Virus record (IMG/VR): IMGVR_UViG_3300044957_000619 | Direction: 5' to 3' (one strand) | Length of the DNA: 64,000 bases | From: a virus | Shown: one piece after another, positions 1 through 64,000 of the stretch | Numbering within the stretch: position 1 is the first letter of the stretch | Layout of the letters: the number at the start of each line of letters is the position of its first letter | The notes under the pieces: generated by a model | What the model was told of the DNA's origin: nothing | What the model saw: the letters and a program-made list of their open reading frames with translations, nothing else | Databases searched by the model: none | Translations under genes and position numbers: made by a program

Positions 1-156
1 CGATTTAATAAATTCAAGATTTAAACTATCGATATTTATTGATCGTACAACTGATAGTGATTTTTGAGAAATTTCTACAAATGGATTAAATGCACTAGAT
101 TGTTGTGCACTTACGGAAAATGTAACTAAACTAATAGCAATTAATAAACGTTTCAT
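1..156 (-). CDS. Secreted/exported hypothetical protein, runs off the window end
   Basis: Not in ORF track; ATG at 156 reads MKRLLIAISLVTFSVSAQQ... (signal peptide, Gln after cleavage site), open to position 1. Confidence 0.6.
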   Translation of the reverse strand, partial: MKRLLIAISLVTFSVSAQQSSAFNPFVEISQKSLSVVRSINIDSLNLEFIKS

Positions 157-223
157 AGCTTTTAAAAATTTTATTTATATTTCTATAATATAAAATAAAA
201 AATTAAAATCCAAATATTAATTA

Positions 224-781
224 CTATTTTTTTACAAATCCATTCAAGAAATCTCGTTGTCGCTGTATTGCATCATCGAGTTTAGGATCATTTCGTTTTT
301 TTCTAGTTCCCGTACTATTTCCATTAGTGCCAGATTCAACAGCATGTTTTGTTTTAACGTTAGATCGGGTTGACTCATTTCTTTTAGAATTTGATGCAGG
401 TATGCGTTTGCTATTTGTAGACTCGCTTCGGCTTTCATTCGTTGTCCTTCTGGTGTCTGTAAAAAGTTCTGAATAAGTGCTTGAATGTCCGGTTTGGATG
501 CGTCTCTTGATTTCATCTTGTCCAATAGATCTTGTTTCATCGATATCGATGCATCCGGTCGTATACGCTGTTTTATGCCCCTTGACTGAAATGCCGCATG
601 GATATCGCGTATTATCCGATTCAACCAAATATTGAATGCCCCAAGAGCTTGTTTTAAACGTTTTAACATAACCATATTTTTTTGCACCTAACCAAGTAAA
701 AAATACCGCATCATTGATTTTGAATTGAGGTTTTTCAAACTGTTTGATGATAGCATCGGGCGCTTGTTGTTTTTTTGCCAT
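224..781 (-). CDS. Hypothetical protein (SH3/KOW-like N-terminus, low-complexity basic C-terminus)
   Basis: 185-aa ORF in tight minus-strand gene run. Confidence 0.6.
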   Translation of the reverse strand: MAKKQQAPDAIIKQFEKPQFKINDAVFFTWLGAKKYGYVKTFKTSSWGIQYLVESDNTRYPCGISVKGHKTAYTTGCIDIDETRSIGQDEIKRRIQTGHSSTYSELFTDTRRTTNESRSESTNSKRIPASNSKRNESTRSNVKTKHAVESGTNGNSTGTRKKRNDPKLDDAIQRQRDFLNGFVKK

Positions 782-787
782 TATAAA

Positions 788-1273
788 TTAATTAAGACAC
801 ATTGAATTTGCGTAATTAATGATTCGAAATACGCGGATATATCTCGTTGTTTTATCTTTGCGAAACATTTTTTCTGTTGACAAGTCTCGTTGCAGGATGT
901 AACCAGATTCTGCAAATTTATATACAACGTGCCTAACAGCTCGTAAGCTATTAGATTCAATCATAATATTTTCATCATCAATCATTACATCGACGAACTC
1001 TATATTATTATCAGAAGTTGGTAGTTCGTCGATGGTTGTTGATTGAGGTGGTGCAGGAGTTGCTGCATATTGATCTAAATTATCTCGAACTTCTGCAAAA
1101 AATGAAGATAAATCTAATCCTTTAATTTGTAATGTAGTTGCATCAAAGGTATCAAATAGCCAACGTAATTGTTCCGATGCATGCATCGTTTTGATAATTG
1201 AATATTTAGCTTTTGATACAAAAATTTTGTTAAAGATTGTTTGCACGAGGCCTCCTTTTTTGTTTAATAACAA
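788..1273 (-). CDS. Hypothetical protein (start uncertain)
   Basis: ORF track; packed between neighbours. Confidence 0.55.
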   Translation of the reverse strand: MLLNKKGGLVQTIFNKIFVSKAKYSIIKTMHASEQLRWLFDTFDATTLQIKGLDLSSFFAEVRDNLDQYAATPAPPQSTTIDELPTSDNNIEFVDVMIDDENIMIESNSLRAVRHVVYKFAESGYILQRDLSTEKMFRKDKTTRYIRVFRIINYANSMCLN

Positions 1274-1418
1274 ATAATTGATCGATCTCTGCAGCAGGCA
1301 ACTGTTTTATTATGCATATTTTTTCTCGAGCTTCGTTTATATTAGAAGCTATTACGCTTCCAATAATTTCTTGTGTCGTATCCGTTTTAAAAAAATATAC
1401 GTATGTTGCGTTACGCAT
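1230..1418 (-). CDS. Hypothetical protein
   Basis: 62-aa ORF preceded by ATATTTAT motif at 1433-1440. Confidence 0.55.
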   Translation of the reverse strand: MRNATYVYFFKTDTTQEIIGSVIASNINEAREKICIIKQLPAAEIDQLFVIKQKRRPRANNL

Positions 1419-1430
1419 GATGCAATTTTA

Positions 1431-1823
1431 TTATAAATATAAACCTAATTCGTATCTTCGAATTGTTACATCCAATGCATCTGATAATGTTTGGGATAAT
1501 TTACCAATTTCGTGTTTACATAATATCAAAGTTCTACCTTTAACATCAACAGGAAACGCATCGTGTTTGTTAGGTTTACTTGCATAAACATTATCTGATA
1601 ATGTACTAATAGCTTTTGAATATGCAATCAAATCTTTATAGCGCATTGCAATCTTTTGATTAAAAATTATCAAATGCCCAATTAAACATTCCATTGGTTC
1701 TGTTTTAAAATTTTTTTCGGATAATTTTGATTCAATTTCAAAATCCATATTAGCCCATGTTTCGCCGTAACGGTTAATGAATTTTTCTGAAATAGCCCAA
1801 GGCCGATTAATACTGTTTGTCAT
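1431..1823 (-). CDS. Hypothetical protein
   Basis: 130-aa ORF. Confidence 0.6.
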   Translation of the reverse strand: MTNSINRPWAISEKFINRYGETWANMDFEIESKLSEKNFKTEPMECLIGHLIIFNQKIAMRYKDLIAYSKAISTLSDNVYASKPNKHDAFPVDVKGRTLILCKHEIGKLSQTLSDALDVTIRRYELGLYL

Positions 1824-1827
1824 AGTT

Positions 1828-2493
1828 TTATTGTAATTTATAAATTAATACTGTATATACGTCTTTTGAATAATTGCATCGAATGTTAACAAATTGATAT
1901 TTTTCAATTAACATGTCCATAACCAGGCCTGGATGTACATAAAAAAATCCGTCATGATGATACGTGTTTATTGGATTCATTAAATTGAATGAAACTACTT
2001 GAGTTGATAAATTATATAACGTATCAATATCCGTAAATAATTTGCGTAAATCATCATCTTCTGTTTCACAACGTCGTTGCGTAAACACCCCAGAAGCAAC
2101 AACCCATTCGCGTTTATCCAATTTAGCAGTTTCGAATGCACCAACTTTAACATCAGTTAAGCCCCATTTTTCTTCGCCTAACTGCACCATAACGGGATTA
2201 TGGTCTATGGCACTATATAATACCACGTCATTATTTAACGCAGCCAAATCGCGTGCTACTCCATATATGTCACAACGACCACATCCGATATCTAGTAATG
2301 ATCCGCCACTATATCCAACAAGTAAATTTTGCATTAAAAAACGTTGTTCGGTAGTAGTATTATATCCTACCGGTATTGGACTATGCATCATATATTCTGG
2401 ATCATTAGGTTGTAATACATCCCAACGATTCATTTCGGCATCTGAATTTATTAAATTATCCATGATGCTTTGTTTTAACTGTTCTTTATCCAT
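1828..2493 (-). CDS. Class I SAM-dependent methyltransferase
   Basis: Motif I SLLDIGCGRCD, acidic end of strand 2 (YSAIDH), WVVASGVF. Confidence 0.8.
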   Translation of the reverse strand: MDKEQLKQSIMDNLINSDAEMNRWDVLQPNDPEYMMHSPIPVGYNTTTEQRFLMQNLLVGYSGGSLLDIGCGRCDIYGVARDLAALNNDVVLYSAIDHNPVMVQLGEEKWGLTDVKVGAFETAKLDKREWVVASGVFTQRRCETEDDDLRKLFTDIDTLYNLSTQVVSFNLMNPINTYHHDGFFYVHPGLVMDMLIEKYQFVNIRCNYSKDVYTVLIYKLQ

Positions 2494-2767
2494 GGATTCT
2501 ATTTGATATTCGTTCTTTATTTTGCAATTTTTTATGTTCGGATATCATTGCCTTTAAAGGATGTGTACGATTAATACTTTGTTCTACTTGAACAAATTGA
2601 GATATAACGCGCCATGCTTCTGATTCTGTATCGGAACCTGGTATCATAAATACTTCATGTAAACATACATCGCCATGAACTATATAATATTCTCCAGTAC
2701 AATCCATTTCGCAAACGCAACCAGGATAACGTTTTTGAACTTGTTTTTTCAAACTTTCAATTGACAT
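2486..2767 (-). CDS. Hypothetical protein
   Basis: ORF overlapping the next start. Confidence 0.55.
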   Translation of the reverse strand: MSIESLKKQVQKRYPGCVCEMDCTGEYYIVHGDVCLHEVFMIPGSDTESEAWRVISQFVQVEQSINRTHPLKAMISEHKKLQNKERISNRIHG

Positions 2768-2770
2768 TAT

Positions 2771-3046
2771 TTACGATTTAGTAATTGGCAATGCATCATC
2801 TGCTAATAACTGCTTGTACGGAATAGTTGTTTGAATCATATCCGTATCACATAACATAGTTGTTAAATGCTTATTAAGATATGTTGAATGTTTTGAATTT
2901 GTAGTAATTATACAAGCTGCAGATCGATTTTCTAATAACACATCATATACAATGGCTTTATTAATCAAATATTGATCTAATACTACTCCTACGCGATTTA
3001 CTCCATCTTGAGTAACAACGACAGTACGTCCTGGTCGATATGCCAT
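2771..3046 (-). CDS. Hypothetical protein
   Basis: 91-aa ORF. Confidence 0.55.
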   Translation of the reverse strand: MAYRPGRTVVVTQDGVNRVGVVLDQYLINKAIVYDVLLENRSAACIITTNSKHSTYLNKHLTTMLCDTDMIQTTIPYKQLLADDALPITKS

Positions 3047-3255
3047 TATTCGATAATTTTAATGATTTTACTTGCTGAAACTGATTTAACTTCAAAATCA
3101 AAAGTATAACCTTTAAATTCTTCAACAACCTTAGCCTCTGCCTCAGTTACCGAAAGTGCTTCTACAAGATACGTTTCGGTTGTTTTCTTTTCTTTTGTGC
3201 CTTTAGGCGTATCAATTGTATCAATCAATTGAACTTTTGCTGTGTAATACGACAT
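3046..3255 (-). CDS. DUF4494-like protein (Bacteroidota family)
   Basis: KKTTETYLVEALSVTEAEAKVVEE resembles the N-terminal signature of Bacteroidota DUF4494 proteins. Confidence 0.7.
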   Translation of the reverse strand: MSYYTAKVQLIDTIDTPKGTKEKKTTETYLVEALSVTEAEAKVVEEFKGYTFDFEVKSVSASKIIKIIE

Positions 3256-3319
3256 TTTTTTATTTTTTATGGTTTATAACTATATTTGTAATATAATAAA
3301 TTAAATTGAAATATCAAAA

Positions 3320-4129
3320 TTATTTCTTATGTAAACGTTTTTGTTTTTTATGCATTTCATATGATTTTTCAATTTGTTTATCATTTAATTTAAAATTAAC
3401 AAATAAATTATCTAAAATATCTGCAATTAATCTTTGTTTTTCTGCTGCAGAATATTTCTTTTTACTAATTGATGAAATCAATTGTTCTAAATGTTTAATA
3501 TATTGGCTAGGTACCTTTTTTAATATCCTTGATTTTTCTATATTAACAACATGAGTATCATGACGTTTTTCAGAAATTAACTGTTTAGCAATTTTTGCAG
3601 ATTCTGATAAAATATCTCCATATTTAACAGTCCATGATAAGTCGGGTGGTGGACCGCCCATGGGTAAACCGCCAGCGGCACCACTTGACGCGCCAGAGGC
3701 TCCGGATTCTTTTTCGGCGTTTTTTTCATCTTCTTTGCCAAAACCCGCAATATCTTCAAGTGGTAATTGCAATTCGAGTGTATACGAATCATCTCGACCC
3801 CAGCCCGTATATGGTACTATTTTAATTAATTTATCTCGTAATAATTTTAAAAGTATTGCTGGCGTTAAATTAAAATCTTTACCACTTCTAGCAATAAATT
3901 CTCGTATGCCAATATCAGAAATGGAGTATAATATACCCATTTGTTGTGATCCATATGCATCAAACTTTCCTAAAAAGCGTTTTTCAGCCGGAGTAAATGG
4001 CGATTCTCCACCAGATGTATTAATATCATCTGTTTCTATAGATGTTTTGCCAGCAACAGCAGCGTCGGCTTGCTCTTTAAGCATGGCTCGCAATGTATGA
4101 TATACTAATATTTCTTGTTGTTTTTGCAT
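3320..4129 (-). CDS. Hypothetical protein, probably virion-associated
   Basis: 269 aa; LRAMLKE and ILSE/LISE motifs like the other tagged proteins; Gly/Pro linker. Confidence 0.55.
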   Translation of the reverse strand: MQKQQEILVYHTLRAMLKEQADAAVAGKTSIETDDINTSGGESPFTPAEKRFLGKFDAYGSQQMGILYSISDIGIREFIARSGKDFNLTPAILLKLLRDKLIKIVPYTGWGRDDSYTLELQLPLEDIAGFGKEDEKNAEKESGASGASSGAAGGLPMGGPPPDLSWTVKYGDILSESAKIAKQLISEKRHDTHVVNIEKSRILKKVPSQYIKHLEQLISSISKKKYSAAEKQRLIADILDNLFVNFKLNDKQIEKSYEMHKKQKRLHKK

Positions 4130-4314
4130 TATTCTGATTTAGATTCTGCTAATTGAGTTGAACGATACTTACTGGCTAATTTTTTAACTTCATTGATTGC
4201 TTTACGTGCTCTAACGCCCGCAGCCTTTACCCCTTTGTCGGTAAATCTTTCGTGATTTTCTTTAAATACTAACCAATGTTGTTCGATTTGATCAAAAATT
4301 TCTTGTGATGTCAT
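4129..4314 (-). CDS. Histone H1-like (Hc1-type) small basic protein
   Basis: KGVKAAGVRARKAINEVKKLA matches the GNKAAGTRARK signature of Bacteroidota histone-H1-like proteins; likely start MTSQ at 4314. Confidence 0.75.
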   Translation of the reverse strand: MTSQEIFDQIEQHWLVFKENHERFTDKGVKAAGVRARKAINEVKKLASKYRSTQLAESKSE

Positions 4315-4348
4315 GTTAACCTTTTTTATTTTTATATAAAAATTTACA

Positions 4349-4558
4349 TTAAACAAAACGATCCATTAAAATATGAATGTTTTCGTTGCGTATCTTTAAT
4401 TTTCCATAATCAGACAGTTCTAGTATTACATCTTCACCGTCTTGACGTATTTGCATGATATGATTTTTATTAATAAACCGTAATTCTGGCTCGTTTTTTT
4501 CATGCTTACCATGTAATTCAATTACATACAATGCCAAAAACTCTGGTTTTGTTATCAT
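4349..4558 (-). CDS. Hypothetical protein
   Basis: 69-aa ORF. Confidence 0.5.
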   Translation of the reverse strand: MITKPEFLALYVIELHGKHEKNEPELRFINKNHIMQIRQDGEDVILELSDYGKLKIRNENIHILMDRFV

Positions 4559-5142
4559 TAATCACCAGTCCATTCAGCTCCGCCCATATACCCTGGTTTT
4601 CTGCTAGGAATAGTCGCTCCACTTAAACTACCCATACCCATTGGACTTGTTGATTGAGCCATTTTTTGAGTTTCAATATTTAAACGCATCATTTTAGCAG
4701 AATTATCTCGAGCGTATTGCATTAATGCCATTTTTAAAGATTCTGGTTCTGTACTCGTTGCTCCGACTGTTTTTGCAATAAAATCTTGAAGTTGCTTAGT
4801 ATTTTTAAAACGAGTTTCATCAAATATAATATCAAAAATACCACGTGCATATGTTAATGCACTCTTGTCTACAGATTTTGCATAATCGGCCGTATATTTA
4901 CTTATATCGATTCGATTTGTAATAGCATCAGGAATTTCAAGCCATTCTGATTCTGCATATTCAGCTGCAAAATCTGCACCCATTTCGTTGTTTACGCTAG
5001 ATAATAGCTCTTCTCGTTGCTGAATAGTTAAACGTTTCCAAATGTCAGCTTCATTATATTCTCGTAAAATTCTACGAGCTCTAATTAGTTCTTCTTTAAG
5101 AATTTGTACATGTTTAGAATTTTTAATATCAAAAATTTTCAT
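4558..5142 (-). CDS. Hypothetical protein, probably virion-associated
   Basis: 194 aa; ILKEE/ILRE motifs near the N-terminus. Confidence 0.55.
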   Translation of the reverse strand: MKIFDIKNSKHVQILKEELIRARRILREYNEADIWKRLTIQQREELLSSVNNEMGADFAAEYAESEWLEIPDAITNRIDISKYTADYAKSVDKSALTYARGIFDIIFDETRFKNTKQLQDFIAKTVGATSTEPESLKMALMQYARDNSAKMMRLNIETQKMAQSTSPMGMGSLSGATIPSRKPGYMGGAEWTGD

Positions 5143-5513
5143 GATAAATTTTCCAATTTATATAATGTTGAATAAATCAAATCTTTAAACGCATCTAGCT
5201 GATTAATGATGTTTGTATCTTCTTTTGGAAATTTTGCATACATTCTTTCTAAAAATGTAGCTAATGCTTTAAAATACTTTATTGTAGTATCTGCAGAATA
5301 ATCATCAAACCGTTCTGCTGGTTCATAACCCGTAATAATACCATGTTTTCCTTGATATGATTCAACTAATGCATCTACCATATCTGGTATTGCATCGTAA
5401 TATTTATTTAATGCTTTATGTGCAGCAAATGACCCTGGGCCTTTTGTTTGCCAATGAAATATATGAGCTTGATCTCTTGATGCCATTAATGTAGAAACTA
5501 ATTTTTCAAACAT
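5139..5513 (-). CDS. Ferritin/Dps-like four-helix protein (DUF5856-like)
   Basis: HIFHWQT...HKALNKYYD...DALVESYQGKHG pattern. Confidence 0.75.
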   Translation of the reverse strand: MFEKLVSTLMASRDQAHIFHWQTKGPGSFAAHKALNKYYDAIPDMVDALVESYQGKHGIITGYEPAERFDDYSADTTIKYFKALATFLERMYAKFPKEDTNIINQLDAFKDLIYSTLYKLENLS

Positions 5514-5541
5514 TATGTTTTCCTTTTAATATAAATATATG

Positions 5542-7017
5542 TTATTCAAATTCTATTTCAAATTTATTAGTCCAATCCGATGCACGACTATGATCTTCAG
5601 CTCGACCCGTACCACCTGCATTAAGATTTACAAAATACGTTGCTGCAGCTGTTTTACTAGTAAATTTTGGCAATACGTCAGCTGGTTTATTCTTTGTAAA
5701 AAATGCAATTGCAATTTCTGAAGCAACTTCTGGATCATTAGCTTGTTCTGGATCGCCTACTAAATCTTTACCAATAATACTACCATACTTTTGATAGTTA
5801 TCCTTAAATGTTAGACCATTAAATCCTCTTCCTCGATACAAATATCCTTCATCTGGGGCATTTCCAAATCGACCTCCATACACGCGATTAAAGAAAGCTT
5901 CATCATCTGCCTTTAATGTATTTAATTCGTCATCGTCTGCAGGTACTCTGTTTCCAAATATTTCGCGAATTCGATTATTCGGCGTGCCGCCGTATCCAAT
6001 TTCATCCTGAGGAATAAACCCAGATTCTTTTCCAATAACAGATAATATTCCTATTTGCGTAAATGGATTAGTAATACCCTTTTCATTCATATAGGCAATT
6101 AAAAGTTCAATATTATCAGCTTGATCTGCCGCTAATCCGCTAGGAATAATTACTTTGCCTTTAGTTGATATTTGTTTTTTAGGTTTCGCAATTCGCAATG
6201 CGTCCATTGTTTCATCATCGATAACTTCAGATGCATTAAGACCATGTTTCATTTTGAAATCAGTTATCGCTTCGATTGTAGATGAACCAAATTCCATGGT
6301 AAGTATTTCAGATGAATCAATATCATATCCCAATCGTTGTAAGAATTTATGTACATCTTCCATAATTATGCCAATATATCCCGGCGTTAAATGTAATTCA
6401 TCATCTTCTACTTTTTCTTCTTCCGCATCAACATTAATTGAATTATCTAAATCATTTAATATTTCCAACATTTCATCATATAATATAATGTGAGCTGGAC
6501 GATCCAAATGTACATTTGTTTTGTCAAAAAATACATCATCTGTAAACGAATCAGTTAATAATACATAATCAGCATGTTTACGAATCCAATTATCAGTTTC
6601 TAAATCATCTGCTAACGTAAAATCAATATTTAATTTTTTCTTAATAGTTGGTTTAATAAATCGTACGGACGGAATAGTATTTAGTACTACGGGTATATTA
6701 AGAGATTTGCAATATTCGATTATTCTCCGAAGATTATCAATTATACTATGAACTTCTTGATTTTTATTTTTTTCGTATATGCCGCGCGTAAATATAACAA
6801 CTAAATCATAATGTGTCGACACATGATGTATTACAAGATCTTTAAGTTGTTTGACGCTACCTTTATCAGCAGTACGTATATCTCCAGTGATTACTTGATT
6901 ATTGATTAATTGTCGAGCAAAACCACGTCGGCGATCTAAATCATTATCAGTAACAAACAATACATGTAATTTATCTGATAGTTTTGTTTCTAATAAAAGT
7001 GTTTTTAAACGTATCAT
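5542..7017 (-). CDS. Multidomain peptidoglycan hydrolase: SGNH-like N-domain, peptidoglycan-binding domain, GH19/lysozyme-like C-domain
   Basis: LQRLGY...FGSSTIEAITDFKMKHGL...IDDET (PG_binding_1); KESG...YLYRGRGFNGLTFKDNY (GH19-like); N-terminal MIRLKTLLLE tag. Confidence 0.75.
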   Translation of the reverse strand: MIRLKTLLLETKLSDKLHVLFVTDNDLDRRRGFARQLINNQVITGDIRTADKGSVKQLKDLVIHHVSTHYDLVVIFTRGIYEKNKNQEVHSIIDNLRRIIEYCKSLNIPVVLNTIPSVRFIKPTIKKKLNIDFTLADDLETDNWIRKHADYVLLTDSFTDDVFFDKTNVHLDRPAHIILYDEMLEILNDLDNSINVDAEEEKVEDDELHLTPGYIGIIMEDVHKFLQRLGYDIDSSEILTMEFGSSTIEAITDFKMKHGLNASEVIDDETMDALRIAKPKKQISTKGKVIIPSGLAADQADNIELLIAYMNEKGITNPFTQIGILSVIGKESGFIPQDEIGYGGTPNNRIREIFGNRVPADDDELNTLKADDEAFFNRVYGGRFGNAPDEGYLYRGRGFNGLTFKDNYQKYGSIIGKDLVGDPEQANDPEVASEIAIAFFTKNKPADVLPKFTSKTAAATYFVNLNAGGTGRAEDHSRASDWTNKFEIEFE

Positions 7018-7160
7018 TTTCCTTGAGCTACATACGGGTTAACGTAATTTTTACTTGATTTATTTAAGCTTTGTTTAGATTTTGCATGAACTCCCGGACG
7101 TTTTACTTTTGGACGACGCACGTGCATTGATGTTGCAGATATTTTTGCCTTCGCTGCCAT
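7014..7160 (-). CDS. Small basic protein (48 aa)
   Basis: Not in ORF track; MAAKAKISATSMHVRRPKVKRPGVHAKSKQSLNKSSKNYVNPYVAQGK, stop overlaps next ATG (ATGA). Confidence 0.65.
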   Translation of the reverse strand: MAAKAKISATSMHVRRPKVKRPGVHAKSKQSLNKSSKNYVNPYVAQGK

Positions 7161-7162
7161 TA

Positions 7163-7552
7163 TTAATACTCCAAATTGGTTAATATATCATCTGATAATA
7201 TTTTTTTTGCATTTTCAATAACAATATCATCCATGCTAATTTCTGGATTCTGTTCATGTAAAGATTGAATATCAGCAATATATGTACAAATTGCATTCAT
7301 TAATACCATAGCATTTGTTTGCATCATATTTTTAGCATCAGCATTACCAATTTCTGTTTGATTAAATGCAGCTTCTAAATCCGATTTACATTTTTCGCAA
7401 ACTGTACTTAAAGTAGATAATGATTGTTTAGTTAAATCATCTTCTTCAGTTAAATTTTTACGGTGCTGTGCCTCTACTTCTGCCAACGTTGGTAATCCTT
7501 TACTAGGTTTGCGTTCCCAAGCATATCCTTCTAATAATGGTTTTAATTTCAT
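7163..7552 (-). CDS. Hypothetical virion-type protein with YAWERxP..LPTLAEV motif
   Basis: N-terminus shared with 7912..8268. Confidence 0.6.
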   Translation of the reverse strand: MKLKPLLEGYAWERKPSKGLPTLAEVEAQHRKNLTEEDDLTKQSLSTLSTVCEKCKSDLEAAFNQTEIGNADAKNMMQTNAMVLMNAICTYIADIQSLHEQNPEISMDDIVIENAKKILSDDILTNLEY

Positions 7553-7641
7553 CGATGTCCTTTAATAATTTCATATATGCTATATAACGCAGCAATAATC
7601 ATTGCAATGCTACCCTGTATAAAAGCAAATAACCTATTCAT
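7549..7641 (-). CDS. Small hydrophobic peptide (30 aa)
   Basis: MNRLFAFIQGSIAMIIAALYSIYEIIKGHR, directly after ATATTTAT motif, ATGA overlap with 7552. Confidence 0.45.
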   Translation of the reverse strand: MNRLFAFIQGSIAMIIAALYSIYEIIKGHR

Positions 7642-7673
7642 ATTAATAAATATTGCTAGTACATTTTTACAGT

Positions 7674-7700
7674 AAAAAAGCGCGCCATAAGACGCACTCT
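7674..7700 (-). terminator. Rho-independent terminator
   Basis: Minus strand AGAGTGCGTC-TTAT-GGCGCGCTTTTTT. Confidence 0.6.
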
Positions 7701-7742
7701 TAAACATTTGTCTTGAAATGTTATGCCTAAAGTAGCAGGCGC

Positions 7743-8268
7743 CTATTTGCGAAATGCTTCGCGAAGTATGTATTCATGGCCATGCAAATTGCCTTTAGCA
7801 CGGTTCCAAAAAGATTCCGTCATTGCATCTTTAGGTTTATTATATGCAGCATCATATGGTTCCACTCCAGTTGCTGAAACATGCATCGAATGTGTTTCAT
7901 CATCACCATATTCATTTACGGAATCTTTGTTTTGCTTTGTCTTGCTTACGTCTATCAAGTTCTTGTTCTAATTCTCTAATATCATCTTTAGTACCATCAA
8001 ATCGTCGCAATGTTACAATCATATCACGCAATGCATCATCAGAATATTCTGCAAAACGTTCTTGAAATGATGCACCTTCCTTCATATTCTTAGCAGCATC
8101 TTTCATTGGCTCTTCCGTATCACCATCTTTATCTAAATCTAAAAAATCAGGCTTCGAAGCTTTGTTGCGTTGGTACTCGGCTTGAACTTCAGCCAATGTA
8201 GGTAAAGGCTGACCGGGACGTCGTTCCCAGGCATACACCTCCGACAAAATATCCTTAAGTTTTTTCAT
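7743..8268 (-). pseudogene. Virion-type protein split by a 10-nt tandem duplication (ORFs 7912..8268 and 7743..7958)
   Basis: Minus strand AAGCAAGACA-AAGCAAAACA; removing one copy gives continuous ...ELDRRKQNKDSVNEYG...; contains EF-hand-like DLDKDGD. Confidence 0.6.
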
Positions 8269-8361
8269 AATATACCTTTTTAAAATAAATATTGCAACGC
8301 CTAATAAACTAGTACGTTAGTACGCCCGTTTGACTCATCGAGCGTCCTTTCAGGCCGGCAC

Positions 8362-8700
8362 TCATGATTTTTTGGTGAATGTTAAAGTTACTCCCCAACC
8401 GACCGTAATTTCAATTTTCGATTCACCTTGCTTAATTGCAGTAACGAGCTTGTTTAAATCGGCAATATCTATTTCTTCTGTTTGATCGGCATTGGTTGAT
8501 ACATAGTATTTTTTTTCTTTTTTCCAAATAGACGTTATGCCAACCGGCCCGTTATATGTTAGTGACGACATGGTAACGCGATACGTGACAACGTTCCCAT
8601 CCCATGATGCTTGTATGGGGCCGCCGGCGGGATTAGCAGCTTTAAGTGTTACTCCATTGATGTTGATTGATTCGATTAATAAACGTTTTAATTGTATCAT
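8362..8700 (-). CDS. Hypothetical protein with N-terminal tag
   Basis: Likely start MIQLKRLLIES at 8700, 4 nt after ATATTTAT motif. Confidence 0.6.
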   Translation of the reverse strand: MIQLKRLLIESININGVTLKAANPAGGPIQASWDGNVVTYRVTMSSLTYNGPVGITSIWKKEKKYYVSTNADQTEEIDIADLNKLVTAIKQGESKIEITVGWGVTLTFTKKS

Positions 8701-8923
8701 ACTTATAAATATTGGTTTCCGCAATATATTGCTGGAAACGAGACGGCCTCGACTTTATAATAAATACTATATACGCTGGGTTCGGCCTTAGGAGTATGCG
8801 CTAGATGATCTAGGAAGGATTATATGACACCGTCATATTCAATAAAGAGCACCTATATAGCAAAAAATCTTACCGCGCGGCAAAAACATGCATAACCTCC
8901 CGCATCATCTTGGGGGTGGTCTA

Positions 8924-9050
8924 CCCCTTTAACGAAACTCTCCCCACCCCCCCTATTTGACCCCCCCGATCACCCCTTAACACACCCCCATACACCACCC
9001 CCCATACCCCCATAAAAAAAGGGGGGCTATTGCCCCCCCATGATCACCCC
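8924..9050 (-). repeat. Cluster of ten C4-C7 runs (G-runs on minus strand), G-quadruplex-forming potential
   Basis: C-runs at 8924, 8942, 8947, 8961, 8973, 8985, 8998, 9007, 9033, 9047 in an otherwise AT-rich genome. Confidence 0.8.
9014..9039 (-). terminator. Rho-independent terminator closing the early cassette array
   Basis: Minus strand GGGGGGGCAATAGCCCCCCTTTTTTT. Confidence 0.75.
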
Positions 9051-9069
9051 ATTTAAATCAGCGGCACCT

Positions 9070-9324
9070 TTACGCGGCCCGGGTCTCTGATTGCGATGCT
9101 CTTAACTCGGCAGCTGCTATGTTATCAGGATGACGGAAGTCTTGTTGTATACCTAACGTCTCCATCACGTGATATATGGCACACCACTTAATGCCACACC
9201 ACTTACCTCTGAGGCGATCGGTTAATGCATCTTCTGCACCATACCATTGCTGTGCCATCATGTAACGTAAATATGCTTGGGCTTCTTGATTCTGGATCGC
9301 TTGGATCATGTTCTGCTTTGTCAT
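9070..9324 (-). CDS. Hypothetical early protein (cassette)
   Basis: 84 aa behind promoter repeat R1; internal 15-nt duplication (KWCGI-KWCAI). Confidence 0.65.
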   Translation of the reverse strand: MTKQNMIQAIQNQEAQAYLRYMMAQQWYGAEDALTDRLRGKWCGIKWCAIYHVMETLGIQQDFRHPDNIAAAELRASQSETRAA

Positions 9325-9417
9325 TGTCTTTCTCTTTTAATTAATAATAATAAAGATAAGAAATATGTTTCATATATCCTAATCTTTTAGCAACTTTTTT
9401 TACTTTTTTTTATAGCA

Positions 9418-9444
9418 GAAATCCGACGCCTTTCGACGCCGGAT
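9418..9444 (-). terminator. Hairpin, probable terminator after the AAA ATPase
   Basis: ATCCGGCGTC-GAAA-GGCGTCGGAT-TTC. Confidence 0.6.
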
Positions 9445-9466
9445 CCTGGTTTGAGAAATATGTGTT

Positions 9467-10417
9467 CTAAGCCGGGATGATTTGTTCTGCAATCATCATT
9501 TTTGGATTCTCAAAGCCCATTGCACATATGCGTGCTGCTTTGATAAAGCTACGCAGGTTGATCTCTACGCCATCAAACTCTGCATCAAGCTCCTTCATTA
9601 ATGTCAATGCCTGCTCTTTTGCTGGCATCGGAATGCGACGCTCCATTGTTACCATCAACTGCGACATTCTGGCAAACATCTGATCCGTTGTCAATGCAAC
9701 ATCACTTACAAAGCTTCGGCTGCGGATTGCTTCATCCAAGCGGCTTTGGTTGATGTTGGAGATAAAGATGATGCGTCCTGTGAATTCAAAATGACGTGGT
9801 ATTTCACTACCAAACTCGTCTTTAAGAGTCTTTGTGGAGATGTAACTTAGCCTGCGGGTGTCATAAGAATCCAAAGCCGCTTTGAGGATATTAACTGCAT
9901 CATCATCTTTGAATACCGAATCACAGTCATCCAACACAATAACCTTGTCGCTATTCTCATACAGCGTAATAAACAAGCCTGCAGGCGTAGCACGACCCTT
10001 GAAGTGAACAAAGTCGGTAGACTCCTTAAGGCCCAATGACTCCAATGTACTCTTAACCAAATGCGTCTTGCCCGTACCGGCACCTCCGGTAATAACAAGT
10101 GACGGCTGAATGCCGCGCCCTACCATTTTAGTTAGACGCTCAATGTTTGCAAACATCTCCTCCGGGTCCTGGGTTTGCTTGGTTTGCATAAAGGACATCT
10201 TGACAGCCGGAGGTGGTGTCAATGCAACACCCATATCAGCGGCAGGGACTCTGGTAACACGTCCCGTTGCGGATACTACTAATACCTCACGGTTCTTCTC
10301 AGCATTCAGCAGCTGGATGTGTCGGATGGTGTCCTTAGTCGCTATGCTACCTGTGGTTGTGTTCTTAGCAAACAACTTGCCTTTAATTCTAACTGGTTCA
10401 AAAACATTACTCATCAT
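9467..10417 (-). CDS. AAA+/P-loop ATPase
   Basis: Walker A GGAGTGKT, Walker B VIVLDDCD, sensor IFISN, arginine finger AIRSRS. Confidence 0.85.
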   Translation of the reverse strand: MMSNVFEPVRIKGKLFAKNTTTGSIATKDTIRHIQLLNAEKNREVLVVSATGRVTRVPAADMGVALTPPPAVKMSFMQTKQTQDPEEMFANIERLTKMVGRGIQPSLVITGGAGTGKTHLVKSTLESLGLKESTDFVHFKGRATPAGLFITLYENSDKVIVLDDCDSVFKDDDAVNILKAALDSYDTRRLSYISTKTLKDEFGSEIPRHFEFTGRIIFISNINQSRLDEAIRSRSFVSDVALTTDQMFARMSQLMVTMERRIPMPAKEQALTLMKELDAEFDGVEINLRSFIKAARICAMGFENPKMMIAEQIIPA

Positions 10418-10503
10418 GTATCTCTCTTTTTAATTATACTTAAAGATAAGCAAAAAAAGAATGCGATCCAACCGTTTCGCAAACTTTTTTCAAACTTTTT
10501 TTT

Positions 10504-10782
10504 CTAGTTGCCGATATTGTTGAAATCAAAATCATTGACAATGGCATTGATTGCGGATCCGCCATGCTGCGCAGCATGCTTTTGGCCAGCTACTTGGGAC
10601 AACGCCCGGGCAAAGTCTGGAAGGTCACCCTTTGCCTTTGCAACAAGCAACATTTCCATCAAATGGCCCAACAACACAAAGTCTTTATCGTCGGTTAGCA
10701 TTGCTAACACCTCAGCATTGGTTTGAGCATCTGTTACGTTCTGGATTAAGTCCCTAGCTAACTGTTCTTGCATCTTGTTCAT
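10504..10782 (-). CDS. Hypothetical early protein (cassette)
   Basis: Behind repeat R3. Confidence 0.65.
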   Translation of the reverse strand: MNKMQEQLARDLIQNVTDAQTNAEVLAMLTDDKDFVLLGHLMEMLLVAKAKGDLPDFARALSQVAGQKHAAQHGGSAINAIVNDFDFNNIGN

Positions 10783-10863
10783 CGCTCTCTTTTTAATTAT
10801 ACTTAAAGATAAGTAATATGTTTCATATATCCTAATCTTTTTGCAACTTTTTTTAAACTTTTT

Positions 10864-11043
10864 TTAAACTTTTTTTAAGCCTAATTCAGCTGCTACATAA
10901 TTAACATGTTTGGTGGTTGTCTTGCTCCAGTAGCCCAATACAAGTAACTTGTTGCCATTAATGGTTGCTACATGGGTAGTATAAGAAATAACTCGATCTC
11001 CGTCTATTCGAAGATTCTTTTTGTAACGATTCAATTTTTTCAT
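10864..11043 (-). CDS. Hypothetical early protein (59 aa)
   Basis: Likely start MKKLNRY at 11043 after AAAAAGAGAG leader; SYTTHVA...YWSKTTTKHVN phage-type motif. Confidence 0.65.
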   Translation of the reverse strand: MKKLNRYKKNLRIDGDRVISYTTHVATINGNKLLVLGYWSKTTTKHVNYVAAELGLKKV

Positions 11044-11045
11044 GT

Positions 11046-11100
11046 GCTCTCTTTTTACGTCCGCAAGGGCCGACATTGCTGCCGACCCGGGACTGAGAGA
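11046..11100 (-). promoter_or_regulatory. Structured 5' leader sequestering the AGAGAG element
   Basis: Nested pairing CTCTC/GAGAG, GTCC/GGAC and GGGTCGGCA-GCAA-TGTCGGCCC. Confidence 0.55.
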
Positions 11101-11141
11101 TATAGCAAAGATTTTAGCATTGCAATTTGTTAATTGTTCAA

Positions 11142-11495
11142 TCAAATACAAGCTTGGTTCCGGAGACCATACATCATATCGTCGCTTTCCTCAAATATGT
11201 TTTCCATTGTCTCGCGTATCGCTGCAACTATGCGATTCGTGTTTATAGGCACACTCGCCAATACAATGGTGTTGTGATACAAATCAAACTCAGCATTGTC
11301 AAAATCAACTATGTCGCTGCTGTACAAATTGCCAATGGCTTTATCTACAACATCCATTATTTTGTCAAACGACTCGTTATTTAATAGGACCTTTTCTTCC
11401 AACTGCTGGATAAGGGCAATTACTTGGTCGATTGACACTACTGATGTTAATGCCTTTGCTGCTTCTAATTGTGCTACTAATTCTTGTTTTTTCAT
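11142..11495 (-). CDS. Hypothetical early protein (cassette)
   Basis: Behind repeat R4. Confidence 0.65.
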   Translation of the reverse strand: MKKQELVAQLEAAKALTSVVSIDQVIALIQQLEEKVLLNNESFDKIMDVVDKAIGNLYSSDIVDFDNAEFDLYHNTIVLASVPINTNRIVAAIRETMENIFEESDDMMYGLRNQACI

Positions 11496-11559
11496 CGCTT
11501 TTTTTTTTGGTTTTGTGGGACTATTCCCTTTTTAATTATACTTAAATTTAAAGAAAAAA

Positions 11560-11715
11560 TCAATGCGATCCAACCGTTTTATCTTCTAGTTTTGAAAAAT
11601 TTTGCACTACTATTTGGCACACTTCACATAGTATCTGGTTATCTTCGATTCCTACGGCTTCGAGGAAGGTGCATAAGTCAATTTGAATTTGTTCTTTTAC
11701 TTCAGCTTTTGTCAT
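11560..11715 (-). CDS. Small hypothetical protein (51 aa)
   Basis: Not in ORF track; MTKAEVKEQIQIDLCTFLEAVG...; stop lies inside repeat R4. Confidence 0.55.
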   Translation of the reverse strand: MTKAEVKEQIQIDLCTFLEAVGIEDNQILCEVCQIVVQNFSKLEDKTVGSH

Positions 11716-11815
11716 GGCTCTTTTTGATTTATTTACTACTTTTTTTTGCTGCGGCTAATCAACATCATGATTAGCACCACATTGAGCAACAAGCTCATAT
11801 ATACTATCTTGCCTA

Positions 11816-11965
11816 TCATACTCCAATGTATACGGCACCTGTGGTTCCTGTTACTAACTTGTAAACAATAAAGGCAATGCCAAATACAAATAACCCGGTG
11901 CATGCTACTGCTAATGCTTTAAGGGTTACTGCTACTACGTTCTCGATGCTAAACACTTTTTTCAT
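11816..11965 (-). CDS. Small membrane protein (49 aa)
   Basis: Not in ORF track; MKKVFSIENVVAVTLKALAVACTGLFVFGIAFIVYKLV..., directly behind repeat R5. Confidence 0.65.
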   Translation of the reverse strand: MKKVFSIENVVAVTLKALAVACTGLFVFGIAFIVYKLVTGTTGAVYIGV

Positions 11966-12058
11966 TTTTCTCTCTTTTTAATTATACTTAAAGATAAGCA
12001 TTTTTTCAATGCGATCCAACCTTTTTTCAAAAAAAGTTTCAAAAAAGTTATTCACAAT

Positions 12059-12118
12059 CTTGCAAGTTTTTTAACTTCATTGATTGATTTGCGCGCTCTA
12101 ACGCCAGCTGCCTTTGTC
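12059..12118 (-). other. Out-of-frame fragment of a histone-H1-like gene allele
   Basis: 49/57 nt identical to 4172-4228; reads KAAGVRARKSINEVKKLA; nearly all mismatches synonymous. Confidence 0.8.
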
Positions 12119-12310
12119 TATGAATTCAATAACATATTCAAACAGCGCTGGATCATCAATATCAAATCCATCTTCATCTCGGAACACCGTATCGATTACT
12201 TTACCGCGCTCATCTAAATAATCAGTAACCGTAACTATGTTACCTGCTGTCAATTGAACCTGGTACCTTTCTGTAGTGATCGTTTCTACATGTTTACTAA
12301 CTAACTTCAT
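12098..12310 (-). CDS. Hypothetical early protein (cassette)
   Basis: Behind repeat R6; last codons come from the captured H1 fragment. Confidence 0.65.
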   Translation of the reverse strand: MKLVSKHVETITTERYQVQLTAGNIVTVTDYLDERGKVIDTVFRDEDGFDIDDPALFEYVIEFIDKGSWR

Positions 12311-12393
12311 TTCTCTTATTTTTTAATCATACTTAAATTTAAGGACTAAATCAATGCGATCCAACCGTTTCGCAAACTTTTTTCAAACTTTTT

Positions 12394-13131
12394 TTACAGG
12401 TATTGCTCAAGCAATTTGATGCCTGGAAGTGCAGCCAATGCCTCCTCAGCCTGACGAACCAATTGTCGTGCACGCTCATTTGTGATGCCCATCTCCTCAC
12501 CAATCTGCTCCATGCTCTGTGCATACTCAAACCCTAATCCATAATTACGACGCAATGCTTCTGCTTGCCTAGGCTTCAATTGTGCCAATGCTCTATCAAT
12601 GTCAAACTGCAGATCCGCGCGGTCTCTGCTGCTGCGCACCTCATCGGCTGCTAAGTATCGATCCGCATATGTCTCTTTGTTCTCATCATCGCCTACCGGA
12701 GTGGAAATGCGCTTGATGGAGTACTCTTCGGTAGCCGTACGGTGTGATGGAATCCTTACTGTGCGAGACAAATCATTAAGGGCCTTCTGCAACTCGGCGC
12801 GGATATACCATACTGCAAACGTAATGAATTTAACATTCTTGCTGGTATCAAATCGATCCACAGCCTCAAACAATCCAATGTTGGCAAATGCTATAAGATC
12901 TTCCATCTCCAAGCCCATGCCCTGATACTGACGGGCCACTTGCACCGCAAACCGCAAATTGCTTTCTATTATGGTATTGCGTGCCTTAAGGGAGCCTGCC
13001 TGTGCTGCTTGGATTAACTGGGTCTCGTCTTCTCTGCTAATGACCCGAGCCTTCTTTATCTCGGCTACATAACGCTTTGTGGATTCGGCGCCTACTATTG
13101 CACCATTTGTAACATTGATTCTTCTTTTCAT
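12394..13131 (-). CDS. Sigma-70 family (RpoD/SigA-like) RNA polymerase sigma factor
   Basis: Region 2 NLRFAVQVARQYQGMGL..DLI...NIGL..AVDRFD...KFITFAVWYIR, RTVRIP, region 4 HTH SMEQIGEEMGITNERARQL; no region 1.1. Confidence 0.92.
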   Translation of the reverse strand: MKRRINVTNGAIVGAESTKRYVAEIKKARVISREDETQLIQAAQAGSLKARNTIIESNLRFAVQVARQYQGMGLEMEDLIAFANIGLFEAVDRFDTSKNVKFITFAVWYIRAELQKALNDLSRTVRIPSHRTATEEYSIKRISTPVGDDENKETYADRYLAADEVRSSRDRADLQFDIDRALAQLKPRQAEALRRNYGLGFEYAQSMEQIGEEMGITNERARQLVRQAEEALAALPGIKLLEQYL

Positions 13132-13134
13132 AAC

Positions 13135-13210
13135 GCTTATTTCTTTTTGTATATTATACCGGGTTTCTTGCTCTAGGGTTACCTTTTTTTCAAACTTTTT
13201 TGAAACTTTT
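13135..13210 (-). promoter_or_regulatory. Second-class promoter upstream of the sigma gene
   Basis: A-tracts-GGTAACCCT-N13-CGGTATAAT; related GGTAACCCT...GGTTATTTAT at ~14340-14372. Confidence 0.5.
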
Positions 13211-13221
13211 TTAGCCCCGCA

Positions 13222-13407
13222 CTATTTTACTATGTGGGGTTTCTGTAATGCTGCTTGAGCTTCTCTGTAAATGCGGTTGCGTTCTGCTTGTGCCATTGCA
13301 TGTTTTACTGCTGCATTTAATTGCTGAGGACGTTTTGCATCTGCCAACAACCGGGCTGACACTGCATCTTGCTTGAAAAATCCTGAATTCTTTTTGCCTA
13401 CTGCCAT
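13222..13407 (-). CDS. Hypothetical early protein (cassette)
   Basis: Behind repeat R7. Confidence 0.65.
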   Translation of the reverse strand: MAVGKKNSGFFKQDAVSARLLADAKRPQQLNAAVKHAMAQAERNRIYREAQAALQKPHIVK

Positions 13408-13624
13408 ATCTCTTATTTTTTAATTATACTTAAATTTAAGGACTAAATCAATGCGATCCTAATCTTTTGCAAACTTTTTTTGAAAAAGTTATTCACAATT
13501 TTCTGCTTCATCTGCTTCAAGTATTCTATCGATATACTGCCGGATTAGTCAAGCAATTTTTCGTTTTCATGGCGTTTTGTTTCAATGTGCGTTACGGATG
13601 CGCACCCCCCCCCGGATTGGTAAT

Positions 13625-13861
13625 TTATTGATTGTTAATAATATCGTTTACTAATTCATGAGCGTCATGCCATTGAGCCCAACGTGTAAGTGACCGAATG
13701 TATTCGGGTGATTCTTTACCCAAATGCGTCTCGCAAAGATTCAAGAAGTCCCGCTCTTGTCTTTGTCGTAATCGTAATTGCTCAAGGATAAGGTCCAACT
13801 TGATTTGTGCGGTCTCTTGCGCTTGTTCGCCGGTGTTGTTTTGTTGGTTCATTGTTTCCAT
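13625..13861 (-). CDS. Hypothetical early protein
   Basis: 78-aa ORF, second gene of the R8 cassette. Confidence 0.6.
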   Translation of the reverse strand: METMNQQNNTGEQAQETAQIKLDLILEQLRLRQRQERDFLNLCETHLGKESPEYIRSLTRWAQWHDAHELVNDIINNQ

Positions 13862-13867
13862 GTTGTT

Positions 13868-14035
13868 TTATTCTTCTAATTGATCTATAACTGATTTAAT
13901 TACACCTTCTAAATATCCATAACAATATGCTCCGGTCAACAACGTTCCATCCGCTTTCTTAGCCCATCTTTCTTGAGCTACAGCTAGTTTCTTTTTCAAT
14001 GATGCTACTAATGCTTTTTTTTCTGCTTTTGTCAT
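13868..14035 (-). CDS. Small hypothetical early protein (55 aa)
   Basis: Not in ORF track; MTKAEKKALVASLKKKLAVAQERW...YCYGYLEGVIKSVIDQLEE directly behind repeat R8. Confidence 0.7.
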   Translation of the reverse strand: MTKAEKKALVASLKKKLAVAQERWAKKADGTLLTGAYCYGYLEGVIKSVIDQLEE

Positions 14036-14129
14036 TTTACTCTCTTTTTAATTATACTTAAAGATAAGAAAAAAAAGAATGCGATCCAACCGTTTCGCAA
14101 ACTTTTTCCAAACTTTTTTTAAGTTTCAA

Positions 14130-14351
14130 TTATCCTACTTCTTTTTCTTCTACTGAGGCGTATGTGTCTCTTCCGTGTGCACTATACGTCTCAAGGATCA
14201 TGTTTTTCTCTCGAGCTATTTTTTTAAGTTCCCACAGTGCATCTTTTTCCTTTTCATAAACTGAAATTGAAACCCAATCCGGTTCGCTGAACATTAACAC
14301 AAAAACTGTTTTTCTTTTTATCTGTCTTATTTTAATTTTATAAATAACCAA
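14130..14351 (-). CDS. Hypothetical protein, start uncertain (possibly degenerate)
   Basis: Protein-like from KTVFVLMF; the annotated upstream part overlaps a promoter-like sequence. Confidence 0.4.
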   Translation of the reverse strand: MVIYKIKIRQIKRKTVFVLMFSEPDWVSISVYEKEKDALWELKKIAREKNMILETYSAHGRDTYASVEEKEVG

Positions 14352-14375
14352 AATTTTGTAAAGGGTTACCCTTTT

Positions 14376-14774
14376 TTATAAAAAAAGTTTTGAAAAAGTT
14401 TCAGCCGTTTTAAGTGGACCTTTAAAGTCATTTTCACGTCCCCATATTTCAGCTAAGCCGGAGTGGCTGCACTTAGGAATTACTGTATATACTACATTAC
14501 ATGTCTCGATATTGCATATACGGAAATCATCATACAATGGGCCGCGGCCCGGGCAATTGTTTTTGAAGAATACATAATGATCCAAAAGATCAATGTCATA
14601 CGCTTTAACAAAGCGCTCGGTTTGTTTCATCAACGTCCGGGCTTTGCGCGCTAAAGATGAATCCTTGCAAAACCAATCATAGAAATTGAAACATTTTGAT
14701 TGACTCCCATCGGCATCTAATATTAAGCCATTTGCTTGGGCATTTAATTGATCTGCTAAACTAACTCTGTTCAT
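14376..14774 (-). CDS. Hypothetical early protein (cassette)
   Basis: FYDWFCKD...YVFFKNNCP...LYDDFRICN; behind repeat R9. Confidence 0.7.
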   Translation of the reverse strand: MNRVSLADQLNAQANGLILDADGSQSKCFNFYDWFCKDSSLARKARTLMKQTERFVKAYDIDLLDHYVFFKNNCPGRGPLYDDFRICNIETCNVVYTVIPKCSHSGLAEIWGRENDFKGPLKTAETFSKLFL

Positions 14775-14864
14775 TTCTCTTATTTTTTAATTATACTTAA
14801 AGATAAGCATTTTTTCAATGCGATCCAACCAAAATCCAAAAAAAGTTTAAAAAAAGTTATTCAC

Positions 14865-15026
14865 AAAAAAAGGGCGACCGAAGCCGCCCATGGTACACGC
14901 CTGGGAATAAGAGAGAGAAACCCGTTGGTCATGTTACCCATAATGAGACGGGATCGAGGTGTTAGCGCTAACACCATGGTGGTTACGATCCCGCCAAGTG
15001 TGAAGGTCGATACTATCGATCCCGTC
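14865..15026 (-). ncRNA. Structured RNA / long 3'-UTR ending in a terminator
   Basis: 11-bp stem GACGGGATCGA/TCGATCCCGTC, palindrome GGTGTTAGCGCTAACACC, competing GGCGGGATCG copy, CU-rich segment, terminator GGGCGGC-TTCG-GTCGCCC-T7. Confidence 0.55.
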
Positions 15027-15027
15027 G

Positions 15028-15111
15028 TTATTTTCTTTTGTATTCTCGGTATGCGATCGCCGCAATCAATGCAATCAACGTCGTCATCCAAACTATAAAT
15101 AATAGCATCAT
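15028..15111 (-). CDS. 27-aa single-TM peptide (type I toxin-like)
   Basis: MMLLFIVWMTTLIALIAAIAYREYKRK; TTGGA...TTTCATATAAT promoter directly upstream. Confidence 0.55.
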   Translation of the reverse strand: MMLLFIVWMTTLIALIAAIAYREYKRK

Positions 15112-15212
15112 TTCCTTTTATTATGCTCATATTATATGAAATACGCGCACATAATCCAACCACAATACAAAAAAAGTTTGCGCTGTATAGCTAGAGAACC
15201 AAACGAAACCGG

Positions 15213-15747
15213 GTCTAAAGCCTGGTTTTGGTCTAAAAATAACGCATATTGGACTAAAAATCAAACCGGCTTTGCTCTAAAAATAATCTAAAAATAACGC
15301 ATATTGCTCTAAAAATAGCGGGAGGGTGCGGATATTGTGCTAAAAATAACATGTTCAGATCACTAGCTATACAGACGCGCGCATAGCATCTAAAAATAAA
15401 GCTGGTATTAGATTCACTATATATAGAGCGCATGATGGACTAAAAATAACAGCCACTCGGACTAAAACGTAACCAGGGAGATTGGGGTCGAGTCCGTTAA
15501 AACCAGCTGATATTGATCTAAAAATAGATGCACCCGTATACTGGCTCTTACAGTTCGTTTAAGAACATTGTAGCCCTTTTGGAGTCTAGATATTCGTGAA
15601 ATGGGAATAAAGAGTCTATGCCCCACGAAAACATGTAACACCGGCAGGGAGATATCTTAAAGATCTTGCTGGTAGCTACTACACACTAAACTTTGCTTTA
15701 CATATCGTAATAAGACTATTAACATTACGTGTATCCATCTAAAAATA
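15213..15747. repeat. Iteron-like CTAAAAATA repeats in an ~800-bp non-coding region
   Basis: Exact copies at 15233, 15277, 15288, 15309, 15340, 15390, 15440, 15518, 15739 plus variants at 15215, 15254, 15462; 20-bp direct repeat TCTAAAAATAACGCATATTG at 15232 and 15287. Confidence 0.85.
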
Positions 15748-15970
15748 CGCGGGGAGAGGGAGCCATACTAGACTCCGTTTTGTGTCTACCAGGACTAGTA
15801 ACGCAATCAAGGATACCTGGATAAAGTGGGACTTGTGTGTTTACAAGCGTTTATACTTCGTGCATACTTATATTGTATACTTGCTTATGCTTGCTTCGTA
15901 TATGCTTACCGAGTTGCATTCTTCAGTATCCGTAAACATTACAATGCTACGGCTACTACGTAGTTTAACA

Positions 15971-16192
15971 TTACTTATCTAATTTGATTTGATGATCATC
16001 AAGTATCTCATAGAACTTAGCTCTGATTCTTTCTACCATTGCCCATTCCTTTGCATCTAACTCTTCATACTTGCATAGTGTTCTAAGTTCTTGAGAAATG
16101 TCCCAAAGTGCTGCATACATATTACTCCCTTGAACCGCAAAGTCGAAGTCTGCTTGGTCTTCTGGTAAATTAAAGGTTAATTTTGCTTTCAT
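15971..16192 (-). CDS. Hypothetical protein (MKAxLxFNLPED phage family)
   Basis: 73-aa ORF. Confidence 0.65.
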   Translation of the reverse strand: MKAKLTFNLPEDQADFDFAVQGSNMYAALWDISQELRTLCKYEELDAKEWAMVERIRAKFYEILDDHQIKLDK

Positions 16193-16193
16193 T

Positions 16194-16610
16194 TTATTCT
16201 GATTTAATTACGATTTCATAACCCGCTTCACTTTTCAATGAAACAAATCCAGTAACCGTTTTGCCTTTGAATGCTTCATTAAACTGTCCCGTATCCATGC
16301 CCGTTGCAATGTAAGGTCCACCTGATGGATCAACCATATCAATTGATTCGGTATCGCTGTATACCAAGTGCATGTATTTTTTTGCAAGCTCGGTATATGA
16401 AACTGCTTCATTGTCCCGCTCATGTACTAGCGTTTTAAATACCAATTCACTTTCAGTGCCGCCGTCAGCTACATATTGTGCATAGACATCATCATATGCA
16501 TTAGGCCAACTGCAACGATGCCATTCGAAGTTACCAGTTCATTTAATGTTGCCATTTGGCATTGTGTGAAAGTGATGTGCATCACCATATCTGTTTGTGT
16601 AATTTACCAT
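16194..16610 (-). pseudogene. Hypothetical gene with in-frame TGA at 16539-16541
   Basis: MVNYTNRYGDAHHFHTMPNGNIK*TGNFEWHRC... continues in frame into ORF 16194..16445 (MVDPSGGPYI motif). Confidence 0.65.
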
Positions 16611-16837
16611 GCTATTTTAGCTTTAAAATTAGTTCTATAATATTGCTCAGCACATGTTGCAGCGCTTCTATTGTGATGTTTATTTATCTCTCGGAAGTCA
16701 GCTCCTCCTATAAATGATTGAGTTATCTGCTCCTGCTCCATTGCTTTGGCTTGTTGCAATATAGCATTACACTCCCATTTATCTTGAGGTGTATTCCATA
16801 GCTGTTCATACAACCACTCTACTGCTGTCTGTTTCAT
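16604..16837 (-). CDS. Hypothetical protein (MKQTAVEWL family)
   Basis: QTAVEWL...QAKAMEQEQI pattern common in Bacteroidota phages. Confidence 0.7.
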   Translation of the reverse strand: MKQTAVEWLYEQLWNTPQDKWECNAILQQAKAMEQEQITQSFIGGADFREINKHHNRSAATCAEQYYRTNFKAKIAW

Positions 16838-16924
16838 CTTATTCTTTTTTAGTTAATTCTTCTTGTCGGATCCGATCCTCAGCATATTCATATACTGCAA
16901 AGCAATCAGCACGTTTTGTTTTAC

Positions 16925-17302
16925 TTAAATAACATCTTCTACTAAAATTTCACCGTCAACTAATCTGCTTATTTGTGCAAATTCAACTTGATCTTGGGAT
17001 TCCAATTTCATTTCCACACGGAACTGATCTGCATCTTCCGATGTAGCCAAGGTTCCACAACATGTACCAATGTCGCCTGCCATTTTGTATCGGAATGAAC
17101 CATATGGATTTTGTAGTTCAACAATATCCCAATCCGATTGTGTTAATTCACTAAGCTTTTTATCGCGGTTCTTAATAGTTGCTGAATAATGATAACCACA
17201 GTTATTGCAATTTACATATTCCTCGCCTGTTTTGTAATAAAAGTCACTACATGCTGTTGACTTGCAACTAGGACATGCAATGTAATCGATTATTGAGCCC
17301 AT
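16925..17302 (-). CDS. Zinc-ribbon protein
   Basis: CPSC...CNNCGY. Confidence 0.65.
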   Translation of the reverse strand: MGSIIDYIACPSCKSTACSDFYYKTGEEYVNCNNCGYHYSATIKNRDKKLSELTQSDWDIVELQNPYGSFRYKMAGDIGTCCGTLATSEDADQFRVEMKLESQDQVEFAQISRLVDGEILVEDVI

Positions 17303-17320
17303 AATTTATATTTTTTTAAT

Positions 17321-17680
17321 TTAATAAAGGTGTTTTAATTGTTTTGCTTGTTCAACATGTTTGCACCGCTTTCTAAATCCAAATCCAGAGCATGTACATG
17401 ACCATTGCTTGAAGCGAACGGTAACAGTGTATGCAGTACCCGTTGAGCCTTTGATTACATACTGCTTACGATCCGTTGGAATATCGCGTTGCTTTGCTTG
17501 ATAGCGAACCCATATATAAGATGCATCTTCGGGAGTAACATCATCGGCAATGCGAATGCTACCGCCTTCGGCATCATGAAACAACATGGTGCGACCTGAT
17601 AGAAAATTTACAATTACTGGAGCATACAAGGAAGGACCTCTATGCATTGCTCTAACTTCTTGCTTGGTGTATACTTTCAT
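17321..17680 (-). CDS. SWIM zinc-finger protein
   Basis: GSTGTAYTVT...WSCTCSGFGFRKRCKHV. Confidence 0.8.
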   Translation of the reverse strand: MKVYTKQEVRAMHRGPSLYAPVIVNFLSGRTMLFHDAEGGSIRIADDVTPEDASYIWVRYQAKQRDIPTDRKQYVIKGSTGTAYTVTVRFKQWSCTCSGFGFRKRCKHVEQAKQLKHLY

Positions 17681-17740
17681 AACTTATAATATATAATTCA
17701 TTTCATGTTTCCAATCAATCCCACCACCAACTTAAACTTC

Positions 17741-17956
17741 TTACAATTCACATCCTTCTACCTCCTTTGGTTCCTGAGTTGTATCGGGACGATACGGATC
17801 TTGCTGATCAAACAACATGTCACGCAATATTTGATTTTCTTGTTCTAGTTGTGGGCATGATGTACAGTCATCACGAAAAATTTCTGTTATCATCACTCCA
17901 ACCCCTATTCCAATCACAGTTCCAATTGCTGCTAAATACATTTCAATTTTGTTCAT
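17741..17956 (-). CDS. Small membrane-anchored protein
   Basis: N-terminal TM helix, CTSC, short coiled coil. Confidence 0.55.
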   Translation of the reverse strand: MNKIEMYLAAIGTVIGIGVGVMITEIFRDDCTSCPQLEQENQILRDMLFDQQDPYRPDTTQEPKEVEGCEL

Positions 17957-18206
17957 CTTCTACGGATTTTGTTTTTGTTAATTCATATTCATATCGTTGC
18001 GTAATCAACATACGCTGCGTACTGCTTCGTTCCGACGTTTTATCTCGAACCATTTCATATTCTCGTTGCAACGTTTCCATATCCATTCTAGCTATTTCGC
18101 GTTTCGATGGCGGCAAATAATCTGTTGGATCAATGTTTTGCATAAATTGTTGCAAGAATTGATTGTATTGTTTTTGTTCTTCGTGTGTTAAATTTTCTAA
18201 ATTCAT
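17943..18206 (-). CDS. Hypothetical protein
   Basis: 87-aa ORF. Confidence 0.55.
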   Translation of the reverse strand: MNLENLTHEEQKQYNQFLQQFMQNIDPTDYLPPSKREIARMDMETLQREYEMVRDKTSERSSTQRMLITQRYEYELTKTKSVEDEQN

Positions 18207-18207
18207 G

Positions 18208-18372
18208 TTATGCTATTATATTAATTAATAACCATATTGCACATGACCATCCAGCTGTTCCTACAAACAACATGGATTCTATAAACAAATCTGATTGTGG
18301 TTCCCTTAATCCTTCTACTAATCTAATCAAACAAGCAAGTGCCAATGGAATTCCAAAAAATGCTAATGTCAT
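18208..18372 (-). CDS. Small two-TM membrane protein (54 aa)
   Basis: Not in ORF track; MTLAFFGIPLALACLIRLVEG...CAIWLLINIIA fills the gap exactly. Confidence 0.55.
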   Translation of the reverse strand: MTLAFFGIPLALACLIRLVEGLREPQSDLFIESMLFVGTAGWSCAIWLLINIIA

Positions 18373-18377
18373 ATCTT

Positions 18378-18722
18378 TTATTTTTTATTGTTACAAGTTT
18401 TAAACAAAAAGTCATTAAGTGAATGTCCGCAGACGCACGTTTGTAAAGAAACATCAAATTTACAACCCGACCTCGATATTTTTTTATCTGCTAAGAATGC
18501 ACCGACCTCTGATTGCAGTGAATGTTGATTTACAGGTACTGCATCTATAGGACCATCATACTTAGTTATGCTACCATCAGAATGAATTGTCATTGCAATT
18601 CTCAATTTTTTTGGCTCTGGTTTAGACTGATCAAATATTCGATGAAACTCGCCATTATCGAATTCAAATAAAAATTTTCGTAATTTGTTTGTTGCTGTAA
18701 TAATATATTGTAATCGTTTCAT
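18378..18722 (-). CDS. Hypothetical protein
   Basis: 114-aa ORF behind TTGG-type promoter. Confidence 0.55.
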   Translation of the reverse strand: MKRLQYIITATNKLRKFLFEFDNGEFHRIFDQSKPEPKKLRIAMTIHSDGSITKYDGPIDAVPVNQHSLQSEVGAFLADKKISRSGCKFDVSLQTCVCGHSLNDFLFKTCNNKK

Positions 18723-18785
18723 GAATCTTTTTCTATAATATATAAAAGAATCAACGATAAACCAACCAATACGGGAGAAACTTTG

Positions 18786-19172
18786 TTATCCTTTAATTAA
18801 TTTTTTTGTTTGTTCTTCGGTTTCTTTCATCGTAAAGTAAGTAGCTACTAGTTTGTCAAATCGTCGATCAACGTATGAATTTAATTCATCAATCCGACGG
18901 TCTGTTGACTCTGCGCAGTGACTAATCTCACGATATATTTGATTGTGCTGATCCTGTGTGTTTCGATCACTTTCATCAATCATTTTACATAACTGTTCTT
19001 CGAGCCGAGTATTGCTTCGATATAAATTAGCAATCGATTCGTTTGCGTTACGATCTTGAAATTCTAAGCTTCGTTTTAATTTTAATACCTTCACAGTACT
19101 ATATACAGCAATAGCAGCAATTGCCACTAAAACCATTGTTAGTACTCCAAAAGCAAACATCAATGTTTCCAT
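18786..19172 (-). CDS. Membrane-anchored coiled-coil protein flanked by inverted repeats
   Basis: N-terminal TM, heptad region; imperfect inverted repeats at 18760-18785 and 19190-19215. Confidence 0.65.
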   Translation of the reverse strand: METLMFAFGVLTMVLVAIAAIAVYSTVKVLKLKRSLEFQDRNANESIANLYRSNTRLEEQLCKMIDESDRNTQDQHNQIYREISHCAESTDRRIDELNSYVDRRFDKLVATYFTMKETEEQTKKLIKG

Positions 19173-19213
19173 AAGTTTCCTCCATATGTCAAAGAACTCC
19201 CGTATCGAGTTGG

Positions 19214-19312
19214 TTATCGTATTTGTGAATAAGCATCACAAGACGAACGTGTTGAGCGACAAGCTGTAAGCGTGCAACACAACGCAATAAGTATCATAGC
19301 AACAATTTTCAT
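19214..19312 (-). CDS. Small lipoprotein (32 aa)
   Basis: MKIVAMILIALCCTLTA-CRSTRSSCDAYSQIR; lipobox LTAC. Confidence 0.55.
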   Translation of the reverse strand: MKIVAMILIALCCTLTACRSTRSSCDAYSQIR

Positions 19313-19521
19313 ATTGGTGTTCCTGTTATGTTTTTATAGTCAATATACCGTTCAACTGCTTCATCATAGTCTTCACGCGGAAAAGCAATGCGAACATTAT
19401 CGACATACGCAAATACTTCCCGCGGAAATGACATTACATCGGAAAGCTTATCAAAATCAATTTTTTGAAGTTTATAATAACTTCCCGTTTCTGCCAATCT
19501 CGTAAGTATTTCAATTTTCAT
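19309..19521 (-). CDS. Hypothetical protein
   Basis: 70-aa ORF. Confidence 0.55.
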   Translation of the reverse strand: MKIEILTRLAETGSYYKLQKIDFDKLSDVMSFPREVFAYVDNVRIAFPREDYDEAVERYIDYKNITGTPI

Positions 19522-19637
19522 AACTGTTCCTACATGGTCATGTTTTTATAACTTATATAATATATATATATAGAAAATAAATTTTATTTCCAATTCATTT
19601 AATTGTTTTGATTACTTGACCATCTTCATGTAAAATA

Positions 19638-22076
19638 TCAACGAATCAATGTTATATGACCTGTTATAGTATACTTTGCATCCGTATTTTTATCACCAAA
19701 CCATATCTTATACGTATACACACCGTCTGCACATAATGCATTGTTATAAGTTCCGTCCCACGCTGCTTCTGCCCAATAAGACTCCCAAACAATCTCACCC
19801 CATCGATTAAACACAGTCAAATGAAACTCTTCAGGATCAAAGCCCGAAGTAAATACGGGTCTCCATGTTTGATTGTGTTGGTTTCCGTCAGGAGTAAATG
19901 TATTAGGTACATAGTATAGGAGCTGCGGACAACGAGACACCGTAAACGACGTAGTTACTGATTCTGATACACACCCATTAGCTGTATGCGTAGCTTGTAT
20001 TGTATACATTCCAGCATCGTTCCATGAAACTGTCAGTGTTGGTGATTGTGTTGTATTGCCCGCCAGTGTCCATTCTGTAACGCCGGGCACACTAACTGTA
20101 GCTACATATGTTGATGTAACAGAATCTCCTTCGCAAATTTGTATGAACTCATCATTCGGAGTAATTGCTAATACTTCTGGTTGTGGATAAACTGTTATTG
20201 TTGTAAATGATGTAAATGTACAATTACTTTGCGTATAAGTATATGATATTGTATTTGTTCCCACTGCTGCAGCAGGATCAAACATGTTACCTGTTACGCC
20301 TAATCCAGCAAACACTCCCGCTTGAGGTGTTGCTGAAAGTGCTGCATCCGCATCATAAACGCAAAATGGTCCTATAGCATCAATCACAGGAACAATATTT
20401 AATATGTATACATCTCGCACAATGGGTGTGCTAAGACATCCAAATTGATTTGCAGCCACTACTTGAACAGCTCCGCTTACTAATCCTGCGTTTAATGCAC
20501 TCCAATCTACGGTAATGGTATTTGTACCTTGCCCTGATACGATTACTCCCAGCGATGTCCATGTATATGTATATCCCGGTTGCGCGGGTACCGAATATGT
20601 TGCTGCAGTTTCACCCATGCACATGGTATCAAGTGATGCAATTGGCCCAGTTACTACTGACGGAGGATCTGTTAACGTTATTGTATTAGATGCAGTACAA
20701 CCATTAGCATCGGTCACTACTACAGCATACGCGCCTTGACATAACATTGTAGCCGTTTGTGTTGTTTGGTTGTTGCTCCATGCATATGTATATGGAGCTA
20801 CGCCATCTATAGGATTAGCAGTCGCAGTACCATTACATTCTCCGGCGCATACTGGATTCGTTGCTAACACTAACGGATCTTGCAATGGAGCTGGATCTAC
20901 TAATGTAGCATTTGCAGTAACAGCACAACCATATACATCTGCTATAGTTACCGTATATGATCCTGCACAAAGACCCGTAAGTGAATTTGTTGTTTGTCCC
21001 GTTGTCCACGTATATGAATAAGGAGCAGTTCCATTAGTTGGTGTAACAACCAATGTGCCGTCGCAGGCTGCATTACATACCGGATTGGTTATTATGATAT
21101 TAGGTTGATTAAGTACTGGCGGACCTGGCACTACTTGAACGGTATCTGGTCCTTGTCCTGCACTAGCATTACATGTAGACCAACCTGCATTGCACGCCGG
21201 ATATTCTAAATGGCAAGTATAATAAACTCCTCCTGCAGGAGGCGTTACTGTTATTTGATTTACATTCTGAGCAATTGGCACTGGATTACCTACTTGGTAC
21301 CAAACAAGAGTTGGCGTAACTGCAGCACCATTTGGAGTCCATCGCCAAGCATTATTTACTGCAGTCCATTGGGTTGAGTTTCTTCCTGGTACCGTTACTG
21401 CCTGCGTACCTGTTGCATTATGTATGCCATGTACTGCAGTACCGTTAGCCCACTGATTGCATGCTGGTTTGTTGGCAAGATAACTTTCAATATAATTAGT
21501 AGATTCATGAATTACTATATGAAATGTACCTTGAAGATTAGTGCACAAAAACATGGGCACTCCGATCCAACTTACTGTCAATTTTCTGCATGGTGCAACT
21601 CCAGAAGTTTGATAGCGTATTTGACCGCCAAGAGAAGGATTCCAATCCTGCCAAGGACCCATTATGCAATTTTTTGGTACCACAGCATTCATTGATGGAA
21701 TTGCTTGCGTTGCAAATGTAGCCGGCTGTACACCCGCACCTAACGATATCCAACCATTGGATCCAATTCGAAACTGGGTATAGGTTTGTCCGTAAAAGCA
21801 AAACGTAAATCCAATATTGAACGTGCCGGACTGAGAATCATCAGACAATTGCACCATTGCACCTGTATTAGTTTGTGCTGCATAAGGCAAATTTGCAACA
21901 CTGTAACTTGTTGTTTGATTAGGATTACTACCCGGAGTACATTGCGATAAATCTGCTGTCAATGTAGTTGACGTTACTCCACAAGGAAGAATCTGATCTG
22001 GCCCTAATGCGGGACAATACTGAGAATAAGATATGATGCTAATTAGCATCCAAATAAGTGCAAATATGCGTTTCAT
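19638..22076 (-). CDS. SprB-repeat adhesin-like protein with T9SS type-B (gliding-motility/CHU_C) C-terminal sorting domain
   Basis: Signal peptide ending SYS-Q; repeats GTAPYSYTW...LCAGSYTVTIADVYGC; CTD YVPNTFTPDG...FNRWGEIVWES...WDGTYN...DGVYTY...GHITLIR. Confidence 0.9.
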   Translation of the reverse strand: MKRIFALIWMLISIISYSQYCPALGPDQILPCGVTSTTLTADLSQCTPGSNPNQTTSYSVANLPYAAQTNTGAMVQLSDDSQSGTFNIGFTFCFYGQTYTQFRIGSNGWISLGAGVQPATFATQAIPSMNAVVPKNCIMGPWQDWNPSLGGQIRYQTSGVAPCRKLTVSWIGVPMFLCTNLQGTFHIVIHESTNYIESYLANKPACNQWANGTAVHGIHNATGTQAVTVPGRNSTQWTAVNNAWRWTPNGAAVTPTLVWYQVGNPVPIAQNVNQITVTPPAGGVYYTCHLEYPACNAGWSTCNASAGQGPDTVQVVPGPPVLNQPNIIITNPVCNAACDGTLVVTPTNGTAPYSYTWTTGQTTNSLTGLCAGSYTVTIADVYGCAVTANATLVDPAPLQDPLVLATNPVCAGECNGTATANPIDGVAPYTYAWSNNQTTQTATMLCQGAYAVVVTDANGCTASNTITLTDPPSVVTGPIASLDTMCMGETAATYSVPAQPGYTYTWTSLGVIVSGQGTNTITVDWSALNAGLVSGAVQVVAANQFGCLSTPIVRDVYILNIVPVIDAIGPFCVYDADAALSATPQAGVFAGLGVTGNMFDPAAAVGTNTISYTYTQSNCTFTSFTTITVYPQPEVLAITPNDEFIQICEGDSVTSTYVATVSVPGVTEWTLAGNTTQSPTLTVSWNDAGMYTIQATHTANGCVSESVTTSFTVSRCPQLLYYVPNTFTPDGNQHNQTWRPVFTSGFDPEEFHLTVFNRWGEIVWESYWAEAAWDGTYNNALCADGVYTYKIWFGDKNTDAKYTITGHITLIR

Positions 22077-22115
22077 AACTGGCCTTTAATATAAATAAGA
22101 ACCTAAGCAGTTTTG

Positions 22116-22187
22116 TAGTCGGTACGGGATTCGAACCCGTGTGACGAGAATGAAAATCTTGTATCCTAACCCCTAGATGAACCGACC
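22116..22187 (-). tRNA. tRNA-Glu (anticodon TTC)
   Basis: GGTCGGT acceptor stem, D arm, CAAGA-TTTTCAT-TCTCG anticodon arm (one mismatch), GGTTCGAATCC T arm; no encoded CCA. Confidence 0.88.
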
Positions 22188-22191
22188 AATA

Positions 22192-22362
22192 TTAAAAATC
22201 TCCTAGTCGCAAATGATAATTGTATGCTGCTTGATCTTCATAATAAGCCATATCAGCTAATCGCATTACACATTCATCATACGTACCCGTTAACAGGACT
22301 TCACCTTGAGCATTTACAAGTTGAAATACATCCTTCTTTGAATTTACACAAACAATTTCCAT
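22192..22362 (-). CDS. Small hypothetical protein (56 aa)
   Basis: Not in ORF track; MEIVCVNSKKDVFQLVNAQGEVLLTGTYDEC... behind TTGGA promoter. Confidence 0.55.
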   Translation of the reverse strand: MEIVCVNSKKDVFQLVNAQGEVLLTGTYDECVMRLADMAYYEDQAAYNYHLRLGDF

Positions 22363-22410
22363 ATTCTTTTTTTATATAAAATAAAATTGCTTTTACATAT
22401 CCAACCAAAA

Positions 22411-22725
22411 TCAAATAAATTGTAGTAAGAAATAACTAAGTTTATATCCTGTAAATGCACCTAATGCTGACGGTATAGGAAATACTATTAATCTACCTAA
22501 CTCAGTCACATACTTGGTACGATTCACAATTCTACCCATAAATGCATAATACGCTAAATAACCAAACAATACTGCTAGGTCCGTACGCGTTGCAATAAAC
22601 ACTACCAATATTGCTCCCAAGAATCCAAATGTAAAGTTGTCTCGGAAACCTTCCCAAATTTCTCGTGTCGATGCATTCTTATATTCTTTATATATGCGTT
22701 TATATCGTGATGATTTTGTTTTCAT
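22411..22725 (-). CDS. Membrane protein
   Basis: Likely start MKTKSSRY; three hydrophobic segments. Confidence 0.6.
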   Translation of the reverse strand: MKTKSSRYKRIYKEYKNASTREIWEGFRDNFTFGFLGAILVVFIATRTDLAVLFGYLAYYAFMGRIVNRTKYVTELGRLIVFPIPSALGAFTGYKLSYFLLQFI

Positions 22726-23057
22726 TCTATTGTTTTTTCTACGTATGTACATGTTTCTCCGGCATCGAATCCTTTTTCTAACAACAATGGTAACGAAGCT
22801 GATTTGCACCAAGCATATACTTTGTAACCTTTATATCGTTGTTGTGCATACGTCCAACGCGTATCCCAAAGTGTTCTATATATTCCTTTGCGACGATGTT
22901 CTTCATGTACCCAAGCATCAAGGAATTTAATTTTGCTATCATCTTCGCGCTCCATGTAGATGTGTCCAACAATCTCACCATTGATCATGGCAATCCATGT
23001 TTCAAGTCGTTGAGCATTGCTTTTGAGATGTACTATTTTAATATCATCTGTTGTCAT
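22722..23057 (-). CDS. GNAT-family acetyltransferase
   Basis: WVHEEHRRKGIY acetyl-CoA motif A; LLEKGF. Confidence 0.8.
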   Translation of the reverse strand: MTTDDIKIVHLKSNAQRLETWIAMINGEIVGHIYMEREDDSKIKFLDAWVHEEHRRKGIYRTLWDTRWTYAQQRYKGYKVYAWCKSASLPLLLEKGFDAGETCTYVEKTIE

Positions 23058-23302
23058 AAATTTCCTAAATAAACCACTAATGCTCCTATTGTATAACCTA
23101 TAGCAGATGCCGTTGCCATTTTAATTCGTTCTGTCCATGATTTTGAATCAACCATGTATCCTACAAATGGTAAACCTAAAAACGGCCCAATGAATGCCCA
23201 AAATATCATTGCAATGCTACGGTCTGCAACTGTTGCAATGTACATGGTTGATGCTGTTTCCAAAACAAATGCAGCAAATGCTATGATAAGATATTTTTTC
23301 AA
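23054..23302 (-). CDS. Small membrane protein
   Basis: Three TM segments. Confidence 0.6.
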   Translation of the reverse strand: MKKYLIIAFAAFVLETASTMYIATVADRSIAMIFWAFIGPFLGLPFVGYMVDSKSWTERIKMATASAIGYTIGALVVYLGNL

Positions 23303-24465
23303 TTTGATAAAGGTGCTTTAATTGTTGGGTGTGATTGATACTTGTATAATTGTATATCTTCTTCTAACAGACATTTGCAGAAGTGATCGTTTTTGAATCC
23401 ATGAAATACAGCTGTAGCATCCAATGGTCCTTCACTACATTCACCTGATTCAGTTGGCCACCACTCTGTATTGATGTTTAAAGTTGGTAGTGGATACGGT
23501 TCTCGATGCATTTGTTCTTTAGCTTGCTCTATATGATTCAAATATAAATGAGCATCGCCTATATTGCCAATCAATTCATCTGGGACCATATTGACTGCTT
23601 TTGCAATAATTTTAAGTAACAATCCGTAACTAGCTATATTGAATGGTAAACCTAAAAACACGTCTGCTGAACGTTGATTCCACATTAAAGAGATTGCTCT
23701 ACGAGGCACATTAAACTCATCACATATGGTATGCATTTCTACATCAGCATCTATTGTTTCATGGTTACCTTCCTTAATCATATCATAAAGTTTAGTTCTT
23801 CCGTTTGAACCTAATGCAGTTCTTTCTCTAGCACTCAACTCTCTTGTATAAACTTGAAATCCATAATGACAGGGTGGAAGAACCATTTGGTCTAATTCAC
23901 CTACATTCCAGGTATTAACCATTAATCGTCTTGAGTCTGGATTTGTTTTAAGTTCGTTGATTAGGGTAGATATTTGGTCTCCCCATTTATGTCCATAGTT
24001 TGGTGACCAACTTCTCCATTGTTTACCATAGATCGGTCCTAATTCACCCCACTTCTTAGCAAACTCATCATCTGTTTTGATTTTGTTGATGAATTCTTCC
24101 TTTGTCATAAGACGAGTGCGGTTTTGGTGAGGATCATCTACATGAATATCATAATCAGGTTCTTCCACTTTACTTGCCTCTTCACAATATTTCTTATAGC
24201 AGTCGCCATCCCAAATATGACAATCATTATCAACAAGGAATTTGATGTTTGTATCGCCACGTAAGAACCATAGTAGTTCTGTTACAATTTGTTTCCAAGC
24301 CATCTTTTTAGTAGTGAGTAAAGGAAAGCCAAGTTTCATATCGTGACGAATTTGCCTTCCAAACGCAGAATGTGTTTTACCGTTTCTGCCTTCCTTTAAT
24401 TGTCCATTCTTAAACACATCATATAGTAGTTTAAGATAATCGTGTTCTATATTATTCATCGCCAT
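23299..24465 (-). CDS. thyA: Thymidylate synthase
   Basis: FPLLTTKK, ELLWFLRG, GPIYGKQWR, PDSRR, LPPCH, QRSADVFLGLPFNIASY, GDAHLYLNH. Confidence 0.97.
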   Translation of the reverse strand: MAMNNIEHDYLKLLYDVFKNGQLKEGRNGKTHSAFGRQIRHDMKLGFPLLTTKKMAWKQIVTELLWFLRGDTNIKFLVDNDCHIWDGDCYKKYCEEASKVEEPDYDIHVDDPHQNRTRLMTKEEFINKIKTDDEFAKKWGELGPIYGKQWRSWSPNYGHKWGDQISTLINELKTNPDSRRLMVNTWNVGELDQMVLPPCHYGFQVYTRELSARERTALGSNGRTKLYDMIKEGNHETIDADVEMHTICDEFNVPRRAISLMWNQRSADVFLGLPFNIASYGLLLKIIAKAVNMVPDELIGNIGDAHLYLNHIEQAKEQMHREPYPLPTLNINTEWWPTESGECSEGPLDATAVFHGFKNDHFCKCLLEEDIQLYKYQSHPTIKAPLSN

Positions 24466-24643
24466 ATTTTTTTCTCAAGTATTCTGCCCAAGATCGTTGT
24501 TTTCGTCCATTAACAAAGAACCACCCTAAGTTCATTTCAAACCATTTATTAACTTCATATGACCAATAACATACAGTATGCCAAACAAGCCATGCCATAG
24601 TTATAATCCAAACACTAATTAAAATTATTAATAAATTATTCAT
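24452..24643 (-). CDS. Small membrane protein
   Basis: N-terminal TM; WFEMNLGWFFVNGRK. Confidence 0.6.
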   Translation of the reverse strand: MNNLLIILISVWIITMAWLVWHTVCYWSYEVNKWFEMNLGWFFVNGRKQRSWAEYLRKKYGDE

Positions 24644-24892
24644 CTTCTAATCCATCTAAGAGTGTATTATCCTATAACAACATATCATCATCAATTTCTT
24701 CTGCATCCTGTATGGTTTCGCAAAATATAAAGTGCGTATCTGAACGCAAAACATGATCAGCTCGTACCCATTCCATATACAATTTAACATATTCCATATC
24801 AGGTTGTTCTCCTATCTTGCGAGCAAAATATGATACAGATTTTTTTTTAAAATAATGTATGCAGCATCACCATGTTTGTATATTGATCTCAT
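24636..24892 (-). pseudogene. Hypothetical gene with a frameshift in an A9 run and an in-frame TAG
   Basis: MRSIYKHGDAAYIILKK / SVSYFARK...ADHVLR...FCETIQDAEEIDDDMLL*DNTLLDGLEDE; fills the gap between neighbours exactly. Confidence 0.6.
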
Positions 24893-25122
24893 TGTCCCCA
24901 TTCTTCATAACCCAATTGTATTGCATCTGAAATATCTAGTTTAGGATTTTCTTTCATGCGTTTCAATGCCCAAGTAACAACTTCCGTTTCTACTTTCAAA
25001 TCACGTGCATCACGCAATACATGTTCTACAATATCCAAAGACCGATGAATATCTTCCACCGGCCTTGGTTTGGGTGTCATTAACACCTTAAGTACTTTTT
25101 GATATAATTTGGTTTGCTTCAT
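24889..25122 (-). CDS. Hypothetical protein
   Basis: 77-aa ORF. Confidence 0.6.
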   Translation of the reverse strand: MKQTKLYQKVLKVLMTPKPRPVEDIHRSLDIVEHVLRDARDLKVETEVVTWALKRMKENPKLDISDAIQLGYEEWGQ

Positions 25123-25123
25123 G

Positions 25124-26770
<1,647 letters not shown>

Positions 26771-26783
26771 TTAATATAAATAT

Positions 26784-28826
26784 TCATTTAGCAATTTCCA
26801 AGAACTTGGAATTCAATGTTCTAGCAACTTCTTGCATATTCTTCGGATCGATAAATTTAGCATCTTGTCCGTACATGGTATGAAATGGAGTCTTTTCATA
26901 ACTACGTCCACTATCAGCAATAAAATAACTAATAACATTGATACCTGATTCTCGGAATCCATTGATGACTCTGCGAGTAAATTGAACGCCATCGTATCGA
27001 TAAGCAACACCTGATACATCGGTTGGGTATCCATCTGAGTAATTGATAAAAATGCACTCGTCACCCTTTGCATCTCGTTTAATATCTTGTTCAATGCTCT
27101 TAAATGCCAATCCTTCCGGAGTACATCCAAACGTATCTAGATATTTGAAATAGTTACGAATCTTACTCATTTTATCTTGTGCCGAATCGTATGCATACAA
27201 TGTAATTGCTTTTTCTCGGTTACTTATTGATGCTTCGGTACCGCGCAATGAAATTTGTACGCGTATGCCGGTTGTCATTGAAGCAGCTTGTGCAATTGCA
27301 ACGGCTGACATAATGGCATTACGAAATTTGATACCAGTCATCGATCCAGATGCATCAATTGAAATATGAATAAAATAATTCTTGTATCGATCCGTAACAA
27401 TGCGATGAAACACGTTAGCATTGTCATAACCTAATTGCGAAATCAATCTGCGATCAATTTTACCTGTTTGCAAACGAGTGGTCTTTAAGGTTCGGTCCGC
27501 ATTTCGAAGTTGCAACTTGCGTCCCAATGCCTTGCCTAAAACGATACCCTGCGTAACAGTTTGGTCATTTTGAACAAGCGTACTAACACGAGGTCGATCA
27601 AATTGTGCATCGTTTGCATAATTCAATTTACCAGAAACATAATCATTAGAATAAGACGTAAATAAATATGGCATTGCTGCGATGATACCCGGAGTCAATT
27701 TCTTGATAACAATTGTATCAACGAAATCTGAAGTACCAGATTCATTTGTTGCTACTTGACGAACCTCTGTGCCAGATTCTCGAATTGCATTAACTCTGCT
27801 TGCCTGCGTTTTAGTCAATTTACCCGTTTTTTTGTTGTCACCTTTAAGGAAGTCTCGTTGCTTTTCAATTGCCGTTTCCAATTTTTTAAGATCATTTGCT
27901 GACAATGAAGCTTTACCATCAACGCCGCCTTTGGTTGCTTCGATAGAGTCATCGCCTTCGCCATCTTCATCGGATGCATCACCGCCGCCGCCTTGCTGAG
28001 ATTCATCGCCGTCTTGCGGTTGCACTTTGTCTGAACCAGCAGCTGCTTCTGCTTCTGCTACAGCATTCTTAACCAATTTGTATACTTTACATGCAACTAA
28101 CAATGCATCTTCGGTAGATTGCAATCTTTGAATATTTCTAAGATCAATCACATTCCAAATTTCTTGCAATGCTGCAAGAGCTTTCAAATTGCGATTAAGA
28201 TTCGTTAGGTTGATGATATGAAACATGTAATCCTCCCATGTCTCTTGACATTTCTCATTAGCTTGAAGCGCTCTGTCGATAACTTTGTCATTGAAGTACT
28301 TATCATACATTGCCTCATAATACATACGGTATCCTGGCGCATTTGTATAGATATAAAAATCAATGCGTCGATCCTCAATCCAATTCAATAAATCTTTAAT
28401 AATGCTAAAGTCACTGTGAGTCATTGTCATATCTGGATCAAGTCCATTCATCCGAACAATTTGTGCCATTGGTGAGCTTGTTAAAATTCCACCCTTGAAC
28501 ATGTTAAAGTCAGTCAAAGCAATATGTGAACCTTCATGCAATGCTAATCCAACAGCCGGATCGAAATTCTTGTCATCAAGCTTGGTGCCAATTACAACGG
28601 ATTCGCCATCGGTATAACTTGCATCTGTAGACTGAAATACTACGGGAATTGCTTTGCCTGTTACAATGTTAACAAAATTAGCAATGGCACGTTGTGTTGC
28701 AGCCAACTTGGTATAGTCAATACCATCACCTCGTTTAAAATTTGTATGAAAATCATCCGTTAACCAAAAGCTAGATGCTGACTTTGAATAATATCGTTTG
28801 CCATCAAATTTACCTAATATACTCAT
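26784..28826 (-). CDS. VWA-domain protein with N-terminal HExxH metallopeptidase-like domain (CobT-like MoxR partner)
   Basis: LHEGSH, NWIEDRRID, acidic linker, MIDAS DASGSM, CTPEG, YSDGYP. Confidence 0.85.
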   Translation of the reverse strand: MSILGKFDGKRYYSKSASSFWLTDDFHTNFKRGDGIDYTKLAATQRAIANFVNIVTGKAIPVVFQSTDASYTDGESVVIGTKLDDKNFDPAVGLALHEGSHIALTDFNMFKGGILTSSPMAQIVRMNGLDPDMTMTHSDFSIIKDLLNWIEDRRIDFYIYTNAPGYRMYYEAMYDKYFNDKVIDRALQANEKCQETWEDYMFHIINLTNLNRNLKALAALQEIWNVIDLRNIQRLQSTEDALLVACKVYKLVKNAVAEAEAAAGSDKVQPQDGDESQQGGGGDASDEDGEGDDSIEATKGGVDGKASLSANDLKKLETAIEKQRDFLKGDNKKTGKLTKTQASRVNAIRESGTEVRQVATNESGTSDFVDTIVIKKLTPGIIAAMPYLFTSYSNDYVSGKLNYANDAQFDRPRVSTLVQNDQTVTQGIVLGKALGRKLQLRNADRTLKTTRLQTGKIDRRLISQLGYDNANVFHRIVTDRYKNYFIHISIDASGSMTGIKFRNAIMSAVAIAQAASMTTGIRVQISLRGTEASISNREKAITLYAYDSAQDKMSKIRNYFKYLDTFGCTPEGLAFKSIEQDIKRDAKGDECIFINYSDGYPTDVSGVAYRYDGVQFTRRVINGFRESGINVISYFIADSGRSYEKTPFHTMYGQDAKFIDPKNMQEVARTLNSKFLEIAK

Positions 28827-28884
28827 ATGCTCTTTATTTTATATAAAATATGAAATTACTATTCAGTTTCCAACCAAATACAGC

Positions 28885-28910
28885 AAAAAGGCGACATTTC
28901 TGCCGCCTCT
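28885..28910 (-). terminator. Rho-independent terminator after the MoxR ATPase
   Basis: AGAGGCGGCA-GAAA-TGTCGCCTTTTTG. Confidence 0.7.
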
Positions 28911-28925
28911 TTGAGCTATGAAAAA

Positions 28926-30101
28926 TCAGAATGAGGTTTCTTGTCCGTTGGCGTCCGTACCGGTATTAAAGATGTCTTTCATTTCGGTTGCCATATGCTT
29001 TTGAATGATCTGCTTAACAAAGGTCCTTTCAGAATCTGTACCACCAGATGCATCAAAGAAAGGAAGAATTGCAACCTCTGCAGCCTCAGACAAAGAAAAG
29101 CCATCAGCTAACAAATCACATACGCGCACCGTCATACGAGTGGATACCATTGTGGTAAGTTTACCTTCTTCGGATCTCCATTCTTTGCGTGTTGCATCTG
29201 CAATATCTGCTACTGCGTGAATCAATTCGCGGGATACTGTCGGGAATCGTTTTGTCAATAAATCTTCTTCTTGAGATAGTGATAAGATGTCAACTTCAAT
29301 GATTTCAAAACGATCCATCAATGCTCGGTCTAATACTCGAGTGGATGTATATTCGGTACCAATGTTTGCTGTTGCAATAAACGATACACCTGATGCAACT
29401 CGAATGGTAGGCGAATTGATGTCTTCATCCAATCGCAGATACCTTTGACCCTCATCCAATACTGTCATCAAGATGTTCCATGCTTCAGGGTGTGCACGAG
29501 ACAACTCATCAAGCAAAATAACTGCATTTTGTGTTTTAATTGCTTTAACGAAAGCCGATTCGTCAAATGATGTTTGGCCATCAACGAAATGCGTATTACC
29601 AATCAATGTGGATCTTGGATCTTGTGTTGCACCCAAGTTAAAATAAAAGAATGGTCGATTGGTTGCTACCGGAAGATCTTTTGCGGCTTGCGTCTTACCA
29701 CAACCTGCCGGGCCAACCATCATGATGTTTTTGCCACGCACTGCCGATCGAACCAAATATTTCCATTTGATGTCGGACATTTCCAATGTTGCAGGCTTAA
29801 TTTTATAAGCATTCTGAATTAGGCTAAGCACTGCATCTTGTTCTTGTGGCATAAGTTGTGGTGTTGGTTGTGACTGTTTAATGTGTGACTGTTTAATGTC
29901 TTCTAGTTCAATGCCGGCTTTATTCATACGCTTTGCACGGCCGGTTACTTCATCAAACAACAATATTTCGTCGTTGTTAAATGCATGCTTAATCATTACG
30001 GCACGAAATAATTCGGTAATGTCTTTGCCCGTGCTAAATTCAATAATACGTTGATTGCCATTTATCAAGGTTGGCACACCAATAACTTTTTTGTTTTTCA
30101 T
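28926..30101 (-). CDS. MoxR/CbbQ/CobS-type AAA+ ATPase
   Basis: GPAGCGKT, ILLDELSRA, IATANIG, DRALMDRF, STR sensor II; adjacent VWA gene. Confidence 0.9.
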   Translation of the reverse strand: MKNKKVIGVPTLINGNQRIIEFSTGKDITELFRAVMIKHAFNNDEILLFDEVTGRAKRMNKAGIELEDIKQSHIKQSQPTPQLMPQEQDAVLSLIQNAYKIKPATLEMSDIKWKYLVRSAVRGKNIMMVGPAGCGKTQAAKDLPVATNRPFFYFNLGATQDPRSTLIGNTHFVDGQTSFDESAFVKAIKTQNAVILLDELSRAHPEAWNILMTVLDEGQRYLRLDEDINSPTIRVASGVSFIATANIGTEYTSTRVLDRALMDRFEIIEVDILSLSQEEDLLTKRFPTVSRELIHAVADIADATRKEWRSEEGKLTTMVSTRMTVRVCDLLADGFSLSEAAEVAILPFFDASGGTDSERTFVKQIIQKHMATEMKDIFNTGTDANGQETSF

Positions 30102-30148
30102 AACTCTTTATTTTCTATAAAATATGAAATAAAGCGTTACATTCCAAC

Positions 30149-30262
30149 CTATTCTTCTTGTTTTTTATGTTTTTTCTTGCGGGTGTAAGATTTTTTACTT
30201 TTCTGAATAATTGGACGCGTTGCTTGCCAAATTTCTTGCATAGTTACTTCAATCTTTTTCAT
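30149..30262 (-). CDS. Small basic protein (37 aa)
   Basis: Not in ORF track; MKKIEVTMQEIWQATRPIIQKSKKSYTRKKKHKKQEE. Confidence 0.55.
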   Translation of the reverse strand: MKKIEVTMQEIWQATRPIIQKSKKSYTRKKKHKKQEE

Positions 30263-30298
30263 GGTGCTAATATATGAAAATGTTTCGTGAAATTTAAA

Positions 30299-30661
30299 TT
30301 ACCATTTTCTACAAGACCAATATCTTGCTGAGGTTCTGTCCTTGGCAGTATGACAACGGTGTCTTGCTCTAAATGAACGCCTACGTGCAGGATTGCTCTT
30401 GCGTATTCTCATATTAGGGTCGCCGAAGTTGACCTTTACAACGTTGCCTTTAGCATTTTTAACGTAGACTTTGAATTTTTTGACATCGCCACGCATTGGT
30501 TTACCTAATTGCACTTTGCGTCCTTGATATTCAGCTTCATTGATTCCAGATTCCTTGATGGTTACATATTCTGGATTTTCGTCTGCAGATTTTATTGTTT
30601 CAATTAAACATTCGGCGCAATATGCTTCTGCTACCGGTATTTGCGATTCATGTAATGTCAT
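30299..30661 (-). CDS. Conserved basic phage protein
   Basis: EAEYQGRKVQL...VKVNFGDPNM...RRRSFRARHRC...ARYWSCRKW, a family seen in large myoviruses. Confidence 0.7.
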   Translation of the reverse strand: MTLHESQIPVAEAYCAECLIETIKSADENPEYVTIKESGINEAEYQGRKVQLGKPMRGDVKKFKVYVKNAKGNVVKVNFGDPNMRIRKSNPARRRSFRARHRCHTAKDRTSARYWSCRKW

Positions 30662-30665
30662 TTTA

Positions 30666-31268
30666 TTACCTTAAATATTCGTTTTTAAGATTTAGTTGCA
30701 ATTTGGCTATAAAATTGTTGATTTGTTTAAATGCTTCGTCTTTTAGTTGTTTGCGAACATCTTCCATGGAACGCTCGCCAAACAACGTTTCTCGACCCTT
30801 TGCATCTTTCTCGATGTATTTTTCAAGTTCTTTTAATTTGTATTGAATTTTATTTTTAGTGATAAGACCGGTAATCCATTTAGACACTTTTGTTTTACGG
30901 CCATATTCATCCGCTACAGTACCTGCCAGCAAATCTTCCCAATCGGGCATTTTAGTACTGTATTCTGGTTTACCATCTATACGGTCTGTCTGCGCAACTA
31001 TGTCTCGCATTTCAAACCAAAAGCTAGCATATTCTTCACTTAGTGAGCTAATATCAATTGAAAATTCTTTAGATTCATATGGCACGCCAATGCGATCCAA
31101 TCTACGAGATGATTTAGTATCTGGCAATGCTGCTAATGCACTCAACACTGAATCTTGTTGCTGCTCGATGCTTGGATTGCGATCCATGGAAACATATTCT
31201 CGAGCTTTGTCTAAAGGCAACGCCTCTTTGATTAGTTGAATTTCTAAAAGTGTTTTCAATTTAATCAC
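30666..31268 (-). CDS. Hypothetical protein with N-terminal tag
   Basis: MIKLKTLLE. Confidence 0.6.
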   Translation of the reverse strand: MIKLKTLLEIQLIKEALPLDKAREYVSMDRNPSIEQQQDSVLSALAALPDTKSSRRLDRIGVPYESKEFSIDISSLSEEYASFWFEMRDIVAQTDRIDGKPEYSTKMPDWEDLLAGTVADEYGRKTKVSKWITGLITKNKIQYKLKELEKYIEKDAKGRETLFGERSMEDVRKQLKDEAFKQINNFIAKLQLNLKNEYLR

Positions 31269-32017
31269 TATAACTCCTGACGAATTGCTAGTTTAGGAAG
31301 ATATGCTTTCCACGCATTTAATATATTTTCTTTTTCTTGCGGAGTAATTGTTTCATTATCTACCCACATAGATAAATATTCATCAACTACTGTTTTGAAT
31401 GGTTGTTTGCTTTTTTTTGCCTTGAAATACAAACCTTGAAGCATTGCTGGTATTTCCTTTGGCAACGTAAAATAACGAGCTGCAGGCAGATTACCGGCTT
31501 CAACTTTATTTCTAAGATTTTGATCAGATGCAATATATTTGCCATCAATTGTATTCCAACCTGATTGCGTTACATGTTCAATTTCATGACGCAATGTATC
31601 GCGTAGATTCATTGCAATGCTACTTAATACGCGAGGATATTCTGCTGGATCAATCTGGAACCGTACTTCAATTAACGGCGGTTCGTTTGATTCTCGTTTA
31701 GAATCATTATATGCATCACCTCCATATTTAAGATCATCTAAACCTTCAATCCATTGTACTTTGAGTTGCAAATAAAATTCTACCGGAATAGTTGCATTTT
31801 CTATTTCTTCAAAATATATTTTAGGTTGAGTTTCATCATCTTCAATGTGAGGTACCGTTTCTCCTTGTTTGTAAAAGATCCTTACACTGCCATATCGGCC
31901 TTCGGGATCGGATACTGCTGAATAGCTTTCTTTGATTATGCTAAGCAATTTGTTTGACAATGAAGTCACTAAAGAATCATAACGACCTTCTAAAAATAAT
32001 TGCTTTATTGATATCAT
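31268..32017 (-). CDS. HExxH-motif protein with N-terminal tag
   Basis: Likely start MISIKQLFLE; LRHEIEHVTQ followed by YFTLPKEIPA. Confidence 0.65.
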   Translation of the reverse strand: MISIKQLFLEGRYDSLVTSLSNKLLSIIKESYSAVSDPEGRYGSVRIFYKQGETVPHIEDDETQPKIYFEEIENATIPVEFYLQLKVQWIEGLDDLKYGGDAYNDSKRESNEPPLIEVRFQIDPAEYPRVLSSIAMNLRDTLRHEIEHVTQSGWNTIDGKYIASDQNLRNKVEAGNLPAARYFTLPKEIPAMLQGLYFKAKKSKQPFKTVVDEYLSMWVDNETITPQEKENILNAWKAYLPKLAIRQEL

Positions 32018-32028
32018 ATTAATAAATA

Positions 32029-32586
32029 TCACTCAAGTAAATTGTAATTCCAATAACGTTCTTTATCCGTATTAAATGGATTACCTGTTTGTTGATAATA
32101 ACAATTCATGCAAAGCATTTGAAGATTTTCTATGCAATGATTTGTTTCATCTCCGTCAATATGGTCTAAAAATAAAGGCACCGTATCGTCAGTTATTCTG
32201 CGTTCTGAATATCCGCAGGAGTTGCATTGTTCTGGAAGTATTGCCAATGCCAACAATCTATTGCGTAGCTTCCAGGTAGGATAGTTAGGATGGTTGCCTG
32301 TCAAGATATTATCAATTGAATATATACCTTTATTGGCTTTGCAAACATCTTTTGGTATGCCTACCCCAAATTGATTTTTATGAAGCTCATACAATGTCTT
32401 TCCGGTATCGCGATCTACGTACATTCGAGCATACTTTTTATAAGTAGTAAATGATATTTTGAGAAACCGAGCTGCTTCAGCATTAGATTTAGTGTTTTCC
32501 ATGGCATAGCGTATTTCGCTTTCAGGAATATCTAATGCTGTTTTGCCAATTCCATATATGTATTTATACTGCTTTTCAGACATCAA
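32029..32586 (-). CDS. HNH endonuclease with N-terminal HTH
   Basis: SNAEAARFLKISFTTY; CNSCG...LDHIDGDETNHCIENLQMLCMNC. Confidence 0.8.
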   Translation of the reverse strand: MMSEKQYKYIYGIGKTALDIPESEIRYAMENTKSNAEAARFLKISFTTYKKYARMYVDRDTGKTLYELHKNQFGVGIPKDVCKANKGIYSIDNILTGNHPNYPTWKLRNRLLALAILPEQCNSCGYSERRITDDTVPLFLDHIDGDETNHCIENLQMLCMNCYYQQTGNPFNTDKERYWNYNLLE

Positions 32587-32969
32587 TACAATCCGTGCGT
32601 TTTTAAAATGCTAACCGCATCTTTTGGAAACGTTTTTGATTCATACAGTTGCTTTACCACATCTCCAAGCTTGTTGATCTTTCCTAAAAAAAATGTCGGA
32701 TGAACTTTGGACAATTTTTCAACTTCCTCAATCCAATACGAATATGCTGCATACTTGTCGTTGAAACGATCTGCATCCGTACGATTTTCCCAATATTCGA
32801 TTTGATCTTGCAAAGGCCACATATAAACTGGAATATTCGGATCTTTTCGTATACCGGATTGAATCGGCATACCTTGTTCTCGTTTTATGTTTTTAGAAAT
32901 AAATTTATCCATAATCAATGCAGAACGATCTTTTGGGGACATTCCCGTGTGTGCTGATTTTTTACCCAT
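32583..32969 (-). CDS. Hypothetical protein
   Basis: 128-aa ORF. Confidence 0.55.
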   Translation of the reverse strand: MGKKSAHTGMSPKDRSALIMDKFISKNIKREQGMPIQSGIRKDPNIPVYMWPLQDQIEYWENRTDADRFNDKYAAYSYWIEEVEKLSKVHPTFFLGKINKLGDVVKQLYESKTFPKDAVSILKTHGLY

Positions 32970-33159
32970 TTTGTTTTTGTTTTTCCGTTAATACAACTAT
33001 TTTACGCCATGCATCTTCTGCACGATACGCATATGTTTTAAACTGTATGATATCAAGTTTTTTTCGAGCAGCTTCCATGCGACGCATGTTGCGATGATAA
33101 GTTGCATGAAGAAATGCAATGCGAAAACGAATAATGTAATTATGAATTTTTTGTATCAT
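32962..33159 (-). CDS. Hypothetical protein
   Basis: 65-aa ORF overlapping neighbours. Confidence 0.55.
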   Translation of the reverse strand: MIQKIHNYIIRFRIAFLHATYHRNMRRMEAARKKLDIIQFKTYAYRAEDAWRKIVVLTEKQKQNG

Positions 33160-33418
33160 GTTTTTCTAGTGTTGCTGTTAAATTGCATTTAATAAAATAT
33201 TCATATACGGTTTGACATGTATCATATGAATTTACGAATACCACACAACGACCCGCATTGTGCACAATTAATGCACATTGATGTGCTTGAAATTCATTGT
33301 GATCGCACGCATCCATGATGCATCCTATTACATGATCAAACGTATTGTGCGTATCATTATGTAACACAACTTGATATTTGCCGCGTTTAGCAGGTTTCTT
33401 CAATACTTTCTTTGACAT
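33140..33418 (-). CDS. clpS: ClpS-like N-degron adaptor
   Basis: YQVVLHNDTHNTFDHVI...QAHQCALIVHNAGRCVV; likely start MSKK at 33418. Confidence 0.85.
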   Translation of the reverse strand: MSKKVLKKPAKRGKYQVVLHNDTHNTFDHVIGCIMDACDHNEFQAHQCALIVHNAGRCVVFVNSYDTCQTVYEYFIKCNLTATLEKHDTKNS

Positions 33419-33590
33419 CTCGTATAATTGCACATTGTTCATATAATTCTCGATCCATAGCATATCGCAAAGCTTCAGATAAAAAATGCAATCTGCGTTC
33501 TCTATCCCATTGATCTGGCCACTCCCATTCCCTAGTTGCCATTATGTTGATCGAATCAATAAATAATTGTTCCATGAAGTTTTGATTCAT
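33387..33590 (-). CDS. Small protein with UVR-like C-terminal motif
   Basis: AMDRELYEQCAIIRD. Confidence 0.55.
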   Translation of the reverse strand: MNQNFMEQLFIDSINIMATREWEWPDQWDRERRLHFLSEALRYAMDRELYEQCAIIRDVKESIEETC

Positions 33591-33625
33591 AATTTAATAT
33601 ATATAAATTTGTATGTTAATCCAAA

Positions 33626-33697
33626 TTATTTGATAATTAGCTTTTGTCCAATTTGAACAGTATCTGATTTTAAATTGTTTATGCGTTTAAGTGCATC
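33626..33697 (-). pseudogene. Out-of-frame C-terminal half of a LysM domain
   Basis: DALKRINNLKSDTVQIGQKLIIK begins at the lysozyme stop codon in another frame. Confidence 0.7.
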
Positions 33698-34325
33698 ATG
33701 ATGTTTTGTTTTTTGATGATTTTGTTGTAGAAAGCGATTTACCTTTATTTGGTCCTTCTTCGTATGATGCCGTTGCAGGATTGAACCCATACCATTTACT
33801 GTTTTTTGGTCTACCCCATTTATCTCTAGCATCTAATATGTTAAAAACTTGCTTTGCAACTTTTCTTCGACTGGGTAGACTTGCTGCTAGCGCACTCGCC
33901 TTTGGTCGTTCGCAAAATTTTGCAAATCCTTCTGCTTTATCTGCAACAGTTTTACCGTAATTCATAGCTTTTTGAAATTGACGTGTTTCATACGCATAAG
34001 TTCCATCATACTCATCTAGAAGCTCGTATTTAACAAAATCTAATTGAACTGTTAGATTAGTCATTGATTTTTTTTGTTTTTTTGCGTATGCAGCTAATGC
34101 TTTTTTTCTAACACCGAGCCATTGCATTAAACCAAAATCTCCGCCACTACCTGTTGCTGCTGGGTCAAATGTAGATTCAGCCCACATATTTCCAACAATT
34201 GCAGCTGCTTGAATTTTCGTAAATCCTCGATTGATTAACGACCATGCTAATGACTTACCTGTATTAATATTGTCTCCAGTAAGTACTCCTTCACCTTCAA
34301 AAATCAATGATTTCATTTTGATCAT
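33696..34325 (-). CDS. Phage tail-type lysozyme with N-terminal tag
   Basis: AAAIVGNMWAES, GLMQWLGVRK, QLDFVKYEL, FCERP; MIKMKSLIFE. Confidence 0.85.
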   Translation of the reverse strand: MIKMKSLIFEGEGVLTGDNINTGKSLAWSLINRGFTKIQAAAIVGNMWAESTFDPAATGSGGDFGLMQWLGVRKKALAAYAKKQKKSMTNLTVQLDFVKYELLDEYDGTYAYETRQFQKAMNYGKTVADKAEGFAKFCERPKASALAASLPSRRKVAKQVFNILDARDKWGRPKNSKWYGFNPATASYEEGPNKGKSLSTTKSSKNKTS

Positions 34326-34726
34326 GATTTCTTACCCCAATTCTTTGCACCTTTCTTTCTGCATGCAGCAAGTGCCAATGATCCGTATGCTGAAGGCCAC
34401 GTTCCGCCGTCTCGAGTATAACGAGCTTTTACTTTGTAGTAGCAAGCATCACGTTTTGCTTTCTTTTTTTCTTCGATTACACCTTCAGCCTTAGGAGTAC
34501 GTTTACCCATACCAACTCGTCGTTTTTGTGCAACTAAAGATTTTTTTTCTTTTTTATCAAACGAGCTCCATGTTTTTGGAGTATCTTTAGAAACTTTACG
34601 AGAAGGACGGCACTTTTTAACGCCTTTGGTTTTGTCATTGCCACAAGGCCGGCCATGTTGATCTGTCCATTTTTCTTTTACCCAACGGCGAAGATCTTCT
34701 GATAGTAAATCAACTAAACGTATCAT
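34322..34726 (-). CDS. Conserved basic phage protein with N-terminal tag
   Basis: MIRLVDLLSE-DLRRWVKEKW...KCRP...WPSAYGS. Confidence 0.7.
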   Translation of the reverse strand: MIRLVDLLSEDLRRWVKEKWTDQHGRPCGNDKTKGVKKCRPSRKVSKDTPKTWSSFDKKEKKSLVAQKRRVGMGKRTPKAEGVIEEKKKAKRDACYYKVKARYTRDGGTWPSAYGSLALAACRKKGAKNWGKKS

Positions 34727-35058
34727 CGTCCTTTTTCCTCGCGGATAATTAATTCGCCCAACACTTCTAATCGACCAACTTCTCTTTGAAATTCAATTTG
34801 AGACATTGATGATGAAATCCTTTTATATGTTTCGTCAAATTCGCGTTTAGCTTTATCTAAATCAAATTTCCCAGCAGCTGCTCTTTTATAATAAGGAAGT
34901 TTAACTTTGAAATGATGCCAAGTTAATAAAGCTAATCCACCTTTTTCATGAGCAGTTGTTGCAATCTTCTCTGCACCAGCCTCGCGGGTATCTGCAAATG
35001 ATTCAAAAGTATCTTTCTTTTTTTCTTTTGATTCGAAAAGTAAATTTATTAGTTTCAT
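34723..35058 (-). CDS. Hypothetical protein with N-terminal tag
   Basis: MKLINLLFE. Confidence 0.6.
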   Translation of the reverse strand: MKLINLLFESKEKKKDTFESFADTREAGAEKIATTAHEKGGLALLTWHHFKVKLPYYKRAAAGKFDLDKAKREFDETYKRISSSMSQIEFQREVGRLEVLGELIIREEKGR

Positions 35059-35069
35059 ATTAATAAATA

Positions 35070-35732
35070 TTACAACGTAGGAATTAATTTGTATGATTTA
35101 CAACCAAATAATAGCATAGCTCTAAAATCAGCTTGTTGAAATGCATCTAATGAATGTTTTGGTAATCGATTAAATCGTTTAGTAACAGATATTATTTCAT
35201 CCCAATTGGTATATTGTAATACTGTTTCTACGTAGTCAACATCAACTAACATATCTCGCACATTAGGATAATCCCACTCAATATGTACTATAGGCATGAT
35301 GCGATCTTCATTTATATAATCAATGCATAAATCTAGTCCGCATTTAAAACTGGTACTAAGTATGCGAAATAGTTCAGGACGTTGTGTTGCATAACGTTTT
35401 ACTTGTTCTGCAGCTTCTCCGGTCAGTGGATATCTAAAAACAAACTGACTATGATCTAAAATTAATTCCGATGTACCACTTTGTGTTAGCCATGGTTGAA
35501 TAATTGCATGAGCACCTTTGGCAGCATCTCCATCTTTATACCATGTTGTATCGTGTTCTAATGAAATATCATTATGTGCATAATATGCTTGTTCAATTTC
35601 ATTTAAATCAAACCCTTCATGATCTACATGACACGTATAATTTAATAATACGCGTTCTGCAACATCTTCTGGTAATGGTTTTGAAATTTGAATATCCAAA
35701 TAGATAGGTTTTGATACGTTATAACTTAACAT
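35070..35732 (-). CDS. Hypothetical protein
   Basis: 220-aa ORF. Confidence 0.6.
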   Translation of the reverse strand: MLSYNVSKPIYLDIQISKPLPEDVAERVLLNYTCHVDHEGFDLNEIEQAYYAHNDISLEHDTTWYKDGDAAKGAHAIIQPWLTQSGTSELILDHSQFVFRYPLTGEAAEQVKRYATQRPELFRILSTSFKCGLDLCIDYINEDRIMPIVHIEWDYPNVRDMLVDVDYVETVLQYTNWDEIISVTKRFNRLPKHSLDAFQQADFRAMLLFGCKSYKLIPTL

Positions 35733-36130
35733 TACATCATGTTTTTTATTATGTTAGCAAAATTTGTTTTTGAATTGTTAAAATCTGAATCTGCATCATC
35801 AAATAATTTAGTTTCAAAAGAATTCTTTGATTTTTTGATTAAACAAACTGTTGCATCGAATTGTTCTAAGCCATTAAGTAAATATACAATTCCAAAGTAT
35901 GCATAGTTATCACAAACTTTAGCAACAAATTCTGCTTTTGAAAATATCAATTTCATTGTGCCTAAATCTTCTATAGGTGCACTAAATACGTGTTCTTTAC
36001 GTTTCAATCCTAAATATGAAAATTTAGGAGACGTTTTCATTTGTTTTGCAAATTCTTCGAAAAACGGTTTTGCTAATTGTTTTGGATCAACAACATTTGC
36101 TTCAGTCAATATGTTTTTTAGTTTCATCAT
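35732..36130 (-). CDS. Hypothetical protein with N-terminal tag
   Basis: MKLKNILTE. Confidence 0.6.
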   Translation of the reverse strand: MMKLKNILTEANVVDPKQLAKPFFEEFAKQMKTSPKFSYLGLKRKEHVFSAPIEDLGTMKLIFSKAEFVAKVCDNYAYFGIVYLLNGLEQFDATVCLIKKSKNSFETKLFDDADSDFNNSKTNFANIIKNMM

Positions 36131-36546
36131 CGTGTTAGATCTTTATTATCTAAAGCACCGCCTGTTACCCAGGCAGTACAACTTCTGCTACCAGCACATT
36201 TAAAATGAAGAAAATTGCAATAACCTAAATCAGCTTTTTCTATTGTTGCCATTGCATCAATATTTTTTTCATTGCCTTCGATGCCCTTTTGCATACACTT
36301 CCACATTTTATCTGAAACATCGAATGCTGCACAATTACCACATTTCATAGTTTTCGCTGTGGTTTCATCTATCTTCCAACGTTTTGCAGCATCTTTCCAA
36401 TACTTACCTGGTTTATCTGGATTTGCTGGACCATAAAAATATTCATCTATTGCATGTTGTCTATTTTTAAGATTAACATGAATATCTTGTGTTGCAATAG
36501 GACAACCTGTTTTTGCTTCAATCAATAGATGTTTTAGCTTCTTCAC
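36127..36546 (-). CDS. Cys-rich metal-binding protein with N-terminal tag
   Basis: MKKLKHLLIE; CGNCAAF...GYC...FKCAGSRSCTAW. Confidence 0.65.
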   Translation of the reverse strand: MKKLKHLLIEAKTGCPIATQDIHVNLKNRQHAIDEYFYGPANPDKPGKYWKDAAKRWKIDETTAKTMKCGNCAAFDVSDKMWKCMQKGIEGNEKNIDAMATIEKADLGYCNFLHFKCAGSRSCTAWVTGGALDNKDLTR

Positions 36547-37025
36547 TATTTTTTATGTTTTGAAATTTCTACTGCAGCAAGTTGTTTTAATGCTGCTCGT
36601 TTTGATTTTGGTCGTTTAGATAATCGGCGTCCCGATTTAGTAGTAGCAAAATATCCAGCTTCCGTTTTTTCAATGCGCTCTGGCATCATTTGTTTGAGCT
36701 GATCTTTAAAGTCAGCTGGAATGAATTGTGGTCGTGATGTATTTCCACCAAAGCCTGACACTTCTTGTGTTTCGTCATGAAGCGCATTCATTAAAAAATC
36801 ACCTACTTCTTGAATATCATCCTTGGATGTAGCAATATGATCGGCTGCCCAATCATGTCCATTGCTCAATATGCGTTGAACGTGACGCGGATCCATTTGC
36901 AACATGGCATCTACATATTTTTTAATTGTTTTTAGATTGCCAAAAAACATGTAGTTTGCATTTTTATCACCACAAACTCCGGTAGTTCCCCCACAACCAC
37001 AACTGCATTCGTTGAGTCGTTTCAT
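36546..37025 (-). CDS. Hypothetical virion-type protein
   Basis: MKRLNE-CSCGCG; HDWAADHIAT; ALKQLAAVEISKH. Confidence 0.6.
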   Translation of the reverse strand: MKRLNECSCGCGGTTGVCGDKNANYMFFGNLKTIKKYVDAMLQMDPRHVQRILSNGHDWAADHIATSKDDIQEVGDFLMNALHDETQEVSGFGGNTSRPQFIPADFKDQLKQMMPERIEKTEAGYFATTKSGRRLSKRPKSKRAALKQLAAVEISKHKK

Positions 37026-37026
37026 A

Positions 37027-37197
37027 TTAAGCCTTTGCTAATACCGACCAAACAGTTCCGGTTAAAGTAATAACGCCGCCAATGATTTCCGTAGCAGTAG
37101 TTTCATCAATAAGTCCTTTGGTTACTAAAATACCCCCAACAAATGTTAAGGTGTGTCGAAGAATGCCGAGCAATTGTTCTCGTGTTAAACGTTTCAT
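37027..37197 (-). CDS. Two-TM holin-like protein (56 aa)
   Basis: Not in ORF track; MKRLTREQLLGILRHTLTFVGGILVTKGLID...GGVITLTGTVWSVLAKA. Confidence 0.65.
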   Translation of the reverse strand: MKRLTREQLLGILRHTLTFVGGILVTKGLIDETTATEIIGGVITLTGTVWSVLAKA

Positions 37198-37232
37198 TGT
37201 TTTCCTTTTTTATATAAATATATGTTATTAGA

Positions 37233-38258
37233 TTATATTGCAGTCCAACCTGCGGGGTCTGATTCTTTAAAAACATAAAGTACTCCCGCAGCATCATCCC
37301 AATATATTGAACCTGCAACAGCTTGGTCTGGTCGATCGTTTGGTAATACAAACTTACCAGTAAATCCAACGCCACCAAGTCCGGCTAAGTTTATTATGCC
37401 ATTTTTATCTGCAGTTAGATTTGTATTGTCATCAAGTTGTCCGGAAAATCCAATACTAGATCCGGATATAAATGTTGATCCGGTTACTAATAATGCGGTT
37501 TGATTGAAAGCAGTGCCTATTCTTAACGACCCTGATACTGCTAATGAACCGGTAACACCCATTGACCCGGTAACTTGTGCACTACCCGTAAATGGAAATC
37601 CAACACCGGATCCACCTCCCGCATTAAGAGCAAATGATGCCGTTACTGCGTATGATGAACTCAATGCCGACAAGGCATAACTTGCCGTTACGGGAACATT
37701 TCCAGCATAAGAAGCACTTAATGCAGTTGTAGCATATGATGCTGTTCCTAATAAAGAGCCTGTTATTGATGATGCGTTAACAGAACCAGTAACATATAAC
37801 TCATTTGTTACTTTTAAACTACCTGATATACCTACATTTGCCCAAGTACTTGAATCAATTGACATCCAGCCGTTGTTAACTAATCCCGTACTAAGGCCGC
37901 CAATAAAGCTAATACGTTTATTAGCTCCTCCAGTATCAGTTAACTGCAATATACTAGAATCTCCGTTGCCTATTAACAGGTATTGATCAATATTTGTAAA
38001 CTGAATTGAAGCTGTTGCGTTTGAATCGTTTTCTGTAAATACAATTTTTGAAGTACCGCTGTTATTAGTTAAAGCAATATTGTTATCTACTGTAATTACG
38101 GGCCCTGTTAATGCACCAACTAACGATCCCGTAAATGATCCGGTTGCAACGACTGTCGTTGTTGTGCTAGTACCATCCAATGCATCTATGATATTTGTTA
38201 TGTGTGTGGGTTGTATAGTACTTCCACCCGTAATACCTGTTCTACTTATTGTTCCCAT
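37233..38258 (-). CDS. Tail fibre / structural protein
   Basis: Ser/Thr/Gly-rich TGS and TASYA repeats, FPFTGSA, GSIYWD. Confidence 0.7.
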   Translation of the reverse strand: MGTISRTGITGGSTIQPTHITNIIDALDGTSTTTTVVATGSFTGSLVGALTGPVITVDNNIALTNNSGTSKIVFTENDSNATASIQFTNIDQYLLIGNGDSSILQLTDTGGANKRISFIGGLSTGLVNNGWMSIDSSTWANVGISGSLKVTNELYVTGSVNASSITGSLLGTASYATTALSASYAGNVPVTASYALSALSSSYAVTASFALNAGGGSGVGFPFTGSAQVTGSMGVTGSLAVSGSLRIGTAFNQTALLVTGSTFISGSSIGFSGQLDDNTNLTADKNGIINLAGLGGVGFTGKFVLPNDRPDQAVAGSIYWDDAAGVLYVFKESDPAGWTAI

Positions 38259-38439
38259 TTATGTCCTTGTTTCGTTTTTTGTATATTGGCCAATTTTTTG
38301 TTTTTTCATTGAGCCATTCTTGTCGTTCACCACATCCGCAATCTTCATCTAAAAGTTTAGCAATTTGTTTTGCTAATTGATCTAAACGAGTTGCACTAGT
38401 GATGCGTTTGATATCATCTCCTAAACCTCTACTTGCCAT
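38242..38439 (-). CDS. Conserved small phage protein
   Basis: SRGLGD...DCGCGERQEWLN. Confidence 0.65.
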   Translation of the reverse strand: MASRGLGDDIKRITSATRLDQLAKQIAKLLDEDCGCGERQEWLNEKTKNWPIYKKRNKDINGNNK

Positions 38440-39466
38440 ATCTACTCTCATTTCGTATTTTGTTTAATAATTGCATCATAACCGTTTGCCATTGAGGCGT
38501 ATGTGGTATTTCAAATACCCGAGTACCTGGATATTCATATGATTGTTCGGGATGCATTAATTGCATATGGCCCGTATCATCAATACCTAATACTTTATAT
38601 GGTACTCGTTGCATTGTAATTCGATTGCCTGGAATCATAGTACAACGTCCAGGATGTTTCCACTGTCCTTGTGAATCGGCAACGCCTCCGGTTTTTTTGA
38701 TAATCATGTCCCATTCTGTTTCTGTAAGTTTGCGTTGTTTAGTAACATGTTGAGCGAGTGAATCTATTATAGTTTCATCAATTATCAATCGATTAGAAGT
38801 TATGCGATGAAGCATTACTTTTATTTGATCAATCAATCCTTTGTTTCGCAAATATTTGAAAGCTAAATTTTCTATAGAATATTCGCCTGCAGCATCTAGT
38901 CCCGCTTGACGAAGATTACGCAATTTGACTAAGATGCGTTTTATTTTTGACTCAGCATTTGAATCTGTAGTATCAATATTGTTTATTTCAAATTCGTATG
39001 GCTGAGCTTTTTGTTGTATTAATTCATCATCGATTGATATTGTGTCTGCATCAGGTTTACGTATCCATTTATTATTCATTACAGAAAATATACCGACTGA
39101 TCCGTGCAAACTTTCGTTTGAATCTTGAGCATACAATTCAATGTTCATGCCTTTATATGTTAACGGATATTTAGAATTCCATATGCTTTTTTTGGCTTGT
39201 AGATATTGCTGAACTAAATATAAATTATCGCCTACATTCAAATAATTTACAACAACATGTAAATCTATGTCACTATGTTCTGTCCAATTATAGTTTGCAT
39301 TGCTACCAATCAATATGACATCTAATATAGGAGCATCAATTTCTAGAGAATCATGAAATGCAGTTGCAATTTTCATAAAACCAGCACGCAGCTTCTTAGA
39401 CAAACATTGATTCGTTGTCCATAGTTTTGGGTTGAGTTGATGTTGTGTTTCGTATTCGTTCAGCAT
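38429..39466 (-). CDS. Pol-beta-superfamily nucleotidyltransferase-like protein
   Basis: GSNANYNWTEHSDIDLH (hG[GS]...DhD) plus IELYAQD third acid. Confidence 0.75.
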   Translation of the reverse strand: MLNEYETQHQLNPKLWTTNQCLSKKLRAGFMKIATAFHDSLEIDAPILDVILIGSNANYNWTEHSDIDLHVVVNYLNVGDNLYLVQQYLQAKKSIWNSKYPLTYKGMNIELYAQDSNESLHGSVGIFSVMNNKWIRKPDADTISIDDELIQQKAQPYEFEINNIDTTDSNAESKIKRILVKLRNLRQAGLDAAGEYSIENLAFKYLRNKGLIDQIKVMLHRITSNRLIIDETIIDSLAQHVTKQRKLTETEWDMIIKKTGGVADSQGQWKHPGRCTMIPGNRITMQRVPYKVLGIDDTGHMQLMHPEQSYEYPGTRVFEIPHTPQWQTVMMQLLNKIRNESRYGK

Positions 39467-39481
39467 TTTATATAAATATCA

Positions 39482-39829
39482 TTACTTCCAAAAGAGCTGT
39501 ACTAAAATAAGAGATACTGCTAACATCAATGAAACTGCAGTTTTTAGATTGATTGTTTCGCCTTTAAACATGTATGTCATGATGGTAAAAATAAAGATAC
39601 CCGCAACAAATGATATAAATCGCCCAGGCCAAAATTGTCCTCCAAAGCCTGATACTGCATAACGAGTTGCTTCCATGAAAGTCCATGTTATAGGAACACC
39701 TAAAAACATCAATGCAAGTTTATATGTTCGAGCCCACTGCCAAAGCAATGGTCCATTTATTTGAATCCAAACAACAATTTGGCTTAATACGAATATTGTT
39801 ATTGATAACGCAATGTGTCGATAATTCAT
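39482..39829 (-). CDS. Four-TM membrane protein (DMT/SMR-like)
   Basis: Four hydrophobic helices; likely start MNYRH. Confidence 0.6.
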   Translation of the reverse strand: MNYRHIALSITIFVLSQIVVWIQINGPLLWQWARTYKLALMFLGVPITWTFMEATRYAVSGFGGQFWPGRFISFVAGIFIFTIMTYMFKGETINLKTAVSLMLAVSLILVQLFWK

Positions 39830-40506
39830 TGCAAAGATTTTAGCATTGCAATCATACGAGGACAAGGATAAATGTCCGATTTATCTTTTCGATAAGAATT
39901 ATGCGTATAAACGCCCGGTTCTCCTTTCAAGGCGCTCGTTGATACCGTCCACATATCATCTTCCCGATATGTTAAATCAATGCTATAAGTTTCATTCCAA
40001 TATACCAGTAATTGACGCGTTGATTCAATTTGTGCATCAGTATATCGATGATAGAATTTATGTCCTTTATATGGAGTTTCTAATTCAGTAACTTGATCTG
40101 CAGGAATTTCTCGATCTACATAGTTATAAAATTTGCCATTAACTCGATCCAACGGGCCCCAGTTACAAATCTCAATACCAATTGCATGTTTATCTAATGC
40201 TCGGCGTAGCAAACCTTTTGATTTGAATACATCTGGTTTGATTCCTAAATGATATCCCCAATACTTAGATGAAAATGCTTGACAAATTTCGCCATCATAT
40301 GTATCTTTTGATTGACCTTTACCTGAAATTGTAACGCAGGTTGCAATGCGACCTCTATCATCCGTATCCCACATTCTAATAGTGCCAACGCCGGAAGAGT
40401 TGCCAGCAGTATGATGAAGTACAATTTGTTTCTTTTCTGTTGCTTCTTTAATGTATTGTGATTCGCTCAATGGAATTTGTTTGATTTTTGATGTATCTAG
40501 TTTCAT
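39826..40506 (-). CDS. N-acetylmuramoyl-L-alanine amidase (endolysin)
   Basis: IVLHHTAG, AIGIEICNWG, YTDAQIES, HNSYRKDKSD. Confidence 0.88.
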   Translation of the reverse strand: MKLDTSKIKQIPLSESQYIKEATEKKQIVLHHTAGNSSGVGTIRMWDTDDRGRIATCVTISGKGQSKDTYDGEICQAFSSKYWGYHLGIKPDVFKSKGLLRRALDKHAIGIEICNWGPLDRVNGKFYNYVDREIPADQVTELETPYKGHKFYHRYTDAQIESTRQLLVYWNETYSIDLTYREDDMWTVSTSALKGEPGVYTHNSYRKDKSDIYPCPRMIAMLKSLQ

Positions 40507-40509
40507 AAC

Positions 40510-40962
40510 TTAATCCTTTTGTCTTGTACCTTTATGTAAATCAATTTTGTCTAATATGTCTGTTAATAATTTGCCTTCAATGAATCCGGCCATCGATGCA
40601 TTTTTCAAAGCACTAACGATTTGGAAGAATATGAATGGTAACAATATCGTTTCACTCAACCAAGATGTTCCCGGAAAACCGTTTTCAATGATTAATAACA
40701 CTGTTAGGAACATGATCCAAACTACGCCTGTTCTTAAAATTTTAAGTGCTTTACATGTTTTAAAGCCTTCTCTTCGCGTTCCTACAATAATTCCAAATAT
40801 ACCATCTAATGCTACAGTAACAACAATTGCTAAGTATTGTTCGGCATTATTCATGGTCAAATTTAATAAATACGTGCAAAAAAATGATACTGTTGTTGCT
40901 ACTGACATCAATAATCCTGTTTTCATTCTATTCATACCTTTTTCATACAGTTGGTTCATCAT
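40510..40962 (-). CDS. Phage holin family protein
   Basis: Three to four TMs, LDGIFG, SALKNASMAGFI; directly upstream of amidase. Confidence 0.75.
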   Translation of the reverse strand: MMNQLYEKGMNRMKTGLLMSVATTVSFFCTYLLNLTMNNAEQYLAIVVTVALDGIFGIIVGTRREGFKTCKALKILRTGVVWIMFLTVLLIIENGFPGTSWLSETILLPFIFFQIVSALKNASMAGFIEGKLLTDILDKIDLHKGTRQKD

Positions 40963-41206
40963 CTTGTTTTTTTGAATGGTTTGAAAACTTGTCTACTACA
41001 GTCCCAAACATGGCAGCAATAACAATATATTCTACGGCATCAACTAAATATTCTGCGGGTGCAATAGATTTTGAATAAAGTGCGTTAATAAACATGATGA
41101 TTAGTAAAGACACAAATCCAACAAATCCAATTACGCGTTTAGACGAAACATTGCCTGATTGATCGTCAGATAACATTCGTTGAAAAAAGTTTTTGCTTTT
41201 ACTCAT
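40943..41206 (-). CDS. Two-TM membrane protein (holin/antiholin-like)
   Basis: GNVSSKRVIGFVGF; likely start MSKSK. Confidence 0.6.
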   Translation of the reverse strand: MSKSKNFFQRMLSDDQSGNVSSKRVIGFVGFVSLLIIMFINALYSKSIAPAEYLVDAVEYIVIAAMFGTVVDKFSNHSKKQDDEPTV

Positions 41207-41280
41207 TGTATTCCTTAATTTTGATAACATTTGTTTCATAGATAAATATACATTACTTTGAAATACCATTACACGTTTAT

Positions 41281-41568
41281 TCATTTTTTTGATACCGCTC
41301 TCCCAACCTGACGTTCCCAGTCTCTATCAGTACGTACTGAATTGTTCTTTTTAATAACGGAATCAATGATTGTGGAATCAACATTCAATGATTTTATTAA
41401 TGATTGTAATGCAGCAATATCTTTTGGAAAACAATGTCCTCCATATCCAAAATCACCATCTGGACCTGGAATAGACCAATGTGTATTACCTAATCGATCA
41501 TCATATCGAGCATATTCAATTACTTTATCATAATCAATATCTAATCCAATTATTCCTATTTTTTGCAT
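41281..41568 (-). pseudogene. UDP-glucose/GDP-mannose dehydrogenase with large in-frame internal deletion
   Basis: MQKIGIIG (first Rossmann strand) fused directly to central-domain DYDKV...DDRLG...GYGGHCFPKD. Confidence 0.8.
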
Positions 41569-42722
41569 ACTATTAAATCTTTTTGATATGTTTGTACATT
41601 CATTATTGTAATTTTAAGATTACCTAATTCAAACTGTTCTCCGGACTGCGTAAATTCTTCATGAAGATCAGATGCGTTTAATATTTCTGATAATTGTTGA
41701 ATATAGTTGAAATCTTGTTGAGAAAAACGAGAACCATCAATTTCAACTATGATATCATCATAATCATATCGATCTGCATCAGTTAATGAATGACACCGTT
41801 TTGTTAAATCATATAATGTTTTAGGTTGTTCTAATGTAATATATTTCATCCATTCTGCATCTGAATATATTCTATCACACCATGGTTCTAACAATGAAAG
41901 TAATTGTTGTGTACATTTTTCTGCACGAATTGCAACGTTATATTTAGGAAATATAATTGGATGCTGCCATTCGTCATTACGTATCCAACTACCCCATTTA
42001 CGAATATAATTTCGTCCTGCCTTTTCTGAAACTTGCTTGAAATAATCATCATCTTTACCAACTTCTTCAGTCCATCGATGTCCTCTGCAAGTTAAATGAT
42101 ATACAAATGCATCTCGGCTTTGAATTAATTCATATCCTGCTAAAATCCAACGTTGGAAAATATCCGAATCTTCATATGGAAATGGTGCAAACACCGGATC
42201 GTGTCCTCCTATTGCTTGAAAATCTTTTTTGTATAATATCCATGGTGCAAACATTCCTTTACTAGTTTGATTTTTAAATTCATTTTGAAGTTCTGCACAA
42301 TATGATTCAAATCCTAAAACATTTAATGTATCAAAATCTTGTCCAAAATCCATGATAATTTTTTCTTTTCCTGGTGGGTGTAGTGGTGGCTCGATACGAG
42401 TTGCACAGACAACTTTTCCAGGTTCTAAATGCTTTATCATATTCTCAATATAATTTGGGCCCAAAATCATATCAGCATGTAATATACCTACTATTTCGTT
42501 AGTAGCCATATCGATACCAGTATCATATAATATTGTATGACCTATACGTTCTTCGCTTCTAAATGAAATACATTCTTGTTGTTGAATCCATTCCCACGAC
42601 CCATCAGTCGACCCATCATCTAATAAAATAATTTCTGCTGCCGGAGCATGCTTTTTAATACTTGCGTACACATTCTTAAGATGCCGCAAATTGTTGTAAC
42701 TAGGAATTACTAATGTTATCAT
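41556..42722 (-). CDS. Glycosyltransferase family 2
   Basis: LVIPSYN, DDGSTDG, HADM, EDSD. Confidence 0.88.
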   Translation of the reverse strand: MITLVIPSYNNLRHLKNVYASIKKHAPAAEIILLDDGSTDGSWEWIQQQECISFRSEERIGHTILYDTGIDMATNEIVGILHADMILGPNYIENMIKHLEPGKVVCATRIEPPLHPPGKEKIIMDFGQDFDTLNVLGFESYCAELQNEFKNQTSKGMFAPWILYKKDFQAIGGHDPVFAPFPYEDSDIFQRWILAGYELIQSRDAFVYHLTCRGHRWTEEVGKDDDYFKQVSEKAGRNYIRKWGSWIRNDEWQHPIIFPKYNVAIRAEKCTQQLLSLLEPWCDRIYSDAEWMKYITLEQPKTLYDLTKRCHSLTDADRYDYDDIIVEIDGSRFSQQDFNYIQQLSEILNASDLHEEFTQSGEQFELGNLKITIMNVQTYQKDLIVCKK

Positions 42723-43408
42723 AATTTTTGAATTGTTAATGCCCATATAACATTGGGCGTGTGAATATTATATACCGAATAATACTTCGGATCATTGATT
42801 TCAGAACTCATTTCATCCCAATTTTGAAAATCAGCTGAATAATAAAATCGTTCGTTAGTTATTTGAAAACCATGTTTATTTAAAATTTGTTTAATTAATT
42901 CTTGTCGCCGATAATCATAGTATCGAAGAAATGGTTCTCCCGATTCTTCATAATTCATATACGGTCCAGCTGGTAATGTTATAATAAGTTTTGAATCTGC
43001 ATCCTTAAGTAGTTTACATGATTTTAATATTCCTCTAATATCATGATTCCAATAGCATACATCATCTTCTACTAATCCATCGGCCATTCTATTACCAGCA
43101 AACCAGAATCCAAAGTGCTCAAATACTGAAATTGAAATAATATAATCAAATTGACGAGTTTCATCAAATTTAATGAAATCGCATTGAACATGTTCCCAGT
43201 CCGTATTTTGTCTTAACCAATATTCTGGCAAAGATGGCATAATGTCTGTGGTAGATACATTTGTAAACCCCTTTTCATGTATAGTTTCTGAAATACCTTC
43301 GTGTCCGCCTTGACATTCTCCAATAATTAATACTGATTTTGAATTATCAGTTAACTGATCTGCAAAGTATGGAACTTCTACAATCTTTGTTCCTTTTAAT
43401 TGATTCAT
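42719..43408 (-). CDS. SAM-dependent methyltransferase-like protein
   Basis: VLIIGE, TTDI, FDYIISISVFEHFG. Confidence 0.7.
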   Translation of the reverse strand: MNQLKGTKIVEVPYFADQLTDNSKSVLIIGECQGGHEGISETIHEKGFTNVSTTDIMPSLPEYWLRQNTDWEHVQCDFIKFDETRQFDYIISISVFEHFGFWFAGNRMADGLVEDDVCYWNHDIRGILKSCKLLKDADSKLIITLPAGPYMNYEESGEPFLRYYDYRRQELIKQILNKHGFQITNERFYYSADFQNWDEMSSEINDPKYYSVYNIHTPNVIWALTIQKL

Positions 43409-44127
43409 ATTGTATAATTTTCTCCGTAATTTCTTAATTTGAAATATAAATCTTTATATGTAGAATTAAGAAAATAATTGTACATTCCATGTTCAGCTCG
43501 TTGACAAAATTCAGATACGCCAATATTGATTTTATTTTCTTTAAAGGTCAATGAATTCATGTGAGCAATTGTATTATTATCTGATACTATAGTTTTTAAT
43601 CCTAAAGAATCTGCAATGCATCCGGCATAAAAATCTAAGCCCCATCCATGTATTAACTCTGCAGGAAATTGCTGGATTTGTTCTAAAATATCTCTTCGAA
43701 GTAATGGAGCTTGGAAATCTATCCAACTAACTTCTCGCAAACTCTTTCCCCAATTCCACATTTGTTTCCAATGGCATTGTTCGATTGATGCATTGATAAC
43801 AGTTGCAGAATATACTGCAGCATCTGATTCTCGTGCTTCTCGCAATGACGTAGTTAAAAATGCAGGACCATGAAATACTAAATCGTTGTTTAAAAAATAT
43901 AAGTATTCATGTTTTGTTTGTAAAAAATAATCAAGTACTACATTAAATCCGCCGCCAAAGTATACATTTTCTTCTAGACGATGAGTAGTTGATTGTGCTA
44001 AAGATTCTGTTGATCCATTGTCTACAACCATTAATTCGCAATTAGAAAATAATGGGTCTCGCTGTAGTTGCGTAATTAAATTATCTGTCCAAATTGGCAG
44101 ATTATGATTAAGTGTTGCTATTAACAT
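43405..44127 (-). CDS. Glycosyltransferase family 2
   Basis: VVDNGS, FLNNDL, GWGLD; likely start MLIATLNHN. Confidence 0.8.
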   Translation of the reverse strand: MLIATLNHNLPIWTDNLITQLQRDPLFSNCELMVVDNGSTESLAQSTTHRLEENVYFGGGFNVVLDYFLQTKHEYLYFLNNDLVFHGPAFLTTSLREARESDAAVYSATVINASIEQCHWKQMWNWGKSLREVSWIDFQAPLLRRDILEQIQQFPAELIHGWGLDFYAGCIADSLGLKTIVSDNNTIAHMNSLTFKENKINIGVSEFCQRAEHGMYNYFLNSTYKDLYFKLRNYGENYTI

Positions 44128-44953
44128 ATGGCGGACGTTCCTGTTGAAAAATAAAATTTGTTTTAAATAAATTAAGATATTTTTTATAGTTTTCCAAATT
44201 ATTTGAGTTAATCCATCGTTCAATATATGGATGTAAATCATTAAATGAACAACTAAATCGATTTTCTAAATATGGAAAATAACCAGATCTAGAAACTATA
44301 AACGGAAATATGCCCTCAAAATAATATCGATCTAATTTGTTAGTAAACCAATTAGGCGAAATTAATTTAAAAAAATTCTTAATTGGTTTATTATTTATTA
44401 CATAAATTGTATGAATATAAAAAAAGTTTGCATGAGTACATGGTAGTTGATTAGACAAAATATTTGACATTAAATTGATTTCGCAATCTGTATTTTCATA
44501 GTTAATATGCGATTCATATTCTAACCCTAACATTCCATATGAGCCGATATCATTATTTGAATTAATAAATGTTTCTACATCGGTAGATTTTGATAACAAA
44601 TTATCAATATACCATTCGCGCAAATAATCGCTATGCGAATTAACACCGCTTTTAGTATGAATGAACCAATAATTTTCATATTCTTTTTTTGATTCATATA
44701 AATGTTTTAATGCAATCTGATATGCAGATGCATCACTTAAAGAATATAATTCGGGCAAACATCGATCCATGGATATAACGTTAATGTTATACGTACGAAT
44801 AATATCTTCAACGCATGATAAACTAACATGATTGATGCCTATGAAGATATCATAATTGCTAAATTTAGATTCAAAAATTTGTAAAAATCTATGCAATACA
44901 AATAAACGATCTTCCGTTAGTATAGTGCAAGAAAAAATTACGCAACTTTTCAT
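44108..44953 (-). CDS. Putative glycosyltransferase/polysaccharide-synthesis protein
   Basis: WFIHTKSG and RYYFE motifs like rhamnan-synthesis-type proteins; inside glycan cluster. Confidence 0.5.
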   Translation of the reverse strand: MKSCVIFSCTILTEDRLFVLHRFLQIFESKFSNYDIFIGINHVSLSCVEDIIRTYNINVISMDRCLPELYSLSDASAYQIALKHLYESKKEYENYWFIHTKSGVNSHSDYLREWYIDNLLSKSTDVETFINSNNDIGSYGMLGLEYESHINYENTDCEINLMSNILSNQLPCTHANFFYIHTIYVINNKPIKNFFKLISPNWFTNKLDRYYFEGIFPFIVSRSGYFPYLENRFSCSFNDLHPYIERWINSNNLENYKKYLNLFKTNFIFQQERPPYVNSNT

Positions 44954-45567
44954 TTTTTAATAATAAATGCTATTGGTGAAACGTTACCCATTTCGATATT
45001 CAACTGTGCAATATTGTCATTAAGATATTGCATTTCATAATCAGTCATACAATTACTTTGAATTTGTTTTGTTTTATTAAAATCATATAGCATTGCTAAC
45101 GTATCAGTGTCGCCCGTTCTAGTGTAATTAGAATTACCTGATGTATGTAAATCTTCAATAACAAAGATACCGCCAGGTTTTAAATATTTAAACATTGTTG
45201 CTAATGTAATTTGCTGTTGATGCATCCAATGCCCGCCGTCATCGATAATAATATCATATTCATTAAACGTTTTTGATACTAGAAATTCCAATTGTTTTCG
45301 ATCTGACTGATCGCATATATGAATTTGGGTATTTGGTAACTGAATATGGGATAAATCTAAAATATCAACGCCAACTAAACAACCCGTTTCAAAATAATCT
45401 CGCCACATTCGAATGCTTTCGCCTTCCCATAGTCCAATTTCTAAAAAAGTTTTTAATGAGTTTCTATATTTAGAAAAGTATTTTTCATAAATTTGTAAAT
45501 AATTATGATATACATTGCCTTTATCGCTACGATAGTTTTTACTAATTTCTTCTAAATTTTGTTTCAT
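44950..45567 (-). CDS. Class I SAM-dependent (sugar O-) methyltransferase
   Basis: SDKG..HNY, LEIG, DQSDR, IIIDDGGH, GGIFVIEDLHTS. Confidence 0.85.
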   Translation of the reverse strand: MKQNLEEISKNYRSDKGNVYHNYLQIYEKYFSKYRNSLKTFLEIGLWEGESIRMWRDYFETGCLVGVDILDLSHIQLPNTQIHICDQSDRKQLEFLVSKTFNEYDIIIDDGGHWMHQQQITLATMFKYLKPGGIFVIEDLHTSGNSNYTRTGDTDTLAMLYDFNKTKQIQSNCMTDYEMQYLNDNIAQLNIEMGNVSPIAFIIKK

Positions 45568-45571
45568 AAGT

Positions 45572-46357
45572 TTATTCCATAAATTGATATATTGATTGCA
45601 TACCTATACCCAAGTATAGTTTTGCAATTTTAGTTAGATCATATCCAAACTTTACATCATAATCATATTGATTCGGATAATGATAATTTTTAAATAAAGG
45701 ACCGCGCGGTATTAATCGAATTATTTGACTATGAAATAACCATTCCCCATACCAAGTAAATTCAGATCCATTTACTTGAATTAAATCACTAAATTTTAAT
45801 TCATTTGGTTGAATATATTCAGTTTCTAAATTTTGCCAAACTTTAGAAGACCATATGGTGGGGCCTGGGCCAAAATCATAGACGGCGCCGCTCCTACCAA
45901 ATAATTCCATAATTTGTAATCGTTCTTGAAGAAATGATTGGTATGGATCAAACCCTATAGGATGTTTGTCTAGAAATTCAAAAAATGATTTATATTCATG
46001 ACAAATCGTATATGGTGTTTCATTGTCAAACATAAAATCATTAACATAAAATGGTTTTATAAAAAAACAATCTGAATCTATGCATACATAATTTTCGCAA
46101 AGGCCTAACTTCCAAAATTGACTTTTAACAATTTGTTGTCCTTTCCAACCATCATTATTAGAGTCAATTGATTCATCTTCTATTAGTTCATAACCCGTAG
46201 TTCCCAATACCCGTTTAAATAAGTTAATATCTTTTTGTGGCACTGAAATAAAAAATGGTATTTGATCTACGTTAAATTTTATAACGCTATCTAATAGCTT
46301 TTTAGCTATATGTACATCTTTATCATAGCTTTTACAATATAAAACTATTTTATGCAT
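45572..46357 (-). CDS. GT-A-fold protein (DUF6492-like)
   Basis: GWKGQQIVK, CIDSD, SEFTWYG. Confidence 0.65.
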   Translation of the reverse strand: MHKIVLYCKSYDKDVHIAKKLLDSVIKFNVDQIPFFISVPQKDINLFKRVLGTTGYELIEDESIDSNNDGWKGQQIVKSQFWKLGLCENYVCIDSDCFFIKPFYVNDFMFDNETPYTICHEYKSFFEFLDKHPIGFDPYQSFLQERLQIMELFGRSGAVYDFGPGPTIWSSKVWQNLETEYIQPNELKFSDLIQVNGSEFTWYGEWLFHSQIIRLIPRGPLFKNYHYPNQYDYDVKFGYDLTKIAKLYLGIGMQSIYQFME

Positions 46358-46982
46358 ACAATGTAACTATTTTATATGATTCAACCAAGCCTTGTCCTTT
46401 TTTCATACATTGAAAATTACTATGAAATCCATCCAATACAAAATCTCCAAAATATTCATGATGAATTTGTGATTTAAATTCATGTAACATTTTTTTCTTA
46501 ATATAATAAAAATCTCCCAAAGAAACAAATAAATTAGGAGTCCACTTATCTAACGTTGATGGAGATTTATATTGAATTATACTATACGGAGTTACTCGTG
46601 CCAATGGCGCGGCAAATGAAGAAATTAATACATGTTCAAAATGACTATCAAATTGCGTAGTAGTCATAATGCAATCATAGTGATATTTTTTTGTAAAATT
46701 TGTTTCTATATAATTTATCCATTCGTCGACACCGCGTTCTTTCAAATATTTAACATCGCTAAAATATAAATTACAATTTTTAGAATTTGTTACCGACCAT
46801 GCATTTTTTACCTCTTGAATACGCGAAGGTCCAGATGATGTATCACAATCTCCCCCTTGTGTTAAGCATAGTATATCGAATTCTGTATCTGCATGTTTAA
46901 GAATAACCCCTGCCATACTATATTCAGTATCATCCGGATGCGGACTTAAACATAATACTCTATTAAAATTTAAAAATTTCAT
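46350..46982 (-). CDS. PIG-L/LmbE-family deacetylase
   Basis: SPHPDDTE, DSHFEH, FKSQ. Confidence 0.88.
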   Translation of the reverse strand: MKFLNFNRVLCLSPHPDDTEYSMAGVILKHADTEFDILCLTQGGDCDTSSGPSRIQEVKNAWSVTNSKNCNLYFSDVKYLKERGVDEWINYIETNFTKKYHYDCIMTTTQFDSHFEHVLISSFAAPLARVTPYSIIQYKSPSTLDKWTPNLFVSLGDFYYIKKKMLHEFKSQIHHEYFGDFVLDGFHSNFQCMKKGQGLVESYKIVTLYA

Positions 46983-47830
46983 TTACGTGTTAAATTAAAT
47001 TTAAAACCATGTGGTACATATACTCTAATACCATATCTTCTAGCAAAGTCTCTAAATGCATCTGTTACTACATCGTGCACGCCGGTATAACTAAAATCAT
47101 CTACATTTATTTGTAAATCATTCAAATATAAATATGGATATTGTGCATTAATGGTAAAATTTGGAACTTCGTAATATGACATCAAATCTTTAAAATCTGA
47201 TATCAAACCTTCTAACATTTGAATTTTTTCTTCTAATGTTGGTTCAGTTACATGTTTAATTAATTTAGCAGGAGACCCAGCATAAATAGCCTTAGATTCT
47301 AATAAAGATTTAGTTATTGTCGAATGCGAACCAATTACTACATTATCAGCAATATCAACGCCGCTCATTATAACTGTTTTCCATCCTACGATGACATTGT
47401 TACCAATATTAATTTCTTTAAACACTCTAGGATATCCTTCTAAAATAGAATACCAAAATCCATGAGTAATTAAATCAACATCATGTGATAATCCAACATC
47501 ATTTCCTATAGTTACAGGATTAGCTAAATTTATATGGCCAGTATGGCAAACCATTCTATCACCAATGTGTAATTTAGCATATGGAAAGTTAGAGCCGCCG
47601 CCGCCAATAATCATACCGCGAGAATCAGTAGGTCCGTTGTAAAAATACTCTCCAATAAATATTTCTTCTGCATTTGCTGTAAATCGGTCTCCAATAATAC
47701 TATTATCACCTACTTTGAATTTTCCCTTGCAAGTAATTTTTACATCTTTTCCGAATTTGACATTATTACCAATTTCTAATTCATCTGCAACAATGTGCAC
47801 ATTTTTAAATAAATTTTTATATTCTTGCAT
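46979..47830 (-). CDS. Hexapeptide-repeat (left-handed beta-helix) acyltransferase
   Basis: IGNNVKFG, IGNDVGL, IGNNVIVG, IADNVVIG...AGSPAKLIK. Confidence 0.85.
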   Translation of the reverse strand: MQEYKNLFKNVHIVADELEIGNNVKFGKDVKITCKGKFKVGDNSIIGDRFTANAEEIFIGEYFYNGPTDSRGMIIGGGGSNFPYAKLHIGDRMVCHTGHINLANPVTIGNDVGLSHDVDLITHGFWYSILEGYPRVFKEINIGNNVIVGWKTVIMSGVDIADNVVIGSHSTITKSLLESKAIYAGSPAKLIKHVTEPTLEEKIQMLEGLISDFKDLMSYYEVPNFTINAQYPYLYLNDLQINVDDFSYTGVHDVVTDAFRDFARRYGIRVYVPHGFKFNLTRK

Positions 47831-48477
47831 TAAATTATTCCTCCGCTGATATTAATATTTTGCCCTGTCATATAACCAGTTTCAATCAAATATTCAATAG
47901 TATTATATAATTCTATTATCATACCCCAACGCTTTGCTGGAATGTTATTTTTTATAGTATCCCTAAATGCTTCGGGTATTTTATATGTTAATCCGCCATC
48001 AAAGTATCCTAATTGTAAACTATTACAATTGATATTCTTGCTTGCATTTTCTAGTGCTACAGTTTTTGTAAAACTATCAACAAACCCTTTACAACCAGAG
48101 TATATTCCAGTACTAATAACAGGATGATCTGCTAATACTGATGAAACTAGTATAATACGACCATATTGTTGTTCTCGCATTGTATGTAAACAATTGGCTA
48201 CAACATTTATAGTACCTTTTACATTTATATCAATTTGTTTATTAATCTGTTCTAATGTAGATTCATTAATTTTATGAGCAAATGCATCATGATTGAATCC
48301 GCTTAAATTAATAACAATATCAACGTGATTTGATTCAAAAAATGATTTAACTTGTTGAAAATTAGAAACATCTACATCTGCAGATCTAATGCTTAATACA
48401 TTGTATTTTTTTTGTAGTAGTGGAAATAGTTGACTGCCTAAGCCACCACCGCCACCAAAAAGAGCTATTGTTTTCAT
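47830..48477 (-). CDS. Short-chain dehydrogenase/reductase
   Basis: GGGGGLG, SS, YSGCK catalytic motif, TGQNINISGG. Confidence 0.88.
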   Translation of the reverse strand: MKTIALFGGGGGLGSQLFPLLQKKYNVLSIRSADVDVSNFQQVKSFFESNHVDIVINLSGFNHDAFAHKINESTLEQINKQIDINVKGTINVVANCLHTMREQQYGRIILVSSVLADHPVISTGIYSGCKGFVDSFTKTVALENASKNINCNSLQLGYFDGGLTYKIPEAFRDTIKNNIPAKRWGMIIELYNTIEYLIETGYMTGQNINISGGII

Positions 48478-49139
48478 CGTTTTCCTATAAAAATTTCTTG
48501 CGTATCTGCAGCTTCATTAAGTACATATTCATTGCCAAAATATTCTCGCAAATCATTAAAATATTTTGTTTTATCATGAAAAAATAATCCATGTAAGCTA
48601 ATATGCATATTGACATTAATAATTTTCCAAAATGGATCTTTTAATAGTTCACATTCGTAACCTTCGATATCAATTTTAATAACCGATACATCATTATCTG
48701 TTAAATTATATTTTTCAAATATTTGTTGAATTGATATAGTATTACACTCTATAGAATTATCTAATTTTGTAAAGCTACTAACACCGCCGCCTAATTCGGC
48801 AGCACCGATACTTATTTTTGGTTCAGCTGACACAGCTACATTTTCGCAAATTATGTTATCAAACATGTTTGATTCTACATTTTGAATCAAATATTGATAT
48901 GCATATGGGTCTGGCTCGAAACATAAACATTGTTTAGAATATTTTTGTGCTACTAACGATATAGGACCTTGCCATGCACCAATATCTATAAATGTTTTAT
49001 CTTTGCTTAGATGCGGTAGTATTACATCAAACGTTTGATTTTCCCAATGTGTTGGATAGATATGTGTCCAAAAATTATCTAATTCTGCGGTTGAGTTATT
49101 TACTACAAAATCAACGCCGCCTTTATTTAAATGTATCAT
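48474..49139 (-). CDS. FkbM-family methyltransferase
   Basis: FIDIGAWQG, FEPDP, IKIDIEGYE. Confidence 0.9.
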   Translation of the reverse strand: MIHLNKGGVDFVVNNSTAELDNFWTHIYPTHWENQTFDVILPHLSKDKTFIDIGAWQGPISLVAQKYSKQCLCFEPDPYAYQYLIQNVESNMFDNIICENVAVSAEPKISIGAAELGGGVSSFTKLDNSIECNTISIQQIFEKYNLTDNDVSVIKIDIEGYECELLKDPFWKIINVNMHISLHGLFFHDKTKYFNDLREYFGNEYVLNEAADTQEIFIGKR

Positions 49140-49825
49140 TTTACCTCTACTTTACTTGACCAGTTACTACTATGTTTATTCATGTTTGTTAAATAATATT
49201 TTTCATCATCCGGCAATGCATCTGGATTATAATAAAACGGTGCATGTTTTACAATATATGGATCTCCCGCGCGTAATGTATCATCACTCCATGTTGGTAT
49301 TGTACCCGGGGCATGAACTGCAAACGTCGTATCTATAGGATGCGGATATAGTTCTACGTTACCATCAATAATGCCATTTGTCCAATATGTTGATTCATAA
49401 CTATGTACCCAAGCATTTAACGGATATGATAGATCCAAATCATCAATTTTTATTGACATTCCTACTTTAGATTTATTATGACGTATTGCATAATCAATTA
49501 AATCATTAATAAAATTTTCAGGAACCGTATCTAATGGTATTATATCACTATCATTAAACACAAACCATTGTGATGTTATTTCTAAAAACTTAGGATGCCC
49601 CATTAATACCAAATCTCGAAATGCATGACACGAATTATCAGTAATATCATTATAAAATACATCGATATTTGATTGAGAATACCATTCTAATAAAGGTTGG
49701 TATGATGATTGATTATCAATTATTGTTATATTATGATAACCTTTTTTCTGTAAAATCGTAACTTGATCAATTAATGGATATAGCCTATCTCGATTCAATA
49801 TTACAATTGGTATGTTTTTATTCAT
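49136..49825 (-). CDS. Glycosyltransferase family 2-like
   Basis: IIDNQSSY, NDSD, IDTTFA. Confidence 0.75.
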   Translation of the reverse strand: MNKNIPIVILNRDRLYPLIDQVTILQKKGYHNITIIDNQSSYQPLLEWYSQSNIDVFYNDITDNSCHAFRDLVLMGHPKFLEITSQWFVFNDSDIIPLDTVPENFINDLIDYAIRHNKSKVGMSIKIDDLDLSYPLNAWVHSYESTYWTNGIIDGNVELYPHPIDTTFAVHAPGTIPTWSDDTLRAGDPYIVKHAPFYYNPDALPDDEKYYLTNMNKHSSNWSSKVEVK

Positions 49826-50682
49826 TGTTTAATTCCTTGTATCATTCCATATTCATCAAATTGAGGCATTCCACCCCATTTGCTTAACCATTTTTTTATA
49901 TTTTCTTGTTCAGCTCGTATTTGTCTAGAATCCGATTTACCATTGTTTTCTTCTAAACGGTGTGACCCGCGGGCTCCAAAATGCCAAACTAATGAATTTG
50001 TAGGTAATATAAATTTTATATCATGTTTCAACATTCGAAGAAACAAATCCATATCATCCCACGATGTAGGAGCAAATAATGGATCGTTACCGCCTACTTC
50101 ATCCCAAACTGATTTTTTTACTAATCCCGATACACCTTCGCCTTTAGGAATTTCAATATCTTTATTTAATCGAATAAAATCCTCAGCCCATTCATCAAAA
50201 TAATTAGTATCAAAATCATCATGATATGCACCAAATAATTCTTTAGGTACTATCGCAGTTCCTGGTCGTTGTGTTGGATTATTAAACATATCAGGTTCGA
50301 CTCTATGTGAGTTCACCCAAAGTTTTTCATTTGGATATTTTTCATGAATATCCATTAATGCTTTATCCCAATCTTTAGTTACATAAAAATCAGAATGAAG
50401 AAACATTATATACTCAGTTTCAACATGGTCGGCACATATGTTCATGCCCCCACCAATACCTCGAACATCGATGTTTTTAGGTTCAATGATTAAAGTTAAA
50501 TTGTATTTATTTTGATTTTTTTGTAACCATTCATTTGTACCATCTGTACAATTTTCAGCGTGAATGATAAATGGTGCGTTTTTGTAATAGCTATTTTTTC
50601 TAACAGATTCAATTGCTATCTTAAGATAGTGCAAATTATTCCATGTAGAAATACAAAATGTAATAGGATTAGAGTGTATCAT
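49822..50682 (-). CDS. Glycosyltransferase family 2
   Basis: CISTWNN, CTDGT, HSDF, WDDMDLFLR. Confidence 0.85.
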   Translation of the reverse strand: MIHSNPITFCISTWNNLHYLKIAIESVRKNSYYKNAPFIIHAENCTDGTNEWLQKNQNKYNLTLIIEPKNIDVRGIGGGMNICADHVETEYIMFLHSDFYVTKDWDKALMDIHEKYPNEKLWVNSHRVEPDMFNNPTQRPGTAIVPKELFGAYHDDFDTNYFDEWAEDFIRLNKDIEIPKGEGVSGLVKKSVWDEVGGNDPLFAPTSWDDMDLFLRMLKHDIKFILPTNSLVWHFGARGSHRLEENNGKSDSRQIRAEQENIKKWLSKWGGMPQFDEYGMIQGIKQ

Positions 50683-51298
50683 AATATGCATTTTGTTTGA
50701 TTTGTCGATCTATTGTTTTTGGATGATATAAAGAATATTCTTCTTGCATTGGTAAAGTTGCATATTTCGTAAAACCTTGCAATACTTCATGCACTTTATT
50801 TTTCCACATAATGTTATCATCATTACGATAAATTCTCCATTGATAATCTGGCCAATTAATCCACCCATGTTCGTTAACATTCCAGCCCCATTGTTGCATA
50901 TGATCTTGATTCATACCTTCTACAGTATTTATTCTAGGTACTAACATAACATCTACCGTAGGATTTGTTTCTAATATGCTTGGTAGTTGCATTATCAAAG
51001 TTTCGTTTGGTACTTCATCTGCATCAATTTGAAAAATAAAATTGCCAAAACAATACTGCGTTAATTTATTTTTCCATTCAGCAAAATGACTTTGAAATTT
51101 ATCCTGCCAAATAGTTATATGATTATCATAATGACGTTCATAATGTTTCAGCGTTGATATCATCTCATCATCTGCTTTTGTTATATCTAACAATACAACA
51201 ATTTCATCATTTTCTTGTTTATGTTTAAGTAAGAAATCAAGTAAACGCTGTATTTCTTTTAATTCGTTACAGACTGTTATAGCATAACTTATTTTCAT
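50669..51298 (-). CDS. Glycosyltransferase family 2
   Basis: ISYAITVCNE, QIDADE, WKNKVHE. Confidence 0.85.
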   Translation of the reverse strand: MKISYAITVCNELKEIQRLLDFLLKHKQENDEIVVLLDITKADDEMISTLKHYERHYDNHITIWQDKFQSHFAEWKNKLTQYCFGNFIFQIDADEVPNETLIMQLPSILETNPTVDVMLVPRINTVEGMNQDHMQQWGWNVNEHGWINWPDYQWRIYRNDDNIMWKNKVHEVLQGFTKYATLPMQEEYSLYHPKTIDRQIKQNAYYDTL

Positions 51299-52548
51299 GC
51301 TTCAACTTTTTTTAATTTTGGCAATGTCAATTTAGGTAATGACAATTCTACTTGTTTTGGTACTGATGCTAATGCGACATCAACGATACCTAATACTTTT
51401 TCATATACGGCTGCTATTGCAGTTTTAGTAAACGTTGAATTAACAAAATAACGTTGGCGTTTAGCTAATTCTTGCCATTTTTTATAATTCTTTTGCACTT
51501 CCTTCATCATTTTTCCGGCGTATGCATAATCCGGCGTAAACCAATTGGCGCCGTTAATTAAAAATTCATTCTGCGCAGATGGGTGAATTTCAGTTAATCC
51601 GCCTGGTAATGCACATATAAAATCTTTTTTAAGGAAATCTGATTGACCCGAATAATGTGGTGCAATGATCGGTTTGCCGGTTGTTGAATATTCAAGTAGT
51701 GGCCGACCAAAGCCTTCAGATTTTGTAAATGATATCATGGCTTTTATTTTAGGATGATTATAAAGTAAATTCATTTCTTCATCAGTTAAGTCGCCATGTA
51801 ACAAATATACATTTGGTAATTTTGCTCCAGGAAACATATCTCGAATTTGATTGATTTTATTTTCAATCTCCATTCGATCCATAACAGAATATGTTGCTCC
51901 GCTAGATTTCATAACAAGTGCAGGTGCATCTTTTTGATTTTTATATGTATTAAAAAAACAATGAATTAATCCACTGATATTTTTTCGATCTTCTCCAACT
52001 TGTCCTTGTAACCAATGTCCAACCGATAAAAACGCAAATGTTTCTGGAATTTGATTTAAAATACTTAAATTACCAGAAATCTTATTGTTATAAATTGTTT
52101 CATCAAAATATTCTGGAACTACTTCAATTCGAGCTGTAATAGATTTATTATTTTGTTTTGCCGTATTTTCGAATACAGTTTTAGTAAATTCACTTGGAAC
52201 AATTACTAGTTGCATTGAATTTAAATTATCAATCCACGCAGTTGGACAAATATCTCCTTCAGTACCTGCAGTAATACCAATATTAAATTTACCTACAGCT
52301 TGAAATTCATTAGGAACCGTGATTTGAACCCAAATATCAGGTTGTGATGTTAATGGCAACGGAATAATACGTTGATTCCAATCAATTGGAATTGGATATG
52401 TAAATGGAGTGTGACCCCATGGTAATGAGACTAATTTAATATCCCATTCTTTACTCCGTTGTTCTATAAAATTTGTAATTACTTCTCGTGCATGATGTCC
52501 ATACCCCGATTGCGTTGCTACTGGTGATGCTATAACTACTGTTCTCAT
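51295..52548 (-). CDS. Glycosyltransferase family 4 (GT-B)
   Basis: SGYGHHAR, DRKNI, KSEGFGRPLLE. Confidence 0.88.
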   Translation of the reverse strand: MRTVVIASPVATQSGYGHHAREVITNFIEQRSKEWDIKLVSLPWGHTPFTYPIPIDWNQRIIPLPLTSQPDIWVQITVPNEFQAVGKFNIGITAGTEGDICPTAWIDNLNSMQLVIVPSEFTKTVFENTAKQNNKSITARIEVVPEYFDETIYNNKISGNLSILNQIPETFAFLSVGHWLQGQVGEDRKNISGLIHCFFNTYKNQKDAPALVMKSSGATYSVMDRMEIENKINQIRDMFPGAKLPNVYLLHGDLTDEEMNLLYNHPKIKAMISFTKSEGFGRPLLEYSTTGKPIIAPHYSGQSDFLKKDFICALPGGLTEIHPSAQNEFLINGANWFTPDYAYAGKMMKEVQKNYKKWQELAKRQRYFVNSTFTKTAIAAVYEKVLGIVDVALASVPKQVELSLPKLTLPKLKKVEA

Positions 52549-54038
52549 TATTTTACAATTCCTATATTATCGTATGTTGTTTTCGTAACTTTATTTAATG
52601 TATATCTAGGTCGGGTTTCAATTTTTGCTGAAAATAAATAATCTATCATTTCAATCATTTTGTTGCCCATTTGTTCGGCAGTAAGTCCATTTTGTAATGC
52701 CCATGTTCTTCCTGCTAATCCCATTTCAGCTCGAAGCATTTCTGGTGTATTATACCAATATTGAATTGCAGCCGCCACATCTTCGAATCGCACTCGATCA
52801 TCAAAAATATACGGCGTTGGCGGCGAACCTTGTAGTGATCGATTAGATGGAAATACTGGTTTTGCCCATATGCCATGTAATTTATATTTTCCGGTATGAT
52901 TGGTTGCAAAATTGCCATCGAACCGTATCCATTCTTCATTTTCATCTACAAAACCACACTGATCTTGCAATCCGCCAGTTACATTATTGATAATAGGTGT
53001 CCCTGATAATATAGCTTCAGTTGAGCTTAGTCCCCAACCTTCATTACTGGCAATATTAACTACAACATCTGCAACATTATACATCGCATTTAATTCATTT
53101 GCCATTAATTTTTGTTCGGAAAATATAATCTTACATTTAGGAGCAATTGCATTTTTTACAGCAATTAAATCCGTACCATTTTCATCAACAGCTTGTGTAT
53201 GCATTACTAATGCAACGCGTTCTTTTTGTTCTTCTGGTAAGCTGTCTACGAATGTTTTGAAAGCTAAAATTACATCCCCAGGTTGTTTTCTTCTAATATT
53301 GCGATTATTCCAAAAAACTACAAAATCTACATCATTAGCTGATTTAATTTTTTCATACATTTGTTTGAATATTGGATCGGTAGATGCCAATGGTTTAAAT
53401 ACGTTATGGTTTAAACCGTGAGGAACAAATCCGGTAATAATTTGATTCCAATTTACATCCATTGATAGACTTTCACTGGCATCATAATTTACAACTTCAA
53501 ATCCGTTTTGTGTAAGTACTTCGCGATGAATATTATCTGATTGTTTGCTAATACCCATGATCAAATCACAACTTGCATAAAATGGAGCATTCCACATAGG
53601 ATATGGAAGATCATCCCAAATTGAATAATAAATTATAGGAATATTATATGTTGTTTTAATTTCATGTTCAATTGCATATAACCATGTCCAATAACGAGGA
53701 TCGGTAAAATGAAATATTGCATCTGGTTGCTCTTGATTGAGAATTGCAAATAATATGTTACGGTCTCCGTATCCATTCCATGGTATAATTTTAACTGATG
53801 CATCGGTTATGCCCGTTTCTTGTGCAACTTGAGCAGATAAATCAAAAGCCTGGCCAGCTTCGGGGTGTTTAAGTGCACCGCCTAATTGTACCCAATCATA
53901 ATGATGTACTGTGTTAAAAATAATTTCTCGGCTAATGGTACCAATGCCTGATGGCAATCGAAAATCGTCTGCTAACAATAAAATTTTCTTTTTTTTAGGG
54001 TTGTTAGGATCGATCTTTTTTAATTTTGGTAACTGCAT
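52548..54038 (-). CDS. Glycosyltransferase family 4 (GT-B)
   Basis: PSGIG, NRNIRRK, NEGWGLSSTEA, TGGLQDQ. Confidence 0.88.
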   Translation of the reverse strand: MQLPKLKKIDPNNPKKKKILLLADDFRLPSGIGTISREIIFNTVHHYDWVQLGGALKHPEAGQAFDLSAQVAQETGITDASVKIIPWNGYGDRNILFAILNQEQPDAIFHFTDPRYWTWLYAIEHEIKTTYNIPIIYYSIWDDLPYPMWNAPFYASCDLIMGISKQSDNIHREVLTQNGFEVVNYDASESLSMDVNWNQIITGFVPHGLNHNVFKPLASTDPIFKQMYEKIKSANDVDFVVFWNNRNIRRKQPGDVILAFKTFVDSLPEEQKERVALVMHTQAVDENGTDLIAVKNAIAPKCKIIFSEQKLMANELNAMYNVADVVVNIASNEGWGLSSTEAILSGTPIINNVTGGLQDQCGFVDENEEWIRFDGNFATNHTGKYKLHGIWAKPVFPSNRSLQGSPPTPYIFDDRVRFEDVAAAIQYWYNTPEMLRAEMGLAGRTWALQNGLTAEQMGNKMIEMIDYLFSAKIETRPRYTLNKVTKTTYDNIGIVK

Positions 54039-54070
54039 TTATTCCTTTATAACTTTTATATAAATATGGT

Positions 54071-54475
54071 TTAACCTAGTATAACCACCGGTTTTTGTAA
54101 TTTTTTAGTTCGCGTCCAGGCTGTTTGTAATACTGGATCTAATTGCATTTGATTGCTTAAAATCATCATGTAATCACATCGTTCTGCAATAAGCTGCATT
54201 CGATGATGAAGCTGCGAAAAATGATATGGTTTTCCATAATATGATTCTGGCATTGCTGAGTACATGTTATGTCCTGAAAATGACGGATTAAATTCTTCAT
54301 ATTGCAATCCAAATTCTAGTGCATATTTTCTAACCATACTGTTAGCTCCTTCGTTGCCGCCGGCACCGACTATAACTAAATCATCTCCAAACTTCTTTTT
54401 TACAAGTTGAAGCGTTTCTTGTATCTTTCTTTTATTCTGCCAATCTGTATTTCCGATGATTGCAATTCGTTTCAT
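54071..54475 (-). CDS. SLOG-superfamily (YspA/DUF2493-like) protein
   Basis: IAIIGNTDW, IVGAGGNEGAN, IAERCD. Confidence 0.65.
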   Translation of the reverse strand: MKRIAIIGNTDWQNKRKIQETLQLVKKKFGDDLVIVGAGGNEGANSMVRKYALEFGLQYEEFNPSFSGHNMYSAMPESYYGKPYHFSQLHHRMQLIAERCDYMMILSNQMQLDPVLQTAWTRTKKLQKPVVILG

Positions 54476-54690
54476 CGTCGTTCTCGTACAAATTTAACAC
54501 CTTTTGGATAATGCCCATATACTAAGCGAAGCATTTGTTCCAATGTTTTTCTGTTTTCTTTATGATCAGGTCCATCTATATTTGTGCATAATGAATATTC
54601 CATTACGCAAGTTTTAGTACCAGGCCACGATGCATGATTCTGCATTTGAAATTCGTATACATATACATGTTTATGTGTCCACTTGATCAT
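54472..54690 (-). CDS. Hypothetical protein
   Basis: 72-aa ORF. Confidence 0.5.
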   Translation of the reverse strand: MIKWTHKHVYVYEFQMQNHASWPGTKTCVMEYSLCTNIDGPDHKENRKTLEQMLRLVYGHYPKGVKFVRERR

Positions 54691-54708
54691 AACTTATTAT
54701 AATAAATT

Positions 54709-55662
54709 TTATTCACGAATCCTAGCATCTTTAGGACAACGTTCGTAATCAGTTTTGAATGGACAATAATTGCAATTAACTGCACCTTTACCTGCAACAG
54801 CAACATAGTTTCTATCAGCATTCTTATTACCTTCAGAGTCAAAACAAGCATCAACAAATGCATCAATCTGCCGTTGAATTTTCTTTTGAGTTACCGAACC
54901 AGCAGCTGGTTTATGATTTTGAATTCGCTTTTGTGGAAACATTGATTCTTCAACAATCTTACGTTTTACAATAAAAAATTCAACTTCAATCTTTTCACGT
55001 GGAACGCCAAATTGTTCTGCAAAGTAATTTTTATATGCAATTAATTGTGCTGACTTCATTGCATCTGATTTGGCTGATTGTTTCCATCCATTACGTGATG
55101 TTTTGATATCAAACAATTTGAAAGTATTGGTAGGTACATGGCGCATAACAACATCAATGAATCCATACCAATATACTGAAGGATTCTTTGGGGATGCAGG
55201 ATGGCATAATTCAATCTCAATGCCTACTAACTCCCAATCTTTGCTTGAAAAGTATTGTCCTCTTCTTTTACTAAACCATTGTAAAATGGCAGCTCCATCT
55301 TCTAAATATTCTGCCAACTGCAATGGATTTGAAAAATGTTCTCCGCCAAATTCTTGCACACAACGTGCATATTCGTCTCGAAGTTTATTTTGTAATATTC
55401 CACGCAAATCTAACGATTCGGCTTTCTTAACAGACTCTGTATACATTACGGTTAAGAAATATTGAAATGTTTCGTGGAAAGCTGTTCCAAACACCGTTTC
55501 AATTGATGCTTGGAACGGAGCTAATCCATCGATATATGATAGTTTCCAAGCAAGTGGGCAACGTTCATACATTGACCATTGCGAATAAGAAATCTTTCTT
55601 GGTACAGAAGCTGCATCTCGTACTGCTAATCTATATACTGGATTGATATAAGTTCCTTTCAT
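54709..55662 (-). CDS. PD-(D/E)XK nuclease (Cas4/RecB-like)
   Basis: ISYSQ..CP, GTAFHE, GFIDVV, DIKTS, QLIAY, CNYCPF...C. Confidence 0.85.
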   Translation of the reverse strand: MKGTYINPVYRLAVRDAASVPRKISYSQWSMYERCPLAWKLSYIDGLAPFQASIETVFGTAFHETFQYFLTVMYTESVKKAESLDLRGILQNKLRDEYARCVQEFGGEHFSNPLQLAEYLEDGAAILQWFSKRRGQYFSSKDWELVGIEIELCHPASPKNPSVYWYGFIDVVMRHVPTNTFKLFDIKTSRNGWKQSAKSDAMKSAQLIAYKNYFAEQFGVPREKIEVEFFIVKRKIVEESMFPQKRIQNHKPAAGSVTQKKIQRQIDAFVDACFDSEGNKNADRNYVAVAGKGAVNCNYCPFKTDYERCPKDARIRE

Positions 55663-55678
55663 ATTTTATTATATGAAA

Positions 55679-55888
55679 TCATTTAATTAAATCCAATTGT
55701 TCTTTCATATAAATTTCTATTAAATCTTTGGTTTTTTGCAAGTCTTGTTCAAACGAACCTTTGTGACGGCATCTTACAATGCGTTTGATGATGTCGAATT
55801 CATATGCGTTAAGTTTAAAATCTTCTGCAAACTTATAAAGTGAATAAGGACCTTGATAGTGTTTTTGTGTGTTTATGTTATTTTCCAT
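55679..55888 (-). CDS. DUF3310-like protein
   Basis: HYQG...IIKRIVRCRHKG..EQDLQK. Confidence 0.65.
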   Translation of the reverse strand: MENNINTQKHYQGPYSLYKFAEDFKLNAYEFDIIKRIVRCRHKGSFEQDLQKTKDLIEIYMKEQLDLIK

Positions 55889-56621
55889 ATTTTTTAACTG
55901 TTTTCATTTTTTCAATTGATTCTTGTTTATGTTTTTTTCCGTACATTGGATTTTTATCCCCATCATATAAACCTATTTTTGCAAACCGTTGTTTTTGTTT
56001 AGTGACATCTGATACAGGTTTATCGTATCGAGGATTGTCGGTTGGTTTATTATATCTTCCACGAACCCAGCCAGCTGGTATTGGTTCTAATATATGATGT
56101 TTTTTTGATATAACCCCATTTTTAATCCAAATGTATTCTTTACATTTTTCGGATGGCGATTTACCGGATTGTATACGACCTCTTTGCCACCCAACTGGTA
56201 TATCCGTTTTATCATATACTTTTTTATTTAATATGCCATTTGTTATCCAAAAACTGCCAGCAAACGGAGAACCATTTTGTTTAATATAATTTCGTTGACG
56301 TTCTAATTGTATTTTTGAGTTTAACTCTCTAATTATTTGATATTCATTACTACTAACGTGGTAAGTTCTTGTTTGAGTATTACTTTGTACTTTATTTAAC
56401 ATCATCCAAAATGCTTTAATAATGCCATGATGATTGGGATAAATTTTCCAAAGCAATTTATGAGCTATATAATGTTCTCGAGCAGTTAAATCAACTAAAT
56501 TATCTAGGTCTTCGGTGCCACCCATACATTTAGGGACAACATGATGTCGTTCATGATACCCTTGCAATGTTCTGGTACGAGCTCGATTGATAAGTTGATT
56601 GTATATTTTTTGATAATTCAT
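55878..56621 (-). CDS. HNH homing endonuclease (MobE-like) with NUMOD-type repeats
   Basis: MNYQKIYNQLI...HHVVPKCMGG...NLVDLTAREHYIAHKLL; WITNG/GWQRGR repeats; NPMYGKKH. Confidence 0.88.
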   Translation of the reverse strand: MNYQKIYNQLINRARTRTLQGYHERHHVVPKCMGGTEDLDNLVDLTAREHYIAHKLLWKIYPNHHGIIKAFWMMLNKVQSNTQTRTYHVSSNEYQIIRELNSKIQLERQRNYIKQNGSPFAGSFWITNGILNKKVYDKTDIPVGWQRGRIQSGKSPSEKCKEYIWIKNGVISKKHHILEPIPAGWVRGRYNKPTDNPRYDKPVSDVTKQKQRFAKIGLYDGDKNPMYGKKHKQESIEKMKTVKKYGK

Positions 56622-56631
56622 AATAGTAAAA

Positions 56632-56713
56632 ACCATGCATCTTTTGAGGTCGGAGGCTCTACTCGATACATGGTCTTGTTAAATTATTTTACAATGTAGC
56701 TCCGACCCTACAT
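56632..56713 (-). promoter_or_regulatory. Two-hairpin leader with complementary loops upstream of the HNH gene
   Basis: ATGTAG-GGTCGGAG-CTACAT and ACCATGTATC-GAG-TAGAGCCTCCGAC-CTC-AAAA-GATGCATGGT. Confidence 0.6.
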
Positions 56714-56730
56714 ATATAAATATATCACGC

Positions 56731-57180
56731 TCACTTGATTCCTTTTAACATACGTTTTTTCTCTGCTTCGCTATATCCGTACATGGTTATGATACGTTCC
56801 AATGCAACTTTATCCATTAAATCTGCATAATCTCCAGCTTCGGCACGACTAATTTGATAATGTTCTGCAAGTTGTGTGATTAAATCTTTATCGAACTTAT
56901 CTTCAGACTTTCCTTTGATATATTTTGCAAAGCTTTTATTGGTTGGCAGTAATTCATAGTACAATCGATATGTTTCTTGTGGCCGTAATAATCCAATTGT
57001 ATATGTTTGCAATTCATTGACTAACTCAGTTAGTTCCATTCGCATCGATAACCAACGATTAACAATAAACGGAGAAAATTTTTTTTGATCTGTTTCAGAC
57101 CATTTTTTCCATTCTCGTTTTTTATCCGTTAATCCACTAATTAAATCAAAAATCGTTGCACCTTTCTTTTCTTCTGCCAT
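56731..57180 (-). CDS. Clamp-loader small subunit (T4 gp62-like)
   Basis: FSPFIVNRWLSM...KYIK...YQISRAEA; near clamp-loader ATPase and clamp. Confidence 0.75.
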   Translation of the reverse strand: MAEEKKGATIFDLISGLTDKKREWKKWSETDQKKFSPFIVNRWLSMRMELTELVNELQTYTIGLLRPQETYRLYYELLPTNKSFAKYIKGKSEDKFDKDLITQLAEHYQISRAEAGDYADLMDKVALERIITMYGYSEAEKKRMLKGIK

Positions 57181-57183
57181 GTA

Positions 57184-57399
57184 TTATAAATTATATTTTT
57201 TACGATATTGTTGTTCTAAATATTCACCCATTCCTGCTTCTAAAATAACAGCAGTATCTGGTATTCCTATGATTCGTTTTGCACCTAAAATATCATCCAT
57301 TGATTTGTTTTGAAACGTTTTGATTTTGGTTTTTGCATTGCTACGATTTGATGATTTGAATACAATTGTAACTAAATCTTTATGATATGGTGTAGACAT
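57184..57399 (-). CDS. Hypothetical protein
   Basis: 71-aa ORF. Confidence 0.55.
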   Translation of the reverse strand: MSTPYHKDLVTIVFKSSNRSNAKTKIKTFQNKSMDDILGAKRIIGIPDTAVILEAGMGEYLEQQYRKKYNL

Positions 57400-57617
57400 T
57401 ATTTTTTAATTTTTATTGGTTGAAATTCTTCTGGAACACTTCCGCAGTCATCGCATCTAAATACTGGAATTGGCACCATAGTATCTTTATCGGCACCTGT
57501 TAAGAATTTAGATACTTTGTTAATTGCCATTACTTGACGAAAATACATTCCGTCACATTCATTGCATGTAATTGGTTGCATATCATTTGGACCAATATTA
57601 ACATTTAATTTACTCAT
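57399..57617 (-). CDS. Zinc-ribbon protein
   Basis: CNEC...CDDCG. Confidence 0.7.
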   Translation of the reverse strand: MSKLNVNIGPNDMQPITCNECDGMYFRQVMAINKVSKFLTGADKDTMVPIPVFRCDDCGSVPEEFQPIKIKK

Positions 57618-58549
57618 AATTCTCCTAATAAATTTACAAACATTGCCATAATATTAATTTCCTGATCAACAACATGGGCTCCTTGATACTGTGCTTCTGC
57701 AATAATCAAAATGCATGGAGCAATATGACCATGAGCAAACTCATCTAAGTTATCATAAAGAAATGTATACAATGGCGTAAAATCTTTTACTTTGCTATCT
57801 GCAATCGTTTGCCGTATTTTGTTAAATGCAGCTTTTGTATCTTTAGCATTTTTTAAAACTTCCAATACTTCCGTCATGTAATTTGCTTGTATTGCAGAAG
57901 CTTTATCTAATTGCAACGTGTCATTAACGACTGATGCTTGTGCTGCATTGATTGCTCGACGAATATCTGGATAAGATGCATTAATAATTGCTGCAACATC
58001 CTTGATATCATAACTAACACCTTTTTCATCTAATACTGCAACTAATCGTTTTGCTACATCTGATTTACTTGGTGGCGTAATAGCAAATGTTTGACAACGC
58101 GATTGGATTGGATCAATAATCTTTTCAACATAGTTACATGTTAAAATAAAACGAGTTGTTTTGCTATATGTTTCCATTAGATTGCGAAGAGCAGCTTGTG
58201 CATTTGGTGTTAAATAATCTGCTTCATCTAAAATAATGATTTTCCAACGGCGAAATCCAACTGTAGATGCATAACGCTTAATCTTATCTCGTACTGCATC
58301 TACTGAGTTTTCATCTGATGCATTGATATACATTAAATCCGCATCTACGCTGTTTGCAATTATTTTCGCCAACGTTGTTTTGCCTGTTCCAGATGATCCA
58401 TAAAATAATAGATGCGGAACATCACCATTTGCGATAAAAATCTTAACTTTTTCAATAATGTGTTCATTGCCAATATATCCTTCTAATGTATCTGGACGGA
58501 ACGATTCAGTCCAGAGACTATTTTCAATTTCATTAATATTTTTAAACAT
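57614..58549 (-). CDS. Clamp-loader ATPase (RFC small subunit / T4 gp44-like)
   Basis: WTESFRP, GSSGTGKT, NASDE, LDEAD, IQSRC. Confidence 0.93.
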   Translation of the reverse strand: MFKNINEIENSLWTESFRPDTLEGYIGNEHIIEKVKIFIANGDVPHLLFYGSSGTGKTTLAKIIANSVDADLMYINASDENSVDAVRDKIKRYASTVGFRRWKIIILDEADYLTPNAQAALRNLMETYSKTTRFILTCNYVEKIIDPIQSRCQTFAITPPSKSDVAKRLVAVLDEKGVSYDIKDVAAIINASYPDIRRAINAAQASVVNDTLQLDKASAIQANYMTEVLEVLKNAKDTKAAFNKIRQTIADSKVKDFTPLYTFLYDNLDEFAHGHIAPCILIIAEAQYQGAHVVDQEINIMAMFVNLLGEL

Positions 58550-58560
58550 AACTAATTAAT

Positions 58561-58815
58561 TTAATTTTGAATATTTTTTTTTATTTTTTCATAAAATTCA
58601 GGATGTTCCGGAGCATAACTTTTTAATAGCTCAAGATAATACTGATTTTTGTATTCTTCATCTTCTGTAGTTTCGTATTTAATTAAGTTTCTTAAACGAG
58701 CTACCATTTCATATCGTTCAGTTTCAACACAATAGTTTAATCTATTTTGCATTAAATTAACATACGATGAATGTGTATCATTTAGTTCTTGTTGTAACTC
58801 ATAAAGATGTTTCAT
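58561..58815 (-). CDS. Hypothetical protein with UVR-like motif
   Basis: VETERYEMVARLRN. Confidence 0.55.
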   Translation of the reverse strand: MKHLYELQQELNDTHSSYVNLMQNRLNYCVETERYEMVARLRNLIKYETTEDEEYKNQYYLELLKSYAPEHPEFYEKIKKNIQN

Positions 58816-58833
58816 AACTTATTATATTAATTT

Positions 58834-59478
58834 TTATATAAAATTCCAATTTAAGTATCTATCATTCTTACATCTATTAGACACAGTTTCAGCACATATA
58901 TTATAAAATCTAGCTGCTGATTGTAATGATTTGAATATTATTCCATTAATACATACTTGTTTTGCATTTTTAGATGCAGGATTGCCTTTATAATTATTAT
59001 GTCGTTCTTTAAACTTACCTTTAAAATTACCATGAGATTGGCCCGAATTAAAAAAAATACCATCATGTATATTTTTTAACTTTGTTTCTTCTGCCCGATT
59101 ATGTATTTCTAGATTTGCTCCTGGATTTTGATCACCCGAATAGCCTAATTTATGTTTTATTTTTTCATATAAAATGTCTCCTTTTTTATATGTTAAACCA
59201 CCATTGCCGCCTTGTGTCATATTATAACCATTTTTATATGTATCTAATTTAGATATCCAAAATCGTTCTCGTTCATTTATATCATCGGTTTCATTTAATG
59301 TTTCTAAAATAATCCATTCAAATTCGGAATTTAATCTTAAAGATTGATGAAAATTTGTATCTGATAACAGTCGTAATGCCGAATCATAATGACCATTCTT
59401 ACGTTCTTCTAAAGTTTTTGTCGTCTTCCCAACATACATTTTATCATTATCTTTATTTTTAGCACAATATATTATCAT
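58834..59478 (-). CDS. GIY-YIG homing endonuclease
   Basis: IIYCAKN...MYVGKT, R..GH, ERFWI, GYNMTQGG, C-terminal HTH FKSLQSAAR. Confidence 0.88.
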   Translation of the reverse strand: MIIYCAKNKDNDKMYVGKTTKTLEERKNGHYDSALRLLSDTNFHQSLRLNSEFEWIILETLNETDDINERERFWISKLDTYKNGYNMTQGGNGGLTYKKGDILYEKIKHKLGYSGDQNPGANLEIHNRAEETKLKNIHDGIFFNSGQSHGNFKGKFKERHNNYKGNPASKNAKQVCINGIIFKSLQSAARFYNICAETVSNRCKNDRYLNWNFI

Positions 59479-59530
59479 AATGACCTTTTTATATAAATAT
59501 AGACCGGTCTGAATTTTGGTCTGAATCTTT

Positions 59531-59956
59531 TTAATTACCCGTTGATCCAAATCCTCCTAGACCTCGTTTTGTGTCTGATAATGAATCAGTTATTTCCCAT
59601 TCAATTCGCTCTACTCGAGACATAACCAATTGTGCAATCCGTTCTCCTTTTGCAAATTCAGCAACTGTGCTACCGTGATTGATTAATATTACACCAATTT
59701 CGCCTCGATAATCAGCATCAATAGTACCAGGAGTATTTAAAACGGTTACTCCTTGTTTTAACGCTACTCCGCTGCGAGGTCTTACTTGAATTTCAAATCC
59801 TGCAGGAATTTCTACATATAAACCAGTTTTTGCTAAAACTCGTTCACCTGGATTCATCATGATATATTCGGTACATCTTACATCTAATCCGGCACTCTGA
59901 GGAGTTTCGTAAGCCGGCAACGCATTTAGCGATTCGTTTATTACTCGTACTTGCAT
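59531..59956 (-). CDS. dut: Trimeric dUTPase
   Basis: AGLD, RPRSG, GTIDADYRGE, ERIAQ, RGLGGFGSTG. Confidence 0.97.
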   Translation of the reverse strand: MQVRVINESLNALPAYETPQSAGLDVRCTEYIMMNPGERVLAKTGLYVEIPAGFEIQVRPRSGVALKQGVTVLNTPGTIDADYRGEIGVILINHGSTVAEFAKGERIAQLVMSRVERIEWEITDSLSDTKRGLGGFGSTGN

Positions 59957-59959
59957 AAT

Positions 59960-60670
59960 TTAATTTTGTAACATTACAAGCCAATAGGTTGATTCAAAAT
60001 CAGCCCCCGTAAATTCAATTCGAGCTAATCCATCTGGCGATACTTTTAATTCTCCGCTATCTCCGCGATTTGCTACTAATACTTCTTTTAATTTGTCTGC
60101 TGAGAAACAAACTGGTTTCATCGTTGTCGTTGTGGTTGGCCCTACTTCAAATGAAATATTATCTGCATTAACGGTGGTATAATTGATGATGAATTTAACT
60201 TGTTCATTAACAACTTGCACTGCAAAGTTTTTTGCATCCGGTAATGCATTTTTTGCTTTGATAAATTTGCTAACAAATTCTTCATTAACTGGAATAGTAA
60301 CTTCATAATTTGGTTCTGCATTGATTGATGGTACTGCAGGAATAACTGTCGTATCAGCCAACATAAATGTTGCCTGCGTGCTACCTTCTGAAATTTTCAT
60401 TGCATAATTTTTACCTGCCGCATTTTTTACATCAATTGCAATATTTTCGCCCAATGCTCCTAGCATTTTAATCAATGCTCCGGTATGATTAATACCTAAC
60501 ATGCCCGACATAAACGGCTTTGTATTCCATTTAATTTTACCTACAATGGTTTGATCCATATCAATCAATTCGCATCCGATTGATTCTTCTTGTTCTTTTA
60601 ATGTAACCGCTTCGCAATTTCCTGCTAAATAATAACGATTAATGAACGATTGTAACTTGCTTTTTTCCAT
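59960..60670 (-). CDS. DNA polymerase sliding clamp (T4 gp45/PCNA-like)
   Basis: 236 aa, two-domain beta-rich pattern, near clamp-loader genes. Confidence 0.65.
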   Translation of the reverse strand: MEKSKLQSFINRYYLAGNCEAVTLKEQEESIGCELIDMDQTIVGKIKWNTKPFMSGMLGINHTGALIKMLGALGENIAIDVKNAAGKNYAMKISEGSTQATFMLADTTVIPAVPSINAEPNYEVTIPVNEEFVSKFIKAKNALPDAKNFAVQVVNEQVKFIINYTTVNADNISFEVGPTTTTTMKPVCFSADKLKEVLVANRGDSGELKVSPDGLARIEFTGADFESTYWLVMLQN

Positions 60671-60683
60671 TATTTATTCCAAT

Positions 60684-61943
60684 TTAAAATGTAAAGAATT
60701 TATTAAAATTTTCTGCATCAGTGGTTGATATACTGCTACCACCGAATTTTTTATATGTTTTGATGTATTTTTCATATACTTGAGGAGCCGAGTCTGGATC
60801 AGCAAACATTTCATGCAAAGACAAAATTACATCATATAAAGCTCTTGGTATTACTGTTTCTAACAATTCAACGTGACTATCAACCATTTGATTGATTTCA
60901 TTTGCTGCTTGTACATACAAATGCGTATTGTGAACTACCATTCTTGGCATTGCTTCTTGCGAAAAACGATCCAGGCCATCTGCTGTTTTACCACCTAATA
61001 ATTCATAGGTAAAATCTGCACAAGCAGGGCATCCCATTGCACAAGGAACATGTTGTGTTAAATCGATTGCAACTTCTCCGGTTTTACCTTGTTTGATGTG
61101 TGCCTTTCTTCGATATTCAGCATTCTTTGGAAAATACAATTCAGAAAATGTTTGTGACTTGTAATTTGTTGAATGAAGATATGTTCCAAATACTGGATAT
61201 TGACCTGGAGATGAAGAATCCGTTGTAATATAAATTCTATTGCCCGTTAACGCATTCATTAACTTTTGCAATGTAGCCAAAATAAAGAAATCTGAAATTT
61301 TACTAATTCCAAGCAAGTGAACATATTCTAATCGTTTATTTTCAAACTCTCGTTCTTTAAGCATCAAAGAAACCGCAAACATAAAATCAACTAATTTCTG
61401 CGGCCCGCCAATAGCCCAACCTTGAAAATCAAAATGCTTGAATTTATGATACCACCAAGTATATTCATCTGCATTTGAACCTTGCAACATGTTCAAGAAT
61501 TTTGTCTTGCCACTTTGATGTTTTTCAAACCAAGCAAAATTATCAAAGCTAATGTCAGCACATAGTGCAAATTGATTTTTATATTTTGTTTTAGGTGGGA
61601 TATCTAAGTTAGCTGCAACATCGCTGTTTGCTTCTAACCAATAAAAAATCTTTTCTCGTAATTCATTGCTATATGGTAATGCACCAGTTGCAATCTGATA
61701 ACCACCCGAGTCACCAAATACTAGCACATCTTTTTCTAATCCCAATTGATCTCGAAAATCCATTTTCTTGTAATGATGTCCGGCCGTCACCAAAAAATAT
61801 GGATGACGCCATTCTGCAGGATATCTAGAATCAAAGAATTTTACCGGCACGCCGCTTATAAACTTCATATCTTTCTTGAATGCAGACACCATACTGCCTG
61901 CAGACAAAGATGGAAAGTATATGAATCTTTTATTTTCGCTCAT
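60684..61943 (-). CDS. dpdA: TGT-fold transglycosylase, DpdA-like (7-deazaguanine insertion into DNA)
   Basis: DSGGYQ, LDIP, LQG, GWAIGG, HLLGIS, TDSSS, Zn site CxxxCxxC...HN; replication-gene context. Confidence 0.78.
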   Translation of the reverse strand: MSENKRFIYFPSLSAGSMVSAFKKDMKFISGVPVKFFDSRYPAEWRHPYFLVTAGHHYKKMDFRDQLGLEKDVLVFGDSGGYQIATGALPYSNELREKIFYWLEANSDVAANLDIPPKTKYKNQFALCADISFDNFAWFEKHQSGKTKFLNMLQGSNADEYTWWYHKFKHFDFQGWAIGGPQKLVDFMFAVSLMLKEREFENKRLEYVHLLGISKISDFFILATLQKLMNALTGNRIYITTDSSSPGQYPVFGTYLHSTNYKSQTFSELYFPKNAEYRRKAHIKQGKTGEVAIDLTQHVPCAMGCPACADFTYELLGGKTADGLDRFSQEAMPRMVVHNTHLYVQAANEINQMVDSHVELLETVIPRALYDVILSLHEMFADPDSAPQVYEKYIKTYKKFGGSSISTTDAENFNKFFTF

Positions 61944-62958
61944 CGTAGTCCTTTAAAGTATTAATCAATTTAGTTGCTGAAAAAAAGTTACTATGTAATT
62001 TTATTGCTAGTCGTGCAACATGTTCCGTTAAATCTTGTTGTTCGTATTGCAAAATTGCCTTTACTGCAGAATCAACGCTGTCTGCTTGTTTAAACATTGG
62101 TTCATACATTTCTACATATGATAATCGATTTGGAACTATAGGACAAGCTCCAGCACATGCAGATTCATACATTGAAATGCCCAACGTTTCTTGATCTGCA
62201 AATGATACTGCAAATCGTGCACGTTGAAGCAATTCGTGATATTCTCGTTTAGATAAATTCATTTCCATTGCAACACAAAATTGATAATGTGCTAGTTCGG
62301 GCCGTGCAGCTAATTCTAGAAATAAATCTAAACGTTTTTCGGGTGCAATGCGATGCGGAAACACAATGATGTTTTCTTTTTGTGACCAAAGTCTCGGCGT
62401 AATCATATTGTGAGTATATTCCATGGGCCAACCTGTTTTGTTAAAAGATCTGTCATGTGAAATATAATATGTTTTACTCATTAGTTTAAAATGTGCTGCA
62501 GTTGCAATCCAATTATGATCATATGCTGCAATCATGGCCTGTTCAGCGTGTCTAATCCATGGTTTATCTCCTACGAGACGACCTAAAAAATCATTTGGGT
62601 CATATGAACCCGCGTGCCAAAGTCCGTGCGTTATAACGGGAATATTTAAAAGTTCACTCATGTATTTTACATTGATAATACCTGGATGCCACGCATCTGT
62701 AAAAATAATATGATCGCCTGGCAGTATATGTGCGTGAGTAAATAATTCTGCTAACTTATGAATTTGAGTTGATTTGTACATATTGGTGCCACCAAAATTC
62801 AAAAATGCACCTGTAGTAGCTGCCTCTGGAATTGTTAAATCGCCTTGGATAACTTCTACATCGAAGCCATTATCTCTAAGCAATTGCGGCACGTGCCATT
62901 TCCATTCGCACGTATACCGAGTTGGTACTGATTCTATGTCTACTAAAAATATTCTCAT
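61930..62958 (-). CDS. Glycosyltransferase (GT-B/GT4-like)
   Basis: FPHRIAPEK, QETLGISMYE, PNRLSYVEM; likely start MRIFL at 62958. Confidence 0.8.
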   Translation of the reverse strand: MRIFLVDIESVPTRYTCEWKWHVPQLLRDNGFDVEVIQGDLTIPEAATTGAFLNFGGTNMYKSTQIHKLAELFTHAHILPGDHIIFTDAWHPGIINVKYMSELLNIPVITHGLWHAGSYDPNDFLGRLVGDKPWIRHAEQAMIAAYDHNWIATAAHFKLMSKTYYISHDRSFNKTGWPMEYTHNMITPRLWSQKENIIVFPHRIAPEKRLDLFLELAARPELAHYQFCVAMEMNLSKREYHELLQRARFAVSFADQETLGISMYESACAGACPIVPNRLSYVEMYEPMFKQADSVDSAVKAILQYEQQDLTEHVARLAIKLHSNFFSATKLINTLKDYDERK

Positions 62959-63314
62959 GCTTTTGATTTTTTTATGCACGCACCATTTTCCCAATCTTCC
63001 CAAACTTCTACTTTGTAAAGAGACGGAAATGATTCTAATAACCATTCTCCAATTGCTTCGCAAGACATTGACCCGAATTCTAATACATTTGGTATGTTGC
63101 TACCAAATTCAATTCGAAGTCCTTTTTGTATTTTACGATTCAATAAAATAAATTCTTCATCGCGATCTGTATGCGTTACTCGTGCATAACAACGAAAGCC
63201 AAACATGTGACGATGTCTATCTGATAAAAATGCTACTTCTGGAAAAACATCTTTGGCATCGGGCCAACAATGGAATCCTTCAATGCTAAAACTAACCATA
63301 ATACTATATTTCAT
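62955..63314 (-). CDS. QueD-like T-fold protein (DpdL-like)
   Basis: GFHCWP, LSDRHRHMF (LxxxHRHxF), SCE, VEVWEDWENG. Confidence 0.7.
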   Translation of the reverse strand: MKYSIMVSFSIEGFHCWPDAKDVFPEVAFLSDRHRHMFGFRCYARVTHTDRDEEFILLNRKIQKGLRIEFGSNIPNVLEFGSMSCEAIGEWLLESFPSLYKVEVWEDWENGACIKKSKA

Positions 63315-63976
63315 ACTTTATTTTTATTTTGTTGACGTTTTGTTTGAGCTGCACTCATTTTAGCTATAGTATCTTTTGAAAATACTCTACCTTTCAATGT
63401 TGCACTAGTTTTTTGTCTTGTTTCTATAGAAGGTATTTTACCTAAATGCGCTTGTCTATTTTTTTCTTTTGCATCTTCCGAATGAGTTTTATCTTTCATC
63501 GGAGACGGTTTACCTAAATGCGCTTGTCTATTTTTTTCTTTACTTTCGTTAGAATGGTTTCTTAATTTACTAGCAGCTCCAATTTTTTGTTTATGTTCTT
63601 TAGATAATATACGGTTACTCATTTTTGTAGAAAACATTTCTATACGGTTACTCATTTTTGTAGAAAACATTTCTTTTAACTGAGCATATTCTCTCGAACT
63701 AATAATATAATCTCGTTCTTGATATTGATTTTTTATATTAATCATCATATAATAAGCAAAAAATAAATTATTATCTAATGGATATAAGTAATGCAATAAC
63801 TTATGTGCTATATAATGTTCTCGTGCTGTAAGTAATACTAAATTAGTTTTTATATCACTTCCGCCTATACATTTTGGAACAATATGATGTTGTTCAAAAT
63901 ATACGCCACAACCTTTTTGTCGATTTTCGGATTGTGCTTGTTCTATTAGTTGATTATATATTTTTTGATAATTCAT
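63311..63976 (-). CDS. HNH homing endonuclease with NUMOD3 repeats
   Basis: HHIVPKCIGG...NLVLLTAREHYIAHKLL; HSxExKEKNRQAHLGK twice; 33-nt tandem duplication (EMFSTKMSNRI). Confidence 0.88.
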   Translation of the reverse strand: MNYQKIYNQLIEQAQSENRQKGCGVYFEQHHIVPKCIGGSDIKTNLVLLTAREHYIAHKLLHYLYPLDNNLFFAYYMMINIKNQYQERDYIISSREYAQLKEMFSTKMSNRIEMFSTKMSNRILSKEHKQKIGAASKLRNHSNESKEKNRQAHLGKPSPMKDKTHSEDAKEKNRQAHLGKIPSIETRQKTSATLKGRVFSKDTIAKMSAAQTKRQQNKNKV

Positions 63977-64000
63977 TTACTTTATCTGCTATTAATTTTT

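Follow-up and report, generated by a model that had tools for sequence, protein, structure and literature searches.

Recombination between repeated promoter-like copies in a small-gene array of a T4-like phage

The locus described here raises the question of how a phage could repeatedly exchange small genes at one place in its genome, and what part the repeated sequence in front of those genes plays in the exchange. It lies in a 64,000-nt stretch of DNA (the window; IMG/VR record IMGVR_UViG_3300044957_000619) of a 158,320-bp phage genome, whose sheath, capsid, portal and family-B polymerase are T4-like. The array is a block of about 5.8 kb of small minus-strand genes, with an intrinsic terminator at either end. 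Its features are listed below in window coordinates, beginning at the high-coordinate end; R1 to R9 are the copies of the repeated promoter-like element, and L001 and L003 are two related loci.

14872-14889, minus: intrinsic terminator closing the upstream unit, just before the first promoter-like copy; GC stem, TTCG loop, T7 tail; kept in L001 and L003
14772-14864, minus: promoter-like copy R9; T-tract-oriented upstream part, GGTTGGATCGCATT and TATCTTTA box
14376-14774, minus: cassette gene for a 132-aa protein without a known domain (family 19, 10 of 21 arrays)
14352-14400, minus: second promoter core type, GGGTAACCC followed by TATAAA, behind A/T-tracts
14130-14351, minus: small ORF following the type-B core, with 54 aa from a probable ATG at 14294; present in this genome only
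14033-14123, minus: promoter-like copy R8
13625-14035, minus: two R8 cassette genes, 13868-14035 (55 aa) and 13625-13861 (78 aa)
13405-13497, minus: promoter-like copy R7, a hybrid of R5/R9-type, R1/R3-type and R6-type blocks
13222-13407, minus: basic 61-aa protein, family 5; in 15 of 21 arrays, and immediately before the sigma gene in most arrays that have it
13132-13212, minus: type-B promoter core of the sigma gene; A-tracts, GGTAACCC, 17 nt, TATAAT
12394-13131, minus: sigma-70-family factor, 245 aa, with regions 2 and 4; closest to RpoS/RpoD/SigA; in every array
12308-12401, minus: promoter-like copy R6
12098-12310, minus: acidic cassette gene, 70 aa; seen in this genome only
12059-12115, minus: 57-nt fragment at the junction of the 70-aa cassette and R5; about 86% identity to window 4172-4228
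11963-12057, minus: promoter-like copy R5; 88% identity to R9 across 103 nt
11560-11965, minus: three tiny R5 genes, encoding 49-aa and 27-aa membrane-type peptides (stop/start overlap) and then 51 aa; kept in L001 and L003
11496-11603, minus: promoter-like copy R4 (nhmmer match 11524-11603); longer leader, without the A-tract part
11142-11495, minus: acidic 117-aa protein, family 3; in 16 of 21 arrays
10864-11141, minus: GC-rich hairpin and leader-only part of the repeat (AAAAAGAGAG), then a basic 59-aa gene at 10864-11043
10782-10869, minus: promoter-like copy R3; middle block of R1 type
10504-10782, minus: cassette gene, 92 aa, family 41
10415-10507, minus: promoter-like copy R2
9467-10417, minus: AAA ATPase, 316 aa (PF00004, phrog_1250); distant homologues in T-even-type coliphages
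9416-9448, minus: GC-rich hairpin 3' of the AAA gene, adjoining R1, the sole copy with an adjacent PeSL-like stem-loop
9326-9418, minus: promoter-like copy R1, the most diverged; TATCTTTA box retained, without TATAAT
9070-9324, minus: last cassette gene, 84 aa, family 12
9020-9039, minus: intrinsic terminator closing the array; G7/C6 stem, T7 tail

An nhmmer profile of the copies, whose alignments are biased toward the model, revealed exactly nine matches to the ~90-nt element in the 158,320 bp, all on the minus strand and all at window positions 9326-14864. Allowing up to 2 mismatches, the 18-mer TTTAAGTATAATTAAAAA is found genome-wide at 8 sites, only in the array, and the 19-mer TTTAAGTATAATTAAAAAG (up to 3 mismatches) has 8 matches in the window compared with 0.33 expected by chance. 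Every copy is co-oriented with the genes and runs up to the ATG of a minus-strand ORF, with a box-to-ATG distance of about 22-24 nt. Most copies carry two A-tracts phased by 11 bp, and the stop codon (TAA, TAG or TGA) of the upstream gene lies at the 5' edge of the tracts. A first-pass annotation of the locus had described nine repeat copies ahead of small genes and a patchwork of blocks shared by R1/R3, R6/R7 and R5/R9, with R7 as a hybrid; the profile search gave the same count, and all the quoted blocks were found. The uniform motifs given for the element hold in part, as GTTGGATCGCATT is exact in six copies, whereas R7 reads TTAGGATCGCATT, R1 and R3 have another block and R1 lacks TATAAT. 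The AAA ATPase and the sigma factor named in the same annotation are supported by Pfam, with an AAA domain in the former and sigma-70 regions 2 and 4 in the latter. The other cassette proteins gave no match to families of known function, and any role of theirs in host takeover or anti-defence is speculation. Fold z-scores of the copies ranged from -0.2 to -2.2, with no significant stable stem-loop in 7 of the 9; GC-rich hairpins in the array region are confined to the site after the AAA gene, the interval between 11044 and 11141, and the two array ends.

The same kind of array was found in 29 of 29 related metagenomic phage loci, each with 2-16 co-oriented copies, and alignment of these loci revealed that gene content and order differ in this region, as the first-pass annotation had supposed. 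Over 21 arrays, with the ORFs of the relatives called by a crude longest-ORF script, 110 gene families were counted, 71 of them singletons. Four families are recurrent, comprising the sigma-70-family factor, the AAA ATPase and two small proteins (basic 61-aa and acidic 117-aa). The sigma gene is the most conserved gene of the array, and the order in most arrays is copy, family 5, sigma. Family 41 lies before the AAA gene here and directly after the sigma gene in L001 and L003, indicating that this gene has moved. The 70-aa gene and the R5 cassette have likewise exchanged places, and the 59-aa gene at 10864-11043 (family 24) occupies other slots in the arrays of relatives. Gene neighbourhoods were conserved in 10-14% of comparisons within arrays versus 52% in the flanks.

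The copies themselves carry the marks of exchange. Among them, 351 of 1128 informative site pairs are incompatible with a single tree, and the PHI statistic was 0.218 versus 0.327 ± 0.021 in permuted data, with 0 of 5000 permutations reaching the observed value. A paralogue from the same genome was nearer than the orthologous promoter in 589 of 630 comparisons (mean identity 0.85 vs 0.65). Four indels between relatives 94-99% identical have two flanking copies in one genome and a single left/right chimeric copy in the other, which is the signature of homologous recombination between copies. L001 and L003 (95% identical) contribute three, since each of their 3 array indels (190, 1204 and 267 nt) has a copy on both sides, and the one copy of the counterpart genome is left-type upstream and right-type downstream; the fourth was found between L010 and L011. 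These four clean indels have 52-86 nt of overlapping homology, and the crossover point along the copy varies by event. Two replacements between adjacent copies were also observed. The one in L008 versus L011 has both edges at a copy; the one in L008 versus L010 has its right edge within a copy, and its left edge lies 37 nt beyond the copy before it. Other short homologies served in at least two recent indels, in one case a 23-nt leader/start-codon repeat and in another an overlap of 9 nt, and the copies are thus favoured sites rather than the sole ones. That recombination between the promoter-like copies shuffles the cassettes is well supported, and the proposal that the repeats serve as recombination anchors gains support from the changes in cassette content and order among relatives and from the chimeric-copy indels in near-identical pairs.

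Two other accounts of this turnover were considered. The copies might be alike by selection on a regulatory sequence, for example an operator GGATCGCATT, with turnover by illegitimate recombination and selection of intergenic breakpoints. Consistent with this, array junctions are nearly as unstable where no copy is detected (14% conserved) as where one is (10%), some indels fall at unrelated microhomology, and the conservation of GGATCGCATT among near relatives exceeds the need of a spacer. However, selection leaves unexplained the conflicting combinations of shared blocks in the variable spacer, the long homology overlaps and single chimeric copies exactly at the indels, and the closeness of paralogues relative to orthologues, and we consider it improbable. 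The second account is a dedicated site-specific system, integron- or transposon-like, with the repeat as its recognition site, to which the unit-like, co-oriented cassettes and the highly conserved short motif in each copy would be suited. The complete genome gave 0 matches to tyrosine (PF00589) and serine (PF00239) recombinases, which were detected in all or most control genomes, and no inverted-repeat, att-like or attC-like structure was found in the copies. The crossover points also vary by event, as homology-driven exchange predicts, and we give a site-specific system very little credence.

Motifs were counted across the family in 264 distinct copies from related loci. TAnnTTTA is kept in 262 copies, as TATCTTTA in 169, TAAATTTA in 57 and TATATTTA in 35, with A as the final base in all 262 box-bearing copies. 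A T[A/T/G]GG element lies 18-20 nt 5' of the box in 201 copies; the upstream hexamers contain TAG in about 150 copies and TTG in about 95, and the commonest element is TTAGGA. TATAAT occurs in only 77 copies, at a distance from the upstream elements that varies by 2 nt, so that the emphasis of the first-pass annotation on TATAAT suits some copies, whereas the conserved core of the family is TAnnTTTA. The family-wide core is probably T[T/A]G-N20-TAnnTTTA, of the Bacteroidota type rather than TTGACA/TATAAT. The sigma-A -7 box of flavobacteria is TAnnTTTG at -12 to -5, with TTG about 19-21 nt upstream (PMC9723704). The primary-sigma promoter of Bacteroidota (-33 TTG, -7 TAnnTTTG in the transcription start map of Flavobacterium psychrophilum, PMC9723704) resembles the copies in its TA..TTT box, in a T-G element about 20 nt upstream, and in the A-rich leader with no strong Shine-Dalgarno sequence in the copies. 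The Bacteroidota consensus ends in G with TTG upstream, whereas the final base here is A and the commonest upstream element TTAGGA; two further features, the phasing of the A-tracts and how nearly identical the copies are, belong to the phage rather than to the Bacteroidota promoter.

If the host belongs to the FCB group, the copies would be host-type promoters of a non-E. coli kind, and their motif and position suggest early promoters read by the host polymerase. Flavobacterium is a plausible host. The nearest match of the capsid protein is in a Flavobacterium phage (57%), but Shine-Dalgarno-like motifs precede 39% of genes here versus 5% in that phage, and a GroEL comparison gave no clear host signal. 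Alternatively, the copies could be middle-class promoters for the phage's own sigma factor, which would switch on the array that encodes it. The most conserved array gene is indeed a sigma-70-family gene with an RpoS/RpoD-like region 2, and R4, R5, R6, R7 and R9 contain a good match to TTGAAA/TTGATT-N17-TATAAT or TATGAT (9-11 of 12 compared with the E. coli sigma-70 consensus). However, the sigma gene itself lies behind a copy in most arrays, and that copy must fire before the factor exists. The fixed spacing of TAnnTTTA, set against the scarce and shifting TATAAT, also argues against self-activation, which we regard as unlikely.

The sigma gene of this genome stands behind a different promoter, as had been annotated, and the same core type (GGTAACCC-N17-TATAAT at 13132-13212) recurs once more, before ORF 14130-14351. 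The core with T[T/A]GG ... TAnnTTTA (type A) and the one with GGGTAACCC ... TATAAT (type B) have common A-tract and leader flanks and swap between genomes: in front of the R5 cassette gene, this genome carries type A and L001 type B, whereas the sigma gene is preceded by type B in all three of this genome, L001 and L003. Tentatively, the array might act as a timing switchboard, in which recombination in the flanks shifts genes between transcription classes A and B, a possibility that we hold to be doubtful. If it were true, and if type B were read by the RpoS/RpoD-like sigma of the phage, cassette exchange would alter the timing of expression besides gene content.

Therefore, we propose that repeated early promoters, together with general homologous recombination between their copies, drive cassette turnover in the early-type, ORFan-rich hyperplastic region of an uncultured aquatic T4-like myovirus; as the best explanation of the whole, this has a probability of roughly 0.75. 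The array would comprise eleven short transcription units, each opening with a ready-made regulatory unit: a UP-element-like pair of A-tracts in 11-bp phase, T[T/A]GG as the -33-type element, 20 nt of spacer, TAnnTTTA as the -7-type box, and about 18-20 nt of A-rich leader up to the ATG. On infection, host RNA polymerase with its primary sigma factor would fire all copies, yielding a core (the small basic protein, the phage sigma factor, the 117-aa acidic protein and the AAA ATPase) together with a variable complement of small accessory genes. Given the roughly 90 nt that the copies have in common, general homologous recombination by the phage, presumably through the RecA/UvsX-type enzyme that its genome encodes, would cross over between them. 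A crossover between direct copies would delete a promoter-plus-gene unit, and units would be inserted by way of an excised circle or a co-infecting genome. Unequal, patchy exchange would move cassettes, homogenise the copies of each genome and swap core types before the same gene.

Modular shuffling by promoter-early stem-loop (PeSL) cassettes has been published for T4-type coliphages and vibriophages (RB49/phi1, T4/PST and KVP40/nt-1), in which mini-circles and promoter and terminator activity were demonstrated (Arbiol et al. 2010, PMC2839356; Comeau et al. 2014, PMC4122927). Similar to the present array, PeSLs are repeated intergenic units of about 100 nt in T4-like myoviruses, each with an AT-rich upstream part that contains the previous gene's stop codon, a host-type early promoter, a ribosome-binding region and a start codon. 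They cluster before small ORFans in a hyperplastic region, and indels between close relatives are bounded by two units with one chimeric unit left, for which general homologous recombination was proposed. PeSLs differ in their E. coli sigma-70 consensus (-35 TTGACA, -10 TATAAT), compared with T[T/A]G-N20-TAnnTTTA here, and in a stem-loop (terminator/attenuator) in each unit, which 7 of the 9 copies lack here, termination lying at the block ends and at one internal hairpin. Their units occur in many regions, whereas all the copies here fall within one 5.8-kb block, where a second core type alternates with the first. Mini-circles and activities of PeSLs were shown experimentally, and the present copies are known from sequence. 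An integron shares with the array its co-orientation, its small, exchangeable, mostly uncharacterised genes and the repeated element between them, but IntI, attI/attC sites, a common Pc and promoterless cassettes are all lacking here, and exchange proceeds by homology at variable points rather than site-specifically. Of the integron-like shuffling without an integrase in the first-pass annotation, the lack of an integrase stands, but the cassettes have their own promoter-like copies and no att-type site. The mechanism is of the PeSL type, not that of an integron, and is not a new idea. Repeated intergenic sequences that act as promoters are also described for halovirus HF2 (PMC8707807), a tailed virus as well, but an archaeal one with an archaeal promoter type.

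The general picture is unchanged, as the authors of the PeSL studies had predicted a mechanism general in T4-like phages (PMC2839356, PMC4122927). The present array takes promoter-mediated modular shuffling beyond the cultured T4-type phages of Proteobacteria, into an uncultured aquatic T4-like clade with another type of promoter (probably FCB/Bacteroidota) that lacks a stem-loop, which implies that the homology of the promoter unit may itself be sufficient. Base-level crossover points were obtained from metagenomic relatives alone. A pool of about 110 small gene families with a conserved four-gene core, including a phage sigma factor, has been delimited, and screens for host-takeover or anti-defence functions could reasonably be directed at these small families. 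For the host group, the nine copies also offer candidates for strong, portable promoters.

The stretch corresponds to bases 71384-135383 of a 158,320-bp IMG/VR record, a genome with direct terminal repeats that is rated complete. The phage is a T4-like myovirus, as judged from PHROG matches to a tail sheath, a gp23-type major head protein, a portal and a family-B DNA polymerase. The minus strand holds almost all genes, and all of the roughly fifteen small ORFs between 9020 and 14889 lie on it. A profile search of the whole genome recovered exactly nine copies of the promoter-like element (R1-R9), all in this array and all on the gene strand. The 18-mer core of the repeat occurs 8 times genome-wide, in the array only. 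No match was found for the array by blastn against 50,697 phage records, or for window 8500-16500 in Rfam at E values up to 0.1. The terminators that frame the array and the parts of a copy are as follows.

14872-14889, minus strand: canonical intrinsic terminator framing the array at one end
9020-9039, minus strand: canonical intrinsic terminator framing the array at the other end
Copy, part 1 (minus-strand reading): stop codon of the gene before
Copy, part 2: two A-tracts with a spacing of 11 bp
Copy, part 3: GGTTGGATCGCATT or a variant
Copy, part 4: variable block of 9 nt
Copy, part 5: CTTATCTTTA or CTTAAATTTA
Copy, part 6: AGTATAAT
Copy, part 7: TAAAAAGAGAG or TAAAAAATAAGAGA
Copy, part 8: 3-4 nt, then ATG

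Many cassette genes in the window start with ATGACAAA (MTK...). The only recognisable domains among the cassette proteins are those of a sigma factor and an AAA ATPase, the remaining products being small acidic, basic or membrane peptides. Distant homologues of the AAA ATPase are present in T-even-type coliphages. One of them sits among a run of genes annotated 'thioredoxin', presumably a spill-over from nrdC.x gene names. Host-takeover or anti-defence roles of the cassette genes are reasonable guesses.

The sequences around the array have features of their own. Just upstream of its first terminator, about eleven YTATTTTTAGA copies lie within 540 bp (15220-15760, minus strand), several of them followed by CAATATGCG; this region is about 74-78% conserved in the related metagenomic loci L001 and L003. 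The repeats may serve as iterons, as operators or as weak promoters in a cluster, and TATTTTTA itself matches TAnnTTTA. At 14865-15045 (minus strand), a stretch of about 150 nt is a candidate structured RNA (MFE -61 kcal/mol, z = -3.95, 0 of 200 shuffles folding as well); it comes after a 27-aa hydrophobic ORF (15028-15111), ends in the terminator 14872-14889 and has no Rfam match. Directly after the closing terminator, about 115 nt of 5-7-G runs are found at 8900-9015 on the minus strand (C on the plus strand), and a similar stretch follows the equivalent terminator in the related locus L014.

The pattern TTGAAA/TTGATT-N17-TATAAT or TATGAT fits five window copies (R4, R5, R6, R7 and R9). An E. 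coli-type reading (-35 TTGAAA, 17 nt, TATAAT) was considered first and set aside, because the relatives shift or lose TATAAT and keep TAnnTTTA at a fixed spacing. Among 264 distinct copies from 30 genomes, TATAAT is present in just 77, and in many copies TATAAAT, two bases closer, stands in for it. TAnnTTTA is retained in 262 copies (TATCTTTA in 169, TAAATTTA in 57 and TATATTTA in 35) and 201 copies have a T[A/T/G]GG element 18-20 nt before it, a conservation somewhat inflated by model-guided alignments. Bacteroidota primary-sigma promoters, with a -7 box TAnnTTTG at -12 to -5 (PMC9723704), have the same layout, whereas the last base of the array box is A. We infer that the copies are promoters of an FCB/Bacteroidota type, probably read by the holoenzyme of the host. 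The transcription start is predicted to fall inside AGTATAAT, with a predicted A-rich leader of about 18-20 nt without a clear Shine-Dalgarno sequence.

The copies might instead be read by the phage's own sigma factor, encoded at 12394-13131 with sigma-70 regions 2 and 4 (Pfam) and closest to RpoS/RpoD/SigA. However, the sigma gene itself lies behind a copy in most arrays, which weakens this explanation relative to the host holoenzyme. In the window, the sigma gene and the ORF 14130-14351 are preceded by a second core, type B, which consists of GG(G)TAACCC and, 17-19 nt on, TATAAT or TATAAA, with A-tracts before it that resemble those of the copies. Type B was rejected as a genome-wide middle-promoter class, because these are the sole two sites in the genome and both are in the array. 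Elsewhere, three minus-strand promoter-like sites GGTTGGA-N17-19-TATTTTATA (28827-28925, 30102-30298 and 22363-22410) precede a CobT-like gene, a CobS-like gene and a small ORF; they have GGTTGGA and its spacing in common with the array copies, and the remainder differs. Across the genome, many virion genes are preceded at 15-30 nt by a ATATTTATAT(T)AAA motif (e.g. upstream of structural genes at G000:C1 6344-6393, 15193-15301 and 23318-23366); the motif recalls the late promoter of T4, TATAAATA, and is likely a late-promoter class.

The capsid protein is closest to that of Flavobacterium phage immuto (57%), followed by a Microcystis phage and Rhodothermus phage RM378. Shine-Dalgarno-like motifs were found before 39% of the genes of the phage (control 9%), compared with 5% in immuto (control 18%), and the host is perhaps not a typical flavobacterium lacking such motifs. 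GroEL is not decisive for the host, with 58-65% identity to many phyla; its top three matches include two Bacteroidetes/Bacteroidales genomes, and mostly Gemmatimonadota come after these.

With the AAA ATPase (9467-10417) 29 related IMG/VR loci were fetched, at 59-94% protein identity; they are metagenomic contigs whose ORFs were called by a simple script. All 29 carry 2-16 co-oriented copies of the element. In loci with an AAA-protein identity of at least 69%, most copies are found within the 5-7 kb that precede the AAA gene, and a single copy usually follows the gene. Gene maps revealed a backbone in the order family 15, family 19, family 5, then sigma, family 3, AAA and family 12, interspersed with many differing small ORFs. 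The 21 non-redundant arrays hold 110 families, of which 71 were seen once and only four (family 5, sigma, family 3 and AAA) are in at least 15 arrays. Gene adjacency is kept in 10-14% of pairwise comparisons within the arrays, in contrast to 52% in the flanks. Conservation of junctions with and without a promoter copy (10% versus 14%) does not discriminate, a comparison weakened partly by crude ORF calls and by undetected or type-B promoters.

Cassettes also change position. Family 41 precedes the AAA gene in the window, but in L001 and L003 it immediately follows the sigma gene; these two loci also carry the R5 cassette and the 70-aa gene in the opposite order. The blocks of nucleotide homology each begin within a promoter copy. 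A frameshift in the R5 cassette was discarded in favour of two overlapping tiny genes, kept in both loci. A search of the whole genome of immuto, the nearest cultured relative, found neither the AAA nor the sigma protein; therefore, immuto provides no cultured model for the array.

The first-pass annotation had proposed checking whether gene content changes at the repeats, and four clean indels between copies bear this out. L001 and L003, with 95% identity over 8 kb, differ by three array indels of about 190, 1204 and 267 nt, each lying between two copies in L001. At each of them L003 has a single copy, left-type upstream and right-type downstream, that changes type within the conserved core. 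The related loci L010 and L011 show a fourth indel with this chimeric-copy signature. The overlapping homology at the copy-bounded indels is 52-86 nt. Two replacements between adjacent copies were found as well, both in L008, a further related locus. Against L011, there is a copy at both edges; against L010, a copy contains the right edge, and the left one falls 37 nt beyond the point where the preceding copy stops. One further replacement has a copy at the right edge only. A 189-nt gene indel between L010 (11100-11320) and L011 (11100-11130) used a 23-nt flanking repeat made of the leader and the ATGACAAA start region; therefore, exchangeable homology reaches into the first codons. Another indel has a 9-nt overlap only. 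Given the 23-nt and 9-nt cases and the partial edges, the copies are preferred, and not the sole, crossover sites. A 57-nt piece (12059-12115, minus strand) at the junction of R5 with the 70-aa cassette gene is about 86% identical to window 4172-4228 and is a fragment captured there.

The blocks quoted earlier as shared among particular copies were each found in all the copies named. Aligning the nine copies gives 1128 pairs of informative sites, of which 351 are incompatible with one tree, and compatibility is higher between neighbouring sites than at distance (PHI 0.218 versus 0.327 ± 0.021, reached by 0 of 5000 permutations). As judged from this alignment, the mosaic reflects recombination or gene conversion and not duplication and descent alone. 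In 589 of 630 comparisons, a paralogous copy is nearer than the promoter that is its orthologue (mean identity 0.85 versus 0.65), a test that sets the best of many against one, although the gap is nevertheless large. The AAA-gene promoter differs by blocks among the window genome, L001, L003 and the further loci L002 and L004, and the AAA gene of the window is about 84-89% identical to those of L001-L003. The copies are homogenised within a genome.

The cassettes had been likened to an integron without an integrase. This comparison was abandoned and an integron or site-specific system rejected, because no tyrosine or serine recombinase was found in a search of the genome, every array cassette, unlike those of an integron, has its own promoter-like copy, and the crossover points vary. 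The genome encodes a RecA/UvsX-family protein. A closer parallel is the promoter-early stem-loop (PeSL), a repeated intergenic motif in RB49 and phi1, conserved over about 100 bp and composed of an AT-rich tract, a sigma-70 promoter, a stem-loop terminator, a Shine-Dalgarno sequence and a start codon; PeSLs concentrate before ORFans of hyperplastic regions (Arbiol et al., PMC2839356). T4/PST and KVP40/nt-1 were added later, and PeSLs were suggested for all T4-like phages (Comeau et al., PMC4122927). The array seems to work alike, with the same junction signature. However, a significant stem-loop, a PeSL-defining feature, is absent from seven of the nine copies, and the predicted promoter is of another type. 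Because of these two differences, the array appears to be a variant of the PeSL, rather than a member.

Follow-up and report, generated by a model that had tools for sequence, protein, structure and literature searches.

According to the general model, the mosaicism of phage genomes is created at junctions of illegitimate or homeologous recombination. The locus described here, in an uncultured 158-kb freshwater phage, resembles the products of such exchanges (for example, those of a study of lambda Red recombination, PMC2327257) in that its joints lie at gene or module boundaries, show little or no homology, would involve co-infecting relatives and are found among the small genes and repeated promoters of a hypervariable early region. 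It differs in that what appears to have been copied, before the original template was resumed, is a short stretch from inside a distant core gene, with no swap of a whole gene or module, and in that an exact empty site is available for comparison. Insertions of templated "filler DNA" in the end-joining repair of double-strand breaks have been described mainly in eukaryotes (PMC5217109, PMC9023269), and they share with the present case the copying of tens of nucleotides from elsewhere, a microhomology of 1-2 nt, the loss of few target bases and the lack of a target-site duplication. Here, however, the template is a diverged allele, whose divergence makes it probable that a second genome in the same cell carried it, and the enzymes and the break are only presumed.

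Two other systems invite comparison. The acquisition of CRISPR spacers also places short phage-derived DNA beside a repeated element, but at this locus a promoter repeat lies on one side only, paired repeats and a fixed length are lacking and the piece overlaps a coding end. Diversity-generating retroelements likewise present a second, diverged partial copy of a gene in the same genome and in the same orientation; unlike them, the phage considered here has no reverse transcriptase, the differences between the copies are synonymous rather than adenine-specific, and the copy is out of frame.

The phage genome and its early cassette array

The IMG/VR record IMGVR_UViG_3300044957_000619 is a complete viral genome of 158,320 bp with direct terminal repeats, from which a stretch of 64,000 nt (the window) was analysed. 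Almost all of the genes are carried by the minus strand. No close cultured relative was found among 50,697 phage records by megablast of positions 9000-14000 or by tblastn of the protein P0002 discussed below; the relatives are known as metagenome contigs, at least one of them labelled freshwater. Positions 9000-15000 of the window hold an array of small genes, most of which have upstream of them a copy of a repeat of ~100 nt that contains a sigma-70-like promoter (for example TTGAAA-17-TATAAT, from 12009 to 11981). The array also encodes a sigma factor and an AAA ATPase, its remaining neighbours being small unknowns.

The content and order of these cassettes vary among very close relatives, while the flanking core genes are collinear (L012, L013, L015-L017 and L034-L037 compared with window positions 9000-15000). 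Among the relatives, three different cassettes are found downstream of the P0002 cassette, which is missing from the contigs of several close ones; for these reasons the boundary between gene and repeat is considered recombination-active.

Irregular joints are also seen elsewhere in the array. A gene for 51 amino acids (11560-11715, minus strand) runs into the promoter-repeat copy at ~11509-11611, so that the conserved GGTTGGATCGCATTGA core of the repeat encodes the C-terminal residues (..KTVGSH) together with the stop codon; this repeat copy lacks the half that contains the A-tract. At 13500-13624 (minus strand), ~105 nt without a convincing gene separate the stop of gene 13625-13861 from the promoter repeat that follows; this stretch contains a run of nine G, ends in the ..ENCE-stop edge that the empty P0002 site also has, and might be what remains of a lost cassette. 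Two ORFs with GIY-YIG domains, in open frames of 240 and 219 aa, are possibly homing endonucleases (C1:130604-130861, window 59221-59478, and C1:32488-32715); both genes, and a weak match to HNH_3, are distant from the array.

An Hc1-derived block at the end of an early gene

The features that bear on the insertion are listed here by their coordinates in the window.

4129-4314, minus strand: resident intact Hc1 (histone-H1-like) gene, P0001 (PF07432, E 1.6e-14); its segment 4172-4228 is the counterpart of the fragment
12098-12310, minus strand: small early gene P0002, 70 aa, of no known family, with its C-terminus rewritten from ..EFIENCE to ..EFIDKGSWR
12059-12118, minus strand: Hc1-derived tract of internal codons, sense, out of frame with the host ORF, 49/57 identical to 4172-4228 and matched by the Hc1 profile
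12062-12117, minus strand: net gain of 56 nt over the empty site of close relatives (alignment A3 against L012 and L013; same empty site in L015, L016 and L017)
12047-12058, minus strand: 5' edge of the promoter-repeat variant, with stop codons in two frames, directly adjoining the insert
11955-12057, minus strand: intact promoter repeat of the next cassette (repeat family D1; promoter scan 11/12)

The gene at 4129-4314 is the only full Hc1 copy in the genome, and its intact ORF, which matches PF07432 with 53.9 bits against a cut-off of 23.5 over model positions 2-57 of 57, places it in the Hc1 family. The preliminary description of this DNA had reported an ungapped match between 12059-12115 and 4172-4228, with seven of the eight differences synonymous. 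That report holds: the 49 identities in 57 nt (86%) have E = 4.9e-14 against the whole 158-kb genome, and the synonymous bias has a binomial P = 3e-4 (Nei-Gojobori site counts). The mismatches are of mixed types and not adenine-specific. On the minus strand the fragment reads KAAGVRARKSINEVKKLA, with TAG upstream and TGA downstream (in full, TAG-T-KAAGVRARKSINEVKKLA-RL-TGA), and no suitably placed ATG, GTG or TTG is found to start this frame. The Hc1 profile gives the fragment 22.5 bits (E 1.7e-5), which is below the cut-off of 23.5, covers model positions 18-45 only and has the TAG inside the match; with this score and no start-equipped open frame, the tract at 12059-12118 does not qualify as an Hc1 gene.

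The host of the insertion, P0002, has no match in Pfam or PHROG. Its homologues in a set of 5.8 billion proteins fall into six clusters, three of which are 91-92% identical to it, 68 aa long and end in ..EYVIEFIENCE. The orthologues are under purifying selection (pN 0.02 versus pS 0.15-0.42), which indicates that P0002 is a real gene. Distant members of the family carry assorted acidic tails and are thus variable at the C-terminus; from such comparisons the extreme C-terminus of P0002 looks tolerant of change, and the alteration of the tail by the insertion was probably tolerated.

Five contigs from different samples (L012, L013, L015, L016 and L017) contain the empty site. Their P0002 orthologues, 90-95% identical at the nucleotide level, run straight into the repeat edge with no Hc1 sequence and encode proteins ending in EFIENCE, and the site differs from that of the window only by the inserted block. 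In alignment A3 the gene and the downstream promoter repeat are collinear with those of the relatives, with a single extra block of 56 nt in the window; an adjacent A-to-G difference permits the equivalent description of 59 nt replacing AAA. The insertion point lies four codons before the ancestral stop, on the sense strand. The piece had been placed between the gene and the repeat called R5, but it has been inserted within the 3' end of ORF 12098-12310 and is not an intergenic spacer. It was correctly described as out of frame with that ORF, as the last six codons of P0002 and its stop (TAG) are read from the insert in a frame other than that of Hc1. The effect of the insertion is the replacement of the poorly conserved ENCE tail by DKGSWR and the addition of ~40 nt of untranslated RNA upstream of the intact next promoter. 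No terminator-like site separates P0002 from the next cassette, so that the early mRNA probably includes the piece.

The exact P0002 protein with its tail read from the insert is called on 4 contigs, and a 6.2-kb locus fetched from a 158,192-bp contig (L014) is 100% identical to the window over the shared 5.9 kb, throughout the region. By these matches the insertion allele is reproducible.

The joints carry little homology. The target reads ..CATAGA/AA/ATTGTG.., and the donor ..GA/CAAAGG.. at one end and ..TTGCAAG/T.. at the other; the overlaps amount to just 1-2 nt, and no target duplication, inverted ends or terminal repeats are found. Scant homology at the joints, a class of templates in the Hc1 alleles (45-51/57, with no exact donor) and the lack of mobile-element hallmarks are features of a templated patch. 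Little is left of the GACAAAGG microhomology that had been noted at the junction: its GA is already present in the empty target (..CATAGAAAA..) and its AAAGG is the start of the match, so that only the C is unexplained. All Hc1 alleles have GA(C/T)AAAGG 8 nt upstream of the AA(A/G)GC at which the ungapped match starts, and in L010 and L031 this forms a perfect AAAGG..AAAGG direct repeat. At the 5' joint the frame of Hc1 is in register with that of the host (F-I-D-K-G), and it stays open for 21 codons before meeting the TGA.

On the other side of the insertion point, the empty site continues with 16 nt (GAAAATTGTGAATAAC) that also form the 5' edge of two further copies of the promoter repeat in the window. 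The final 12 nt of this sequence are found in the distant relatives L005 and L006 as well; there the gene terminates on the same TGA but in a different frame. Taken as 12047-12058, the edge is found at two other repeat copies of the window and in L005, L006 and L012-L017. An edge common to other repeat copies and to distant relatives places the insert exactly at the junction between gene-specific sequence and shared repeat. The earlier assignment of the piece to a cassette boundary is thus borne out, and a second boundary, described below, also carries a copied piece.

The donor allele and a second copied patch

A protein search with Hc1 gave 162 homologues at E <= 1e-8, with PF07432 in all 120 of the 162 that were listed, and the protein is nearly invariant across the more than 120 clusters inspected. 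Among the natural Hc1 alleles a common one, P0009, encodes exactly the 18-aa peptide of the fragment; it shares 98% identity with the resident Hc1, and 112 blocks of the collection list it. The DNA of the S-type allele P0009 (10 contigs) and of P0043 matches the fragment at 46-51 of 57 positions, and the best of all alleles compared (51/57) are L010 and L031, and L040 and L043. The 6-11 differences between the fragment and the S-type alleles are all synonymous (P from 2e-4 down to 2e-7), and each of the fragment's variant bases that were compared is present in some sampled allele. Scans with degenerate peptide patterns recovered 3 loci in IMG/VR and 16 in JGI metagenomes, all with intact-looking Hc1 coding context upstream and again with 51/57 as the best match. 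A donor identical to the piece, in an intact H1 gene of another phage, had been named as a sign of capture and was found in none of IMG/VR, the JGI metagenomes and the contigs of the allele set; an exact 32-mer of the fragment is absent from IMG/VR.

The resident Hc1 differs from the genes of close relatives at 6-8 of the 57 positions of this segment, which is rich in four-fold-degenerate sites, so that the 8/57 of the fragment represents ordinary divergence between relatives. In the comparison of the resident gene (4129-4314) with L034-L043, 6-8 of the 8-11 differences fall within gene positions 87-143, a clustering attributed to four-fold-degenerate Ala/Gly/Val/Arg codons. Gene conversion of the resident Hc1 by the fragment was considered and dropped, the resident being no closer to the fragment than are the alleles of relatives.

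The host gene differs from its counterpart in the empty-site contig L013 by a pS of only 0.15, which indicates a young insertion. The earlier view that the piece was copied from a functioning homologue, rather than having decayed in place, is supported by the empty site, the lack of a second Hc1 gene in relatives, the synonymous-only differences from S-type alleles and the P0009 peptide. Divergence and synonymous bias together suggest a foreign allele. The source might be the working allele of an unsampled, co-circulating relative, which is the simplest reading, or an older resident allele that was later replaced.

Self-BLAST of the array against the whole genome brought out one more feature.

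11105-11126, minus strand: second copied patch, likewise at a cassette junction, which repeats exactly 22 nt from the 3' end of the endolysin gene (39831-39852)

This is the only other duplicate in the array that is not a promoter; it has the same orientation as 39831-39852 and is flanked by the stop of gene 11142-11495 on one side and by the conserved leader of a DUF8033 gene on the other. The other boundaries, to which the preliminary description had also drawn attention, thus include one with a copied fragment, which argues against a pure one-off. The 22-mer is missing from the equivalent junction upstream of the DUF8033 leader in L034, L036 and even the distant L006, and it was not found in the fetched loci when up to 3 mismatches were allowed. 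As an insertion it is less secure than the 56-nt piece, for its junction has no close empty-site relative. Part of the 22-mer is the palindrome ATTGCAAT, of which the window holds 16 copies, as opposed to 7.2 +/- 2.6 in dinucleotide shuffles (0/100 reach 16); the sites include 11119, 39845, 54301, 54459 and 54769, and the motif could be protein-binding or related to methylation or restriction.

The presence of two patches among about a dozen junctions suggests that this lineage acquires short templated fillers repeatedly at its cassette edges. Error-prone recombination at a hot boundary accounts for such a recurrence no less well than would a dedicated mechanism.

How the block might have arisen

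The explanation that we favour, with a probability of roughly 0.7, is a young and probably neutral insertion of a templated patch from an Hc1 allele, through illegitimate copy-choice or break repair. In a recent ancestor, replication or the repair of a break would have switched template at the junction of P0002 with the next promoter repeat; ~57-67 nt would have been copied, in the same orientation, from the middle of an Hc1 gene that was most likely on a co-infecting close relative; and synthesis would then have returned to the original template. The clean coding appearance of the piece would follow from its youth and from its having been copied out of a gene under selection, and we infer that it has no function of its own. 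The variable cassette orders and the 22-nt patch mark the array as prone to recombination, so scars are expected to gather at cassette edges. "Only a recombination scar" had been the last of the possibilities offered by the preliminary description and is the one that the evidence favours. Three points count against it, namely that the best donor reaches only 51/57, that the 5' joint is in register and that one array holds two patches, the last being a hint of something more regular than rare accidents.

The register of the 5' joint is the starting point for an explanation in which the block was once functional. An original in-frame insert of 64 nt would have given P0002 a 22-aa basic, DNA-binding Hc1 helix (..EFIDKGVKAAGVRARK..LARL), with its stop at the TGA of the repeat edge, and a later 8-nt slippage deletion between two AAAGG repeats would have broken the fusion; alternatively, +1 ribosomal frameshifting would allow the shift to be bypassed. 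The sequence of the Hc1 alleles lends itself to such a history, given the GA(C/T)AAAGG upstream in all of them and the perfect direct repeat in L010 and L031: with 56 + 8 nt, the Hc1 frame becomes continuous with the host frame and reaches a TGA two codons past the junction, and F-I-D-K-G is found in natural alleles such as P0010, P0043 and L033. However, beyond the bases supplied by the target the longer tract is backed by one base (the C), the agreement of frames has a 1-in-3 chance, and a fused protein of ~90 aa is not present among the 5.8 billion proteins, although the length window of that search covered such a size. As for frameshifting, the 17-nt overlap between the two stops has no recognisable slippery motif, and the relatives lack the second frame or the tail altogether, so that neither a slippery site nor a two-frame arrangement kept in relatives is found. 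We regard this graft of a domain as unlikely. A wider version of it, which is also improbable, would derive both patches from a regular process: short copies of phage DNA would serve to mend breaks at the edges of cassettes and promoter repeats, and now and then an early gene would gain a peptide module in this way. On this view the Hc1 helix would have been an in-frame DNA-binding tail, seen just after a disabling 8-nt deletion.

The coming and going of cassettes in the array, and the ~105 nt of apparently non-coding leftover at another junction (~13500-13624), might be taken to mean that an ancestor had a full second Hc1 cassette of which two deletions left 57 nt. These two deletions would also have had to restore the repeat edge exactly, however, and the same clean empty site is shared by five relatives with three different downstream neighbours. 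A full second H1 gene at this position in relatives, which had been recognised as the sign of a simple deletion remnant, was not found; the arrays of the relatives hold no second Hc1 and the full copy in the genome is single. We give such a remnant very little credence, and hardly differently do we judge a role for the block as a functional RNA or DNA element, either a sense Hc1 decoy for RNA-guided defence or the product of a dedicated, spacer-like acquisition at cassette edges. The sense orientation, the probable transcription in the absence of a terminator before the next cassette, and the second patch of the phage's own sequence at another junction are what such a role has in its favour. 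Against it, the RNA fold of the region is no better than those of shuffled sequences (z = 0.75), and a sense copy is unable to pair with Hc1 mRNA; the decoy and the template for antisense RNA that had been put forward are thus unsupported. The proposed likeness to spacer acquisition fails on the arrangement, in which a repeat is present on the 3' side only, paired and uniformly spaced repeats do not bracket the pieces, and the two patches differ in size (56 and ~22 nt). The arrays of relatives, compared with the rest of the phage genome, contain no pieces of core genes but only marginal matches of 17-26 nt, and all other matches to the fragment pattern lie inside intact-looking Hc1 coding context. 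A degenerate 29-nt pattern, run against one genome per GTDB species as a weak test for spacers, had a distant bacterial Hc1 gene as its sole match. The complete genome has no match to a reverse transcriptase (RVT_1), and this, together with mismatches to the resident gene that are not adenine-specific, excludes a relation of the kind seen in diversity-generating retroelements. An artefact of assembly or a chimeric contig might be suspected for any record that is a metagenome assembly, but it is scarcely credible here: the exact P0002 protein occurs on 4 contigs, one of which was fetched (L014) and is identical over the whole region, both flanks continue the sequence of the relatives, and a stretch of 57 nt at 86% identity would not mislead an assembler.

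The templated insertion that we favour belongs to a known kind of event, of which it is a new and well-resolved case, and it gives no pointer to a new device of defence or counter-defence. As natural instances go of pieces of one gene being pasted into another phage gene, this one is unusually clean, since the filled site, the empty site and the family of donor alleles are all known. The event took place exactly at the edge of a shuffling promoter cassette, and it can help to calibrate how frequently such patches arise and whether new protein tails ever come of them.

Follow-up and report, generated by a model that had tools for sequence, protein, structure and literature searches.

Results

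A predicted RNA unit next to the early cassettes

The locus described here belongs to an uncultured freshwater phage whose virus record comprises 158,320 bp with terminal repeats; our window, the whole stretch of DNA that was analysed (64,000 nucleotides), corresponds to bases 71384-135383 of this record. All large ORFs of the phage are carried on the minus strand, and the gene content of the record includes a sigma factor, a GroEL-like chaperonin and further phage proteins. Because a DNA search of cultured-phage records gave no match and protein searches returned distant phages only, we conclude that the phage is without a close cultured relative. The sole tRNA gene in the window is a tRNA-Glu (UUC) at 22115-22187 on the minus strand.

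Read from its signals, the stretch 14865-15160 (minus strand) is one transcription unit that heads the early region, flanked by a gene-free TTATTTTTAG-repeat tract of ~800 bp and by an array of nine early promoter cassettes. The unit is discrete at the motif level, with its own promoter and intrinsic terminator, both of which are listed for this stretch in a preliminary description of this DNA and lie on the minus strand. The predicted promoter, (GG)TTGGAT-N17-TATAAT at 15131..15159 (minus strand), was read directly and is conserved in about 25 relatives, where the family consensus is GGTTGGAT-N13-TTTCATAT(A/T)AT. By its motifs it is a sigma-70-type promoter; its -35 hexamer matches the consensus at only 3/6 positions, which is why the consensus scanner did not list it. 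It is preceded by the conserved upstream box CTAGCTATACAGCGCAAAC (15176..15194, minus strand), which a T-tract follows; the box aligns in relatives and, used as a search pattern, recovered more members carrying the RNA. Transcription is predicted to end at the intrinsic terminator GGGCGGC-UUCG-GUCGCCC followed by U7 (14865..14889, hairpin 14889..14872, minus strand), the sole site from 10.5 to 18.5 kb that a terminator scan scored as strong.

The TTATTTTTAG repeats form an array at 15180-15750 (minus strand), immediately upstream of the RNA promoter, and are similarly placed in the relatives L261, L264, L292 and L165; in L264 and L292, copies also lie within the spacer of the RNA promoter. This arrangement suggests control of the RNA promoter by a DNA-binding protein or, alternatively, an origin within the tract. 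The possibility that the RNA is a replication primer beside an iteron field was rejected, there being no supporting evidence. Promoters of the form TTGGA-N13/14-TTTCATAT(A/T)(A/T)TAT, similar to the RNA promoter, also precede non-early genes at 28873, 30147, 22404, 55696, 17714 and 213 (minus strand), and these may constitute a class apart from the cassette promoters.

A small ORF separable from the RNA

Downstream of the promoter, the ORF list contains a 27-codon ORF, MMLLFIVWMTTLIALIAAIAYREYKRK (15028..15111, minus strand), predicted to encode a membrane peptide that has a single helix and, at its C-terminus, a basic tail. The 27-aa membrane peptide of the preliminary description is thus in place at 15111..15028, and the ORF is retained in relatives: at the same position most of them have a frame of 26-56 aa whose product contains a hydrophobic core and ends in a charged tail, and these products fall into at least eight sequence types that are unrelated to one another. 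The dN/dS ratio of the small ORF is mostly below 1 and, within clades, mostly 0.1-0.5. Given this ratio and its retention in place across at least eight sequence types, the small ORF is most likely a real gene for a single-pass membrane peptide, which matches no Pfam or PHROG family.

The RNA is separable from the peptide: a subfamily shares promoter and RNA but has no peptide ORF, and in L203 and L204 the RNA modules lie behind unrelated soluble genes. The unit combines an ORF under purifying selection with an independently conserved RNA domain whose helices covary, as expected of a dual-function transcript.

A conserved family of modular RNAs

In about 45 distinct related phage sequences we recovered members of the same RNA family. 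Four search routes were used: the neighbouring 132-aa protein, which led to loci in which the RNA was then found by nhmmer; the upstream promoter box as a pattern; the RNA module M1 as a pattern, without reference to the CU loop described below; and the CU hairpin as a pattern, which gave many viral and metagenome contigs and one contig of a metagenome-assembled genome (MAG). The protein, promoter-box and M1 routes are independent of one another, and among the relatives that they gave, the promoter, small ORF, RNA modules, CU loop and terminator recur. A scan of genome contigs gave one true member, the MAG contig binned as Helicobacteraceae, together with two chance matches. This 7.5-kb contig from a lake, L220 (CAIUZU010000197.1), carries a complete member of the family, and its binning agrees with the general AAAGGA Shine-Dalgarno sequence of the phage and with the phased A/T tracts upstream of its promoters. 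Together these three features point weakly to Campylobacterota as hosts, with mis-binning possible.

The structured RNA downstream of the ORF is about 165 nt long and modular. In the window, it folds only modestly better than shuffled sequences (z = -2.17). The window has lost module M1 by deletion between TAACGA(C/A)GGG repeats; in relatives the module covaries, with CCGGG/CCCGG replaced by UUGGG/CCCAA and with U-A/A-U/C-G exchange in its inner helix. Module M2 is the hairpin GACGG-GAUCGAU...AUCGA-CCUUC (15002..15026, minus strand). Module M3 (14947..14995, minus strand) is a conserved helix, GGCGGGAUCG/CGAUCCCGUC, around the internal loop UAACCAC / UAACACCU, and module M5 (14892..14939, minus strand) is, according to the fold, the stem bearing the CU hairpin, with a 3' strand that is invariant within the clade. 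Within the clade, the segment from the CU hairpin to the terminator shows at most about one change, compared with 9-23/78 nt in the ORF.

The 10-bp helix of M3 occurs as four sequence alleles that preserve 9-10 of the 10 pairs. Because the clades are out of register in the mixed MAFFT alignment A2, on which RNAalifold recovered only 5 pairs, the M3 helix was counted with hand-set anchors and then with a stated structure. In the formal count with the stated structure, 85.8% of cells are paired vs 29-48% when the strands are slid, and 4 pairs show two-sided changes; the paired percentage was matched by 0/500 shuffles, and the result stands despite five out-of-register rows. Helices of both M3 and M1 thus covary.

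The preliminary description had also portrayed the RNA as switch-like. The elements on which this was based exist: an 11-bp stem, GACGGGAUCGA / UCGAUCCCGUC, in the minimum-free-energy fold, whose first copy is the 5' half of M2; a second, competing copy, GGCGGGAUCG, read directly at 14995..14986 (minus strand); and an 18-nt palindrome, GGUGUUAGCGCUAACACC, read directly at 14975..14958 (minus strand) within M3. All of them are restricted to the window or to one clade. The palindrome is lineage-specific and was found in the window only, and the competing 5' segment that forms the 11-bp stem is present only where the 3' strand is CGAUCCCGUC and fails to follow when that strand changes. With the competing stem confined to one clade and free of covariation, and neither the palindrome nor the 11-bp stem conserved, a conserved switch is not supported.

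In the ORF-less subfamily (L261, L264, L292, L227/L012 and L283), the same promoter is followed by a GGUUGAUCCAACC hairpin, M3, CAUAUCUCUC, M1 and the CU hairpin; this different order indicates that modules have been shuffled within the family. Rfam gave no match at gathering score in the window, and between 14700 and 16100 there were only chance-level matches (E 0.5-9), the C4 antisense RNA being among the families compared. A riboswitch or ribozyme was rejected, since Rfam gave no signal and the unit contains no gene downstream. By these comparisons, the RNA is a conserved family that lies outside every described family and is absent from Rfam.

An exposed CU loop complementary to early leaders

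As a seed we propose the CU loop UUUCUCUCUCUUAUU, closed by GGG/CCC and nearly invariant in the family; it is the CU segment singled out in the preliminary description and lies at 14920..14906 on the minus strand. In the window its predicted unpaired probability is 0.98 vs 0.43 for the entire RNA, and it is predicted to be unpaired at 0.7 or more in 22 of 30 full-length relatives. In members recovered without the loop as query, the loop is either unchanged or altered at its 3' end only. The CU motif always lies between complementary arms, the sequence of which varies by clade, and in one clade a second CU motif is found within the terminator loop.

The loop is complementary to the AAUAAGAGA and AGAGAGAAA tags that precede early cassettes. 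The inferred targets on the minus strand are AAUAAGAGA in the leader of the first early cassette (14776..14784, ATG 14774; -9.8 kcal/mol, with the CU loop as the best site on the RNA), AAUAAGAGA at 13409..13417 (ATG 13407) and at 12312..12320 (ATG 12310), both exact 9-mers supported by duplex prediction, and AGAGAGAAA at 11967..11975 (ATG 11965), an exact 9-mer with -12.4 kcal/mol. The 9-base complements claimed in the preliminary description before these four starts are thus exact; all four lie directly before early-cassette starts, and the coding strand has no other 9-mer complementary to the loop anywhere in its 158 kb. A second TCTCTTATT, at 39506, was rejected as a leader target as it lies inside a membrane-protein ORF. 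The longest match to the loop is at least 8 nt in 5/9 early leaders vs 2/171 other ORF starts (Fisher p = 1.7e-6, the cassettes being paralogues), and duplex prediction places the best site on the whole RNA in the CU loop for 7/9 early leaders, with energies of -9 to -12.4 kcal/mol. Most phage genes have AAAGGA as their Shine-Dalgarno sequence, so that the AAGAGA tag marks the early class. The early leaders of relatives carry the same tags by the dozen, and in the ORF-less subfamily a further single-stranded element, CAUAUCUCUC, complements GAGAGAUAUG, that is, the leader tag together with the start codon.

The match between loop and leaders owes much to composition: when the loop is shuffled with its composition preserved, 5.5% of trials match the nine leaders, on average, at least as well as the real loop. 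Scanning duplex energies across the genome does not single out the leaders, because G-rich or G-U-rich sites elsewhere score equally well or better. The matrix of loop types against leaders is non-diagonal and gives no clear compensatory pattern, one loop type fitting the leaders of most genomes best. GAUA(A)GAG leaders make up 6/35 in genomes with a loop ending in UUAUCU vs 0/228 in others, all from a single lineage.

The nine early cassettes (9300-14870, minus strand) have near-identical promoters and very short leaders, with GGTTGGATCGCATT upstream of TTGAAA/TTGATT-17-TATAAT; given this element upstream of each, a second promoter, TTGGAT-17-TATCTT, may overlap the first. The cassettes also contain GGTTGGATC, which, probably by coincidence, is identical to the beginning of the universal 3' end of 16S rRNA. 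In a variant long leader at 11500-11575 (minus strand) and in many relatives, a small hairpin, GGGAAUAGUCCC or AGGGAAAGGCCCU, lies between the -10 element and the start codon; this hairpin is specific to particular cassettes and conserved across genomes. Another conserved intergenic element, at 11040-11130 (minus strand) and in L163, L165, L193, L205 and L006, consists of a stop codon, an anti-RBS word (ACAUAUCUCUC in relatives, UAUAUCUCUC in the window), a GC hairpin and then the gene start AAGAGAG(A/C)AUAUG. It looks like a cis-acting structure for RBS sequestration or translational coupling, and the anti-RBS word of the RNA is used in cis as well, before another gene of these phages.

Discussion

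Altogether, we favour, at a little short of an even chance, a model in which this unit produces a dual-function transcript resembling RNAIII, the RNA part of which acts in trans as an anti-leader regulator of the early gene class. The exposed CU loop would base-pair with the (A)AUAAGAGA / AAGAGAGA(AA) tag, which makes up the very short leader and Shine-Dalgarno region of the nine early cassettes and of dozens of cassettes in relatives. Such pairing would cover positions of about -12 to -3 and block 30S binding, and as the stable RNA accumulates it would damp or time the entire early gene class. Computation supports the layout of the unit, the coding status of the small ORF and the non-coding status of the remainder, the covariation of helices, the conservation and exposure of the loop, and a complementarity restricted to early leaders. 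What would happen in vivo we infer: the pairing itself, its direction (repression and not protection), its timing, the shut-off of translation and the function of the peptide. The RNA promoter resembles host sigma-70 promoters, as the early promoters do, so the sequence gives no sign that shut-off would be delayed. Between the two readings offered in the preliminary description, a trans-acting sRNA and a type-I-toxin-like or switch-like mRNA, the former fits best: the RNA is conserved, covarying and modular, its CU loop is exposed and near-invariant, it complements the early leaders and it exists without the ORF. Besides the compositional share of the match and the weak loop-leader co-variation, it counts against pairing in trans that the needs of translation or of the promoter could by themselves explain why the leader tag is conserved, and that modules M1 to M3 are conserved yet unaccounted for by leader pairing.

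The unexplained modules and the composition of the loop are also what would speak for a protein-binding or decoy RNA, in which the CU loop and the AACCAC/AACACC internal loop would dock a host or phage RNA-binding protein, such as an S1-like protein, a cold-shock-type protein or a nuclease, and the leader complementarity would be a by-product of composition. We regard this as unlikely. It would accommodate a loop that is invariant while leaders vary somewhat, the marginal order-specific match, the weak co-variation of loop and leaders, and the structured M1 and M3 with conserved unpaired nucleotides that leader pairing does not account for; no candidate protein is known, however, and the restriction of exact 9-mers to early leaders, the second element of the ORF-less subfamily with its complementarity extending through the AUG, and the two loop copies in some clades, as in multi-seed sRNAs, all argue against it. 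Alternatively, the CU loop or the competing stems might pair with the transcript's own 5' leader and, as a 3' domain in cis, silence or stabilise the peptide mRNA in the manner of a type I toxin or of self-regulation. The small hydrophobic peptide with its basic tail would fit, as would the AAUAAGA in the own leader of many relatives (7 nt of loop complementarity), the predicted loop of the L177 clade, which is largely paired (0.18-0.45 unpaired), and the cis anti-RBS hairpins that this phage group uses elsewhere. The partial complementarity to the peptide's own leader noted in the preliminary description does exist, but it amounts to just 5 nt in the window and to a variable 4-8 nt across relatives, where it is not conserved. 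The competing stem is limited to one clade and shows no covariation, the RNA also exists where there is no peptide ORF and behind unrelated genes, the 5' leader is short and unstructured, unlike that of hok-type mRNAs, and a consensus scan of the plus strand over 14865-15160 gave no antisense promoter-like site. Regulation in cis is accordingly quite unlikely, and from the type-I-toxin-like mRNA of the preliminary description it is the peptide gene that stands, while the fold-back is unconserved and the RNA is not tied to the ORF.

Two simpler accounts would dispense with a regulatory RNA. That the unit is simply a gene for a small protein, whose long, stable 3' UTR and terminator regulate nothing themselves, is suggested by its layout of promoter, ORF and terminator and by the modest folding score; we consider it very unlikely, as within the clade the RNA has changed less than the coding part, its helices covary and it occurs without the ORF. 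We virtually discount a protein-coding role for the 100-aa ORF 14861..15163. In the window this frame is open, and its conservation at the protein level had been named in advance as a finding that would overturn an RNA interpretation; it is not conserved, close relatives keeping a sense frame of 35-41 aa open over the loop. Relatives differ from one another through module swaps and indels of about 56 nt, and the frame matches neither a PHROG nor a Pfam family.

Returning to the anti-leader regulator, we tentatively propose a broader claim, as a possibility and not an expectation: that translation of a whole early class is under the control of one phage RNA, which acts through a single invariant seed and a shared leader tag complementary to it and, by virtue of its peptide, is a phage analogue of RNAIII. 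If this holds, an abundant structured RNA using one seed against dozens of identically tagged early mRNAs would represent a simple, RNA-only control of a temporal class, and the Rfam-absent, conserved RNA family would be an addition from widespread uncultured freshwater phages. Because the seed and the tag are common to the phage group, the RNA might moreover cross-silence the early genes of superinfecting relatives.

Several known systems share part of this design. Type I toxin mRNAs (hok/sok, tisB, ibs, fst) likewise join an ORF for a small hydrophobic peptide to structured RNA, in our case located downstream; in contrast to these, no antitoxin RNA gene was found here by promoter consensus scan, the fold-back is unconserved, the RNA exists without the ORF and the leader is short and unstructured. 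Phages are known to shut off or time their early genes as a class by means of proteins, among them the T4 translational repressor RegA and the T4 endoribonuclease RegB. If our model holds, the phage described here would also shut off its early mRNAs post-transcriptionally as a class and through their ribosome-binding regions, with an RNA as the agent in place of proteins. To our knowledge, known phage antisense RNAs act on single operons. One of these phage-encoded RNAs, the P4 CI RNA, has loops that pair around the RBS of genes belonging to the phage itself. P1 c4 RNA likewise has loops that pair around an RBS (PMC12197685), and the P1/P7 c4 RNA and P4 CI RNA resemble the RNA described here in being phage-encoded with loops complementary to the RBS surroundings of own genes. 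They differ in serving the immunity of temperate elements, in acting on one operon and in being processed from the target transcript, whereas here a separate unit would present one seed to many dispersed cassettes; an Rfam C4 match is also lacking.

Bacterial sRNAs provide the closer parallels. RNAIII and RsaE both use C-rich loops to mask ribosome-binding sites (PMC2837412, PMC2790875). RsaE/RoxS-type sRNAs have a conserved unpaired pyrimidine motif that masks the Shine-Dalgarno regions of several mRNAs (PMC2790875), and the phage RNA shares such a motif while differing from them in its sequence, size and origin and in its extra conserved modules M1 and M3. S. aureus RNAIII differs in that it has no sequence or Rfam relation to the phage RNA and in that its loops carry UCCC and not a 15-nt CU repeat; the RNA described here is encoded by a phage, has the phage's own early leaders as candidate targets, lacks the ORF in one subfamily and is known from sequence alone. 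The likeness lies in the overall plan: in RNAIII, as would be the case here, one transcript provides a membrane-active peptide of only some 26 aa together with pyrimidine-rich hairpin loops complementary to the RBS regions of related mRNAs (PMC2837412), and the copy of the loop in the terminator hairpin of one phage clade recalls hairpin 14 of RNAIII. Thus, the unit would give a phage example of the dual-function design that combines a peptide with a regulator.
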